The notes below the pieces were generated by a model. The model saw only the letters and a list, made by a program, of their open reading frames with translations. It had not been told where the DNA came from and ran no database searches. Positions 1 through 64,000 of a DNA stretch of 64,000 nucleotides are shown piece after piece. The translations under genes were made by a program, and so were the position numbers. The DNA is from Squalus acanthias (Eukaryota). Where the stretch lies: assembly GCA_030390025.1 (NCBI GenBank), contig CM059432.1:1612001-1676000 (forward strand), given 5' to 3'. Each line of letters begins with the position of its first letter. The first letter of the stretch is position 1.

Positions 1-395
1 AGAAGAAATTCCTCCTCATCTCTGTTTTAAATGGGCGACCCCTTATTCTGAAACTATGCCCCCGAGTTCTAGATTCCCCCACGGGGGGAAACATCCTCCC
101 TGCATCTAGCCTTTCAAGCCCCCTCAGAATCTTATATGTTTCAATAAGATCACCTCTCATTCTTCTAAACTCCAATGAGTATAGGCCCAACCTGCTCAAC
201 CTTTCCTCATAAGACAACCAGTTCATCTCAGGAATCAACCTTGTGAACCTTCTCTGAACTGCCTCCAATGCAAGTATATCCCTCCTTAAATAAGGAGACC
301 AAAACTGTGCGCAGTACTCCAGGTGTGGTCTCACCAATACCCTGTACAGTTGTAGCAAGACTTCCCTACTTTTCTACTCCATCCTCCTTGTAATA
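1..395 (-). mobile_element. CR1 LINE fragment (ORF2 C-terminal region)
   Basis: Reverse complement matches the other CR1 copies here ([24 protein letters not shown] motifs). Confidence 0.85.
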
Positions 396-421
396 ATGTG
401 ACATTTTTATAAATTGATCTT

Positions 422-1181
422 GGGCCAGAAATTCGGGTCCCCACGGGTGAGTACGCGCGCTGTGTACTCACCCGTAGACCCAACGAAAGTGCCGGTTTTG
501 CGCATGCACTGCGCATGCGCTGGAAACCGGAACTTCCGTTCCCCTGAAGGAAGGGGTTCAGAGGTTGAACGCGTGCGCCGAGAGGCAGCACGCACGCAGC
601 GAACTTCGGTTTTTTTTCAGGTTTCTCTGTGAGGGTAAGTACGGAGAAGCTGCGCAGGAAAAAGGAGGCGCAAGGCCTGCTTTTAACAAGGTAAGTGGTG
701 AATTAAGTACAATTTAAACATTTTTTCAACAGGTTTATCTTTTTTACATACTTTAAAGAAAGGTAAGTTTATTTTTAGCACCGTTAAAAGGTGTAATTAA
801 TTTTTTCAAAAATTTAAATTTTTGTTTAAAGTAGTTAATTTATGTAATTTATAGTTATTTTAAAAATGTGATGTTTTTTTTATTTATTTGAAGTTTTAGT
901 GAGGTTTTGGGGCCGATCTCTATTCATAGATTTGACAGGTCTTCCTGTCAAAATCTGTGAATGGAGATTCCCTGCTCCGATTGGCTCTCCATGGCCCACG
1001 TGATCCCAGCGGACGCTTCGAACTAACTGTGCCCCTGGGATACGCAAGCACTGCACCGGCAGCTGCAGGAGGCCCAGGAGCCGAATTCCACGCGGGCCCG
1101 AAGCACAACGGCAGGCGCGGTAGCTAAGTACGCGCGCGATCCTTGCACCCGCGGGAAGCCGGAGAGACGAATTTCTGACCC
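422..1181. mobile_element. Non-autonomous DNA transposon (PIF/Harbinger-like MITE) in an IMPACT intron
   Basis: TIRs gggccagaaattcg (422-435) and cgaatttctgaccc (1168-1181), 13/14 match. 3-bp direct repeat CTT on both sides (419-421, 1182-1184). No ORF. Confidence 0.7.
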
Positions 1182-1270
1182 CTTGTCTTTCATGAATATT
1201 TCTACCAGCAACAGGGTTATCAATAAAGATTAAAAGACTCTCTTTCTTATGTATTGTTTTGCTTCAACAG

Positions 1271-1405
1271 ATTTTAGACGCACGCAATGTGCTGGTGGTA
1301 GTTTCACGGTGGTATGGGGGTATTCTGCTTGGCCCAGACCGCTTCAAACATATCAATAACTGTGCAAGAAATATACTCGTCGATGAAGGTTACAGCGAAT
1401 TGGCG
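1271..1405 (+). CDS. IMPACT: IMPACT penultimate coding exon (C-terminal UPF0029/ancient domain)
   Basis: Acceptor ttgttttgcttcaacAG at 1269-1270 and donor GTAAGA at 1406. The 135-nt phase-0 exon translates ILDARNVLVVVSRWYGGILLGPDRFKHINNCARNILVDEGYSELA, containing the IMPACT signature VVVSRWYGGILLGPDRFKHINNCARNIL. Confidence 0.95.
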
Positions 1406-1467
1406 GTAAGACCTAACACTTAATACAAAATAGCTCAGAAAGAGGTGGGGACGTGAATGACTGCAGA

Positions 1468-1931
1468 TGATACCAGAACTGAGAGGTTATAACTATCAGG
1501 AAAGACTGAACAGGCTGAGGCTCTTTTCTCTAGAAAAGAGAAGACTGAGCGGTGACCAGATAGAGGTCTTTAAAATTATGAAAGGGGTTCGATAGGGTAG
1601 ACGTAGAGATGTTTCCACTTGTGGGGGACTCGAAAACTAGGGGCCATAAATATAAGACAGTCACCAATAAATCCAATCGGGAATTCAGGAGAAACTTCTT
1701 CCCCCAGAGAGTGGTGAGAATGTGGAACTCGCTACCACAGGGAGTGGTTGAGGCGAATAGTATCGATGCATTTAAGGGGAGGCTAGATAAACACCTGAGG
1801 GAGAAAGGAATAGAAGGATATGCTGATAGGGTGAGATGAAGAGGGGTGGGAGGAGGCTGGTGTGGAACATAAACACTGGCACGGAGCAGTTATGGCGAAT
1901 GGCCTGTTTCAGTGCTGTAGATTTTATGTAA
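1468..1931 (+). mobile_element. CR1 LINE 3' fragment
   Basis: ORF 1609-1839 (RNFFPQRVVRMWNSLP) followed by a CR1-type 3' UTR. Confidence 0.85.
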
Positions 1932-2082
1932 TTAAGCTGCTGGCTTTATGTCTCAACTAATGCAGTTCAGGAAAATACAGTGGGCTATTGGTGAAAGTTT
2001 AAACACTGTAAAAATGATTCAGTGCCGTCTCCCATCTATCCTCGGTGCAGTCTCAGAGTTGCAGTGACTTTAAAACATTTCA

Positions 2083-2290
2083 CAACAGCAACAACTTGTA
2101 TTTACACAGCGCCTTTAACGTAGTAAAACGTCCCAAGGCGCTTCACAGGAGCGATTATCAAACACAATTTGACACCGAGCCCCATAAGATATTAGGACAG
2201 GTGACCAAAAGCTTGGTCAAAGAGGGAGGTTTTAAGGAGCGTCTTAAAGGAGGAGAGAGAGGAGGAGAGGTTTCGGGATGGAATTCCAGA
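2083..2290 (-). mobile_element. L2-clade LINE 3' end
   Basis: Minus strand ends gtgaagcgccttgggacg...aaaggcgct...caagttgttg. Same family as 6229-6365, 30375-30800 and 54197-54618. Confidence 0.7.
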
Positions 2291-3601
2291 GTTTGGTCTC
2301 CCCAATGTAGAGGAGATCACATCGTGAGCAGCGAATACAGTATACTAAATTGCAAGAAGTACAAGTAAATCGCTGTTTCACCTGGAAGGAGTGTTTGGGG
2401 CCCTGGACAGTGGGAAGGGAGGAGGTAAAAGGGCAGGTGTTGCATCTCCTGTGCTGGGGGTGATAGAGGAGTGGACCAGCGTGTTGCGGAGGACGCGGTC
2501 CCTTTGGAATGCTGAAAGGGGAGGGGAAGGTGTGTTTGGTGGTGGGATCACGCTGGAGGTGGCGGAAATGGCGGAGGATGATCCGTTGAATGTGGAGGCT
2601 GGTGGGGTGAAAGGTGAGGACAAGGGGAACTCTACCGTGGTTCCGGGAGGGAGGGGCCGGGGTGAGGGCAGAAGTGCGGGAGATGGAACGGACACGGTCA
2701 AGGGCCGTGTCAACCACGGTAGAGGGGAATCCTCGGTTGAGGAAAAAGGAAGACATATCGGAAACACGAGTATGGAAGATGTCATCGTCAGAACAGATGC
2801 GGCAGAGACGGAGAAACTGGGAGAATGGAATAGAGTCCTTACAGGAGGTGGGGTGGGAGGAAGTGTAGTCCAGGTAGCTTTGGGAGTCAGTGGGCTTATA
2901 GTGAATGTTTGTCAATAGCCTATCCCCAGAGATGGAGACAGAGAAGTCGAGCAGGGAAGAGAAGAGTCGGAGATGGACCATGTGAAGGTGAGGGAAGGGT
3001 GGAAATTGGAAGCAAAGTGAATGAAATGTTCTAGTTCAGGGCGAGAGCAGGAAACTGCACCGATACAGTGATCGATGTACCGGAAAAAGAGGTGAGGGAG
3101 GGGACCCGAGTAGGACTGGAACAAAGAATGTTCCACATATCCCACGAAAAGGCAGGCATAGCTAGGGCCCATGCGGGTTCCCATAGCAACACCTTTAATT
3201 TGGAGGAAGTGAGTGGAGTCAAAGGCGAAGTTGTTCAATGTGAGAACAAGTTCAGCCAGGTGGAGGAGGGTGGAGGTGGATGGGGTCTGGTTGGGCCTCT
3301 GTTCAAGGAAGAAGCGGAGCGCCCTCAGGCCATCCTGGTGGGAAATGGAGGTGTAGAGGGATTGTAGGTCCATAGTGAAAAGGAGACGGTTGGGGCCAGG
3401 AAACTGGAAACTGTTAAAGTGGCGGAGGGCATCGGAAGAGTCGCGGATGTAGGTGGGAAGAGACTGGACAAGGGGAGAAAAAACAGAGCCGAGATAGGAA
3501 GAAATCAGTTCCGTGGGGCAAGAACAGGCTGAAAGGATGGGTCTACCAGGGCAGCCCTGTTTGTGGATCTTGGGAAAGAGGTAGAAGCGGGCTGTGCGGG
3601 G
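2291..3601 (-). mobile_element. Penelope-like element fragment (RT plus GIY-YIG endonuclease), frameshifted
   Basis: ORFs 2912-3745 and 2244-2981 carry the PLE RT motifs FYLFPKIHK..GRPI, GVAMGTRMGPSYA and FRYID, and the GIY-YIG motif NLVYCIRC..CDLLYIGET. Confidence 0.9.
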
Positions 3602-4093
3602 TCTGTACCCTCTCGTTATCGACTCTTCAACCATTGGAAACAATTTTTCTTTATTTACTCTACCTAAATCCTTCATGATTTTAAACACCTCTATCAAATC
3701 TCCTCTTAGCCTTCTCTGCTCCAAGGAGAACAACCCCAGTTGCAATTGAAATTAAATTATAAACGTTGACATCAATTACCCTTAGCTCTTTTAAATTACC
3801 TACTGTATCACAAAGGCCTTGTGGGTTATTATTGTTTCATAACATCGTGAATTCTAATTTCTTTATGATATATGTATTGTGCATGGCTGTTCCTTCTATA
3901 GTTAATTTAGTAAGGGACGTGAAGTAGGCACTGTATTTGTACAATTTTTTATTTATTTATAATGTATGCTTGGATAATTGTATGTCAGTGATATCTCAGT
4001 CAGGTAGCACAGCCCTTCAATATCAATAAGAGTCGAGTCACCTATAGGTATCCTCTGACCTTTTCTCGATTGCTCAGTTAAACAACAGGTTTG

Positions 4094-4842
4094 GAATGTT
4101 GGCTTTTATTGCTAGGGGAATAGATTATAAAAACAGGGAGGTATTGCTGCAGTTATATAAGGTATTGGTGAGACCTGCACCTGGAATACTGCATACAGTT
4201 TTGGTGTCCATACTTAAGAAAAGACATACTTGCTCTCGAGGCAGTACAAAGAAGGTTCACTCGGTTAATCCCGGGGATGAGGGGGTGGACATATGAGAGA
4301 GGTTGAGTAGATTGGGACTCTACTCATTGGAGTTCAGAAGAATGAGAGGCGATCTTATTGAAACATATAAGATTGTGAAGAGGCTTGATCGGGTGGATGC
4401 GGTAAGGATGTTCCCAAGGATGGGTGAAACTAGAACTAGGGGGCATAACCTTAGAATAAGGGGCTGCTCTTTCAAAACTGAGATGAGGAGAAACTTCTTC
4501 ACTCAGAGGGTAGTAGGTCTGTGGAATTTGCTGCCCCAGGAAGCTGTGGAAGCTACATCATTAAATAAATTTAAAACAGAAATAGACAGTTTCCTAGAAG
4601 TAAAGGGAATTAGGGGTTACGGGGAGCGGGCAGGAAATTGGACATGAGGCTGAGTTCGGATCGGTCGAGGCCCTGTGGGTGGCGGAGCGGGCCCAGGGGC
4701 TGAGTGGCCGGGTCCTGCTCCTACTTCTTGTGTTCTTTAGATTTGAGGTTAGGATCAGATCAGCCATGATCTTATTGAATGGCGGAGCAGGCTCGAGGGG
4801 CCGATTGGCCTACTCCTGCTCCTATTTCTTATGTTCTTATGT
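4094..4842 (+). mobile_element. CR1 LINE 3' fragment with doubled 3' tail
   Basis: ORFs 4096-4296 and 4303-4647. Ends in a (TTCTTATG)n tail. Confidence 0.9.
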
Positions 4843-5057
4843 TTGCTGCACGTAGGAACAGGAGGAGTCCATTCAGCTCCTCGACCCTGTTCCGCCATTC
4901 AATTAGATCATGGCTGATCTGCATCTTTACTCCACCTATACCCGCCTTGGTTCCGTAACCCTCAATACCCTTACCCAACAAAACAGGAGGTGGCCATTCA
5001 GCCTAACTTAGTGTCACCAACTGCCTGTTTCAGTCGTCTTATTTTTTTTAATTTTAG

Positions 5058-5117
5058 GATGAGGGATCAAAGACGTCAACAAAGAGCAAGAGGCCAAGGA
5101 GCAAGAAAGGAAAATGA
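5058..5117 (+). CDS. IMPACT: IMPACT last coding exon (short basic tail plus stop)
   Basis: Acceptor tttttttaattttAG at 5056-5057. Phase 0, DEGSKTSTKSKRPRSKKGK then TGA, resembling the Lys/Arg-rich IMPACT C-terminus. AATAAA at 5256-5261 is a candidate polyA signal. Confidence 0.8.
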   Translation, partial: DEGSKTSTKSKRPRSKKGK

Positions 5118-5749
5118 CTAGAGGAAGCGTCACAAGATTATTTTATCATTAATGAGCGTACGTGAGATCGGCCGATACTCTATATATTTTTTTTTTAATA
5201 TGCGGATCAGTCCCCTTCATTTCACAACTGAAAATCGAACAAGGTGCAGTAACAAAATAAACATCGCTGAATCCACTCGATTCCACCGTTCTTTCATATT
5301 TCACCAAAGCAGCTCTGCCTCCTCGGCGCCCGACAGTCATGTGGTTGCCACTGCCTCCACGGTCCCTCGGGATAATTCAAAAGCCAAGACATTTATTTGC
5401 TTCAAGTTTCCCTGGAGTCCGGGACAAAACACTGAAGTCTTGAGTTAAAAGGCTGTTTGCCTGTGAGCATCAATGTTTAAAGGATGCGGTTGAAATTCAT
5501 TGCATGTGTAATACTCGAATACATGCAGATTAGTATTTGGAGATGGCTGGCGAATGTCGAGCTGTATGTAGACTCTGCACAAAGAAGCAAGACGATATTC
5601 ACTCAAAACAGTCGTAAAAGGAATCAAGCTCCCTCGCACGAGCAGCGCAGATCTCGGAGGAAGTGGTCGGGTTTCTACAGCAATGCACAACCTGCACATG
5701 CAGCCCTGAGCTCTGGTAATCTGGCCCTTGAAGCCCAGGATACTCAGTT

Positions 5750-6228
5750 ATAGAATCATAGCAGCACAGAAGGAGGCCATTCGGCCCATTGTGCCTGTGC
5801 CGGCTCTTTGAACGAGCTCTCCAATTAGTCCCACTCCACCCTGCTCTTTCCCCACAGCCCTGCGAATTTTTCCTTTTCAAGTATTTATCCAATTCCCTTT
5901 TGAATGTTACTATAGAATCTGCTTCCACCGCCCTTTCAGGCAGCGCATTCCAGATCACAACAACTCGCTGTGTAAAAAAATTCTCATCTCAATTACCTTA
6001 AATCTGTGTCCTCTGGTTACCGACCCTCCTGCCAGTGGAAACAGTTTCTCCTTATTTACTCTATCAAAACCCCTCATAATTTTGAACACCTCTATTAAAT
6101 CTCCCCTTTAACCCTCTCTGCTCTAAGGAGAACAACCCCAGCTTCTCCAGTCTCTCCACACAACTGAAGTCCCTCATCCCTGATACCATTCTAGTAAGTC
6201 TCCTCGGCACCCTCTCCAAGGCCTTGAC
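5750..6228 (-). mobile_element. CR1 LINE 3' fragment
   Basis: LEKLGLFSLEQR and WNALPERAVEADS motifs. Tail at about 5750. Confidence 0.85.
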
Positions 6229-6429
6229 ACGAGCATCATCAAACAAAATGTGTCACATAAGGTGACATCAGGACAGGCGACCAGAAGCTTGGTGAAAGAG
6301 GGAGGTTTTAAGGAGCGTCTTAAAGGAGCAGAGAGAGGTGGAGAGGGAATTCCAGAGATTAAGGCCAGATATTCGGTCGTTTTCCATATAGTTTGGCTGC
6401 TACAGCCATTTATTCTCAGCTGGTGAATA

Positions 6430-6571
6430 TGCTTGGCCTGATCGCTTCCAATATATCGATAATTGCACAAGAAATATACTCGTCAATGAAGTTTACAGCG
6501 AATTGGCGGTAAGACTTAACACTTAATATAAAATAGCTCAGAATGTAGTGGTGATGTGAATAACTACAGAT
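6430..6571 (+). pseudogene. Degenerate partial duplicate of the IMPACT penultimate exon plus downstream intron start
   Basis: Aligns by eye to 1326-1468 with about 20 differences in 143 nt, including a 1-nt deletion. Keeps the GTAAGA donor at 6509. Confidence 0.85.
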
Positions 6572-6858
6572 AAGAACATAAGAATTAGGAGCAGGAGTCG
6601 GCCATACGGCCCCTCGAGCCTGCTCCGCAATAAGATCATGGCTGATCTAAGATCTGAACTCCACTTTCCCGCCCGATCTCCATATCCCTCGATTCCCTTA
6701 ATATCCAAAAATCTATCGATCGCAGCCTTGAATATACTCAACGACTGAGCATCCACAGCCCCTCTGGGGCAGAGAATTCCAAAGATCCACCACCCTCTGA
6801 GTGAAGAAATTCCTCCTCATCTCAGTCTTAAATGGCTGACCCCTTATCCTGAGACTAT
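6571..6858 (-). mobile_element. CR1 LINE 3' fragment
   Basis: (CATAAGAA)n tail on the + strand. RRNFFTQRVVDLWNSLPQ motif. Confidence 0.85.
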
Positions 6859-6959
6859 CAAAATGTACTATCTCATACTTATCTATATTCAAGTTAATTT
6901 GCCAAATACACACCCATTCTGCAAGTTTATTAAGGGTAGGGAAAGGGAAAAAGGGAATG

Positions 6960-7872
6960 GAGTTTTTACAGTGTGTTCAGGACTGCTTTCTTATCCAGTA
7001 TGTAAGAAGCCCAACAAGAGAGGAATCGCTGCTGGACCTAGTAATGGGAAATTAACCGGGGTAGGTAAGAGAAATAAGCATAGGGAACATCTGGGCAATA
7101 GCGATCACAACATAAAATAAGGCTTAAAATAATGATTGAGAAGGACAGAAGGCAAAGATCAAAGTAATGGATTGGGAAAAAGATAATTTTGAGGGGATGA
7201 GAATGGAACTAGGGAATATAAACTGGAAAAAATGTTGACAGGCAAAGAGATAGAGCAGCAGTGGGAAATATTTAAAAAGGTGATCAATAGAGTCCAAGAG
7301 AAAAATATTCCGCTAAAAACAGGAACAAACTGGCCAGTATTGAAACACCATGGATGAATAAAGAGATCAGGGTAAAATTTAAACTCAAGAAAAAGGCATG
7401 CACTAAGTACATAGACAATAAAGGAGAGGGTGACAAAAGAGAATGCAAAGAGGTTCATAAAGAAGTAAAAAAAAAATTAGGAAAGCAAAGAGGAACTTCA
7501 AAACTAAATGATCAAGGAATGTAAAAAGAAATAGTAAAGTATTCTACAGCCACATGAATAACAAATGAAAAATCTAGATAGGGATTGGGCCACGAAGGGA
7601 TGCACAAGATAAACTCACAGCTAATGACAGCGAAATGGCAGAAATATTGAATAGTTACTTTGCCTCGGTATTTACCGGGGAGACTTACAAGGACATGACA
7701 ATGGAAAAAGAGATCAAAAAAAGATATAACAACTTTTAAGGTAGAAAGGGGGAGGGGCGGGGGGAGATAATTGATAGATTAATCAAATTTAGAGAGGATA
7801 AAACCCCATGTCCGGATAAATTGCATCCTGGCATATTAAAAGATGTTAGGGAAGAGTTAGCAGAGGCACTAT

Positions 7873-7903
<31 letters not shown>

Positions 7904-8490
7904 TTAGAAAGTGGAAAAGGGCCAGAGGACTGTGTATAAAAAGGAAGATAGAACAAGTCCAGGGAACTATAGACCAGTTAGCTTAATGTCGGTGAAAGAC
8001 AGACTTGCATTTCTACAGCGCCTTTCACGGCCACCGGACATCCCAAGGTGCTTTACAGCCAATGAAGTACTTTATTGAAGTGAAGTCACTGTTGCAATGT
8101 AGGAAACGCGGCAGCCAATTTTCACACAGCAAGCTCCCACACACAGCAATGTGATAATGACCAGATAATCTGTTTTTTAGTGATGTTGATTGAGGGATAA
8201 ATATTGGCTAGGACACTACCGGTGGTGGGAAAGGTAATGGAATCTTGACTCAAAGATATAATAGAAAAATATCTAGAAACCAAAAGTATAATAAAGAATA
8301 GTTAGCACGGATTTCAAAAGGGAAGATCATACTTGACCAGACTTATTGAATTCTTTGAAGCAGAAAAAGAAAAAGTAGACCAGGGTAATATATTTGAATT
8401 TTCAAAAGGACTTCAATAAGATACCATATAGTAGACTCATGACTATGGTCAGAGCATATGGAATCAGGGAACAAAGAGCAGAATGGATAG
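6960..8490 (+). mobile_element. Old degenerate CR1 ORF2 fragment interrupted by a Deu-SINE piece (about 7997-8215, minus)
   Basis: Degenerate equivalents of KSPGPD.LHP, NYRPVSL and QHGF.KG.S.LT.LIEFFE, with stops and frameshifts. Confidence 0.65.
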
Positions 8491-8760
8491 CACCTCCCAA
8501 ACCCACGACCTCTACCACCTAGAAGGACAAGGGCAGCAGGCGCAGGGGAACACCACCCCCTCCAAGTTCCCCTCCAAGTCACACACCACCCTGACTTGGA
8601 AATATATCGCCGTTCCTTCATCGTCGTTGGGTCAATATCCTGGAACTCCCTAACAGCACTGTGGGAGCACCTTCACCACACGGACTGTAGCGGTTCCAGA
8701 AGGTGGCTCACCACCACCTTCTCAAGGGCGATTAGGGATGGGCAATAAATACTAGCCTTG
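8490..8760 (+). mobile_element. CR1-Zenon-like LINE 3' end
   Basis: Near-identical to the 3' part of 62460-63160 (…agggatgggcaataaat…). Confidence 0.7.
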
Positions 8761-8947
8761 TCTTCATCCTGAAAATCTTGTAGTGTTGTTGATTTAAACA
8801 AATTGCTTTTCTCTTGTGAATGTCTCTTTCTGCTGACAGTTGCAACTGGGACCCTTCACCTGACCAGATACAATTGACAGAAATTCTTTGTCTTCTTTAG
8901 GAAGCAAAAGAAAATGGGAGTAAATAAAGTAACAAATTAAGAAGCGT

Positions 8948-10128
8948 GGCCTGGAGTTTCCGCTCGGTTGTGCTGGTTCTTTACGGCGCAATTCGGCTAA
9001 ATCGGCGCAGAAGATCGCGGAATTTCAGGCGCAAATTACGTGCAGAGCGAGTCGAGTTTCCGCGGTCTGTTGTGCTGGTTTAAAAAACAACATTCTAGAA
9101 GCTGGCCCCGCCCCCAAAACTGGCCACGCCCCCAGATCGAAATAATCACCATGGCGAGTTTTTGTTAATTGTGCCCTTACGTTAGCGGGCCTTCCAGGAG
9201 GCTCTTAAATTAAGCTTTTTTTTGGGGGGGGGGGTGGGGGGTGCGCAGAAGGACACCAATAGGCAAGCTTTAAAAGCTTTTGAATGTAATTTTTTTTAAA
9301 TTTACTTTGAAACTGACTACTGTGTGTACCCCAATATAACTAGAGTCATAACGGCACAGAAGGAGGCCATTCGACCCATCGAGTCCGTGCCGGCTCTCTG
9401 TAGAGCAATCCAGTCAGTCCCATTCCCCCGCTCTATCCCCGTAGCCCGGCAAGTTTATTTCCCTCAAGTGCCTATCCAGTCTCCCATTGAAAACATTGAG
9501 TGTCTCCGCTTCCACCACTTCCCTCAGCAGCGAGTTCCAAGTCCTCACCACTCGCTGCGTAAAAATGTTTTCCCTCACATCCCTCACATCCCCCCTGTAT
9601 CTCTTGCCCAAAACCTTAAATCTGTGTCCCCTAGTCCTTGTACCATTAACTAGTGGGAACAGCCTTTCCCCGTCTAGCCTATCCAAACCCGCCATAATCT
9701 TGTACACCTCTATCAAATCACCCCTCAACCCCCCTTGCTCTAACTAGTAAGTGGTTCTGTATTGGATTTTAACATAATTTTCAGTTATTCAGAATCGGGT
9801 TACTCACAGCTGGTGGACTAGACGGTGATTAACAGTTGCTTATTTTTGGTGATAGACCCATTTTCGGCTGTATTAGTCAAACTGCGCTGGGTGACCGCTC
9901 TTAAATGAATCAAGGAATATTTTATAAAGCAAAAATGATAAAACAAATGACCTTCTAAAACGCTGCCCAATTTTGCTGGTTCCAGGCAGATTTTGCGTTC
10001 GGCGATATGCAAATGAGTTTGAGCGGAACCTGAGGGGGGGAGGGGGAACCCTGCTCAAAACGAGCGCAAATTTGGCCGCAATTTGCGCTCGGATTGTCAA
10101 TTGCGGCCAAAGCGGAAACTCTGCCCCC
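8948..10128. mobile_element. PIF/Harbinger-like MITE (family B) containing a nested CR1 fragment (9340-9745, minus)
   Basis: Imperfect TIRs ggcctggagtttccgc and gcggaaactctgcccc. The body is homologous to the split copy at 24810-28334. Confidence 0.65.
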
Positions 10129-10272
10129 ATGTATTTCTTAGCCATATTTTTACTCTGAACTATGTTCACATTCTAAATAAAACCGATAAAAATTGACGTC
10201 CTCACTCTCTCCTAGACCTGTTCAATTCATTCCATACATTACTAACATGCAGGCAAATGGACTCGTAATATT

Positions 10273-11036
10273 GGGCTAGATTTTGCTGGAATGGGTCATC
10301 TCGCGACGCGTCCCGTTAGTTAGACTTTTTCCCTCACCCTTCAGCTCAACATGTTTTGCGCCGTAACTCGCTGGGAGGTGCGAGCCGGTAACGGTGCGGC
10401 GAGGGCAATGGGGCATCTGGGACCTTGGTGAACGACGGGACCAACGGTCTGTCTCCCGAACAGATTGAGATTGAAGGATTGAGAAAGAAACAGAGAAACG
10501 ACGGGGAAGGAAATCGGGTGAATTAGAGTCGAATCAGGTACAGAAAGAGAAATAAAGAGAGGAAAAGAAAGACTGGATTAAGAGAGGGAAAAAAGAGACA
10601 GAAAAGAAAAGTAAGAAAAAAAATAAAAATTTTAAATAGAATTTTTTTTAAATCTCAAACAACAATTTACTACCTGCAGGAATGAGAGTCAACAGTTTCA
10701 GTTTTTCCCTTTCTGGGCTGGAGAGATTGATTGGCATTGCATTAACAATTAACAAGTTGTTAAAAGGGTCCTTACTCTCTTAAAAACCAGTCCTAACTTT
10801 CTGCGGCGAGTTTAATGGACAACTAATGTGCAAACCCAGCAAGTTCTTAGAAGTAGAGGGGAGGCTAAGAGTGAGACGCAAAGCAAACGGCGGAGCGACG
10901 TAAATCGACCAGCAAGTTCTGGAGATTCGCAACTCACGGCGAAGCTCTTAATCCCCTGAACCTGCTGGCGGATTTGTGCATTAACAACGGCATGTGTCGT
11001 TAACACGCCGTTACTTTTTCCAGCAAGATTTGGCCC
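10273..11036. mobile_element. PIF/Harbinger-like MITE
   Basis: TIRs gggctagattttgctgga and tccagcaagatttggccc (15/18 match). Flanks ATT and AGT look like a degenerate 3-bp TSD. Confidence 0.6.
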
Positions 11037-12391
11037 AGTGTAATTATTTGCGCAAATAAATCTACCAGACGATTACCATGATATTTGTGAGGATTTTATA
11101 GTCTGCAGCTTCACAATTAGTTTTCCAGTGGTTAAGGAATATGTTACGGCTTTGATGTTGGAAGACAAAACCCTCGTGAGACAAGAGATCTGCACTCAGA
11201 TGAAATAATGAAGCGTAGACAATAGTTTTATTATTTCAGCAAAGTCCTGACAATATATGTACAAATTCCCACTGTGTTCAATTATACAGAATAATAATGC
11301 AACTCATTTTGAGCGTTACTTTCTGAAGACAAATCAATGCAACTCCATCGACAAATGTGATGCATTTGGAATGGCAGAGGTTTGGGGTATTTCAGATAGA
11401 AAGTTATTGCTGTCAATTCTTTTCAGTAACAGAGCTCCAAAGAAAACTTCATTATGTAGGTTGAGAAAATGTTATAGATTCCCCTGCGTAGCTTAAGCCT
11501 CGTATCTGCTGGGGCTGCGTCACAGAGGAAGGAAAAATAATTACAAACCGACAGCACAAATTTCAGAGAGGAAGATTGCTCGACACACCTGAGAGTTCTT
11601 TCATAGAAAGAATCATAGAAGTTTACGGCACAGAAGGAGGCCATTCGGCCCATTGTGTCTGTGCCGGCCGACAAAGAGCTCTCCAGCCTAATCCCACTGT
11701 CCAGCTCTTGGGTCCGTAGCCCTGTAGGTTACGGCACTTCAAGTGCATATCCAAGTATTTTTTAAATGTGATGAGGGTTTCTGCCTCTACCACCCTTTCA
11801 GGCAGCGAGTTCCAGACCCCCACCACCCTCTGGGTGAAAACATTTCTCAACTCCCCTCTAATCCTTCTACCAATTACTTTAAATCTATGCCCCTGGTTAT
11901 TTAATTCTCTGCTAAGGGAAATAGGTTCTTCCTATCCACTCTTTCTAGGCCCCTCATAATTTTATACACCTCAATCAAGTCTCCCCTCAGCCTCCTCTGT
12001 TCCAGAGGAAACAACCCCAGCCTCTCCAATCTTTCCCCATAGCTAAAATTCTCCAGTCCAGGCAACATCCTCGTAAATCTCCTCTGTACCCTCTCTAGTG
12101 CAATCACATCTTTCCTGTAATGTGGTGACTAGAACTGTACGCAGTGCTCTAGCTGTGGCCTAACTAGTGTTTTATACAGTTCAAGCATAACCTCCCTGCT
12201 CTTATATTCTATGCCTTGGCTAATAAAGGCAAGCATTCCGTATGTCTTCTTAACCACCTTATCTACCTGTCCTGCTACCTTTAAGGATCTGTGGACATGC
12301 ACTCCAAGGTCCCTCTGTTCCTCTACGCTACTCAGTATCCTACCATTTATTGTGTATTCCCTTGCCTTGTTAGCCCTCCCCAAATGCATTA

Positions 12392-14108
12392 ACATAAGAA
12401 CATAAGAAATAGGAGCAGGAGTAGGCCAATCGGCCCCTCGAGCCTGCTCCGCCATTCAATAAGATCATGGCTGATCTGATCCTAACCGCCAATCTACTAT
12501 CTATCACAGAACCATCTCCTGCATCTAACAGAATTGCACACACGAAATAGGAGCAGAATCAGGCTACACAGTCCCTGGGCCCGCTCCACTACCCACAGGG
12601 CCATGACCGATCCGAACCTAGACTCATGTCCAAATTCCTGCCCGCTCCCCGTAACCCTTAATGCCCTTTACTTCTAGGAAACTGTCTATTTCTGTTTTAA
12701 ATTTAATTAATGTTGTAGCTTCTACAGCTTTTTGTGGCAGCATATTCCATGGACCTACCACCCTCTGAGTGAAGTAGTTCGTCCTCATCTCAGTTTTGAA
12801 AGAGCAGCCCCTTATTCTAAGACTATGTCCCCTAGTTCTCGTCTCACCCGTCATCGGGAACATCCTCCCCGCATCCACCCGATCCAACCCCTTCACAATC
12901 TTATATGTTTCAATAAGATCGCCTCTCATTCTTCTGAACTCCAATGAGTAGAGTCCCAATCTACCCAACCTCTCCTCATATGACCACCCCCTCATCCCCG
13001 GGATTAACCGAATGAACCTTTTTTGCACTGCCTCGAGAGCAAGGATGTCTTTCCTTAAGTAAGGACACCAAAACTGTATGCAGTATTCCAGGTGCGGTCT
13101 CACCAATACCTTGTACAACTGAAGCAATACCTCCCTATTTTTATATTCTATCCCCCTAGCAATGAAAGCCAACATTCCATTTGCCTTCTTAATCACTTGC
13201 TGCACCTGCATACTAACCTTTTGAGTTTCGTGCACCAGGACCCCCAGATCCCTTTGCACTTCAGTACTCTCCAGTTTCTTGCCATTAAGATAATAAATTG
13301 CTCTATGATTTTTCCTGCCAAAGTGCATCACCTCACACTTTCCAGTGTTGTATTCCATCTGCCAAATCTCTGCCCACTTACTTAGCCTGTCTATGTCCCC
13401 TTGCAGGTTTTTTATGTCCTCCTCATTCACTACTTTCCCTCCCATCTTTGTATCATCTGCAAATTTTGATATGTTACACTTGGTCCCTTCCTCCAAATCG
13501 TTAATATAGATTGTGAAGAGTTGGGGACCCAGCACTGACCCCTGTGGAACACCACTAGTTACTGATTGCCAGTCTGAGAATGAACCATTTATCCCAACTC
13601 TTTGCTTTCTGTTAGATAGCCAATCCTCTATCCATGCCAGAATATTACCCCCAATTCCGTGATTTTTTACCTTAAGCAATAATCTTTTGTGTGGCACCTT
13701 GTCAAATGCCTTTTGGAAGTCTAAATACACTACGTCCACTGGTTCCCCTTTATCCACTCTATATGTTACTTCCTCAAAGAACTCCAGCAAATTTGTCAAA
13801 CATGACTTCCCCTTCGTAAAACCATGCTGACTTTGTCCTATTAAATTATGATTATCCAAATGTCCTGTTACTGTTTCCTTAATAATGGACTCCAAAATTT
13901 TACCTACCACAGATGTTAGGCTAACCGGTCTATAGTTACCAGCCTTCTGTCTACTGCCCTTTTTAAATAAGAGTGTTACATTAGCAGTTTTCCAGTCTGC
14001 CGGGACCTTAGCGGAATCCAGGGAGTTTTGAAAAATTATTACCAATGCATCTACAATCCCTACCGCCACTTCCTTCAAGACTCTAGGATGTAAGCCATCA
14101 GGTCCAGG
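12392..14108 (-). mobile_element. Young 5'-truncated CR1 LINE with an uninterrupted 484-aa RT/C-terminal ORF (12624-14078)
   Basis: RT motifs [19 protein letters not shown] and KFADD. Near-identical to 18032-19747. TTA flanks both ends. Confidence 0.95.
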
Positions 14109-14936
14109 TTACCTCACACTTTCCCAGATTGAATTCCATTTGTCACTTTTCTGCCCACCTGACCAGTATCCTTCCTGCAGTTTACAGCTTTCTTCCTCAC
14201 GATCAACCACACGGCCGGTTTTTGTATCATCTGCAAACTTCTTAATCATACCTCTGACATTGAAGTCTAAATCATTGATATATACCACAGAAAGCAAGGG
14301 ACCTAGTACTGAGCCCTGCGGAACCCCACTGGAAACAGCCATCCAGTCACAAAAATATCCGTCGACCATTACCCTCTGCTTTCTGCCACTGAGCCAATTG
14401 TGGATCCAATTTGCCACTTTCCCTTCGATCCCATGGGCTTTTACTTTCTTGACCAACCTGCCATGTGGGGCCTTGTCAAAGGCCTTGCTAAAATCCATGT
14501 GGACTACATCAAACGCACTAGCCTCATCGACCCTCCTCATTACCTCCTCAAAAAATTCAATCAAGTTAGTCAGACACGACCTTCCCTTAACAAATCCATG
14601 CTGACTGTCCTTGATTAATCTGCGACTTTCTAAATGACCATTAATATTGTCCCTCGGAATTTTATCCAATAATTTGTCCACCACTGAGGTTAGGCTGACT
14701 GGCCTGTAATTACTCGGTCTATCCCTTTCTGCCTTTTTAAACAATGGTACGATGTTAGCAGTCCTCCAGTAGCCAGGCATCACACCTGTAGCCAGAGAGG
14801 ATTGAAATTTGACGGTCAGAGCCTCCGCTATTTCTTCCCTTGCTTCTCTTAACAGCCTGGGATACATTTCATCTGGGCCTGGCGATTTATCAACTTTCAA
14901 GGATGTTAAACCTCTTAATGCTTCCTCTCTCACTAT

Positions 14937-15674
14937 GGGCTGGATTTTGATACTGGGGCGGGTTGGGGTCGTGTCATCCGCATTTCGTGTTATCCACCCG
15001 ACTGCAATTGGATGTGGGAGATTGATGCAATTTTCACCTAATTGGGCAATTGAGTTCCAGCATGTGGGAACCCATGAACCAATTAGTGGTTTCAGTCTGA
15101 AAGTCGCCTCTGATGATGTCATCATTGCTGCTGCATTGCAGGTCAGAGACTGCCTGGCCTTTGCTGTGAGAGGACCTGGATGCAAAATGAGCAGCATCAG
15201 AGAGAGACAGAGAGAGAGAGAGAAAGTTTTTTGCATCCAGGTCCTCTCACAGCAAAGGCCAGGCAGTCTCTGAAGACATTCAATGCAGCAGCATCAGAGG
15301 CGACTTTCAGATGTAATACTACTACTACCTTCATCACATCTCCGTTGTAATAGTGGACCTGCAGCTCATAGTCAGCTATCCACTTGTGCTCCCACCAGGT
15401 TTCACTGGCGTGTTTCACATCAGGCGTGCTTCACGTCGGAAAAGGGTTAAACTAGCTAAAATGTTTCAAAATGGCATTGCAGAGCCAATTTAGGGCTTGT
15501 TAAGGGCTTTAATGGCCTCTCCCGCCTCTTGGAGGCGGGACGGAGTCAGGAACACCGCACACAATTTTATCAAAATTGCGTGGAGGCGGGATCAGGTCCG
15601 CCCGCCACTTTTCGCAATTTTAACCCCCCACACGCCTCCAAACCCGCCTCCACGGCCCTATGAAAATCCAGCCC
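14937..15674. mobile_element. PIF/Harbinger-like MITE with a long internal inverted repeat
   Basis: TIRs gggctggattttgata and tatgaaaatccagccc (15/16 match). TSD TAT/AAT. Cleanly interrupts a CR1. Confidence 0.8.
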
Positions 15675-16618
15675 AATGTCTATCCCATCTAATATTTCAC
15701 ACTCTTCCTCCTTAACTACAATGTCTGCATTGTTCCCTCTTCTGTGAAGACAGACACAAAATATTCATTAAGAACCATATCCACATTTTCCGCCTCCACA
15801 CGCAGGTTACCTTTATGGTCCCTAATAGGCTCTACTCTTACTTTAGTTATTCTCTTGCTCTTTATCTATTTATACAACGTTTTGGGGTTTTCCTTGATTT
15901 TACTTGCCAATATTTTTTCATGCCCTCTCTTTGTTTTCTTAATTTCCTTTTTATTTTCACCCCTGCACTTTCTATACTCCTCTTTTTGCCTTATCCTATC
16001 CTGTCTGCCACTTGACATCCAGGGAGCTCTCGATTTGTTAGTCCCACCCTTTTTCTTTAAGGGAACGCACTTGCTCTGAACCCTCACTGTCTCCTCCTTG
16101 ACTGCCTCCCACTGCTCCGACACTGATTTACCTTCAAGTAGCTGTTTCCAGTCCACTTTTGCTAAATCACATCTCAGCTTAGTAAAACTGGCCTTTCCCC
16201 AATCGAGAACTTTGACACCTGGTCTATCTTTGTCCTTTTCCATACCTACGCTAAATCTAACTGAATTATGGTCACCACCACCAAAATGCTCTCCCACTGA
16301 TACCCCTTCTACCTGCCCAGCTTCATTCCCTAAAACTAAGTCCAGAATTGCCCCTTCTCTTGTTGAGCTTGTTACGTATTGGCTACAAAGTTCTCCTGAA
16401 TGTATTTTAAGAATTCTGCGCCCGCTATTCCTTTTGCACTAATTCTCTCCCAGTTAATGTTAGGGTAGTTGAAATCCCCTACTATTACTACCCTATTGTT
16501 TTTTGCACTTCTCAGAAATTTGCCTACAGATTTGCTCTTCTATCTCCCTCTGACTGTTTGGGGGTCTGTAGTACACTCCCAGCAGTGTGATTGCCTCTTT
16601 CCTGTAATGTGGTGGCAG

Positions 16619-16975
16619 AAAAAGAAGGAAAAGGACTCGCATTTCTGCAGCACCTTTCACGACCTCAGGACGTCCCAAAGCGCCAATGAGGTACTTTTCT
16701 TGAAGGGCAGTCACTGTTGTAATGTAGGAAACGCGACAGCCAATTTGCGCACAGCAAGCTCCCACAAACAGCAATGCTATAATGACCAGATAATCTGTTT
16801 TTAGGTGTCGGTTGAGGGATAAATATTGGCCCAGGTCACCGGGGGTGGGGGTGGGGGGTTGCAGAACTCCCTGGCTCTTCTCCGCAATAGTGCCTCAAGA
16901 TCTTTTACCTCCACCTGATCTCTTATCCGAAAGACGGCCCCTCCGACAGTGCAGCGCTACCTCGGTTCTGCACTG
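16619..16975 (-). mobile_element. Deu-domain SINE (SacSINE1-like), 5' truncated
   Basis: Matches the body and tail of 46670-47125. Confidence 0.75.
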
Positions 16976-17360
16976 AAGATTTAATAGAGGCGTTCAAAAT
17001 TATGAAGGGTTTTGACAGAGTAAATAAGGAGAAACTGTTTCCACGGGCAGGAGGGTCGGTAACCAGGGGACACAGAATTAAAATGATTGGCAAAAGAACC
17101 AGAGGGGGAGATGGGGAGAATATTTTTTACCCGACGAGTTGTTGTGATCTGGAACGCGCTGCCTGAAAGGGCGGGTGGAGCAGATTCAATAGTGACTTTC
17201 AAAAGGGAATTGGGTATAGACTTGAAAAAGAAATATTTGCAGGGCTACGGGGAAACAGCAGGGGGGGAGTGGGACGAATTGGAGAGCTCTTTCAAAGAGC
17301 CGGCACAGGCACGATGGGCCGAATGGCCTCCTCCTGTGCTGTGCGATTCTGTGATTCTGT
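16976..17360 (+). mobile_element. CR1 LINE 3' fragment
   Basis: RIFFTRRVVVIWNALPE motif followed by a CR1 tail. Confidence 0.8.
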
Positions 17361-18266
17361 GTTCCTCTGTACCTGCTGACAGGACAGACCAAACTCCGGT
17401 CGCTTGTAGATTATCTGCTTCCCAGTGATTCCGTTTTCAACCTACTTCCCATCAGCAATGATCAATACCTCTGTTTCCTGGGCTGTAAGCACAGTCACTG
17501 AGCAAAGCATATCGCAAGGCACTTCTTTTATTGAGTACAAAAAAAACATATGGCAAAATGTCTGGCTCATTTATTCTGCTCACACAGAGGTTTGCAATTA
17601 TCTTTGGTATATTAAAACATTAGCGTACTAAAGAACATTAAGCATTCATTCTCTGTTATTCTGCTGCACCATGCCATCCATTAGCTGTTAATTCTCTGTA
17701 ACTATCTTCACTAATCAAGAGTTATGTGAAATTATTAAGAAACCCACTTATCATTGAACAGTTCAAGTTTGTTAATTAACCTGCAGCTTAACGTAGGAAG
17801 CTTTGCTCTTTTGTTAATTTATTATTAATTATTAAATAAGTATTAATGACTACCAAGGAGGCATCATACCTCAGTATTTGGATCGAGGGTATAGAGTGGT
17901 ATAATTACCATGAGGGGAAAGGTACAGTGTCCATTAATTTTACAGTAAACACCGAGAACTTTGTGGAATTTTTAATTCAGTTTTGAATCATTTCCTTCAT
18001 GATCACAGCTGTCAGTGTAGAAGTAGATAGTCATAAGAACATAAGAACATAAGAAATAGGAGCAGGAGTAGGCCAATCGGCCCCTCGAGCCTGCTCCACC
18101 ATTCAATAAGATCATGGCTGATCTGATCCTAACCGCCAATCTACTATCACAGAACCATCTCCTGCATCTAACAGAATTGCACACACGTAATAGGAGCAGA
18201 ATCAGGCTACACGGTCCCTGGGCCCGCTCCACTACCCACAGGGCCATGACCGATCCGAACCTAGAC

Positions 18267-21214
18267 TCATGTCCAAATTCCTGCCCGCTCCCCGTAACCC
18301 TTAATGCCCTTTACTTCTAGGAAACTGTCTATTTCTGTTATAAATTTATTTAATGATGTAGCTTCTACAGCTTTTTGTGGCAGCATATTCCATGGACCTA
18401 CCACCCTCTGAGTGAAGTAGTTCCTCCTCATCTCAGTTTTGAAAGAGCAGCCCCTTATTCTAAGACTATGTCCCCTAGTTCTAGTCTCACCCGTCATCGG
18501 GAACATCCTCCCCGCATCCACCCGATCCAACCCCTTCACAATCTTATATGTTTCAATAAGATCGCCTCTCATTCTTCTGAACTCCAATGAGTAGAGTCCC
18601 AATCTACCCAACCTCTCCTCATATGACCACCCCCTCATCCCCGGGATTAACCGAGTGAACCTTTTTTGCACTGCCTCGAGAGCAAGGATGTCTTTCCTTA
18701 AGTAAGGACACCAAAACTGTATGCAGTATTCCAGGTGCGGTCTCACCAATACCTTGTACAACTGAAGCAATACCTCCCTATTTTTATATTCTATCCCCCT
18801 AGCAATGAAAGCCAACATTCCATTTGCCTTCTTAATCACTTGCTGCACCTGCATACTAACCTTTTGAGTTTCGTGCACCAGGACCCCCAGATCCCTTTGC
18901 ACTTCAGTACTCTCCAGTTTCTTGCCATTAAGATAATAAATTGCTCTATGATTTTTCCTGCCAAAGTGCATCACCTCACACTTTCCAGTGTTGTATTCCA
19001 TCTGCCAAATCTCTGCCCACTTACTTAGCCTGTCTATGTCCCCTTGCAGGTTTTTTATGTCCTCACTCACTACTTTCCCTCCCATCTTTGTATCATCTGC
19101 AAATTTTGATATGTTACACTTGGTCCCTTCCTCCAAATCGTTAATATAGATTGTAAAGAGTTGGGGACCCAGCACTGACCCCTGTGGAACACCACTAGTT
19201 ACTGATTGCCAGTCTGAGAATGAACCATTTATCCCAACTCTTTGCTTTCTGTTAGATAGCCAATCCTCTATCCATGCCAGAATATTACCCCCAATCCCGT
19301 GATTTTTTACCTTAAGCAATAATCTTTTGTGTGGCACCTTGTCAAATGCCTTTTGGAAGTCTAAATACACTACGTCCACTGGTTCCCCTTTATCCACTCT
19401 ATATGTTACTTCCTCAAAGAACTCCAGCAAATTTGTCAAACATGACTTCCCCTTCGTAAAACCATGCTGACTTTGTCCTATTAAATTATGATTATCCAAA
19501 TGTCCTGTTACTGTTTCCTTAATAATGGACTCCAAAATTTTACCTACCACAGATGTTAGGCTAACCGGTCTATAGTTACCAGCCTTCTGTCTACTGCCCT
19601 TTTTAAATAAGGGTGTTACATTAGCAGTTTTCCAGTCTGCCGGGACTTAGCGGAATCCAGGGAGTTTTGAAAAATTATTACCAATGCATCTACAATCCCT
19701 ACCGCCACTTCCTTCAAGACTCTAGGATGTAAGCCATCAGGTCCAGGTGATTTATCCGCCTTGAGTCCCATTATTTTACCGAGTACCACTTCCTTAGTGA
19801 TTTTGATCGTGTTTAGCTCCTCTCCCCCTATAGCCCCCTGTTTGTCCAGTGTTGGGATATTCTTAGTGTCCTCTACTGTAAAGACTGATACAAAATATTC
19901 ATTCAGTGTTTTTGCCATCTCCATATTTCCCACCATTAATTTCCCGGTCTCATCCTCTAAGGGACCAACATTTACTTTAGCCACCCTTTTTCTTTTTATA
20001 TAACTATAAAAACTCTTACTATCTGTTTTTATATTTTTTGCTAATTTACTTTCATAATCTATCTTCCCTTTCTTAATCAATCTTTTTGTTATTTTTTGCT
20101 GCCTTTTAAAGTTTTCCCAATCCTCTGTCCTCCCACTAGATTTCGCTACCTTATATGCCCTTGTTTTTAGTCGAATACTATCCTTAATTTCTTTACTTAG
20201 CCACGGATGACTGTCCTTTCTTTTACACCCTTTTCTTTTCAGTGGAATATTTTTTTTTTGGAAGTTGTAAAATAACTCCTTGAATGTACACCACTGATCA
20301 TGTGTCGTCTTACCCTTTAATCTATTTTCCCAATCCACTCTACTCAATTCCGCTCGCATACCTTCATAGTCTCCTTTATTCAAGCTTAGCACGCTTGTTT
20401 GAGATCCAACCTTCTCACCCTCTAATTGAATATGGAACTCAACCATGTTATGGTCACTCATTCCAAGGGGATCCTTTACTAGGACATTTTTAATTAATCC
20501 TGTCTCGTTACACAGGACCAGATCTAAGGTTGCTTGCCCCCTGGTCGGTTCAGTTACATACTGCTCAAGAAACCCATCCCTAATACACTCAATGAACTCA
20601 TCCTCAAGGCAGCCCTGCCCCATTTGATTTGTCCAATTAATATGATAGTTAAAATCCCCCATAATTATAGATGTTCCCTTATTACATGCCTCAACTATTT
20701 CCTGATTGATACTCCGTCCAACAGAGTTGCAACTGTTCGGAGGCCTATAGACTACGCCCACTAGTGTTTTTTTCCCCTTATTATTCCTTATCTCCACCCA
20801 AACTGTTTCATTATCATGATTTTTTGACCCAATATCATTACTCTGTATTACAGTGATTCCTTCCTTTATTAACACAGCCACCCCACCTCCCCTTCCTTCC
20901 TGCCTGTCCTTCCTGATCGTTAAATAACCTGGTATGTTTAATTCCCAGGCATTGTCACCCTGCAGCCATGTTTCTGTAATGGCCACAATATCATAACCAT
21001 ATGTAGTTATTTGTGCCATTAACTCGTCTATTTTGTTACGAATGCTACGTGCATTCAGATAGAGAACTTTCAAATATGCTTTGTGGCACTTAGTTCCTGC
21101 TTTTTCACTTTTTACCACTTTACCTTTTACTCCACACACTCTGTCCCTTCCTGCCACGCTCTGATTTGTGATTCCCCTACTGCTACCTATGTCTATGACC
21201 CTCTCTGTTGTCAT
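18267..21214 (-). pseudogene. CR1 ORF2p (APE endonuclease plus reverse transcriptase) with a single 1-nt frameshift near 19646
   Basis: ORF 19616-21214 (LNARSI, ITETWL, MGDFN, SDHN) and ORF 18267-19550 (RT). The sister copy reads cgggaCCttag (14001-14011), this copy cgggaCttag. Confidence 0.9.
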
Positions 21215-21252
21215 TTTTATTTTTTGCTCTCTTGAAACCTCCCCCCCACTAA

Positions 21253-22209
21253 TTAGTTTAAAGCCCTCTCCACAGCCCTAGTTATTCGATTCGCCAGGAC
21301 ACTAGTCCCAGCACTGGCCAAGTGAAGTCCGTCCCAACGGAACAGCTCTCTCCTGCCCCAGTACTGGTGCCAGTGTCCCAAGAAGCAAAACCCATTTTTC
21401 CCACACCAGTCTTTGAGCCACGCATTCAACTCCCTGATTTTATTTACCCTAGCCAAATTTGCTCGTGGCTCAGGTAGTAATCCAGAGATTATTACCCTCG
21501 AGGTTCTGCTTTTTAATTTGGCCCCTAGCTGCTCAAACTCCCTCAGCAGAACCTCTTTCCTTGTCCTATCTATGTCATTGGTACCAACATGGACCACGAC
21601 AACTGGATCCTCCCCCTCCCACTCCAAGTTTCTCTCCAGCCCAGAGGAGATGTCCTTAACCCTGGCACCGGGCAGGCAACACAGCCTTCGGGACTCTCGC
21701 TCTTGGCTGCAAAGAACCCTATCTATCCCCCTAATGATACTATCCCCTACCACTACAACATTTCTTTTTACTCCCCCCACTTGAATGGCCCCCCTTACCA
21801 CGGTGCTGTGGCCAGGTTGCTCATCCTCCCTGCAGTCCCCGCTCCTATCCACACAGGGAGTAAGAGCCTCGAACCTGTTGGACAAGAGCAAGGGCTGCGG
21901 CTCCTCCAACACTACCTCCTGGATCCCTGTACCTGCCTCACTCGTAGTCACACCTTCCTGTCCCTGACCACGGGCTACTTCTGAATTAGTTACTCTAATT
22001 GGTGTGACTACCTCCTGAAACACGGAGTCCAGGTAACTCTCCCCCTCCCTGATGTGTCGCAGTGTTTGAAGCTCGGACTCCAGCTCATCAACACGGAGCC
22101 GGAGTTCCTCGAGCAGCCAACACTTACTGCAAATGTGTTCACCGTGAACATCAATGGTGTCCACCAGCTCCCACATATTGCAGCAGTAACACATCACCTG
22201 CTCTCCCAT
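21253..22209 (-). CDS. CR1 ORF1p (zinc finger, coiled coil, SGNH/GDSL esterase-like domain)
   Basis: N-terminal C..C…C..C, heptad LEELRLRVDELESEL, and SGNH blocks VVGDSIIRG, LPGA, HVGTND and DGLH. Confidence 0.9.
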   Translation of the reverse strand: MGEQVMCYCCNMWELVDTIDVHGEHICSKCWLLEELRLRVDELESELQTLRHIREGESYLDSVFQEVVTPIRVTNSEVARGQGQEGVTTSEAGTGIQEVVLEEPQPLLLSNRFEALTPCVDRSGDCREDEQPGHSTVVRGAIQVGGVKRNVVVVGDSIIRGIDRVLCSQERESRRLCCLPGARVKDISSGLERNLEWEGEDPVVVVHVGTNDIDRTRKEVLLREFEQLGAKLKSRTSRVIISGLLPEPRANLARVNKIRELNAWLKDWCGKNGFCFLGHWHQYWGRRELFRWDGLHLASAGTSVLANRITRAVERALN

Positions 22210-22426
22210 TCTATGTAATTAATTAAAAATTTATTATTTACCCTTCAGTTAATTTATGCCAGCAGTCTCCGCTACACCACAGATACCCGAGAAACTATAA
22301 ACTATGGAATTGAAGTTTTGTATAAAAAAAAAGAGAAATACTCACCAACCAATCACTTACCTGCTTTCTGGTGACGTCACACTTCGATTATTTTTTACCT
22401 CTCTCCTGCTCTCGGCTTGGTGAAAG

Positions 22427-22650
22427 CCTACCTGGTCGCTGCCGCCTTTTACCGCCACCGCCTCGCCGCTGTTGCTCCACCCAGGTCCGCCGCCTCTATG
22501 GGCCTACCTGGTCGCTGCCGCCTTTTACCGCCGCCGCCTCGCCGCTGTTGCTCCACCCAGGTCCGCCGCCTCTGTGGGCCTACCTGGTCGCTGCCGCCTT
22601 TTACCGCCGCCGCCTCGCCGCTGTTGCTCCACCCAGGTCCGCCGCCTCTG
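22427..22650 (-). repeat. About three GC-rich 76-bp tandem monomers at the CR1 5' end
   Basis: Units start at 22427, 22503 and 22579 (cctacctggtcgctgccgccttttaccgcc…). Confidence 0.9.
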
Positions 22651-24483
22651 TCAGAGCGATTGTATATGGTCAGTGTGGATGTATATGGTCAGAGCGGGCG
22701 TATATGGTCAGTGTGGATGTATATGGTCAGAGCGGGCGTATATGGTCAGTGTGGAAGTATATGGTCAGAGCGGGCGTATATGGTCAGTGTGGATGTATAT
22801 GGTCAGAGCGGGCGTATATGGTCAGAGTGGATGTATATGGTCAGTGCGGACGTTTATGGTCAGTGCGGACGTATATGGTCAGTGCGGGCGTATATGGTCA
22901 GTGTGGACGTATATGGTCAGAGCGGACGTATATGGTCAGAGCGATCGTATATGGTCAGTGCGGACGTATATGGTCAGTGCGGACGTATATGGTCAGAGCA
23001 GGCGTATATGGTCAGTGCGGACGTATATGGTCAGTGCGGACGTATATGGTCAGAGCTGGCGTATATGGTTAGTGTGGACGTATATGGTCAGAGCGGACGT
23101 ATATGGTCAGAGCGGGCGTATATGGTCAGAGCGGACGTATATGGTCAGTGTGGACGTATATGGTCAGTGCGGACGTGTATGGTCAGAGGGGACGTCGCCT
23201 CCAGTCCAGATCCAAGGTCGTCCCATCCTCTGTCGTCGAATTACAGTACGCAGACGACGCTTACGTCTGCGCTCACTCGGAGGTCGAACTCCAAACCATC
23301 GTCAACACCTTCACCGAAGCGTACGAGAGCATGGGTCTTACACTAAACATCCGTAAGACAAAGGTCCTCTACCAACCTGCCCCCGCCACACAGTACTGCC
23401 CCCCGATTATCAAAATCCACGACAAGGCCTTGGACAACGTGGACCACTTTCCATACCTCGGGAGCCTACTGTCAACAAGGGCAGACGTCGACGACGAAGT
23501 CCAACACCGCCTTCAGTGTGCGAGTGCAGCCTTCGGTTGCCTGAGGAAGAGAGTGTTTGAAGACCAGGACCTCAAACCCGGCACTAAGCTCATGGTCTAC
23601 AGAGCAGCAGTGATACCTGCCCTCCTGTATGCCTCAGAGACATGGACCATGTACAGCAGGCACCTCAAAGCACTGGAGAGGTACCACCAACGCTGCCTCC
23701 ACAAGATCCTGCAAATCCATTGGCAGGATAGGTGCACCAACATCAGTGTTCTTGCTCAGGCCAACATCCCCAGCATCGAAGCTTTGACCACGCTCGATCA
23801 ACTCCGATGGACGGGTCACATTGTCCGCATGCCCGATACGAGACTCCCAAAACAAGCGCTCTACTCAGAGCTCCGACACGGCAAGAGAGCCCCAGGTGGG
23901 CAGAGGAAACACTTCAAGGACACCCTCAAAGCCTCCTTGAAAAAGTGTAACATCCCCACCGACACCTGGGAATCCCTGGCCCAAGACCGCACAAAGTGGA
24001 GGAGAAGCATCCGGGAAGGCGCCGAACACCTCGAGTCTCTTCGCCGGGAGCAAGCGGAAGCCAAGCACAGGCAGCGCAAGGAGCGCACGTCAACCCAAGC
24101 ACCCCACCCACCTGCCCCTTCAACCACCGTCTGCCCCACCTGTGACAGAGACTGTAGGTCCCGCATTGGACTCATCAGTCACCTGAGAACTCATTTTTAA
24201 TGTGGAAGCAAGTCATCCTCGGTTCCGAGGGACTGCCTAAGAAGAAGAATATGGTCAGAGCGGGCGTATATGGCCAGAGGGGACGTATATGGTCAGAGCG
24301 GACGTATATGGTCAGAACGAACGTATATGGTCAGAGCGGGTGTATATGGTCAGAGCGGGCGTATATGGTCAGAGCGGGCGTATATGGTCAGAATGAACGT
24401 ATATGGTCAGAGAGGGCGTATATGGTCAGAATGAACGTATATGGTCAGAGCGAACGTATATGGTCAGAGCGAACGTATATGGT
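22651..24483. repeat. 19-bp minisatellite (GTATATGGTCAGWGYGGRC)n interrupted by an RTE LINE
   Basis: Arrays at 22651-23192 and 24249-24483, plus a degenerate unit at 18011-18033. Confidence 0.95.
23195..24249 (+). mobile_element. 5'-truncated RTE-clade LINE (RT C-terminal half plus terminal C2H2 finger)
   Basis: Open frame with LQYADD, FPYLGS, LYASETW, QLRWTGHIVRM and CPTC..C.SRIGLISH, stop at 24200. (AAG)n tail. Confidence 0.9.
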
Positions 24484-25420
24484 GCATGCACTCCATGTTG
24501 TTGAAGTGTGATGATGACCACACTGAAAACAATCATGAAAAAATCACTGAGAATTTATTTGATCAGCAGATTTTATATTAAAACCAAGGTCAGTGATTTG
24601 CATTCTTCAGGGAAAAAAATGATGGAATCGCAAAATAGAATCCCTAAAATCTATTAATCCCAGGCAATTGAAATAAAATTAAATTAATCAGTCTCTGCAA
24701 ATCAATGGCCATAATTATAAAATAGACAAATTTGCAGCATTGTGATGTCCAGAACGCCGGGAAACAGACATTAAATCCCAGCAAATTAAAATGGAATTTC
24801 ATCTAATTAGCCCAGAGTTTCTGCTAGTTTGCGACGGCAATCCGGCTGAAATTGGCCAAACCAAAGCGCAAAAGATCGCGGAATTTTAATCGCAAATTAC
24901 GTCCAGCATAAATCGAGTTTCCACGGTCTTTTGCGCTACTTTAAAAAAAACAACGTGCTGGAATCTGGCCCCGCCCACAAATCTGGCCACGCCCCCCAGA
25001 TGGAAATAACGAGCGCGGCGAGTTTCCGCCGATTACGCCCGTTCGAGTAGGCTCTTCAAATGAACTCGTTTTATTTAGGCGCACGGGCTCTAGTTTGCAC
25101 ATTTTTAAAGTTTTTAAATATTAAAAGATATTTCATTTACTAAGAAACTGACTACACCAATGAAACTAGTGAATGGGTCAGTATAATTTTATTAAGTCAT
25201 TTTCAGTGATTTAAATTTAAGCTTTAAAACAGGTGGCGGATTGGACACTGATTAAAATTGCTTCATTTTGGTGATGAACCCATTTTCAGCTGTATTAATA
25301 AATCTGCCCCGGGTCACCGGGTCACCGGGTCACCGGGTCACCGCTCTCAAACACATCCAGGAATATCTTTAATGGAAAGAAAATAAATAAATGATTACGT
25401 TCTATCCCGCTGCCCGATTT

Positions 25421-26233
25421 ATTTTTATTCACTCACGGGATGTGGGCGTCGCTGGCAAGGCCAGCATTTATTGCCCATCCCCAATTGCCATTGAGAAGGT
25501 GGTGGTGAGCCGCCTTCTTGAACCGCTGCAGTCCGTGTGGTGAAGGTGCTCCCACAGTGCTGTTAGGGAGGGATTTCCAGGATTTTGGCCCAGTGACGAT
25601 GAAGGAACGGCCGATATATTTCCAAGTCAGGATGGTGTGTGACTTGGAGGGGAACTTGGAGGTGGTGGTGTTCCCATGCGCCTTCTAGGTGGTAGAGGTC
25701 GCAGGTTTGGGAGGTGCTGCCGAAGAAGCCTTGGTGAGTTGCTGCAGTGCATCTTGTAGATGGTACACACTGCAGCCACGGTGCGCCGGTGGTGGAGGGA
25801 GCGAATGTTTAAGGTGGTGGATGGGGTGCCAATCAAGTGGGCTGCTTTGTCCTGGATGGTGTCGAGCTTCTTGAGTGTTGTTGGAGCTGCACTCATCCAG
25901 GCAAGTGGAGAGTATTCCATCACACTCCTGACTTGTGCCTTGTAGATGGTGGAAAGGCTTTGGAGAGTCAGGAGGTGAGACACTCGCCGCAGAATACCCA
26001 GCCTCTGACCTGCTCTTGTGGCCGCAGTATTTATGTGGCTGGTCCAGTTAAGTTTCTGGTCAATGGGAACCCCCAGGATGTTGATGTTGGGGATTCGGCG
26101 ATGGTAATGCCATTGAATGTCAAGGGGCGGTGGTTGGACTCTCTCTTGTTGGAGATGGTCATTGCCTCGCACTTGTGTGGGGCGAATGTTACCTGCCACT
26201 TATCAGCCCAAGCCTGAACGTCGTCCAGATCTT
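25421..26233 (-). mobile_element. CR1-Zenon-like LINE 3' fragment
   Basis: ORF 25627-26199 has YKAQVRSVMEYS…LDTIQDKA…SLHHRRTVAA. Tail gggcaataaatgctggccttgccagcgacgcccacatccc. Clade assignment is tentative. Confidence 0.75.
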
Positions 26234-26272
26234 GCGCTGGAAGATTTTACATTTGTGATTATGCAAATGAGT

Positions 26273-28230
26273 AAACCTGAGGATTGGGAGCAGTTTAGGA
26301 TTCAGCAAAGGAGGACAAAGGGATTAATTAAGAGGGGGAAAATAGAGTACGAGCGTAAGCTTGCAGGGAACATAAAAACTGACTGTAAAAGCTTTTATAA
26401 ATATGTGAAGAGAAAAAGATTGGTGAAGTCAAGCGTAGGTCCCTTGCAGTCAGAATCAGGGGAATTTATCATGGGGAACAAAGAAATGGAGGACCAATTA
26501 AATACATACTTTGGTTCTGTCTTCACAAAGGAGAACACAAATAACTTCCCAGAGATGTCGGGGAACATAGGGTCTAATGAGAGGGAGGAACTGAATGAAA
26601 GCAGTATTTGTAGGGAAATGGTGTTAGGGAAATTGACGGCATTAAAGGCCGATAAATCCCCAGGGCCTGATAATCTACATCCTAGGATACTTAAGGAAGT
26701 GGCCCTAGAAATAGTAGATGCATTGCTGGTCATCTTCCAAAATTCTATAGACTCTGGAACAGTTCCCATGGATTGGAGGGTAGCTAATGTTACCCCACTG
26801 TTCAAAAAAGGTGGCAAAGAAAAAACGGGGGATTATAGAGCGGTAAGCCTGACATCGGTTGTGGGGAAAATGCTAGAGTCCATTATAAAAGATGTAATAG
26901 TAGAGCACTTGGAAAACAGTGACAGGATTGGACAAAGTCAACATGGATTTACAAAAGGTAAATCGTGCTTGACTAATCTACTGGAATTTTTTGAGGATGT
27001 AACTGATAAAATAGATAAGGGAGAACCAGTGGATGTGGTGTATTTAGACTTTCAGAAGGCTTTCGATAAGGTCCCGCATAAGAGATTAGTGTGTAAAGTT
27101 AAGGCACATGGGATTGGAGGCAAGGTATTGACTTGGATAGAGAACTGGTTGGCAGACAGGAAGCCAAGAGTTGGAATAAACGGGTCTTTTTCCGAGTGGC
27201 AGGCAGTGACTAGTGGGGTTCCGCAGGGATCAGTCCTAGAACCCCAGCTATTCACTATATATATTAATGATCTAGACGAGGGAACTAGATGTAATATCTC
27301 CAAGTTTTCAGACGACACAAAGCTGGGTGGGCGTGTGTGATGCGAGGAGGATGCCGAGAAACTCCAGTATGATTTGGACAGGTTGGGTGATTGGGCAGAA
27401 GCAGTATAATGTGGATAAATGCGAGGTTATCCACTTTGGTGGCAAAAACAGAAAGGCAGATTATTATCTGAACGGCAATAGATTGGGAAAAGGGGAAGTG
27501 CAACGAGACCTGGGTGTCCTTGTGCACCAGTCGCTGAAGGTAAGCATGCAGGTACAGCAGGCGGTTAAGAAGGCAAATGGTATGTTGGCCTTCGTAGCGA
27601 GAGGGTTTAAGTACAGGAACAAGGATGTCTTGCTGCAGCTATACAGGGCCTTGGTGAGACCACACCTTGAGTATTGTGTGCAGTTTTGGTCGCCTTATCT
27701 GAGGAAGGATGTTCTTGTCATGGAGGGAGTGCAGCGAAGATTTACCAGACTGATACCTGGGATGGCAGGAATGACGTACGAGGAGAGATTGGGTCGATTG
27801 GGCTTATACTCGCTGGAGTTTAGAAGAATGAGAGGAGATCTCATTGAAACTTATAAAATTCTAACAGGGCTAGACAGACTGGATGCAGGAAGGATGTTCC
27901 CGATGGCGGGTGAGTCCAGAACAAGAGGTCACAGTCTAAAGATAAGTGGTAAGCCATTTAGGACAGAGATGAGGAGGAATTTCTTCACCCAGAGAGTGGT
28001 GAACCTGTGGAATTCTCTACCACAGAAGGCAGTTGAGGCCAAGTCAGTAAATATATTCAAGAAGGAGTTAGATATATTTCTTAAGGCTAAAGGTATCAAG
28101 GGATATGGGGAGAAGGCAGGGACAGGGTACTGAGTTTGGATGATCAGCCATGATCTCATCGAATGGCGGAGCAGGCTCGAGGGGCCGAATGGCCTACTCC
28201 TGCTCCTATCTTCTATGTTTCTATGTTTCT
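26273..28230 (+). mobile_element. 5'-truncated CR1 LINE (RT), frameshifted near 27335
   Basis: ORFs 26117-27340 and 27327-28133. (TTTCTATG)n tail. ATGAGT is duplicated at 26267-26272 and 28231-28236. Confidence 0.92.
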
Positions 28231-28401
28231 ATGAGTTTGGGTGGAAATTGAACCATGACTTGGTTTCAGAAAGCAATTTCAAGCGCGATTTGCGCCCAGT
28301 TTTCCGATTGTTCCCAACGCGGAAACTCTACGCCACTGTCTCCCAGCTCAACGCATTATTCTGTGCAAGCTCCTTCACAATATAGCAATCGGGGAGGTTT
28401 T

Positions 28402-28660
28402 ACATAGAAACATAGAAAAATAGGAGCAGGAGTCGGCCATTCGGCCCTTCGAGCCTGCTCCGCCATTCAATATTATCATGGCTGATCCTCTATCTCAATA
28501 CCATATTCCCGCGCTCTCCCCATACCCCTTGATACCTTTTGTGTCTAGAAATCTCTCTATCTATCTCCTTCTTAAATATATTCAGTGACTTGGCCTCCAC
28601 AGCTGTCTGTGGTAGAGAATTCCACAGGTTCACCACCCTCTGAGTGAAGAAATTTCTCCT
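28402..28660 (-). mobile_element. CR1 3' end
   Basis: (CATAGAAA)n tail on the + strand and CR1 3' UTR. Confidence 0.8.
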
Positions 28661-28824
28661 GCAGACACTGGCCTGTCACTGCTGTGATCTGGACTTGAAT
28701 CTTACCCAGATTAATGAGCCAAGTCTTTGTCTGGTGTTAGCTGTACGTCTGCTACATTGGGAGGCTTGATTCAGTTTTAAGTAGCCTTGGACCCACAGCA
28801 CAAAACTCTCCCTAATGTGGCACT

Positions 28825-30150
28825 AAGTGAGGAGGATAGTAACAGACATCAGGAGGACACAGTCGGACTGGTGAAATGGGCAGACACGTGGCAGATGAAA
28901 TTCACCGCAGAGAAGTGTGAAGTGATACATTTTGGTAGGAAGAATGAGGAGAGGCAATATAAACTAAAGGGTACAATTCTAAAGGGGGTGCATGAACAGA
29001 GAGACCTGGGGGTGTGCGTATACAAATCTTTGAAGGTGGCAGGGCCAGTTGAAAATGCTGTTAAAAAGGCATATGAGACCCTTGGCTTTATAAGTAGCGG
29101 CATAGAGTAGAAAAGCAAGGAGGTTATGCTAAACCTTTATAAATCACTGGTTAGGCCTCAGCTGGAGTATTGTGTCCAATTCTGGGCAGCATAGAATGGT
29201 TACAGCACAGAAGGAGGCCATTTGGCCTGTCGAGCCCGTGCCGGCTCTCTGCAAGAGCACTTCAGCTAGTCCCACTCCCCCGCCCTTTCCCCGTAGCCCT
29301 GCAAAAAATTTTCCTTCAGGTATTTACCCAATTCCCTTTTGAAAGCTAAGATTGAGTCTGCCTCCACCACCCTTTCAGGCAGTGCATTCCAGATCCTAAC
29401 CACTCGCTGCGTAAACAAGTTTTTCCTCATGTCGCCTTTGGTTCTTCTGCGAATCACCTTAAATCTGTGTCCTCTGGTTCTCGACCCTTCCGCCAATGGG
29501 AACAGTTTCTCTCTATCTACTCTGTCTAGACCCCTCTTGATTTTGAACACCTCTATCAAATCTCCTCTCGACCTTCTCTGCTCTAAGGAGAACAAACCCA
29601 GTTTCTCCAGTCTATTCACGTAACTGAAGTCCCTCATCCCTGAACCATTCTTGTAAATCTTGCACCACACTTTAGGAAGGATGTCAAAGCCTTGGAGAGG
29701 GTGCAGAAGAGATTTACTAGAATGGTTCCAGGGATTAGGGACTTCAGTTGTGTGGCGAGACGAGAGAAACTGGGGTTGTTCTCCTTGGAGCAGAGAAGGT
29801 TAAGGGGAGATTTAATAGAGGTGTTCAAAATTATGAAAGGTTTTGATAGAGTAAATAAGGAGAAACTGTTTCCAGTGGCAGAAGGGTCGGTAACCAGAGG
29901 ACACAGATTGAAGGTAATTGGCAAAAGAACCAGAGGGGAGATGAGGAGATCTGGAATGCGCTGCTTGAAAGGGCGGTGAAAACAGATTCAATAATAACTT
30001 TCAAAAGGGGAGTTGGATAAATACTTGAAGGGGAAAAAATTGCAGGGCTGTGGGGAAAGAGCTGGGGGAGTCAGACTAATTGGAGAACTCTTTCAAAGAG
30101 CCGGCACAGGCACGATGGGCTGAATGGCCTCCTTCTGTGTTGTATGATTC
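28825..30150 (+). mobile_element. CR1 fragment with an oppositely oriented CR1 (29191-29660) nested inside
   Basis: ORFs 28787-29110 and 29692-29979 on +, 29266-29670 on -. The host rejoins at tctgggca|ccacactt. Confidence 0.8.
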
Positions 30151-30374
30151 TCTGACTACTACTTTGTACCCACCCTTATTGAATTTTGAGGAAATCCTTA
30201 CGTATGTGCCTTGTAGTCGCTGTATTATCGCTACTCCTTATGCCGTTTGTCCCTCATGGACTAGAACCTAGACCCATCTTGTCCACTTCAGTAGACCTTC
30301 TAATCTTCCCTCAATGTGCACTCCTCTAGCTCCAGGTAGACAGATCACCATTCCGTGGGCCTTGACACACATGG

Positions 30375-30800
30375 CTATCTACTTTCTTGGTCAAAGAACC
30401 TCCTGGCCGGCCTCCCACATTCTACCCTACGTAAACTTGAGGTCATCCAAAACTCCTGCTGCCCCGTGTCCTAACTCGCACCAAGTCCCGTTCACCCATC
30501 ACCCCCTGTGCTCGCTGACCTACATTGGCTCCCAGTCCGGCAACGCCTCGATTTCAAAATTCTCATCCTTGTTTTCAAATCCCTCCATGGCCTCCCCCCT
30601 CCCTATCTCTGTAATCTCCTTCAGCCCCACAACCCCCCGAGATCTCTGCGCTCCTCCAATTCTGGCCTCTTGCGCATCCCCGATTTTAATCGCTTCACCA
30701 TTGGCGGCCGTGCCTTCAGCTGCCTGGGCCCTGAGCTCTGGAATTCCCTCCCTCAACCTCTCCACCTCTCTCTCCTCCTTTAAGACGCGCCTTAAAACCA
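30375..30800 (+). mobile_element. L2-clade LINE fragment
   Basis: LADLHWLPVRQRLDFKIL…GGRAFS…LWNSLP is the typical L2 ORF2 C-terminus. Confidence 0.85.
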
Positions 30801-31267
30801 ATATAAACGCAAGTATTTTTGTTGATGCAGGTGGAAGTGAGGAGCTTAAGAGTTCTGAAGAGTGTCCGAGCGTTTCTGAAAGATTACTGGCTTCTGAAAA
30901 GGCTTTTTCATTCCTTTTTTTGTTTTGCTTTGCAATTGTTGCAAACTGCACTTCAAGTTGTCTGAGTGCACACGCTACGCAAAGATTTTCAGATCCCCGC
31001 TCTCATCTAAGGTGGTTGTTGTTGTTAAAACCACAGTCTGTCTGTAGCCTACACACTGCATCTTTCTCCAGTCTTTTATTCTGCGATCTTGTTTTCATTC
31101 TGCAGTGTTGAACCGTGCCTGGAATCTATTTGTTATTGTAAGGAAAGATCTCCGGAACTGTGATGTGCCGACCTTTAATTGGATCCATTAATTAATGGCC
31201 CTACTTTCTTCGGACGCCCATTACAGGTGTTTTAAAACTGTCAGAAAGTGTGACTTCTCCCCTCCCA

Positions 31268-32428
31268 GTGTCAGCCGTGACTCAGTGGGCAGCACCCTCG
31301 CCTCTGAGTCAGGAGGTTGTGGGTTCAAGTCCCCACTCCAGAGACTCGAGCACAAAAATCTAGGCTGACACTCCCAGTGCAGTGCTGAGGGAGTGCTGCA
31401 CTGTCGGAGGGGCAGTACTGAGGGAGCGCTGCACTGTCGGAGGGGCAGTACTGAGGGAGCGCCGCACTGTCGGAGGGGCAGTACTGAGGGAGCGCCGCAC
31501 TGTCGGAGGGGCAGTACTGAGGGAGCGCCGCACTGTCGGAGGGACAGTACTGAGGGAGCGCTGCACTGTCGGAGGGGCAGTACTGAGGGAGCGCCGCACT
31601 GTCGGAGGGGCAGTACTGAGGGAGCGCCGCACTGTTGGAGGGGCAGTACTGAGGGAGCGCAGTACTGAGGGAGCGCCGCACTGTGGGAGGGGCATTACTG
31701 AGGGAGCGCTGCACTGTCTTGAATTCAAGACCTCATCAAACTACAGAGAGCGTCATTGTTTGACAGCTTCACAGAGCTGTCAAACGATGACAATTCATCT
31801 GTCAAAAGTTTTTGACAGATGAAATGTCATACGTTGACGTTCTCTGTAACCGGCTTTCACTTAATTGGCCTGCTAAGGCCGCTGGGCGGGCTTAACAAGG
31901 TCAATCAAGGGAAAATAGTGTGGGTTGGCCAGAAGTTGTTGGAGGCAGGACTAAAACCCGACACGTGGGAATCCTGAGGGAGCGCCACACTGTCGGAGGG
32001 GCAGTACTGAGGGAGTGCTGCACTGTCGGAGCGCTGCACTGTCGGAGGGACAGTACTGAGGGAGTGCTGCACTGTCGGAGGGGCAGTACCGAGGGAGCGC
32101 TGCACTGTCAGAGGGGCCGTCTTTCGGATGAGACACTAAACCGAGTCCTCAGGTGGATGTAAAATATCCCATGGCGCTTTTTCGACGAAGAGCAGGGGAA
32201 GTTTCCCCCGGTTTCCTGGGGCCAATATTTATCCCTCAATCAACATGACAAGAAACAGATGAATTGGTCATTATCACATTGCTATTGTGGGAGCTTGCTG
32301 TGCGCAATTGGCTGCCGTGTTTCCTACATTACGACAGTGACTGCACTCCAAAAAGTACTTCATTGGCTGTAAAGCGCTTTGGGACGTCCTGAGGTTGTGA
32401 AAGGTGCTATAGAAATGCAAGTCTATTT
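31268..32428 (+). mobile_element. Deu-domain tRNA-derived SINE with an internally amplified 33-bp unit and an unrelated insert of about 250 bp
   Basis: tRNA-like head (A box gtgactcagtggg, B box gggttcaagtccc), tandem 33-mers, then Deu body and L2-like tail. Confidence 0.8.
31379..31718. repeat. 33-bp minisatellite (GCAGTACTGAGGGAGCGCYGCACTGTCGGAGGG), about 10 copies, with more units at 31974-32114
   Basis: Direct tandem repeats. The unit occurs once in the ordinary SINE copy at about 46780-46812. Confidence 0.95.
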
Positions 32429-32901
32429 TTCTCCCAACTGGATGGCTTCCTGGATTATTGAACTGTTGTGACTAAGCGTCCTCACACTCTCAGCATATTT
32501 ACAAATGATTGAAAGCTCGCCCAATAGTGACTGAGTTTGAGCTGTACCTTTCTTTCCCCTCCCCTCAGGATGCTGCTCCAAGCTTGTTCAGATGATCATA
32601 CCTCAAGATATTAAGGGGTGTTGAGGCTGCCGCGAAACACGAATGGAGGCTGAATCCATATGTGGAAAACAAGAAAACTTTAATTCACTGCATGGCACAC
32701 AGAATGGCTGAGAGAGCTGCTCCCAGAATTCCCTGGAAAAACTCCCAGAATTCTCTGGGTAAAACCTGAGGCCCCGCCCCCTTCTGCCTTAAAGGTAATG
32801 TGCCTTAAAGGGGAAGGTGCTGGAAATTTGTCCACAGACAGAAGAGTGGATTATGCCCGTTTTAGGTGGCGATCCGCCACACAGCTCCCCCCAGAATCCG
32901 C

Positions 32902-35900
32902 TTAGGAGGTGTGGACGAGACGGTGCGGCGGTCTGATGGGCCGGCCGGAGCGGCTCTTGTAGGACGCCGGTGGACGTGGAACGGCTGGGCGTGGAGCAGC
33001 CGGGTGAACTGGCTTGAGGGCAGGTCGGCCGCGTGGAGGTGGACGAGCTACAGGGACCTGCTCCCCGGGCTCCGAGTGTGCTGGCTTGAGTCGGTCCACC
33101 GACACTTTTTCGGTCCTGTCGCCCACTTGCAGGGTGAAAAATTTGTCCCCAGCCTGTAGCACCTTGTAGGGCCCGTCGTACGGTGGTTGAAGGGGTCCGC
33201 GGTGGGCGTCGTGCCGGACGAAAACAAACCGTGCCTGGTGCAAGCTTAGTGGGACGTGTGAGGTGGATTCGCCGTGTCAGGCAATGGGCACCGGGGCGAA
33301 ATGCAGCGCCGGTGAGGCGAAGTCGTGGCGTTGCTGGTCGGCTGACCAGAGTGTCGTGGCGGTGGGCAGGAACTCGCCGGGTACGCGCAGCGGCTGACCG
33401 TACACGAGCTCTGCTGCCGATGCGTGGAGGTCTTCTTTAACCGCGGTGCGCAGGCCGAGGACCACCCACGGAAGTCGGTCGGTCCAGGCGCCGTCTTGGA
33501 GGCTGGCTCGAAGAGATGCCTTCAAGGATCTGTGGAACCGCTCACACAGTCCGTTGGCTTGGGGGTGGTACGCTGTGGTGCGGTGAATGGTCACCCCGAG
33601 ATTGCGTGCGACGGCGGTCCAGAGTTCAGAGGTAAATTGCGGACCTCTGTCCGACGTCATGTCGGAGGGGACGCCGAACCGTGCGACCCAGGTGCTGACG
33701 AAGGCTCTGGCGATGTCGGCGGTGGTGGTAGAGGTCAGTGGAATTGCCTCAGGCCAGCGTGTGGTGCGGTCAACGATGGTCAGCAAGTGCGTGTGGCCTT
33801 GCGACGGCGGCAGGGGCCCGACGATGTCCACGTGGATGTGGTCGAATCTCCGCGAGGGGACGGTAAACTCCTCGAGGGGTGCTTTCGTGTGTTGCTGTAT
33901 CATGGCCCGTTGGCAGGCTAGGCAGGAGTTGGCCCAAGTACGCACATCCTTGCGAAGGCCGCGCCAGACAAAGCGGTTGGCTACCAATTTGATGGATGCG
34001 CGGGCGCCGGGGTGGGAGAGGTTGTGGAGAATGTCGAATACCCGGCAGCGCCAGGACGCTGGGACGACAGGCTGAGGTTGACATAGGGATATGTCGCACT
34101 TGACCGTGACTGCAGTCGGGCCACAGGCGACGTCGGCCAGGCGTAGCCCTGGTAGGTTGGTGGGTGCGGAGAGCAGATCAGGGTCGGTGATCTGGTCTGC
34201 TGCGAGTTGAGCGTAGTCGACTGCTAGGTGTGCGGCGTGGATGGCGGGGCGGGAGAGGCAGTCGGCTACCACATTGTCTCGGCCGGAGACGTGTTGGATG
34301 TCCGTGGTGAACTCGGACACTGCCGCGAGCTGGCGCTGCTGCCTGGCGGACCAGGGGTCGGTTGTCTTTGCCATTGCGAATGTCAGGGGCTTGTGGTCGA
34401 CAAACGCAGTGAAGGGGTGGCCCTCAAGCAAAAACCGGAAATGGCGGACCGCCAGGAACAGCGCGAGGAGCTCGCGGTCGAAGGTGCTGTACTTGACCTC
34501 CGGGGGGCGTAGTTGGCGACTGAAGAAGGCAAGTGGTTGCCAGGCGCCGTCGACCCACTGCTCATACACGGCGCCGACCGCGTGGTCGGAGGCGTCCGTG
34601 GTGAGCGCTACCCTGGCATTGGGCCGTGGGTGCGCGAGCAGGGTGGCGTTGGCGAGCGCGGTCTTGGTGGAATCGAAGGCGGCGGACGCATCTGCCGTCC
34701 ATTCGACCGCCATCTTGCCGCTCCTGCCCCGGAGGGCTTCATACAGGGGCCTCATGAGGGACCCCGCTTTGGGGATGAAGCGGTTATAGAAATTCACCAT
34801 CCCGAGGAACTCCTGGAGGCCTTTGATGGTGGTGGGGCGGGGAAATTGTTGGACGGCCTGCACCTTGGTGGGCAGGGGAATGGCCCCAGCATGGGTGATG
34901 TGGTGGCCGAGGAAGTCGATCTTGTCCAGGCCGAACTGGCATTTGGCTGGGCTGAGGATGAGCCCGTGGCCGCTGAGGCGCCCGAACAGGATGCGAAGGT
35001 GTTCGAGGTGTTCCTGCTTGGAGGAACTGGCTACCAGGATGTCGTCCAGGTAGACGAACAGGAACTTCAGGTCCCGAAGGACCGAGTCCATGAGCCGTTG
35101 GAATGCCTGGGCCGCGTTTTTGAGGCCGAAGGGCATTCGCAGGAACTCGAACAGGCCGAAGGGGGTGATTACGGCCGTCTTGGGGACGTCCGCGGGGTGG
35201 ACGGGGACTTGGTGGTAGCCGCGCACCAGGTCGACCTTGGAAAAGACTGAGCGGCTGGCCAGTCTAGCCGAGAAGTCCTGAATGTGCGGCACGGGGTACC
35301 GATCAGGGGTGGTGGCGTCATTGAGGCGGCGGTAATCCCCGCAGGGGCGCCAACCTCCGCCTGGTTTGGGGGCGATGTGGAGTGGGGAGGCCCAGGGACT
35401 GTTGGAGCGGCGGATGATGCCGAGCTGTTCCATGCTGGCAAACTCGGTCCGCGCGATCTCCAGTTTGGCCGGGTCCAGCCTGCGGGCGTGGGCGTACACT
35501 GGGGGGCCTGTGGTGGGGATGAAGTGTTCCACCCCGTGTTTGGCAGCCTTCGCGGAGAAGGTCGGATTGGTAAGGGCCGGGAATTCGGCCAGGAGTGCCG
35601 AGTAGTCATCTGTGGCCCGGGCGTGGCACTGTGACGCCATGTCGGCGGGTTGACGGGGGGCCATGGCGCCCAGGATGGGGGACATGGTGTTCATGTCCAC
35701 GAGGCGGTGACGAGGGATGTCTACCAGTAAGCCGTGGGCACACAGGAAATCTGCGCCGATGAGGGGGGAGAGCACCTTGGCAGTGATGAACTCCCATTGG
35801 TATCGGTGACCAGCGAGGTCGAGGGTGACTGTCCGGGTGCCATACGTCCGGATTTCCGAGCCGTTAGCAGCAGCCAGCGCCGGTCCTCGTTCGCCCTTTT

Positions 35901-36687
35901 GGATGTCGAGGGAGGAGGCCGGGATGATGCTGTGCTGAGCCCCAGTGTCGCACAGGAACCGGCGGCCGGTTTTGTCATCCGTGACGAACAGCAGGGAGCC
36001 CGCGTAGCCCATGGCCATCGCGGGGGCTGGAACGGGGGTGGACTTGAAAGAGCAGGGAGGTTTGCACCGTTGTGCCCTGGCGCCGAACCGTGCGTGGTAG
36101 TAACAGTGGCCCGGGTTAGTGGGGCGTGAAGGCCCCGTGGGCCTGGTGACAGGCCCTTGTGGCCGCGTGCTGGATGGTGAGGGGCGCGCCCAGGCATTGG
36201 CTGCCAGGTCCGGAGTGACGTCGTGGCTGGAGTGAGCGGACAGCAGCTTGTCGGTCTCATCGGCCAGGGCTTCCAGGTTCGTGAGGCCGGACGCCACGAT
36301 CGCTGGGCGGATGCTGAGAGGGAGCTGGCGGATGAACAGCGTGCGGAAGAGGGATCCGGGTGGGCTCTCGAGGTCTGACGGTGAGGCATCACCGAGGCCT
36401 GGAAGGTCGAGGAGGTGGCAGTTTCGCTGATATGCCGAGGCCGTAAATTTTTTAAGGAGCGCTGTTCTGAGATGTGCATACTTGCCTTCCTCTGGTGGGT
36501 TCTGCAGCATTGTCCAAACCTTGGAAACTGCGGCGCTACTGAGTGATGTGACGAGATAGTCGTACTTCGTCCCATCTGTGGTGATATTTCGCAGCCGGAA
36601 GCGAGATTCAGCTTGGAGAAACCAGGCTTCGGGCTGGTTTTCCCCAAACTCCGGCAGTTTCACGGAAACTGCGTTCGTGTCCGCCAT
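32902..36687 (-). CDS. Gypsy gag-pol polyprotein (Gag, protease, RT, RNase H, integrase) with an in-frame TGA at 33277-33279
   Basis: Protease LCDTGA, RT YLDD, RNase H TTDASD, integrase H-H-C-C and D-D-E (HVDIVG, SDRG, LCERF). The GPY/F module (PPYDGPYKV) continues in the same frame after the stop. Confidence 0.92.
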
Positions 36688-36712
36688 TGCAGTGCTCAGA
36701 ATACGTTCTGAG

Positions 36713-36726
36713 CGTCGGGGTCACCA
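36713..36726 (-). promoter_or_regulatory. Primer-binding site complementary to the tRNA-Trp 3' end
   Basis: TGGTGACCCCGACG starts 1 nt inside the 5' LTR boundary and matches the first 14 nt of the avian retroviral tRNA-Trp PBS. Confidence 0.85.
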
Positions 36727-36990
36727 ATGTTGAGGCTGCCGCGAAACACGAATGGAGGTTGAATCCATATGTGGAAAACAAGAAAACTTTAATTCACTGC
36801 ATGGCACACAAAATGGCTGAGAGAGCTGCTCCCAGAATTCCCTGGAAAAACTCCCAGAATTCTCTGGGTAAAACCTGAGGCCCCGCCCCCTTCTGCCTTA
36901 AAGGTAATGTGCCTTAAAGGGGAAGGTGCTGGAAATTTGTCCACAGACAGAAGAGTGGATTATGCCCGTTTTAGGTGGCGATCCGCCACA

Positions 36991-37556
36991 GGGGAACAGA
37001 TAGGGTAGATAGAGAGAAACTATTTCCGCTGGTTGGGGATTCTAGGACTAGGGGAGCATAGTCTAAAAATTAGAGCCAGATCTTTCAGGAGTGAAATTAG
37101 GAAACACTTCGACACACAAAGGGTGGGAGAAGTTTGAAACTCTCTTCCGCAAACAGTGATTGGTGCTAGATCAATTGTTAATTTTAATTCTGAGATGGTT
37201 TGATCTTTGTTAACCAAAGGTATTAAGGGATGTGGGCCAAAGGTGGGTATGTGGAGTTTGGTCACAGATCAGCCATGACCTCATTCGTAGAATCATAGAA
37301 ATTTATGGCACAGAAGGAGGCCATTCAGCCCATCATATCTGTGCTGGCTGAAAAAGAGCTCTCCAGCCTAATCCCACTTTCCAGCTCTTGGTCCGTGGCC
37401 CTGTAGGCTACGGCACTTCAAGGGCATTTCCAAGTCCTTCTTAAATGTGATGAGGGTTTTTGCCTCTACCACCCGTTCAGGCAGTGAGTTCCAGACTCCC
37501 ATTCATTGAATAGCGCAACAGGCTCGAGGGGCTAAATAGCCTCCTCCTGTTCCTAC
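36991..37556 (+). mobile_element. CR1 3' fragment hosting the Gypsy element, with a nested minus-strand CR1 tail (37288-37500)
   Basis: Host reads …gatattaagggg|aacagatagggtag… across the Gypsy insertion. Confidence 0.75.
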
Positions 37557-38118
37557 GAAAGAAAGAAAGAAAGACTTGCATTTCTTTCGCGCCTTTCACA
37601 ACCACCGGACGTCCCAAAGCGCTTTACAGCTAAATAAGTACTTTTTGAAGTGTGGTCACTGTTGTAATGTAGGAAACGTGGCAGCTAATTTGCGCACAGC
37701 AAGCTCTCGCAAACAGCAATGTGATAATGACCAGATAATCTGTTTTTAGTGATGTTGATTGAGGGATAAATATTGGCCCAGGACTCCGGGGATAACACCC
37801 TGACATAAGAAAACTACTAGGCACTTGGTCTAAGCGTTAAACAAAGCTTTAATCAACTGTTTTACAACATGGAGATCTAGTTGTGGCCTTCACTAGTTCC
37901 TGTTAAAGAATGTCCTGAGCAAGCTGGGTCCATGCCCGAGTATTTATACTCTCCCTGGACAGCGCCACCAGCAGGCCGCCCAGTATAATGTCATAAGTCA
38001 TTTCCCATGAATGACAAGATTCATGTCACTCCCCCTGCCCTTCTTCGAAATAGTGCCCTGGAATCTTTGATGTCCACCTGAGGGGGCAGACGGGGCCTCG
38101 GTTTAACATCTCATCCAC
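37557..38118 (-). mobile_element. Deu-domain SINE fragment interrupted by a solo LTR
   Basis: Reverse complement of the SINE body and tail, rejoining across 37801-38028. Confidence 0.75.
37801..38028 (-). mobile_element. Solo LTR (228 bp)
   Basis: TGACAT…ATGTCA termini and a 5-bp TSD CACCC/CTCCC. TATAAATA then ATTAAA occur in promoter-to-polyA order on the minus strand. Confidence 0.7.
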
Positions 38119-38617
38119 TGAAAATGATTTGGTCGGATGGTAATTTGATTGACGCATCTTACTCCTGTGAGGAATGTGTGAAGACTAATGCGTTACAATG
38201 ACACTAGAAACTAATGTTTATAGCATGAAAGTTCCACTCACTGCTTCTAGATTTACCGGGGCATCTTGTGACACTCTGCCATTGAAACAACTTGCGCCTA
38301 CTCCTATTAGAAAGAATGCTCTGGAGTGGCCTGGTGAACCAAATATCAAAGGACAGAAGACTCGAACTTGGAACCTGGCTCAAATCTACTAAACTTGGTT
38401 GTCCTCAATGCCGAGTTTCATTGGTTTTGGCCAGGTTACTGTGGTAGAGCTTATCGCTGCACAGGTAAACTGGTGGGAGGAAAAACGTCAGCACTTCTGA
38501 GTCTGCCTCCTGTCTATCGACAGCCCTGATTGCCCTGCGATCCAAATGAAAGAAGAAGGGATAACTGCACTTACACACACAAGCACATTTACACACGCAC
38601 ACTTACCTCAGACACTT

Positions 38618-38830
38618 ACATAAGAACATAAGAAATAGGAGCAGGAGTCGGCCATACGGCCCTTCGAGCCTGCTCCGCCATTCAGTAAGATCATGGCTGA
38701 TCTTTTACCTCACCTCCCCTTTCCTGCCCGATCCCCATATCCCTTGATTCCCCAATGCCCAAAAATCTATTGGTCTCAGTTTTGAATATACTCAACGACT
38801 GAGAATCCACAGCCCTTTGGGGTAAAGAAT
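38618..38830 (-). mobile_element. CR1 3' end
   Basis: (CATAAGAA)n tail and CR1 3' UTR. Confidence 0.8.
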
Positions 38831-38873
38831 CTGATGACGCATTAGCATATGATTACCCACACACGCTTGATTC

Positions 38874-41800
38874 TTACACACGCACACTCACACTTACACG
38901 CACACACTCACACTTACACGTGTACACTCACACGCACACGCTCACACCCCCATTTACACATGCACACTCACACTTACATGCACACACTTACACGCACACA
39001 CTCACACTTACATGCGCACACTCACACTTACATGCACACACTCACACTTACACGCGCACACTCACACTCACACGCACACACTTACACGCGCACACTCACA
39101 CTTACACGCACACACTCACACTTACACGCGCACACTCACACTTACACGCACACACTCACACTTACACGCACACACTTACACGCACACACTCACACGCACA
39201 CTCACACTTACACACCCACACTCACACCCACACACACACTCACACACTCACACACACGCTTACACGCGCACACTCACACTTACACGTGTACACTCACACG
39301 CACACGCTCACACCCCCACTTACACACACACTCACACTTACATGCACACACTTACACGCACACACTCACACTTACACGCGCACACTCACACTTACATGCA
39401 CACACTCACACTTACACGCGCACACTCACACTCACACACACACACTTACACGCGCACACTCACACTTACACGCACACACTCACACTTATATGCACACACT
39501 CACACTTACACGCGCACACTCACACTTACATGCACACACACACACTTACACGCACACACTCACACTTACACGCACACACTTACACGCACACACTCACACG
39601 CACACTCACACTTACACACCCACACTCACACACTCACACCCACACACACACTCACACACTCACACACACGCTTACACGCGCACACTCACACTTACACGTG
39701 TACACTCACACGCACACGCTCACACCCCCACTTACACACGCACACTCACACTTACATGCACACACTCACACTTACATGCACACACTCACACTTACACACA
39801 CACACTTACACGCGCACACTCACACTTACACGCACACACTCACACTTATATGCACACACTCACACTTACACGCGCACACTCACACTTACATGCACACACA
39901 CACACTTACACGCACACACTCACACTTACACGCACACACTTACACGCACACACTCACACGCACACTCACACTTACACACCCACACTCACACGCACACACT
40001 CGCACCCACACACACACACACACTCACTTACACGCGCACACTTACACGCACACACTCACCCTCACACGCACACACTTACGCACACACTCTTACATGCACA
40101 CACTCACACTTACTCACACTTACACACACACACTCACACTTACATGCACACACTCACACTTACATGCACACACTTACACGCACACACTCACACTTACATG
40201 CACACACTTACACGCACATACTCACACTTACATGCACACACTTACATGCACACACTTACAAGCACACACTTACGCTTACAAGCACACACTTACAGGCACA
40301 CACTCACACTTACAAGCACACACTTACACGCACACACGTACACTTAGACGCTCACACTTACACGTGGGCACTCACATTTACATGCGTGCGCTCACACTTA
40401 CACGCACACACTCACACTTACATGCACACACTCACACTTACATGCACACACTTACATGCACACACTCACACTTACATGCACACACTTACACACACACACT
40501 TACATGCACACACTCACACTTACATGCACACACTTACACGCACACACTCACACTTACATGCACACACTTACATGCACATACTTACATGCACACACTCGCA
40601 CTTACACGCACACACTTACACACACACTCACACGCGCGCACTCACACTTACACGCACACTCTCACACTTACACGCACGCACTTACACGCACACACTCACA
40701 CTTACACGCGCACACTCACACTTACACACACACACTCACGCTCACACGCACACACTTACACGCGCGCACTCACACTTACATGCACACACTTACACACACA
40801 CACTTACACGCACACACTCACACTTACATGCACACACTCACACTTACATGCACACACTTACACGCACACACTCACACTTACATGCACACACTTACACGCA
40901 CATACTTACACGCACACACTCACACTTACACGCGCACACTCACACTTACACACACACACTCACGCTCACACGCACACACTTACACGCACACACTCACACT
41001 TACATGCACACACTCACACTTACATGCACACACTTACACGCACACACTCACACTTACATGCACACACTTACACGCACATACTTACATGCACACACTCACA
41101 CTTACACGCACACACTTACACACACACTCACGCGCGCACTCACACTTACACGCACACTCTCACACTTACACGCACGCACTTACACGCACACACTCACACT
41201 TACACGTGCACACTCACACTTACACACACACACTCACGCTCACACGCACACACTTACACGCGCGCACTCACACTTACACTTACACGCACACACTTACACA
41301 CGCACACGTACACTTACTTGCTCACACTTACACGCGGGCACTCACATTTACATGCGTGAGCTCACACTTACACGCACACACTCACACTTACATGCACACA
41401 CTTACATGCACACACTCACACTTACATGCACACACTTACATGCACACACTCACACTTACACGCACACACTCACACTTACATGCACACACTTACATGCACA
41501 CACTCACACTTACATGCACACACTTACACGCACACACTCACACTTACATGCACACACTCACACTTACATGCATGCACTCACACTTACATGCACACACTCA
41601 CACTTACATGCACACACTTACATGCACACACTCACACTTACACGCGCACACTCACACTTACACGCACACACTTACACACACACTCACGTGCGCACTCACA
41701 CTTACACGCGCACTCTCACACTTACACGCTCACACTTACTCGCACACACTCACGCTTACTCGCGCACACTCACACTTACATGCGCACACTCACACTTATA

Positions 41801-41902
41801 TGCGCACGTGCTCATTACACACACACACTTGCACACACTTACACATGCACACTTACACATGCAGACTTGCACACACACTTGCACGCGCACTCACTCACAC
41901 AC
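38874..41902. repeat. About 3-kb compound CA-rich simple repeat (CACACTTACA / YGCACACACT modules)
   Basis: Directly visible low-complexity tandem array. Confidence 0.97.
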
Positions 41903-42864
41903 GATTGCCTTGCTGGTCTGCAGCCTTGGATTTACTGTTAAATTAATCTTTGTTTCTATTCATCATGAACTTTGATGAAATATGGCAAAATTTGCATAAT
42001 CAATTCATAGACTATGATAAATCATATTTAGAAATCATCTATTAAACTTAGATGAGGTAAAATTCTTTAAAATCCAATTATCTACAAATATGCAAAAAAC
42101 AGAAATATAAATTAAATGTGAATTATTGAATATCAAAACGCGTGGCATTTGAAAGTCTCATTCATAGCCTTATGCAAGATCTTAAAATTAAATTAATGAA
42201 TCATTGTTTCGCTCTTTCATTTCATTTTGTATGACTCCAGTTTCTTTCTATTTGATTTTCAATTTCTATCTTTTAAAAAAAAAACCCGAGAGAAACTATG
42301 AGTGACTATTCCCTGCATTCCCCAACTGGCTTTCATTTATTTTTGATATTTAAATTGTGCACAGACTTTCACCTTGGGGACCCAGACTTAAAGCAAGAGC
42401 AGGCGGATTTAATGAAGGCCTGCTCCCTGTGACATCTCTTAAAGGCACTGAGTGAAATCGGTTTCCACAAACTCATTCCGATTCCCGGTGGGCCCAAGCC
42501 GACAGTGCAAAAAAAAAACAGTCCTTGGGTTGATGCTAATTCCGCACTGATTTGGCAATCTCTCTCAGACGAGGCACAGGGATAGACAGTGTCAGAAATA
42601 GAACAATCACACTAGTGCCGCAGCGAGGGCTCTCTGGAGAACATAGTTTCGGTATGTTGTCTGGTTAGTACAGATACAGCAATTCATTATTTGTGTCTAA
42701 GTAGTGCCGCCACTGTCCTACAAATGCTTCAAGTATGTACAAAGCGGAGAAACTGTGCCACTCTTGAGTCTCGTCTCCTCTCTTTGATAAAAAGTATTGT
42801 ATACATTAGCGAGGTGGAAATCCTTGGCCGTTCTGGCAGAATGGCATCCTAACTTCAGCAGAGG

Positions 42865-44140
42865 TTAGGAACATGGGAACAGGAGGCCATTCAGGCCCTC
42901 GAGCCTGTTCCGCCATTCAATTAGATCATGGCTGATCGCTACCTTAGCTCCGTCTACCCGCCTTGGTTCCGTAACCCTTAATACCCTTACCCAACAAAAG
43001 TCGATCAATCTCAGTTTTGAAACTGATCGCCCATGATTATTGCAGTACCTTTCTTACAAGCCCCCATTATTTCTTGATTTATACCCTGTCCTATAGTGTC
43101 GCTACTGTTAGGGGGCCTATAGACTACACCCACCAGTGACTTCTTTCCCTTACTATTTCTTACCTCCACCCAAATTGATTCTACATCTGGAACTTCCGAG
43201 CCAAGATCATTTCTCACTATTGTACTGATCTCACCCTTTATTAACAGAGCTACCCCATCTCCTTTTTCTTTCTGTCTATCCTTCCGAAATGTCAAATACC
43301 CCTGAATATTCAGTTCCCAGCCTTGGTCACATTGCAACCACGTCTCTGTGATGGCTATGAGATCATATCCAATTATTTCTATTTGTGCCGTCAATTCATC
43401 TATCTTGTTACGAATGCTGCGTGCGTTCAGATAAAGAGCTTTTAATTTTGTCTTTTTTATCATTTTTCCCTACTCTGACCTTATTTGCTGGTGCACTCTT
43501 ATGTTTGTCCCTTCCTGTCACACTCTGGCTTTCATTGCCCATATCGCTACCCTGCACTATTGCCCTGTCCTTTCTCTTTAACTTTCTAAATTTCCTCTTG
43601 CTTGAACCCTCCCCCCCACTATTTATCATCCACTCGACACTTCTGGCTGAGGATGGTTGCAAACGCTTCAGCCTTGTCTTTTGTACTCACGTGCTGGGCT
43701 TCGCCATCATTGAGGATGGGGACATTCCTGGAGCCTCCACCTCCCGTTAGTTGTTTAATGGTCCACCACCATTCACGACTGGATGTGGCAGGACTGCAGA
43801 GCGCTGATCTGATCCGTTGATTGTGGGATCGCTTAGCTCTGTCTATAGCATGTTGCTTCCGCTTTTTAGCACGCATGTAGTCCTGTGTTGCAGCTTCCCC
43901 AGGTTGGCACCTCATTTTTAGGTACGCCTGGTGCTGCTCCTGCCATGCTCTTCTGCACTCCTCATTGAACCAGGGTTGGTCCCCTGGCTTATTGGTAATG
44001 GTAGAGTGAGGGATATGCCGGGAATGGAATTGACCCCCAGCCTCAGCAGCTCTTTGAGGGAGAGAGTTCCAGATTTCCACTACCCTTTGTGTGAAGAAGT
44101 GCTTCCTGACATCAACCCTGAATGGCCTGGCTCTAATTTC
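42865..44140 (-). mobile_element. Mosaic of LINE fragments: CR1 tail, CR1 endonuclease region (about 43024-43622), Zenon-like piece (about 43623-44025) and a CR1 piece
   Basis: ORF 43011-43463 (LNARSIRNK, ITETWL) and ORF 43619-44209 (KPGDQPWFNEECRRA). Confidence 0.75.
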
Positions 44141-45293
44141 CCGCATGGGAGACTGGTCAAGAAGGTAAGAGCCCATGGGATCCAGGGCAATTTGGCACAC
44201 TGGATCCAAAATTGGCTTAGTGGCAGGAGGCAGAGGGTGATGGTCGAAGGTTGTTTTTGTGACTGGAAGCCTGTGTCCAGTGGTGTACCGCAGGGATCGG
44301 TGCTGGGTCCTTTGCTGTTTGTAGTATACATTAATGATTTAGATATGAATGTAGGAGGTATGATCAGTAAGTTCGCAGATGACACGAAAATTGGTGGAGT
44401 GGTAAATAGCGAGGAGGGAAGCCTCAGGCTACAGGACGATATAGACGGGTTGGTCAGATGGGCAGAACAGTGGCAAATGGAATTTAACCCTGAAAAGTGT
44501 GAGGTGATGCATTTTGGGAGGACTAACAAGGCAAGGGAATGCACAATGAATGGTAGGACCCTAAAAAGGACAGAGGATCAGAAGGACCTTGGTGTGCATG
44601 TACATAGATCCCTGAAGGCAGCAGGACAGGTAGATAAGGTGGTTAAAAAGGCATATGGGATACTTGCCTTCATTAGCCGAGGCATAGAATATAAGAGCAG
44701 GGAGGTTATGATGGAGCTGTACAAAACGCTAGTTAGGCCACAGCTGGAATACTGTGTGCAGTTCTGGTTGCCACACTATAGGAAGGATGTGATTGCATTG
44801 GAGAGGGTGCAGAGGAGATTCACCAGGATGTTACCTGGGCTGGAGTGTTTTAGCTATGAAGAGAGACTGGACAGGCTGGGGTTGTTTTCCTTAGAGCAGA
44901 GAAGGCTGAGGGGGGACCTGATTGAGGTGTACAAAATTATGAGGGGCATAGATAGGGTAGATAGAAATGAACTTTTCCCCTTAGTAGAGGGGTCAATAAC
45001 CAGGGGGCATAGTTTCAAGGTAAGGGGGAAGGAGGTTTAGAGGGGATTTGAGGAAAAACTTTTTCACCCAGAGGGTGGTTGGAATCTGGAACTCACTGCC
45101 TGAAAGGATGGTAGAGGCAGGAACCCTCACAGCATTCAAGAAGCATTTAGATGAGCACTTGAAACGCCATAGCATACAAGGCTACGGACCAAGTGCTGGA
45201 AAATGGGATTAGAATAGACAGGGCTTGATGGCCGGCGCGGACATGATGGGCTGAAGGGCCTCTTTCTGTGCTGTGTAACTCTATGACTCTATA
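44140..45293 (+). mobile_element. 5'-truncated CR1 LINE (RT)
   Basis: [10 protein letters not shown] and KFADD motifs. Tail ctctatgactctat. Confidence 0.9.
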
Positions 45294-45302
45294 ATTTTAG
45301 GG

Positions 45303-45800
45303 TTACGTCCCCTTGTTCTGGACTCCCCCCACCAGAGGAAATAGTTTCTCTCTCTCTACCCTATCAACTCCTTTAATCATCTTAAACACCTCGATTAGAT
45401 CACCCCTTAATCTTCTACACTCGAGGGAATACAAGCCTAGTCTGTGCAACCTGTCCTCGTAATTTAACCCTTTTAGCCCCAGTATCATTCTGGTGAATCT
45501 GCGCTGCACCCCCTCCAAGGCCAATATGTCCTTCCTGAGGTGCGGGGCCCAGAACGGAACGCAGTTACTCCAGATGGGGTCTGACCAGAGCTCTGTACAA
45601 CAGCAGCTTAACTTCCACCCCTTTGTATTCCAGCCCCCTTGAGATAAAGCCCAACATTCCAGTAGCCTTTTTGATTATTTTTTTGTGCCTGTTCACTAGC
45701 TTTTATTGATTTCTGTACTTGGATCCCTAAATCTCTCGGCTCCTCCACAGGTCCCAGCGTCTCGCCATTTTAGAAAATACTCTGATCGATCTTTCTTAGT
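45303..45800 (-). mobile_element. CR1 fragment
   Basis: LEGVQRRFTRMI…LRGDLIEVFK motif. Confidence 0.75.
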
Positions 45801-45926
45801 TATGGCAGAAGAGCCCAAAAGGAAAGGGGCTCGGAATCTGGATAAGACAAGTCCTGGCTGACTCTGGGAGGTATGGTAGCCTCATCCAAATTGAGGAAGA
45901 CTCGCTCTGACCTGGCATACTCTAGT

Positions 45927-46540
45927 AGGTCACGACCCCAGTGTAACTGGCAGGTCACGACCCCAGTGTAACTGGCAGGTCACGACCCCAGTGTAACTGG
46001 GAGGTCACGACCCCAGTGTAACTGGCTGTTCACGACCCCAGTGTAACTGGCTGTTCACGACCCCAGTGTAACTGGGAGGTCATGACCCCAGTGTAACTGG
46101 GAGGTCACGACCCCAGTGTAACTAACAGTTCACGACCCCAGTGTAACTGGTAGTTCACGACCTCAGTGTAACTGGCAGTTCACGACCCCAGTGTAACTGG
46201 CAGTTCACGACTTCAGTGTGACTAGCAGGTCACGACCCCAGTGTAACTGGCAGTTCACAACCTCAGTGTGACTAGCAGGTCACGACCCCAGTGTAACTGG
46301 CAGTTCACGACCCCAGTGTAACTGGCAGTTCACGACTTCAGTGTGACTAGCAGGTCACGACCCCAGTGTAACTGGCAGTTCACGACCCCAGTGTAACTGG
46401 CAGTTCACGACCCCAGTGTAACTGGCAGTTTACGACCCCAGTGTAACTGGCAGTTCACGACCTCAGTGTGACTAGCAGGTCACGACCCCAGTGTAACTGG
46501 CAGTTCATGACCCCAGTGTAATCGGCAGGTCACGACCCCA
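45927..46540. repeat. 25-bp minisatellite (AGKTCACGACCCCAGTGTAACTGGC), about 24 copies
   Basis: Head-to-tail repeats with no spacers. Confidence 0.95.
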
Positions 46541-46669
46541 AGGATTCTCAGGTCCCAAATTTCGGTACGTGTGAGATCTTAAGTGAAATTGATTTACAGA
46601 TGTTCCAGAACTTTCCTGCTCTCCTCTGGGCCACAAGGAAATCTTAAAACAAAATTAGCATATCTTAAA

Positions 46670-47125
46670 GTGTCAGCTGTGGCTCAGTGGGTAGCACTCT
46701 CGCCTCTGAGGCCAAAGGTTGTGGGTTCAAATCCCACTCCAGGGACTTGAGCACAAAAATCCAGGCTGACACTCCCAGTGCAGTGCTGAGGGAGTGCTGC
46801 ACTGTCGGAGGTGCCGTCTTTCAGATGAGATGTTAAACTGAGGCCCCGTCTGCTCTCTCAGGTGGATGTAAAAGATTCCATGGCCACTGTTTCGAAGAAG
46901 AGCAGGGGCGTTCTCCCCGGTGTCCTGGGCAATATTTATCTCTCAACAAATATCGCTAAAGTCAGATACATTGCTGTTTGTGGGAGCTTGCTGTGCGCAA
47001 ATTGTCTGCTGCGTTTCCTACATTACAAAAGTGACTACACTTCAAAAAGTACTTCATTGGCTGTAAAGCGCTGTGGGACATCCTGAGGTCGTGAAAGGCG
47101 CTATAGAAATGCAAGTCTTTCTTTT
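46670..47125 (+). mobile_element. Near full-length Deu-domain tRNA-derived SINE (SacSINE1-like)
   Basis: A box tggctcagtggg, B box gggttcaaatccc, Deu-like core gtgctgcactgtcggaggtgccgtctttc…, and L2-like tail aaaggcgctatagaaatgcaagtcttt. Confidence 0.8.
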
Positions 47126-47960
47126 CAGTATCTGTAGAATATGTACATTTTTTATGAGGTCAATCACTTTGATGGCTGCTGCACCATACCTGAGGCGAGA
47201 GATACTGTGCGATGAATATAACTAATGTAAAATGTTCCTGACTCTAGATTATGAGGAGAGGTCACATAAACTAGGCTTGTATTTCCTGGAATATTGAAGG
47301 TTAAGGGGTGATTTGATTGGGGTTTTTAGGATTTTGCAAGGAATTGATGGGGTAGATGGAGAGAAATTTTTTCCGCTGGTGGGGGGAGTCTAGGACAAGG
47401 GGACAGAACCTTAAAATCAGAGCCAGGTCATTCAGGAGAGAAGTTAGGAAACACTTCTTCACACAAAGGGTGGTAGGAGTGTGGAATTCTCTCCCACAAA
47501 GAGCGTAGATGCTGGGGCTCAATTAATAATTTAAATCGGAGATGGATTGATTTTGCTAGACAAGGGTATTAAAAGGATATGGAGCCAACATAAGATCATA
47601 AGAAACAGGAGCAGGAGTCGGCCAATCGGCCCCTCGAGCCTGCTCCGCCATTCAATAAGATCATGGCTGATCCAATCTTGTCCTCAACACCACTTTCCCG
47701 CTCTCTCCCCAGACCCCTTGACTCCCCTGTAGCTCAAATCTCTGTCTATCTCAGCCTTGAATATATTCAGTGACTCCGCCTCCACAGCTCTCTGAGGTAA
47801 AGAATTCCAAAGATTCACGACCCTCTGAGAGAAGAAATTCCTCATCATCTCCGTCTTAAATGGGCGACCCCTTATCCTGAAACTATGCCCCTAGTTCTAG
47901 ATTCCCCCACTAGGGGAAACATCCTCTCAGCATCTACCCTGTCAATCCCCCTCAGAATCT

Positions 47961-47999
47961 GAGTTCTGACGAAAGGTCATCGACCTGTAACGTTAACTC
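47961..47999 (+). ncRNA. Minimal type I hammerhead ribozyme motif (core variant GTAA in place of GAAA)
   Basis: Stem I GAGTT/AACTC, CUGANGA box, stem II AGGTC/GACCT, and palindromic AACGTT in place of stem III. Confidence 0.6.
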
Positions 48000-48096
48000 T
48001 GTTTCTCTCTCCACAGATGCTGCCTGACCTGCTGAGTATTTCCAGCATTTTCTGTTTTTATTTCAGATTTCCAGCATCCGCAGTATTTTGCTTTTG
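47961..48096 (+). mobile_element. Short Penelope-type pseudo-LTR insert containing a minimal hammerhead ribozyme motif
   Basis: Perfect 15-bp TSD tccccctcagaatct (47946-47960, 48097-48111). Begins GAGTT-CTGACGA-A-AGGTC atc GACCT-GTAA-CG-TT-AACTC. Confidence 0.75.
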
Positions 48097-48728
48097 TCCC
48101 CCTCAGAATCTTATATGTTTCAATAAGATCACCTCTCATTCTTCTAAACTCCAATGAGTATAGGCCCAACCTGCTCAACCTTTCCTCATATGTCAACCCC
48201 TTCATCCCAGGAATCAACCGAGTGAACCTTCTCTGAACTGCCTCCAATGCAAGTATATCCTTCCTTAAAAATGGAGACCACAACTGTACGCAGTACTCCA
48301 GGTGCGGTCTCACCAGCACGGGTGGATGGAGTTAGGATACAGATCAGATCAGGATAATGATCTCATTGAATGGCGGGACAGGCTCGAGGGGCTGACTGGC
48401 CTCCTCCTGCTCCTATGGTCATTCCTATGGTCCTATGAGCCTGGATCCTGTTGTATTCCTTGGATGTTATGAAAAATGCTTCACCTTAACATTTCTGCCG
48501 AGGTGACGCTGCATGGAATTCCTGTATGCTGGCTCCCCCAGGTGGTTTTATAATGTAATATTACTACAGGAAAAAACTTTTGCTAACTGACAATGTCGAT
48601 TTCATTTCTAACTTTTCTATCCAACAGGAAGAAAAAAAAACACCTCAAAATTAAATATATATTTGCATTTACCTTTCTTAGAAGTGTTGGTGGATTTGAT
48701 TTGATTTGATTCGACTGTTGTGCAGATA

Positions 48729-49133
48729 ATCATAGAATCATAGAAATTTACGGCACAGAAGGAGGCCATTCGGCCCATCGTGTCCGTGCCGGCTGAAAAA
48801 GAGTTCTCCAGCCTAATCACACTTTCCAGCTCTTGGTCCGTAGCCCTGCAGGTTACAGCACTTCAAGTGCATATCCAAGTACTTTTTAAATGTGATGAGG
48901 GTTTCTGCCTCTCCCACCCTTTCAGGCAGTGAGTTCCAGACCCCCACCGCCCTCTGGGTGAAAAAAGTTCTCCTCAACTCCCCTCTAATCCTTCAACCAA
49001 TTACTTTAAATCTCTGCCCCCTGGTTATTGACCTCTCTGCTAAGGGAAATAGGTCCTTCCTATCCACTCTATCTCGGTCCCTCATAATTTTATACACCTC
49101 AATTAAATCTCCCCTCAGCCTCCTCTGTTCCAA
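48729..49133 (-). mobile_element. CR1 3' fragment
   Basis: (ATCATAGA)n tail and LRGDLIEVYK motif. Confidence 0.8.
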
Positions 49134-49349
49134 GGTAATGAGGTAGATTAAATCATTAAAGATTAAATTAAAGGATGTTTGCTCCTGTTTCAGATGCTTC
49201 TTTGCAGTTTGGCTTTTTACTTTCTCAGCCTGATTTCTCAGCGAGATTGCTGCTTTGCTGTTTTGCAAGAAAGGAGCTTATTGACGGTCCAGCCTCTCTG
49301 CTAATCATGGCAGGATTCCCAGGGATATTTCATTGTGTGTTTTCTACTG

Positions 49350-50316
49350 AGAATCATAGAATGATACGGCACAGAAGGAGGCCATTCGGCCCATCGTGTC
49401 CACGCCAGCCGACAAAGAGTTCTCCAGCCTAATCCCACTTTCCAGCTCTTGGTCCGTAGCCCTGTAGGTTACGGCACTTCAAGTGCATATCCAAGTACTT
49501 TTTAAATGTGATGAGGGTTCTGCCTCTACCACCCTTTCAGGCAGTGAGTTCCAGACCCCCACCACCCTCTGGGTGAAGAAATTTCCCCTTAAATCTCCTC
49601 TAAACCTCCTACCAATTACTTTAAATCTATGCCCCCTGGTTATTGACCCTTCTGCTAAGGGAAATATGTCCTTCCTGTTCACTCTATCTAGGCCCCTCAT
49701 AATTTTATACACCTCAATCAAGTCTCCCCTCAGCCTCCTCTGTTCCAAAGAAAGCAACCCCAGCCTATCCAATCTTTCCTCGTAGCTGCAATTCTCCAGT
49801 TCAGGCAACATCCTCGTAAATCTCCTCTGTACCCTCTCTAGTGCAATCACACCTTTTCTGTACTGTGGTGACCAGAACTGCACTCAGTACTCTAGCTGTG
49901 GCCTAACTAGTGTTTTATACAGTTCAAGCATAACCTCCCTGCTCTTATATTCTATGCCTTGGCTAATAAAGGTAAGTATTCCGTATGCCTTCGTAATCAC
50001 CTTAACTACTTGGCCTGCTACCTTCAGGAATCTGTGGACCTGCACTCCAAGGTCCCTTTGTTCCTCTGCACTTCTCAGTGTCCTACCATTTATTGTGTAT
50101 TCCCTTGCCTTGTTAGCCCTCCCCAAATGCATTACCTCACACTTCTCCGGATTGAATCCCATTTGCCACTGTTCTGCCCACCTGACCAGTTCATTGATAT
50201 CTTCCTGCAGTCTACAGCTTCCTTCTTCAGTATCAACCACACAGCCGATTTTAGTATCATCTGCAATCTTCTTAATCATACCCCCCTATATTCAAGTCTA
50301 AATCATTGATATATAC
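49350..50316 (-). mobile_element. 5'-truncated CR1 LINE
   Basis: ORFs 49884-50279 (KIADD) and 49479-49883. Confidence 0.85.
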
Positions 50317-50317
50317 C

Positions 50318-52125
50318 CAGACTCTGACCTGCTCTTGTGGCCACAGTATTTATGTGGTTGGTCCAGTTGAGTTTCTGGTCAATGGTGACCTCTAGGATGT
50401 TGATGGTGGGGGATTCGACGATGGTAATGCTGTTGAATGTCATGGGGTGGTGGTTAGACTCTTGCTTGTTGGAGATCGTCATTGTCTGGCACTTGTGTGG
50501 CGCGAATGTTACTTGCCACTTATCAGCCCAAGCCTAAATGTTGTAAGATCTTGCTGCATGCGGGCATGGACTGCTTCATTATCTGAGGAGTTGCGAATGG
50601 AACTGAACACTGTGCAGTCATCAGCGAACATCCCCACTTCTGACCTTATGATGGAGGGAAGGTCATTGATGAAGCAGCTGAAGATGGTTGGGCCTAGAAC
50701 ATTGCCCTGAGGAACTCCTGCACCGATGTCCTGGGGCTGTGATGATTGACGTCCAACCACCACAACCATCTTCCTTTGTGCTAGGTATGACTCCAGCCAG
50801 TGGAGAGCTTTCTCCCTGATTCCCATTGACTTCAGTTTTACTAGGGCTCCTTGATGACACACTCGGTCAAATGCTGCCTTGATGTCAAGGGCAGTCACTC
50901 TCACCTCACCTCTGGAATTCAGTTCTTTTGTGCATGTTTGAACCAAGGCTGTAATGAGGTCTGGAGCTGAGTGGTCTTGGCGGAACCCAAACTGGGCATC
51001 AGTGAGCAGGTTATTGGTGAGTAAGTGCCGCACTGTCGACGACACCTTCCATCACTTTGCTGATGATTGAGAGTAGACTGATGGGGCGGTAATTGGCCGG
51101 ATTGGATTTGTCCTGCTTTTTGTGGGCAGGACATACCTGGGCAGTTTTCCACATTGTCGGATAGATGCCAGTGTTGTAGCTGTACTGGAACAGCTTGGCT
51201 AGAGGCGCGGCTAGTTCTGAAGCACAAGTCTTCAGCATGATAGCCGGGATGTTGTCGGGGCCCATAGCCTTTGCTGTATCCAGTGCGCTCAGTCGTTTCT
51301 TGATATCACGTGGAGTGAATTGAATTGGCTGAAGACTGGCTTCTGTGGTGGTGGGGACCTCGGGTGGAGGCCGATATGGATCATCCACTCGGCACTTCTG
51401 GCTGAAGATAGTTGCAGACGCTTCAGCCTTGTCTTTTGCACTCACGTGCTGGGCTCCGCCATCAGTGAGGATGGGGATATTCATGGAGTCTCCTCCTCCT
51501 GTTAGTTGTTTAATGGTCCACCACCATTCACGACTGGATGTGGCAGGACTGCAGAGCTTTGATCTGATCTGTTGATTGTGGGATCGCTTAGCTCTGTCTA
51601 TAGCCTGCTGCTTCCACTTTTTAGCATGCATGTAGTCCTGTGTTACAGCTTCCCCAGATTGACACCTCATTTTTAGGTACACCTGATGCTGCTCCTGGCA
51701 TGCTCTTCTGCACTCCTTATTGAACCAGGGTTGGTCCCCTGGCTTGATGGTAATGGTAAAGTGAGGGATATGCCGGGCCATGAGTTTACAGATTGTGGTA
51801 GAATACAATTCTGCTGCTGCTGATGGCCCACAGTGCCTCATGGATGCCCAGTTTTGAGCTGCTAGATCTGTTCTGAATCTATCCCATTTAGCACGGTGGT
51901 TGTGCCACACAACACGATGGAGGGTGTCCTCAGTGTGAAGACGGGACTTCATCTCCACAATGACTGTGCGGTGGTCACTGCTACCAATGCTGTCATGGAC
52001 AGATGCATCTGCGACAGGTAGACGAGGCCAAGTAGGTTTTTCCCTCGTGTTGGTTCTCTCACCACCTGTCGCAGGCCCAGACTGGCAGCTATGTCCTTCA
52101 GCACTCGGCCAGCTCGGTCAGTAGT
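50318..52125 (-). mobile_element. CR1-Zenon-like LINE ORF2 internal fragment
   Basis: ORFs 51011-51958 (KAMGPDNIP, NYRPISLL) and 50509-51045 (QFGFR, LDIKAAFD, GVPQG, MFADD). Confidence 0.8.
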
Positions 52126-52181
52126 ATCATTCTCTGATTCTCTGTAGCAGCTTTGGCCATCCCTTTATATTTGCAGATTGT

Positions 52182-52949
52182 GGAGGAGGAGGGTCGGAGG
52201 AGGGTCGGAGGAGGGTCGGAGGAGGAGGAGGGTCGGAGGAGGGTCGGAGGAGGAGGAGGGTCGGAGGAGGGTCGGAGGAGGGTCGGAGGAGGAGGGTCGG
52301 AGGAGGGTCGGAGGAGGAGGGTCATAGAAACATAGAAACATAGAAACTAGGAGCAGGAGTAGGCCATTCAGCCCGTCGAGCCTGCTCCACCATTCAATAC
52401 GATCATGGCTGATCATCCAAATCCAGTACCCTGTCCCTGCTTTCCTCACACAGAATCCCCATCGAGCCTGCACCGACACATATCCCACCCTATCCCCGTA
52501 ACCCCACGTATTTAATTCCCCCTAACATATCCCATCCTATCCCTGTAACCCCACATATTTAATCCCCCCCGAACACTAAGGGTCAATTTATCATAGCCAA
52601 ATCAACCTAACCCGCACATTTTTGGACTGTGGGAGGAAACCGGAGCACCCGGAGGAAACCCACGCAGACACTGGGAGAATGTGCAAACTCCACACAGACA
52701 GTCACCCGAGGCCAGATTCGAACCTGGGTCTCTGGCGCTGTGAGGCACCAGTGCTAACCACTATGCCACCGTGTTGCCCGGGTCGGAGGAGGGTCGGAGG
52801 AGGAGGGTCGGAGGAGGGTCGGAGGAGGGTCGGAGGAGGAGGGTCGGAGGAGGAGGATCGGAGGAGGGTCAGAGGAGGGTCGGAGGAGGAGGGTCGGAGG
52901 AGGAGGGTCGGAGGAGGGTCGGAGGAGGAGGGTCGGAGGAGGGTCGGAG
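52182..52949. repeat. G-rich (GGA)nGGGTC tandem repeat split by a SINE
   Basis: Arrays at 52182-52323 and 52780-52949. Confidence 0.9.
52324..52779 (-). mobile_element. V-domain tRNA-derived SINE with CR1 tail (HE1-like)
   Basis: Head gggcaacacggtggcatagtggttagcac…ggttcgaatc, V-domain ggtttcctccgggtgctccggtttcctcccac, CR1 tail (TTTCTATG)n, and GGGTC flanking both ends. Confidence 0.8.
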
Positions 52950-53174
52950 TGCTGGATAGGTGCATTAATAACTTAGACAGTCACTTCGGACCCACCCTTG
53001 TGCCAGCACCTGTGTTGGTGCAGGGAATTGTCATTAGAAATAGCTGGAGGAATTCCTCAGGCAGTGACACGGCTCCGGAGGCTGCCACAGAACCTTTTCC
53101 CCGAATGGCTCCGGGATTTTCCACTGGCTTTTCACCTCACCCAGGAGATAACTTCGAATTTACATCAAAAATGC

Positions 53175-53680
53175 AACTCAGAAACAGGCCATTCGGCCCA
53201 ACCAGTCCATGCTGCCGTTTATGCTCCACTCGAGCCTCCTCCCGCCTTTCCTCATCTAAATCTATCAGCATAACCCTCTATTCCCTTCTCCCTCATATGT
53301 TTGTCTAGCCTCCCCTTAAATGCATCTATACTATTCGCTTCAACCACTCCCTGTGGTAGCGAGTTCCACATTCTCACCACTCTTTGGGTAAAGAAGTTTC
53401 TTCTGAATTCCCTATTGGATTTCTTGGTGACTATCTTATATTGATGACCTCTAGTTTTGCTCTTCCCCACAAGTGGAAACATTCTCTCTGTATCCACTCT
53501 ATCAAAACCTTTCATAATTTTATAGACCTCTATTAGGTCACCCCTCAGCCTTCTCTTTTCAAGAGAAAAGAGACCCAGCCTGTTCATCCTTTCCTGATAT
53601 GTATACCCTCGCATTTCTGGTATCATCCTTGTAAATCTTATGTGCACCCTCTCCAGTGCCTCTATATATCCTTTTTATGA
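53175..53680 (-). mobile_element. CR1 3' fragment
   Basis: ORF 53252-53647. Confidence 0.85.
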
Positions 53681-54196
53681 TATGGCTGCAGTGGGGGGCA
53701 GGGGAGGGGAGGGTAGGTAATGGTTAGTCTCGATGTTCCAGCTATGATGAATGTGGGGCAGGTTTGATGGACGAGCTGGTCTTTGCCTACCCTTGGATTT
53801 CGGATGTTCGTGACTGCGCGTACTTCCACACCCAGACCTGGAAACCACTTCCAAGACAGGGACAGTTCCATCACCAACTGTCAAGATAACCCCTGCTTTG
53901 AACGTTGCTGCCACAGGATGGATTGGACGGGTTCTTGAGGATGAGCCACTTACAGGGGTACAGACAAAAAGCGGGGGATGTGCGACTGCTCTTTCAAAGA
54001 GCCAGCACAGGCACGACGGGCCGAATGTCCTCCTTCTGTGCTGTGAGTTTCTATAAATCTATGAATCCTTCCAAGCAGGAGCTGTCTGCCAAATCTCCCA
54101 GTCTGTGTAAGGGCAGACTGTGGGGTAGCAATGAGGTCGTTACTGCTGGTGTGTTCTGGCTGTCTTAACCTGATATCCTAATATCGTGAATCCAGA

Positions 54197-54618
54197 CAAT
54201 AACGACAAAAACTTGTATTTATATAGCGCCTTTAACGTAGTAAAACATCCCAAGGCACTTCACAGGAGCGATTATCAAACAAAATTTGACACCGAGCCAC
54301 ATAAGGAGATATTAGGACAGGTGACCAAAACCTGGGTCAAAGAGGTCGGTTTTAAGGAGCGTCTTAAAGGAGGAGAGAGAGGTGGAGAGGTTTAGGGAGG
54401 GAATTCCAGAGCTTAAGGCCCAGGCAGCTGAAGGCACGGCCGCCAATGGTGGAGCGATGGAAATCGGGGTTTAAGCGAGAGGCCAGAATTGGAGGAGCGC
54501 AGAGATCTCGGGGGGTTGTAGGGCTGGAGGAGATTACAGAGATAGGGAGGGGGCAAGGCCATGGAGGGATTTGAAAATAAGGATGATAATTTTAAACTCG
54601 CAGCGTTGCCGGATCGGG
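54197..54618 (-). mobile_element. L2-clade LINE 3' fragment
   Basis: PPPYLCNLLQPYNPPRSLRSS motif. Same 3' end as 2083-2290. Confidence 0.8.
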
Positions 54619-54712
54619 ACAGGATAGAATGCTGTCGACTGGAACCCTCAGTCTTTGGTGAAGGAAGCTGTGCCTGGATTTTGGATGTCACCCAAGGGGA
54701 CCTTTATTGAAG

Positions 54713-55103
54713 GTGTCAGCTGTGGCTCAGTGGGCAGCACTCTCACCTCTGAGTCAGGAGATGTTGGGTTCTAAGTCCCACTCCAGACACTTGAGGAACA
54801 AAATCTAGGCTGACACTTTGCCCGTCTGCCCTCTCAGGTGGATGTAAAAGATCCCGGGGCACTATTGCGAAGAAGAGCAGGTGAGTTCTCCCCGGTGTCC
54901 TGGGGCCAATATTTATCCCTCAACCAACATCACTAAAAACAGATTATCTGGTCATTATCACATTGCTGTTTGTGGGATCATGCTGTGTGCAAATTAGCTG
55001 CCGCGTTTCAACAGTGACTACACTTCAAAAGTACTTCATTGGCTGTAAAGCGCTTTGGGACGTCCTGAGGTCGTGAAAGGCGCTATAGAAATGCAAGTCT
55101 CTC
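54713..55103 (+). mobile_element. Deu-domain SINE with an internal deletion
   Basis: Head, body and tail match 46670-47125. Confidence 0.8.
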
Positions 55104-55413
55104 TTCCTCCCTTCCCCCCTCCCTCCACCACCTGTACTATGGGTAGCAAAGATCATATTATCAGCCCGTATATGGGAAGCTCTGACTTTTAAACCATTGA
55201 TACAATGGAAAATCCTCCAACTAGTCTATTCTAAGATTGCGAAGTAATGAGCTTGGCAATGTGCTGTGAATTCTACCCGTGACTAATTGTACACAATAAA
55301 AGGCACCAGTGAGACAGAATTACACACAAAGTGCTAATTCAATTCAAAATAACCCCCAAATGCTAGAACCATCAGGAAAGATTGAACGGGCTGGGGCTCT
55401 TTTCTCCAGATGC

Positions 55414-55850
55414 GTGTCAGCTGTGGCTCAGTGGGTAGTGCTCTCGCCTCTGAGTCAGAAGGTTGGGGGTTCAAATCCCACTCCAGGGACTTGAGCACAA
55501 AAGTCTGGGCTGACACTCCAGTGGAGTGCTGCACTGTTGGTAGGTGTCGCTGTTCCGATGAGACGTTAAACCGAAGCCCCGTCTGCTCTCTCAGGCGGAT
55601 GTAAAAAAACCCACGGCACTATTTTGAGGAAGAGTCATTCCTGGGGCCAATATTTATCCCTCAACCAACATCACTAAAACAGATTATCTGGTCATTATCA
55701 CATTTCTGTTTGTGGGAGCTTGCTGTGCGCGAATTGGCTGCTGCGTTTCCCACATTGCAAGTGACTAGACTTCAAAAAGTACTTCATTGGCTGTCCAGCA
55801 CTTTGGGACGTCCGGTAGTCGAGAAAGGCGCGATCTAAATCTTTCTTTTC
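55414..55850 (+). mobile_element. Deu-domain SINE
   Basis: Head, body and tail match 46670-47125. Confidence 0.8.
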
Positions 55851-56021
55851 TTTGAAAAAAGAGAAGGTTGAGGGTTGACCTCATAGAGCTCCTTAAAATT
55901 ATGAAGGGATTTGATGTAGAGAGGATATTTCCACTTGTTGGGAGTCCAAAACTGAGGGTCATAAATGTAAGATAGTCACTAATAAATCCAATAGGGAATT
56001 CAGGAGAAACTTCTTTACCCA

Positions 56022-56830
56022 ATCATCTCAATCCCAGGACATCGCTGCAGGAGTTCCTCAGGGCAGTATCCTAGGCCCAACCATCTCCAGCTGCTTCATC
56101 AATGACCTTCCCTCCCTCATAAGGTCAGAAGTGGGGATGTTCGCTGATGATTGCACAGTGTTCAGTTCCATTCATAATTCCTCAGATTGGCGTTAAATTA
56201 ATCCGTGCCCACATGCAGCAAGGCCTGGACAACATCCAGGCTTCAGCTGATAAGTGGCAAGTAATATTCGCGCCACACAAGTGCCAGGCAATGACCATCT
56301 CCAACAAGAGAGCATCTAACCACCTCCCCTTGACATTCAACGACATTACCATCGCTAAATCCCCCACCATCAACATCCTGGGGGTCACCATTGACCAGAA
56401 AATTAACTGGACCAGCCACATAAATACTGTGGCAACAAGAGCAGGTCAGAGGCTAGGTATTCTGTGGCGAGTGTCTCACCTCCTGACTCCCCAAAGCCTT
56501 TCCACCATCTACAAGGCACAAGTAAGGAGTGTGATGGGATACTCTCCACTTGCCTGGATGAGTGCAGCTCCAACAACACTCAAGAAGCTCGACACCATCC
56601 AAGACAAAGCAGCCCGCTTGATTGGCACCCCATCCACCACCTTAAACATTCACTCCCTCCACCACCGGTGTACCGTGGCTGCAGTGTGTACCATCTACAA
56701 GATGCACTGCAGCAACTCGCCAAGGCTTCTTCGGCAGCACCTCCCAATATATCGGCCGTTCCGTCATCATCGCTGGGTGAAAATCCTGGAACTCCCTCCC
56801 TAACAGCACTGTGGGAGTACCTTCACCACA
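56022..56830 (+). mobile_element. CR1-Zenon-like LINE fragment
   Basis: ORF 56147-56803 has YKAQVRSVMGYS. RT motifs lie upstream. Confidence 0.8.
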
Positions 56831-57190
56831 TGAGTTCAAATCCCATCTCGGCAGCTGAGAAATTTAAATTCAGTTAATTAAATAAATTTAGAATAAAAAA
56901 GCTAGTGTCAGTAATGGTGACCATGAAACTACTGGATTGCTTCACTAATGTCCCTTAGGGAAGGAAATCTGCCACCCTTATCCGGTCTGGCCTGTGTGTG
57001 ACTCCAGACCCACAGCCATGTGGTTGACTTTTCACTGCCCTCTGAAATAGCCGAGCAAGTCACTCAGTTATCCGCTACAAAAAACTGCAGCGGTTCAAGG
57101 CGGCGGCTCACCACCACCTTCTCAAGGGCAATTAGTGATGGGCAATAAATTCTGGCCTTGCCAGCGATGCCCATATCCTGAGAATGAATA
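56830..57190 (+). mobile_element. SINE with a Meta-like core and Zenon-like LINE tail
   Basis: B-box gagttcaaatccc, core ttcactaatgtcccttagggaaggaaatctgcc…gtctggcct…gtgactccagacc, and a tail shared with the Zenon-like LINE. The domain name is from memory. Confidence 0.55.
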
Positions 57191-57204
57191 AATTGTTTAA
57201 AGAG

Positions 57205-57435
57205 AGCGGTGAGAATGTGGAACTTGCTACCGCAGGGAGTGGTTGAGGCGAATAGCAGCGATGCATTTAAGGGGAAGTGAGATAAACACCTGGGGGATGA
57301 AGGAATCGAAGGATATGCTGATGGGGTGAGATGAAGAGGGGTGGGAGGAGGCTCGTATGGAGCAGAAACACCGGCACGGACCAGTTGGGCCGAATGGTCT
57401 GTTTCTGTGCTGCACATTCTATGTAATTCTATGTA
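57205..57435 (+). mobile_element. CR1 3' end
   Basis: Matches 1710-1931. Confidence 0.75.
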
Positions 57436-58283
57436 GTGTGCGAGAAGCTGAAGAACTAGAATCATATGTAGGATTCTTATGTGTTAACATCTGCAGATAG
57501 AGAGAGAGCTGGGATATAGACAGAGGTTGACAGGCAATGCACGAGCTGTGAGATTTGGTTTCTGAAATTACTATTTCTTTTATTAAGTATTGGGCGATTG
57601 TATATTTTCCAAGTTTGTTAAATTACCAATACATTATACAATTTGTGTGGGGAAGTTCAGGAATTCTAATAAAGCAAGCTTTTAGCTTACTTCTTTTTCT
57701 TTCAAATACAGCTTTTGTAACAAATATCAAAAGCAAATTAAAAAAAAACAATCTCCTTCTGAATGGAATATTGATTTAAGTCCGAGCCTTTTGGGGTGAA
57801 AATCGCGGTGGAGAGAAAACAGAAAAAAGAAACAACCTCGAGGAATCCTTGAGAGAGGCAGCAGACCGCTGTGTTGGAAGGTAATACGATGATCAATTCT
57901 TCAGAAAGGTAATTACTTTTTTGTCGAGAAGAAACGGCTTAGGAAATCAGTTATTTCCGCAGATGTGGGGGGAAAATAAAGTAGCAGCAGTATTGCAGGT
58001 GCCTGGGGCTAAGAACGCACGGAGAATGTGCGATGTCGAGAGGTGGTTTACAACAACAACAACAACAACAACATGCTATGGGGGGAGGCTTGTGTCTCAC
58101 AGGTGCTCAATGATTGAGCGAGTTTTCTTTCTGTGTTTATTAAAAATGGCTAAACAGGGCAGCTGAGACCATAGAGTGGACAATGAGGTCCTGTTTGATA
58201 CTTTCTTACATTACAACAGTGACTACACTTCAAAAGTACTTCATTGGCTGTCAAGCGCTTTGAGATGTCCTGAGATCTGTTGG

Positions 58284-58622
58284 TCTCTCTCCCTCTTTCT
58301 TTCTCTTTCTCTTTCTTTCACTCTCTTTCTCTCTCTTTCTCTCTCTTTTCTCTCTCTCTCTTTCCCTCTCTCTCTCTTTCTTTCTCTCTCTCTTTCTCTC
58401 TCTTTCTTTCTCGCTCTCTTTCTCTCTCTTTCTTTCTCTCTTTCTCTTTCTTTCCTTCTCTCTCTTTCCTTCTCTCTCTCTTTCCTTCTCTCTCTCTCTT
58501 TCTTTCTCTCTCTCTTTCTCTCTCTTTTCTTCTCTCTCTCTTTCCTTCTCTCTCTCTTTCCTTCTCTCTCTCTCTCTCTTTCTTTCTCTCTCTCTCTCTC
58601 TCTCTTCCCTTCTTTCTTTCTT
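58284..58622. repeat. Polypyrimidine (CT/CTTT)n tract
   Basis: Directly visible. Confidence 0.95.
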
Positions 58623-58769
58623 GTCCATTTTCTTTGAACATATCAATTCCCAGGTCACCAAGGTGACCAAGGTGACTATTTTGCAGCCCAACACTCGGGG
58701 AAAGTTTTATTTCCTTGCGAACTTGTTCCTTCTCCCAATCCCCCTGCTCCACCCTTCCAAAAAATTGAA

Positions 58770-60158
58770 GTGTCAGCCGTGGCTCAGTGGGTAGCGCTCG
58801 CGTCTCTAAGTCAGAAAGTCGCAACCCAGAGACTTGAGCACATAATCTAGGCTGATACTCCAGTGCAGTACTGAAGGAGTGCTGCATTGTTGGAGGTGCC
58901 GTCTTTTGGATGAGACGTTAAACCGAGGTCCCGTCTGCTTTCTCAGGTGGACGTTAAAGATCCCATGGCACTATTTTGAAGAAGAGCAGGGGAGTTATCC
59001 CTGGTGTCCTGGCCAATATTTATCCCTCAACTAATATCACTAAAACAGATTATCTGAACATTACAAAGCTGGGTGGGAATGTAAGTTGTGAGGAGGGTGC
59101 AAAGAGGCTTCAAGGGGATATAGACAGGCTAAGTGAGTGGGCAAGAACATGGCAAATGGAATATAATGTAGAGAAATGTGAAGTTATCCATTTTGGTAGG
59201 AAAAATAGAAAAGCAGAGTATTTTTTAAATGGTGAGAGATTGGGAAATGTTGGTGTTCAGAGGGACCTGGGTGTCCTTGTACACGAATCACTGAAAATTA
59301 ACATGCAGGTACAGCAAGCAATTAGGATAGCAAATGGTATGTTGGCCTTTATTACAAGAGGATTTGAGTATAAGAGTAAAGACTTCTTACTGCAATTATA
59401 TAGGGCCCTGGTGAGACCACACCTGGAATATTGTGTACAGTTTTGGTCTCCTTACCTAAGGAAGGATATACTTGCCATAGAGGGAGTGCAACGAAGGTTC
59501 ACCAGACTGGTTCCTGGGATGGGGGGGATTGTCCTATGAGGACAGATTGAGTAGACTAGGCCTATATTCTCTAGAGTTTAGAAGAATGAGAGGTGATCTC
59601 ATGGAAACATACAAAATTCTTACAGGGCTTGACAGGGTAGATGCAGGGAGGATGTTTCCCCTGGCTGGGGAGTCTAGAACCAGGGGTCACAGTCTCAGAA
59701 TAAGGTGTTGGCCATTTAGGACTGAGATGAGGAGAAATTTCTTCACTCAGAGGGTGGTGAATCTTTGGAATTCTCTACCCCAGAGGGCTGTGGAGGCTCA
59801 ATCGTTGAGTATATTCAAGACAGAGATCGATAGATTTTTGGATATTAAGGGAATCAAGGGATATGGGGATCGGGCGGGAAAGTGGAGATGAAGTAGCAGA
59901 TCAGCCATGATCTTATTGAATGGCAGAGCAGGCTCGAGGGGCTGAATGGCCTACTCCTGCTCCTATTTCTTATGTTTTTATGCTTTTATTTACCTCATTG
60001 CTGTTGTGGGAGCTTGCTGTGCGCAATATGGATGCCGTGTTTCCTGCATTACCACAGTGACTACACTTTAAAAAAAAGTGCTTCACTGGCTGTGGAGCGC
60101 TTTGGGACGTCCTGAGGTTGTGAAAGGCGCTATAGAAATGCAAGTCTTTCTTTCTTTC
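58770..60158 (+). mobile_element. Deu-domain SINE split by a 5'-truncated CR1 (about 59058-59982)
   Basis: SINE 5' half at 58770-59056 and 3' half at about 59990-60158. CR1 ORFs 58976-59539 and 59529-59891. Confidence 0.8.
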
Positions 60159-60187
60159 TAAACATACTAATGTCATGTATGCTATAT

Positions 60188-61030
60188 GAAGCTGGGGTTG
60201 TTCTACTTAGAGCAGAGAAGGTTAAGGGGAGATCTAATAGAGGCGTTCAAAATTATGAATAGTTTTGATAGAGAAACTGCTTCCACTGTCAGGCGGGTCA
60301 GTTACCAAAGGACACGGATTAAAATAATTGGCAAAAGAACCAGAGGGGGAGAGGAGGAGAATTTTTTTTACGCAGCGAGTTGTTGTGATCTGGAATGCAC
60401 TGCCTGAAAGGGCGGTGGAAGCAGATTCAATAGTGACTTTCAAAAGGGAATTGGATAAATACTGGAAGGGGAAAAAATTGCAGGTCTATGGGGAAAGGGC
60501 AAGGGGAGGGTGGGTATACATATCAGGAAAGGATGAACAGGCTGGGTCTCTGTTCTATTGAAAAAAGAAGACTGAGGGGTGACCTAATAGAGGTCTTTAA
60601 AATTATGAAAATTTTTGAAAGAGTGGATAGGGAGAGAATGTTTCCCCTTGTGGGGAAGAGCATAACTAGAGGCCATCAATATAAGATAGTCACCAAGAAA
60701 TCTAATAGGGAATTCAGAAGAAACTTCTTTACCCAGAGAGTGGTGAGAATGTGGAACTCGCTACCACAGGGAGTGGTTGATGCATTTAAGGGGAGGCTAG
60801 ACAAGCATATGAGGGAGAAGGGAATAGAGGGTTACGCTGATAGATTTAGATGAGGAAAGGCGGGAGGAGGCTCGAGTGGAGCATAAACACCGGCATGGAC
60901 TGGTTGGGCCGAATGGCCTATTTCTGGGCCGTATATCATATGTAATCCTATCTAATTGGATAGCTCTTTCAAAGAGCCGGCACAGGTGGAATGGGCTGAA
61001 TGGCCTCCTTTTGTGCTGTATGATTCTATA
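60188..61030 (+). mobile_element. CR1 3' fragment with a second CR1 (about 60509-60945) nested in it
   Basis: ORFs 60186-60407, 60328-60561 and 60488-60853. Confidence 0.75.
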
Positions 61031-61299
61031 TGAACAATCCCTTTATCTTGTACATGGGAATGCATGCCAATTACATTAAATTGTATGAAAGATTTTTCAA
61101 AAAGAAATGTTTTGGTGGCTTCAGAGAGTATGTAACGCTATAGGATGGCAAACGGATTTACCTCCTCTCCTCCAAGCATTCTTCCTCTAATAGCAAAGCA
61201 TGGAGTATTGACCTACTTTGATTTACTAGACCCGAGGCCACTGCTTTAAGCTAAGTCTGAGAATGTATATCGATAATCACATGTAACAAGATGGTAGAA

Positions 61300-62075
61300 A
61301 GAATAGGGAGGTCACATATTACTTGGAGGGTGCGAGTCTGGGTGGGGTCGAGGAGCAAAGGGATCTCGGAGTACAAATACACAAATCACTAAAAGTTGCG
61401 CCACAGGTTAGCAAGGCCATTTTTAAAGCAAACCAGGCACTAGGGTTTATTTCTAGAGGGATAGAATTGAAAAGTAGGGAAGTTATGCTAAACCTGTATT
61501 GAACCTTGGTTAGACCACACTTGGAATAATGTGTACAGTTCTGGTCGCCAAATTATAAAAAGGATATAGAGGCACTGGGGAGGGTGCAGAGAAGGTTTAC
61601 AAGGATGATACCAGAAATACGAGGGTATACCTATCAGGAAAGGATGAACAGGCTGGGTCTCTTTTCTCTTGAAAAAAGAAGGCTGAGGGGCAACCTAATA
61701 GAGGTCTTTAAAATTATGAAAGGTTTTGAGAGAGTGGATACAGAGAGAACATTTGCACTTGTGGGGAAGAGCAAAACTAGAGGCCATCAATATAAGATAG
61801 TCACCAAGAAATCCAATGGGGAATTCAGAAGAAACTTCTTTACCCAGAGAGTGGTGAGAATGTGGAACTCGCTACCACAGGGAGTGGTTGAAGCGAATAG
61901 TATAGATACATTTAAGGGGAGGCTAGACAAGCATATGAGGGAGAAGGGAATCGAGGGTTACGCTGATAGATTTAGATGAGGAAAGACGGGAGGAGGCTCG
62001 AGTGGAGCATAAACACCGGCACGGACTGGTTGGGCCGAATGGCCTGTTTCTGTGCTGTACATCCTATGTAAATCT
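61300..62075 (+). mobile_element. CR1 3' fragment
   Basis: ORF 61584-61979 followed by a tail. Confidence 0.85.
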
Positions 62076-62459
62076 ACGTAGTACGCTCCAGGAAAATGAC
62101 AAAAGAACCTCTTAATCTGCAAGTTGATTGTTACACGTTGTGTCTTTCTTTTCTGGGGTGGGGTGTCGGTGGAAAAACCATAAGAAACTTGTGCTTCGGG
62201 AAGCAATATGCCATTTTGTTCTGAATTGTTTTCCGATTTTCCATCCAGAGTTTTGGAGCTTGCATTGAAAGAAGGTTGGCATTTTGGGAATTCTGCCGAG
62301 CGCCGTGTGAAATCTCAGTACGATCACAAGCGGTTAATGCATTTGTAACAAATTCCAATGTCTGCTTTTTCTTTATGAGAGTCTTAACTGTATTCCTTTT
62401 CAAGCAGGTTAAAGTATCGGATGGAGGAATTTGGTAATAGCCTCTTAAGCATTGGGACA

Positions 62460-63160
62460 AAAGAGCTGAATTCCAGAGGTGAGGTGAGAGTGACTGCCCT
62501 TGACATCAAGGCAGCATTTGACCGAATGTGGCATCAAGGAGCCCTAGTAAAACCGAAGTCAATGGGAATCAGGGGGCAAACTCTCTGTGGCGAGTAACTC
62601 ACCTTCTGACTCCTTTCCACCATCTACAAGGCACAAGTCAGGGAGTGATGGAAGACTCTCCACTTACCTGGATGAGTGCAGCTCCAACAACACTCAAGAA
62701 GCTCGACGCCATCTAGAACAAAAGCAGCCCGCTTGATTGACACCCCCTCCACCACCTTAAACATTCACTCCCTCCACCACCGGCGTACCGTGGCTGCAGT
62801 GTGTACCATCTACAAGATGCACTGCAGCAACTCGCCAAGGCTTCTTCGGCAGCACCTCCCAAACCCGCGACCTCTTCCACCTAGAAGGACAAGGGCAGCA
62901 GGCGCATGGGAACACCACCACCTCCAAGTTCCCCTCCAAGTTACACACCATCCTGACTTGGAAATATATCGGCCGTTCCTTCATCGTCGCTGGGTCAAAA
63001 TCCTGGAACTCCCTCCCTAACAGCACTGTGGGAGTACCTTCACCACACGGACTGCAGCGGTTCAAGAAGGCGGCTCACCACCACCTTCTCAAGGGCGATT
63101 AGGGATGGGCAATAAATGCTGGCCTTGCCAGCGACACCCACATCCCGTGAGTGAATAAAG
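62460..63160 (+). mobile_element. CR1-Zenon-like LINE 3' fragment with an internal deletion
   Basis: ORF 62676-63020. Full tail …cccacatcccgtgagtgaataaa. Confidence 0.8.
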
Positions 63161-63419
63161 AAGTCCCACAACCCAGCTTTCTCCCCTTAACCCTGCAAAT
63201 TTGCCCTCATCAAGTACATGTCCATTTGCCTTTTAAAAGTTCCTATGGAATCTGCTTCCACCGCCCTTTCAGGTAGTGTGTTCCAGATCTTAACAACCCT
63301 CTGTGTGAAGTAATTTCTCCTCCTTTTCCCTCTAGTTCTTTTGCCAATTATTTTAAATCGATTTCCTCTGGTTACTGACCCCTCTATCATTGATCTTGGC
63401 AGTCCCGGGCTATGGAATG

Positions 63420-64000
63420 TGTAATATATGTGGGTAGAACAAATGAAGGACAGAGACACGATGAGTTGCTAGTCCATGTGCTTGCTTTACTAGGCCAGAA
63501 CGAACTGAGCATGCTCATACCAAACCATGTGACAAACCATGTGATAATACATTACACTGCTTTCCCCCTTAAAAGAAATGTACATATTCCCGTCTCAAAT
63601 ACAACAAAACTATGGTCCCACCTTTCCCAGCATTACATGTACCACAGAACAAAAACTCTCGGCTTTTTTTTCTGTTAATTGAACTACAAATCCAGTTTAA
63701 TAACAGGTTTGTGGAGCCTTCCTGATCTCCTTACAGACGGTTTTGGTGTTGAACCAATTTTCGGGCTGTTTTGTTTTGGTTCCGAACTCAAAGATGATCC
63801 TGTTTCTATCTCAGACTTGTTTGAACCTGTTACTGAAGTCTGAACTGAGTCAAACTCCTGTATGTGTTCATGATCAAGTGGTTCAAGATCACTGTCCAAT
63901 CCAGGCCAGTAAACAAAGCTTCTTGCAATTGATTTCATGCTGACGGAACCTTGGATGTTCAATATGAAGTTCGGCCAGAATTCTATCTCTCAATGAAGTA
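63420..64000 (-). mobile_element. Internally deleted Gypsy-type LTR element, 3' end (LTR 63420-63556)
   Basis: TGTAAT…ATTACA LTR with PPT aagggggaaag on the minus strand. ORF 63684-63962 has integrase Zn-region MKSIARSFVYWPGLD and terminal VRRSGR..KP..KLDL. Confidence 0.7.

What the first reader, a model, noticed from the sequence alone, without database searches (positions are those of the whole stretch)
47946..48111. 136-bp mobile unit with a minimal hammerhead ribozyme and a 15-bp TSD
Seen: a 136-bp non-coding insert (47961-48096) flanked by a perfect 15-bp duplication inside a CR1. Its first ~40 nt read GAGTT CTGACGA A AGGTC atc GACCT GTAA CG TT AACTC, followed by two strong splice acceptors (tttctctctccacAG, tttttatttcAG). 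Established: Penelope-like element pseudo-LTRs carry minimal type I hammerheads with a palindromic stem III that can cleave as dimers. Inference: this is a solo pLTR or retrozyme-like mini-element mobilised by a Penelope RT such as the one at 2291-3601. This copy has GTAA for GAAA and is probably inactive, but the family may be self-cleaving.
Basis: partly seen in the sequence, partly recalled or inferred. Interest (0 to 1): 0.7.

Follow-up and report, generated by a model that had tools for sequence, protein, structure and literature searches.

The report
Shark-type Penelope retroelement terminal stub
This 136-base insert is the tail end of a very common 3.2-kb Penelope-like jumping gene, whose family carries a known tiny hammerhead ribozyme motif that is mutated in this copy; it is ordinary, except that many such stubs begin at one spot that likely marks the start of the element's RNA.

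Summary
The insert, 15-bp TSD and CR1 host are real. It is not a separate mini-element. It is the terminal repeat (pLTR) end of a 3.2-kb Penelope-like element (PLE) with RT, a Neptune-type Cys linker and GIY-YIG; the unit sits at both ends of 15 of 20 long loci fetched. The RT fragment at 2291-3602 is 90-92% identical to those elements. The family core is intact: 14,332 exact GAAA copies against 28 GTAA, so this copy carries a sporadic mutation. The stretch is not simply non-coding (it opens the element's 1004-codon frame), and the two 'acceptors' are mostly absent from intact elements. Copies end at about +103 or +136, the known PLE 'tail'. Their 5' ends pile up at the hammerhead's first arm (20 of 36 direct copies), not at the predicted cut site. 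The pile-up lies on a TATA-like/Initiator-like motif, so the stubs are likely run-off cDNAs from uncut RNA; no cap-G signature was found. Cleavage is untested. The scan reported the same picture earlier on other shark-type DNA and elsewhere in this genome. Known kind, low interest.

The parts
47946..47960 (+). Left copy of the 15-bp target-site duplication
   Evidence: empty-site alignment to other CR1 copies
47961..47961 (+). Extra G, neither in the duplication nor the family base (C); likely an untemplated junction base
   Evidence: C in 19 of 27 copies, G in none; one search shows no G bias among such single bases
47962..48096 (+). Terminal pLTR end of a 3.2-kb Neptune-type PLE (unit positions 2-136); in full elements also the start of the long reading frame
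   Evidence: 89-95% identical to both terminal repeats of five full elements
47962..47998 (+). Minimal type I hammerhead motif: stem I 47962-47965/47995-47998, core CTGACGA 47966-47972, extra A 47973, stem II 47974-47978/47982-47986, G-T-A 47987-47989, ACGT palindrome 47990-47993, predicted cut 3' of 47994
   Evidence: sequence; per-position counts in 42 copies; descriptor scan; architecture as in PMC4209133
47988..47988 (+). Sporadic A-to-T change in the GAAA core (hammerhead A13), likely inactivating
   Evidence: 28 GTAA against 14,332 GAAA exact copies, with both position-14 variants among the 28; loss of activity is recalled knowledge, not tested
48064..48096 (+). Optional ~34-nt 'tail' between the two preferred 3' ends (about +103 and +136)
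   Evidence: 48 of 100 copies end at 96-115, 52 at 128-139, none between; matches PMC11167929 and PMC8557442
48097..48111 (+). Right copy of the target-site duplication
47590..48318 (-).
   Evidence: the empty site aligns at 78-92% to the 12 repeats shown and translates in pieces to a LINE-like C-terminus
2291..3602 (-). Broken internal RT fragment of the same PLE family, running into the start of the endonuclease region; no terminal repeat beside it
   Evidence: 90-92% identity to five full elements; no second unit in the window

Best explanation
The insert is the last 136 bases of a 3.2-kb Neptune-type Penelope-like retroelement, sitting in a CR1 between 15-bp duplications, and it was likely made when the element's reverse transcriptase started at the outer of two start sites and ran off the 5' end of an uncut element RNA. 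Shown: family membership, full elements with the unit at both ends, two 3' ends, a 5' pile-up at positions 0-7, intact GAAA in the family. Inferred: the GIY-YIG endonuclease nicks the target about 10-17 bp apart; the upstream repeat supplies a promoter (TTAAA about 30 nt upstream, Initiator-like CCAGTTC with the A at unit position 2); RT primes at about +103 or +136 on the 5' leader, copies through the uncut hammerhead, and the cDNA end joins the second nick by 1-4 nt of microhomology. Such stubs would lack the upstream promoter and be dead ends. The family hammerhead would need a second copy, pairing through ACGT, or the element's protein in order to fold; this copy later lost A13 and is likely inactive.
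For: Unit at both ends of 15 of 20 fetched long loci, 13 with 998-1004-codon frames. RVT_1 E 2.6e-5 and GIY-YIG E 4.2e-4 in Pfam, both under the curated cut-offs; C-x4-C-xx-C linker visible in the protein, the Neptune/Nematis mark in PMC8557442. 3' ends bimodal in 100 of 100 sampled copies; 21 of 22 scorable inverted pairs (18 of 19 distinct insertions) have one long and one short arm, as expected from two RT start sites (PMC11167929). 5' ends: 20 of the 36 direct copies that end between -99 and +50 fall in 0..7 (binomial p 1e-16, window chosen after seeing the data). 12 of 26 such direct copies are bounded by duplications of 10 bp or more, against 12 of 650 mismatched flank pairs. Genome-wide estimate of direct junctions behind a purine: about 3.2% of copies at position 2, about 0.2-0.3% at the cut site (position 35), roughly 0.1% at control position 27. 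A TATA plus Inr-like pair is described in a rotifer PLE pLTR (PMC3846280). In vitro, unprocessed RNA is the dominant template of the anole PLE.
Against: No cap-derived G: a single untemplated base was G in 1 of 30, A in 1 of 30 and T in 2 of 30 sampled loci, and the genome-wide G excess (764 G, 519 A, 469 T) comes largely from inverted junctions (13 of 30). The TTAAA and Inr-like motifs are short and no more conserved than neighbouring bases within the older lineage. No RNA 5' ends could be mapped: all 8 runs laid were contigs. The pile-up coincides with stem I and follows a U-rich tract, so stalling or microhomology would also explain it. About 40% of copies extend 100 bp or more upstream and need a longer template.
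Confidence: 0.6

Rival explanations
1. Same element, different cause of the 5' boundary: RT copies a long or circular RNA and tends to stall or let go just after passing the hammerhead helices, before the U-rich tract; microhomology, including stem I complementarity in inverted copies, fixes the junction at positions 2-5.
For: The boundary is the 5' arm of stem I. Many direct junctions share A, AG or AGT with the duplication, and several inverted junctions use the AGTT/AACT complementarity. No cap-G. Upstream repeats of full elements are 95-100% identical to the downstream ones and vary from 165 to 2614 bp, so long templates are read through this point.
Against: Stalling is expected on entering a helix (positions 35-38 or 26), where direct junctions are rare, not after leaving it. 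TATA-like and Inr-like motifs lie at textbook spacing around position 2 in two diverged lineages.
Confidence: 0.27
2. The 136-bp unit is a self-propagating non-autonomous element (retrozyme- or SINE-like) that is transcribed, self-cleaved and circularised on its own and mobilised in trans by the PLE protein.
For: Unit-length copies with duplications recur by the thousand. Retrozymes are proposed to derive from PLE pLTRs (bioRxiv 10.64898/2026.07.22.740005).
Against: No head-to-tail arrays of the unit in the 60 loci, whereas tandem repeats define non-LTR retrozymes. Short copies carry the same lineage variants as long ones. Their ends are the parent's RT start sites and position 2, not the cut site. 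The GTAA form is not a lineage.
Confidence: 0.06
3. The unit is a solo repeat left by recombination between the two pLTRs of a full element.
For: It would leave one repeat between target duplications, as seen.
Against: None of the 15 upstream repeats examined starts at position 2; the shortest starts about 27 nt upstream and most hundreds upstream, so recombination would not give the pile-up. Inverted short pairs (28 of 100 copies) cannot arise this way.
Confidence: 0.05

Closest known systems
Minimal type I hammerheads in pLTRs of metazoan PLEs (Cervera and de la Pena 2014, PMC4209133; parts 1-2 of 4 read)
   Same: [quoted passage not shown]
   Different: The first stem II pair is A-U or G-U here, not the highly conserved G10.1-C11.1; stem II is 5 bp; this copy has U at A13.
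Poseidon element of the green anole, PAc (Frangieh et al. 2024, PMC11167929; parts 1-2 of 4 read)
   Same: Hammerhead overlapping the ORF start, two RT start sites about 110 nt further on that define the tail, AT-rich targets, unprocessed RNA as main template.
   Different: This element has the Cys linker of the Neptune/Nematis type; a 5' pile-up of genomic copies at stem I is not mentioned in the parts read.
Neptune-clade EN+ PLEs and their insertion structure (PMC8557442, PMC3846280; passages read)
   Same: RT, CX2-5CxxC linker, C-terminal GIY-YIG; partial tandems, inverted 5'-truncated copy, 30-40-bp tail at one end, TSDs, TATA and Inr-like motifs in the pLTR, solo pLTRs.
   Different: Clade not confirmed by a tree here (Nematis shares the linker); very high copy number.
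Non-LTR retrozymes (PMC7229834, passages; bioRxiv 10.64898/2026.07.22.740005, part 1 of 5 and passages)
   Same: Short, type I hammerhead-bearing, PLE-related.
   Different: Retrozymes are tandem repeats, mostly with canonical hammerheads, expressed as circles; this unit is dispersed, single or inverted, and continuous with the parent element.

Membership tests
EN+ Penelope-like element | Single ORF with RT and C-terminal GIY-YIG endonuclease in the parent | tested here: met
   (Pfam hits significant but under the gathering scores); YIGETKR and RFAEH motifs visible
EN+ Penelope-like element | Partial tandem forming pLTRs around the ORF | tested here: met
   15 of 20 loci hold the unit at both ends; repeats 95-100% identical, 165-2614 bp
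EN+ Penelope-like element | Optional 30-40-bp tail and inverted 5'-truncated partners | tested here: met
Neptune clade | CX2-5CxxC linker between RT and EN | tested here: met
   definition (shared with Nematis)
Neptune clade | RT phylogeny groups with Neptune | not tested
   no named PLE reference proteins were fetched
Minimal type I hammerhead (family) | CUGANGA and GAAA cores, NUH triplet, stems I and II, palindrome for a dimeric stem III | tested here: met
Minimal type I hammerhead (family) | Covariation in the stems | tested here: inconclusive
   Within the family only a one-sided G-U/A-U change at the first stem II pair; a second family in the same loci keeps the same fold with wholly different stems and palindrome
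Minimal type I hammerhead (family) | Self-cleavage as dimer or with protein help | not testable with these tools
   No footprint at the cut site in DNA copies; RNA runs were contigs only
Minimal type I hammerhead (this copy) | Intact GAAA core | tested here: not met
   T at 47988
Non-LTR retrozyme | Tandem repeats of a hammerhead-bearing unit | tested here: not met
   single copy in the window; no arrays of the unit in the 60 loci
Non-LTR retrozyme | Unit-length circular RNA | not testable with these tools
   no raw reads offered
Rfam hammerhead families | Covariance-model match | tested here: not met
   none among 7 matches at E up to 10 in 47000-49000; only the mutated copy was scanned

The most novel reading that the evidence does not exclude
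The thousands of 100- and 136-bp stubs are a genomic record of the PLE cycle in vivo: RT primes internally on the 5' leader of a promoter-driven RNA whose hammerhead has not cut, runs off at a TATA/Inr start lying at the ribozyme's first base, and in two-armed insertions uses a different start site for each target nick. This would map a vertebrate Neptune promoter from DNA alone and show that cleavage is not needed to make insertions.
Probability: 0.5. Interest if true: 0.42.

Novelty: new member of a known kind. Interest (0 to 1): 0.2.

Why it matters
The insert itself is one dead copy among tens of thousands and matters little. The family is a usable natural data set on an open point, what PLE hammerheads do: copy ends mark the two RT start sites and a 5' limit upstream of the cut site, which agrees with the one in vitro study that uncut RNA is the template. 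Young elements with long open frames and near-identical repeats exist in this genome, so the predicted start site and the cleavage can be tested directly.

Tried and rejected
Rfam scan: no hammerhead. GTAA as a mobile variant lineage: rejected, 28 of 14,360 (0.19%), split 15/13 between the two position-14 variants. Cap-derived G at the 5' junction: not supported. Footprint of in vivo cleavage at position 35: not found; of 30 sampled loci 18 were longer copies with a point change (6 of them a derived repeat), 5 inverted, 2 local duplications, 5 direct with no duplication found, 2 of these the same derived repeat. NCBIfam and PDB sequence searches of the ORF gave nothing. Literature: 'hammerhead ribozyme + Penelope + shark' and 'Penelope + shark + genome + Neptune' each returned one listing that I did not open and that is not about this family by its title; subscription papers, Repbase/Dfam and supplements were not seen, so the family may already be catalogued. 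Look-ups of earlier findings by sequence and by place were empty.

Full report
Observation. The window holds a 136-bp insert at 47961-48096 between two identical 15-mers. With the insert and one 15-mer removed, the site aligns across the junction with 29 other hits of the same LINE-like repeat, so this is a true insertion with a target-site duplication. Rfam finds no hammerhead. ViennaRNA folds the start as an extended hairpin in which the core pairs with positions 31-35, so a monomer is not predicted to take the hammerhead fold.

What it belongs to. The best 30 genomic matches are 94-100% identical, and many continue upstream by tens to hundreds of bases; a long copy translates into a GIY-YIG endonuclease C-terminus. 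Searching with the window's RT fragment gave 150 scored matches out of 26,124 candidates, several in 1004-codon open frames. I fetched 20 of them, chosen for long frames or closeness to the window's RT. In 15 the unit lies at both ends about 3.2 kb apart; 13 have frames of 998-1004 codons. The protein has RT and GIY-YIG Pfam matches below the curated cut-offs and a C-x4-C-xx-C linker, the Neptune/Nematis mark (PMC8557442, passages). Upstream and downstream repeats are 95-100% identical and 165-2614 bp long, the partial tandem typical of PLEs. The insert is 89-95% identical to these repeats and the window's fragment at 2291-3602 is 90-92% identical to the same elements. The host looks like a cartilaginous fish; that label comes from recall and from earlier scan notes, not from a test.

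The hammerhead. Exact 32-mers number 14,332 with GAAA and 28 with GTAA; the 28 include both position-14 variants, so the change arose repeatedly as a point mutation. In 42 copies selected on downstream sequence only, every core position except N7 holds the canonical base in at least 40. Stem I is 4 bp, stem II 5 bp with an A-U or G-U first pair, and ACGT stands in place of stem III. This is the min-HHR of PMC4209133, apart from the missing G10.1-C11.1 pair. A second family in the same loci keeps the same architecture with different stems and the palindrome AGCT, which supports the fold across families. That a change at A13 abolishes cleavage is recalled knowledge. That min-HHRs cleave weakly and only as dimers or trimers is from PMC4209133; that the anole one needs protein is from PMC11167929. 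The often-cited paper on dimeric cleavage (Lunse et al. 2017) I did not see; its title phrase turned up in 10 listings.

'Non-coding' and 'acceptors'. In full elements the unit is the start of the long frame; the youngest lineage has an ATG inside the core at positions 9-11 and all have one at 57-59. The true start codon is unknown. The first acceptor-like AG is lost in 13 of 14 matched upstream repeats and the second in 10 of 14, so neither is needed by intact elements.

Ends of copies. I took the first 100 listed of 10,666 exact matches to positions 51-94, all on contig 1; three inverted insertions were sampled twice and one locus had only 300 bp of upstream flank. 3' ends fall at 96-115 (48) or 128-139 (52): the PLE tail, equated with two RT start sites in PMC11167929. 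28 of 100 have an adjacent inverted partner; 6 were dropped because the partner's end was not in either class; 21 of the other 22 pair a long with a short arm (18 of 19 distinct). 5' ends: 40 lie 100 bp or more upstream, none at -99 to -50, 29 at 0 to +7, 3 at 31-40. Among the 72 direct copies, 20 of the 36 ending between -99 and +50 fall in 0..7 (window chosen afterwards; boundaries from local alignment are good to a few bases, and at least one copy, L165, is an interrupted longer copy). Duplications of 10 bp or more bound 12 of 26 such direct copies against 12 of 650 control pairs. Genome-wide counts scaled by 30-locus samples give direct junctions behind a purine in about 736 of 22,968 copies at position 2, 84-140 of 42,336 at the cut site and about 37 at control position 27, for which no denominator was searched.

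Mechanism. Position 2 is the A of an Initiator-like CCAGTTC, with TTAAA about 30 nt upstream in two diverged lineages; these motif names are recalled, and a TATA/Inr pair is described for a rotifer pLTR (PMC3846280, passages). The simplest reading is run-off from the 5' end of an uncut transcript. Against it, there is no cap-G signature, the motifs are short, and stem I microhomology shapes many junctions. RNA runs were contigs only and could not show starts or cuts. Long copies and near-identical partial tandems need a longer or circular template, as PMC4209133 proposes; nothing here shows that the hammerhead makes it.

Novelty. Every structural feature is described for PLEs. The 5' pile-up was not in the passages I read or in seven literature searches, which miss most subscription papers and repeat databases. 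I noted the run-off idea before opening earlier findings; these report the same reading for other shark-type genomes and for this genome, as unchecked notes. Two of them see hints of cleavage in vivo; my counts for this family show no pile-up at the cut site. Verdict: a new member of a known kind, a dead stub with a sporadic core mutation; interest 0.2.

Noticed in passing
L234:1111 (-), L044:1819 (+), L119:133 (-), L303:851 (+): A second min-hammerhead family in this genome with stem I TCAC/GTGA, stem II GGAGC/GCTCC (canonical G10.1-C11.1) and palindrome AGCT; often in inverted pairs.
   Followed up: partly
L284, L285, L292, L293, L296-L298, L300, L307 (around position 1500): A derived repeat built from a fold-back piece of this PLE end, with a shared foreign 3' extension after unit position 95; it seems to have multiplied as part of another element.
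   Followed up: no
L101-L111: Young lineage with 1004-codon open frames, an ATG inside the hammerhead core, and in several copies a GUC cleavage triplet that also strengthens the alternative non-catalytic hairpin.
   Followed up: partly
unit positions -14 to +3 in long copies, e.g. L014, L017: A branch-point-like CTAAC, pyrimidine tract and CAG end right at the 5' arm of stem I in the older lineage, recalling the D. virilis intron whose 3' end maps to helix I; no donor or spliced joint was found.
   Followed up: partly
window 33277-36720 (-): 1147-codon open frame of a gypsy-type LTR retrotransposon with RT, RNase H and integrase domains.
   Followed up: no
window 38803-41975 (+): Long frames open in several registers (up to 1034 codons) with no Pfam match for the longest; likely a low-complexity or tandem repeat.
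   Followed up: no
L191, L244, L245: Three separate stubs sit in the same target motif of another repeat with the same 13-bp duplication, suggesting a preferred site or later duplication.
   Followed up: no
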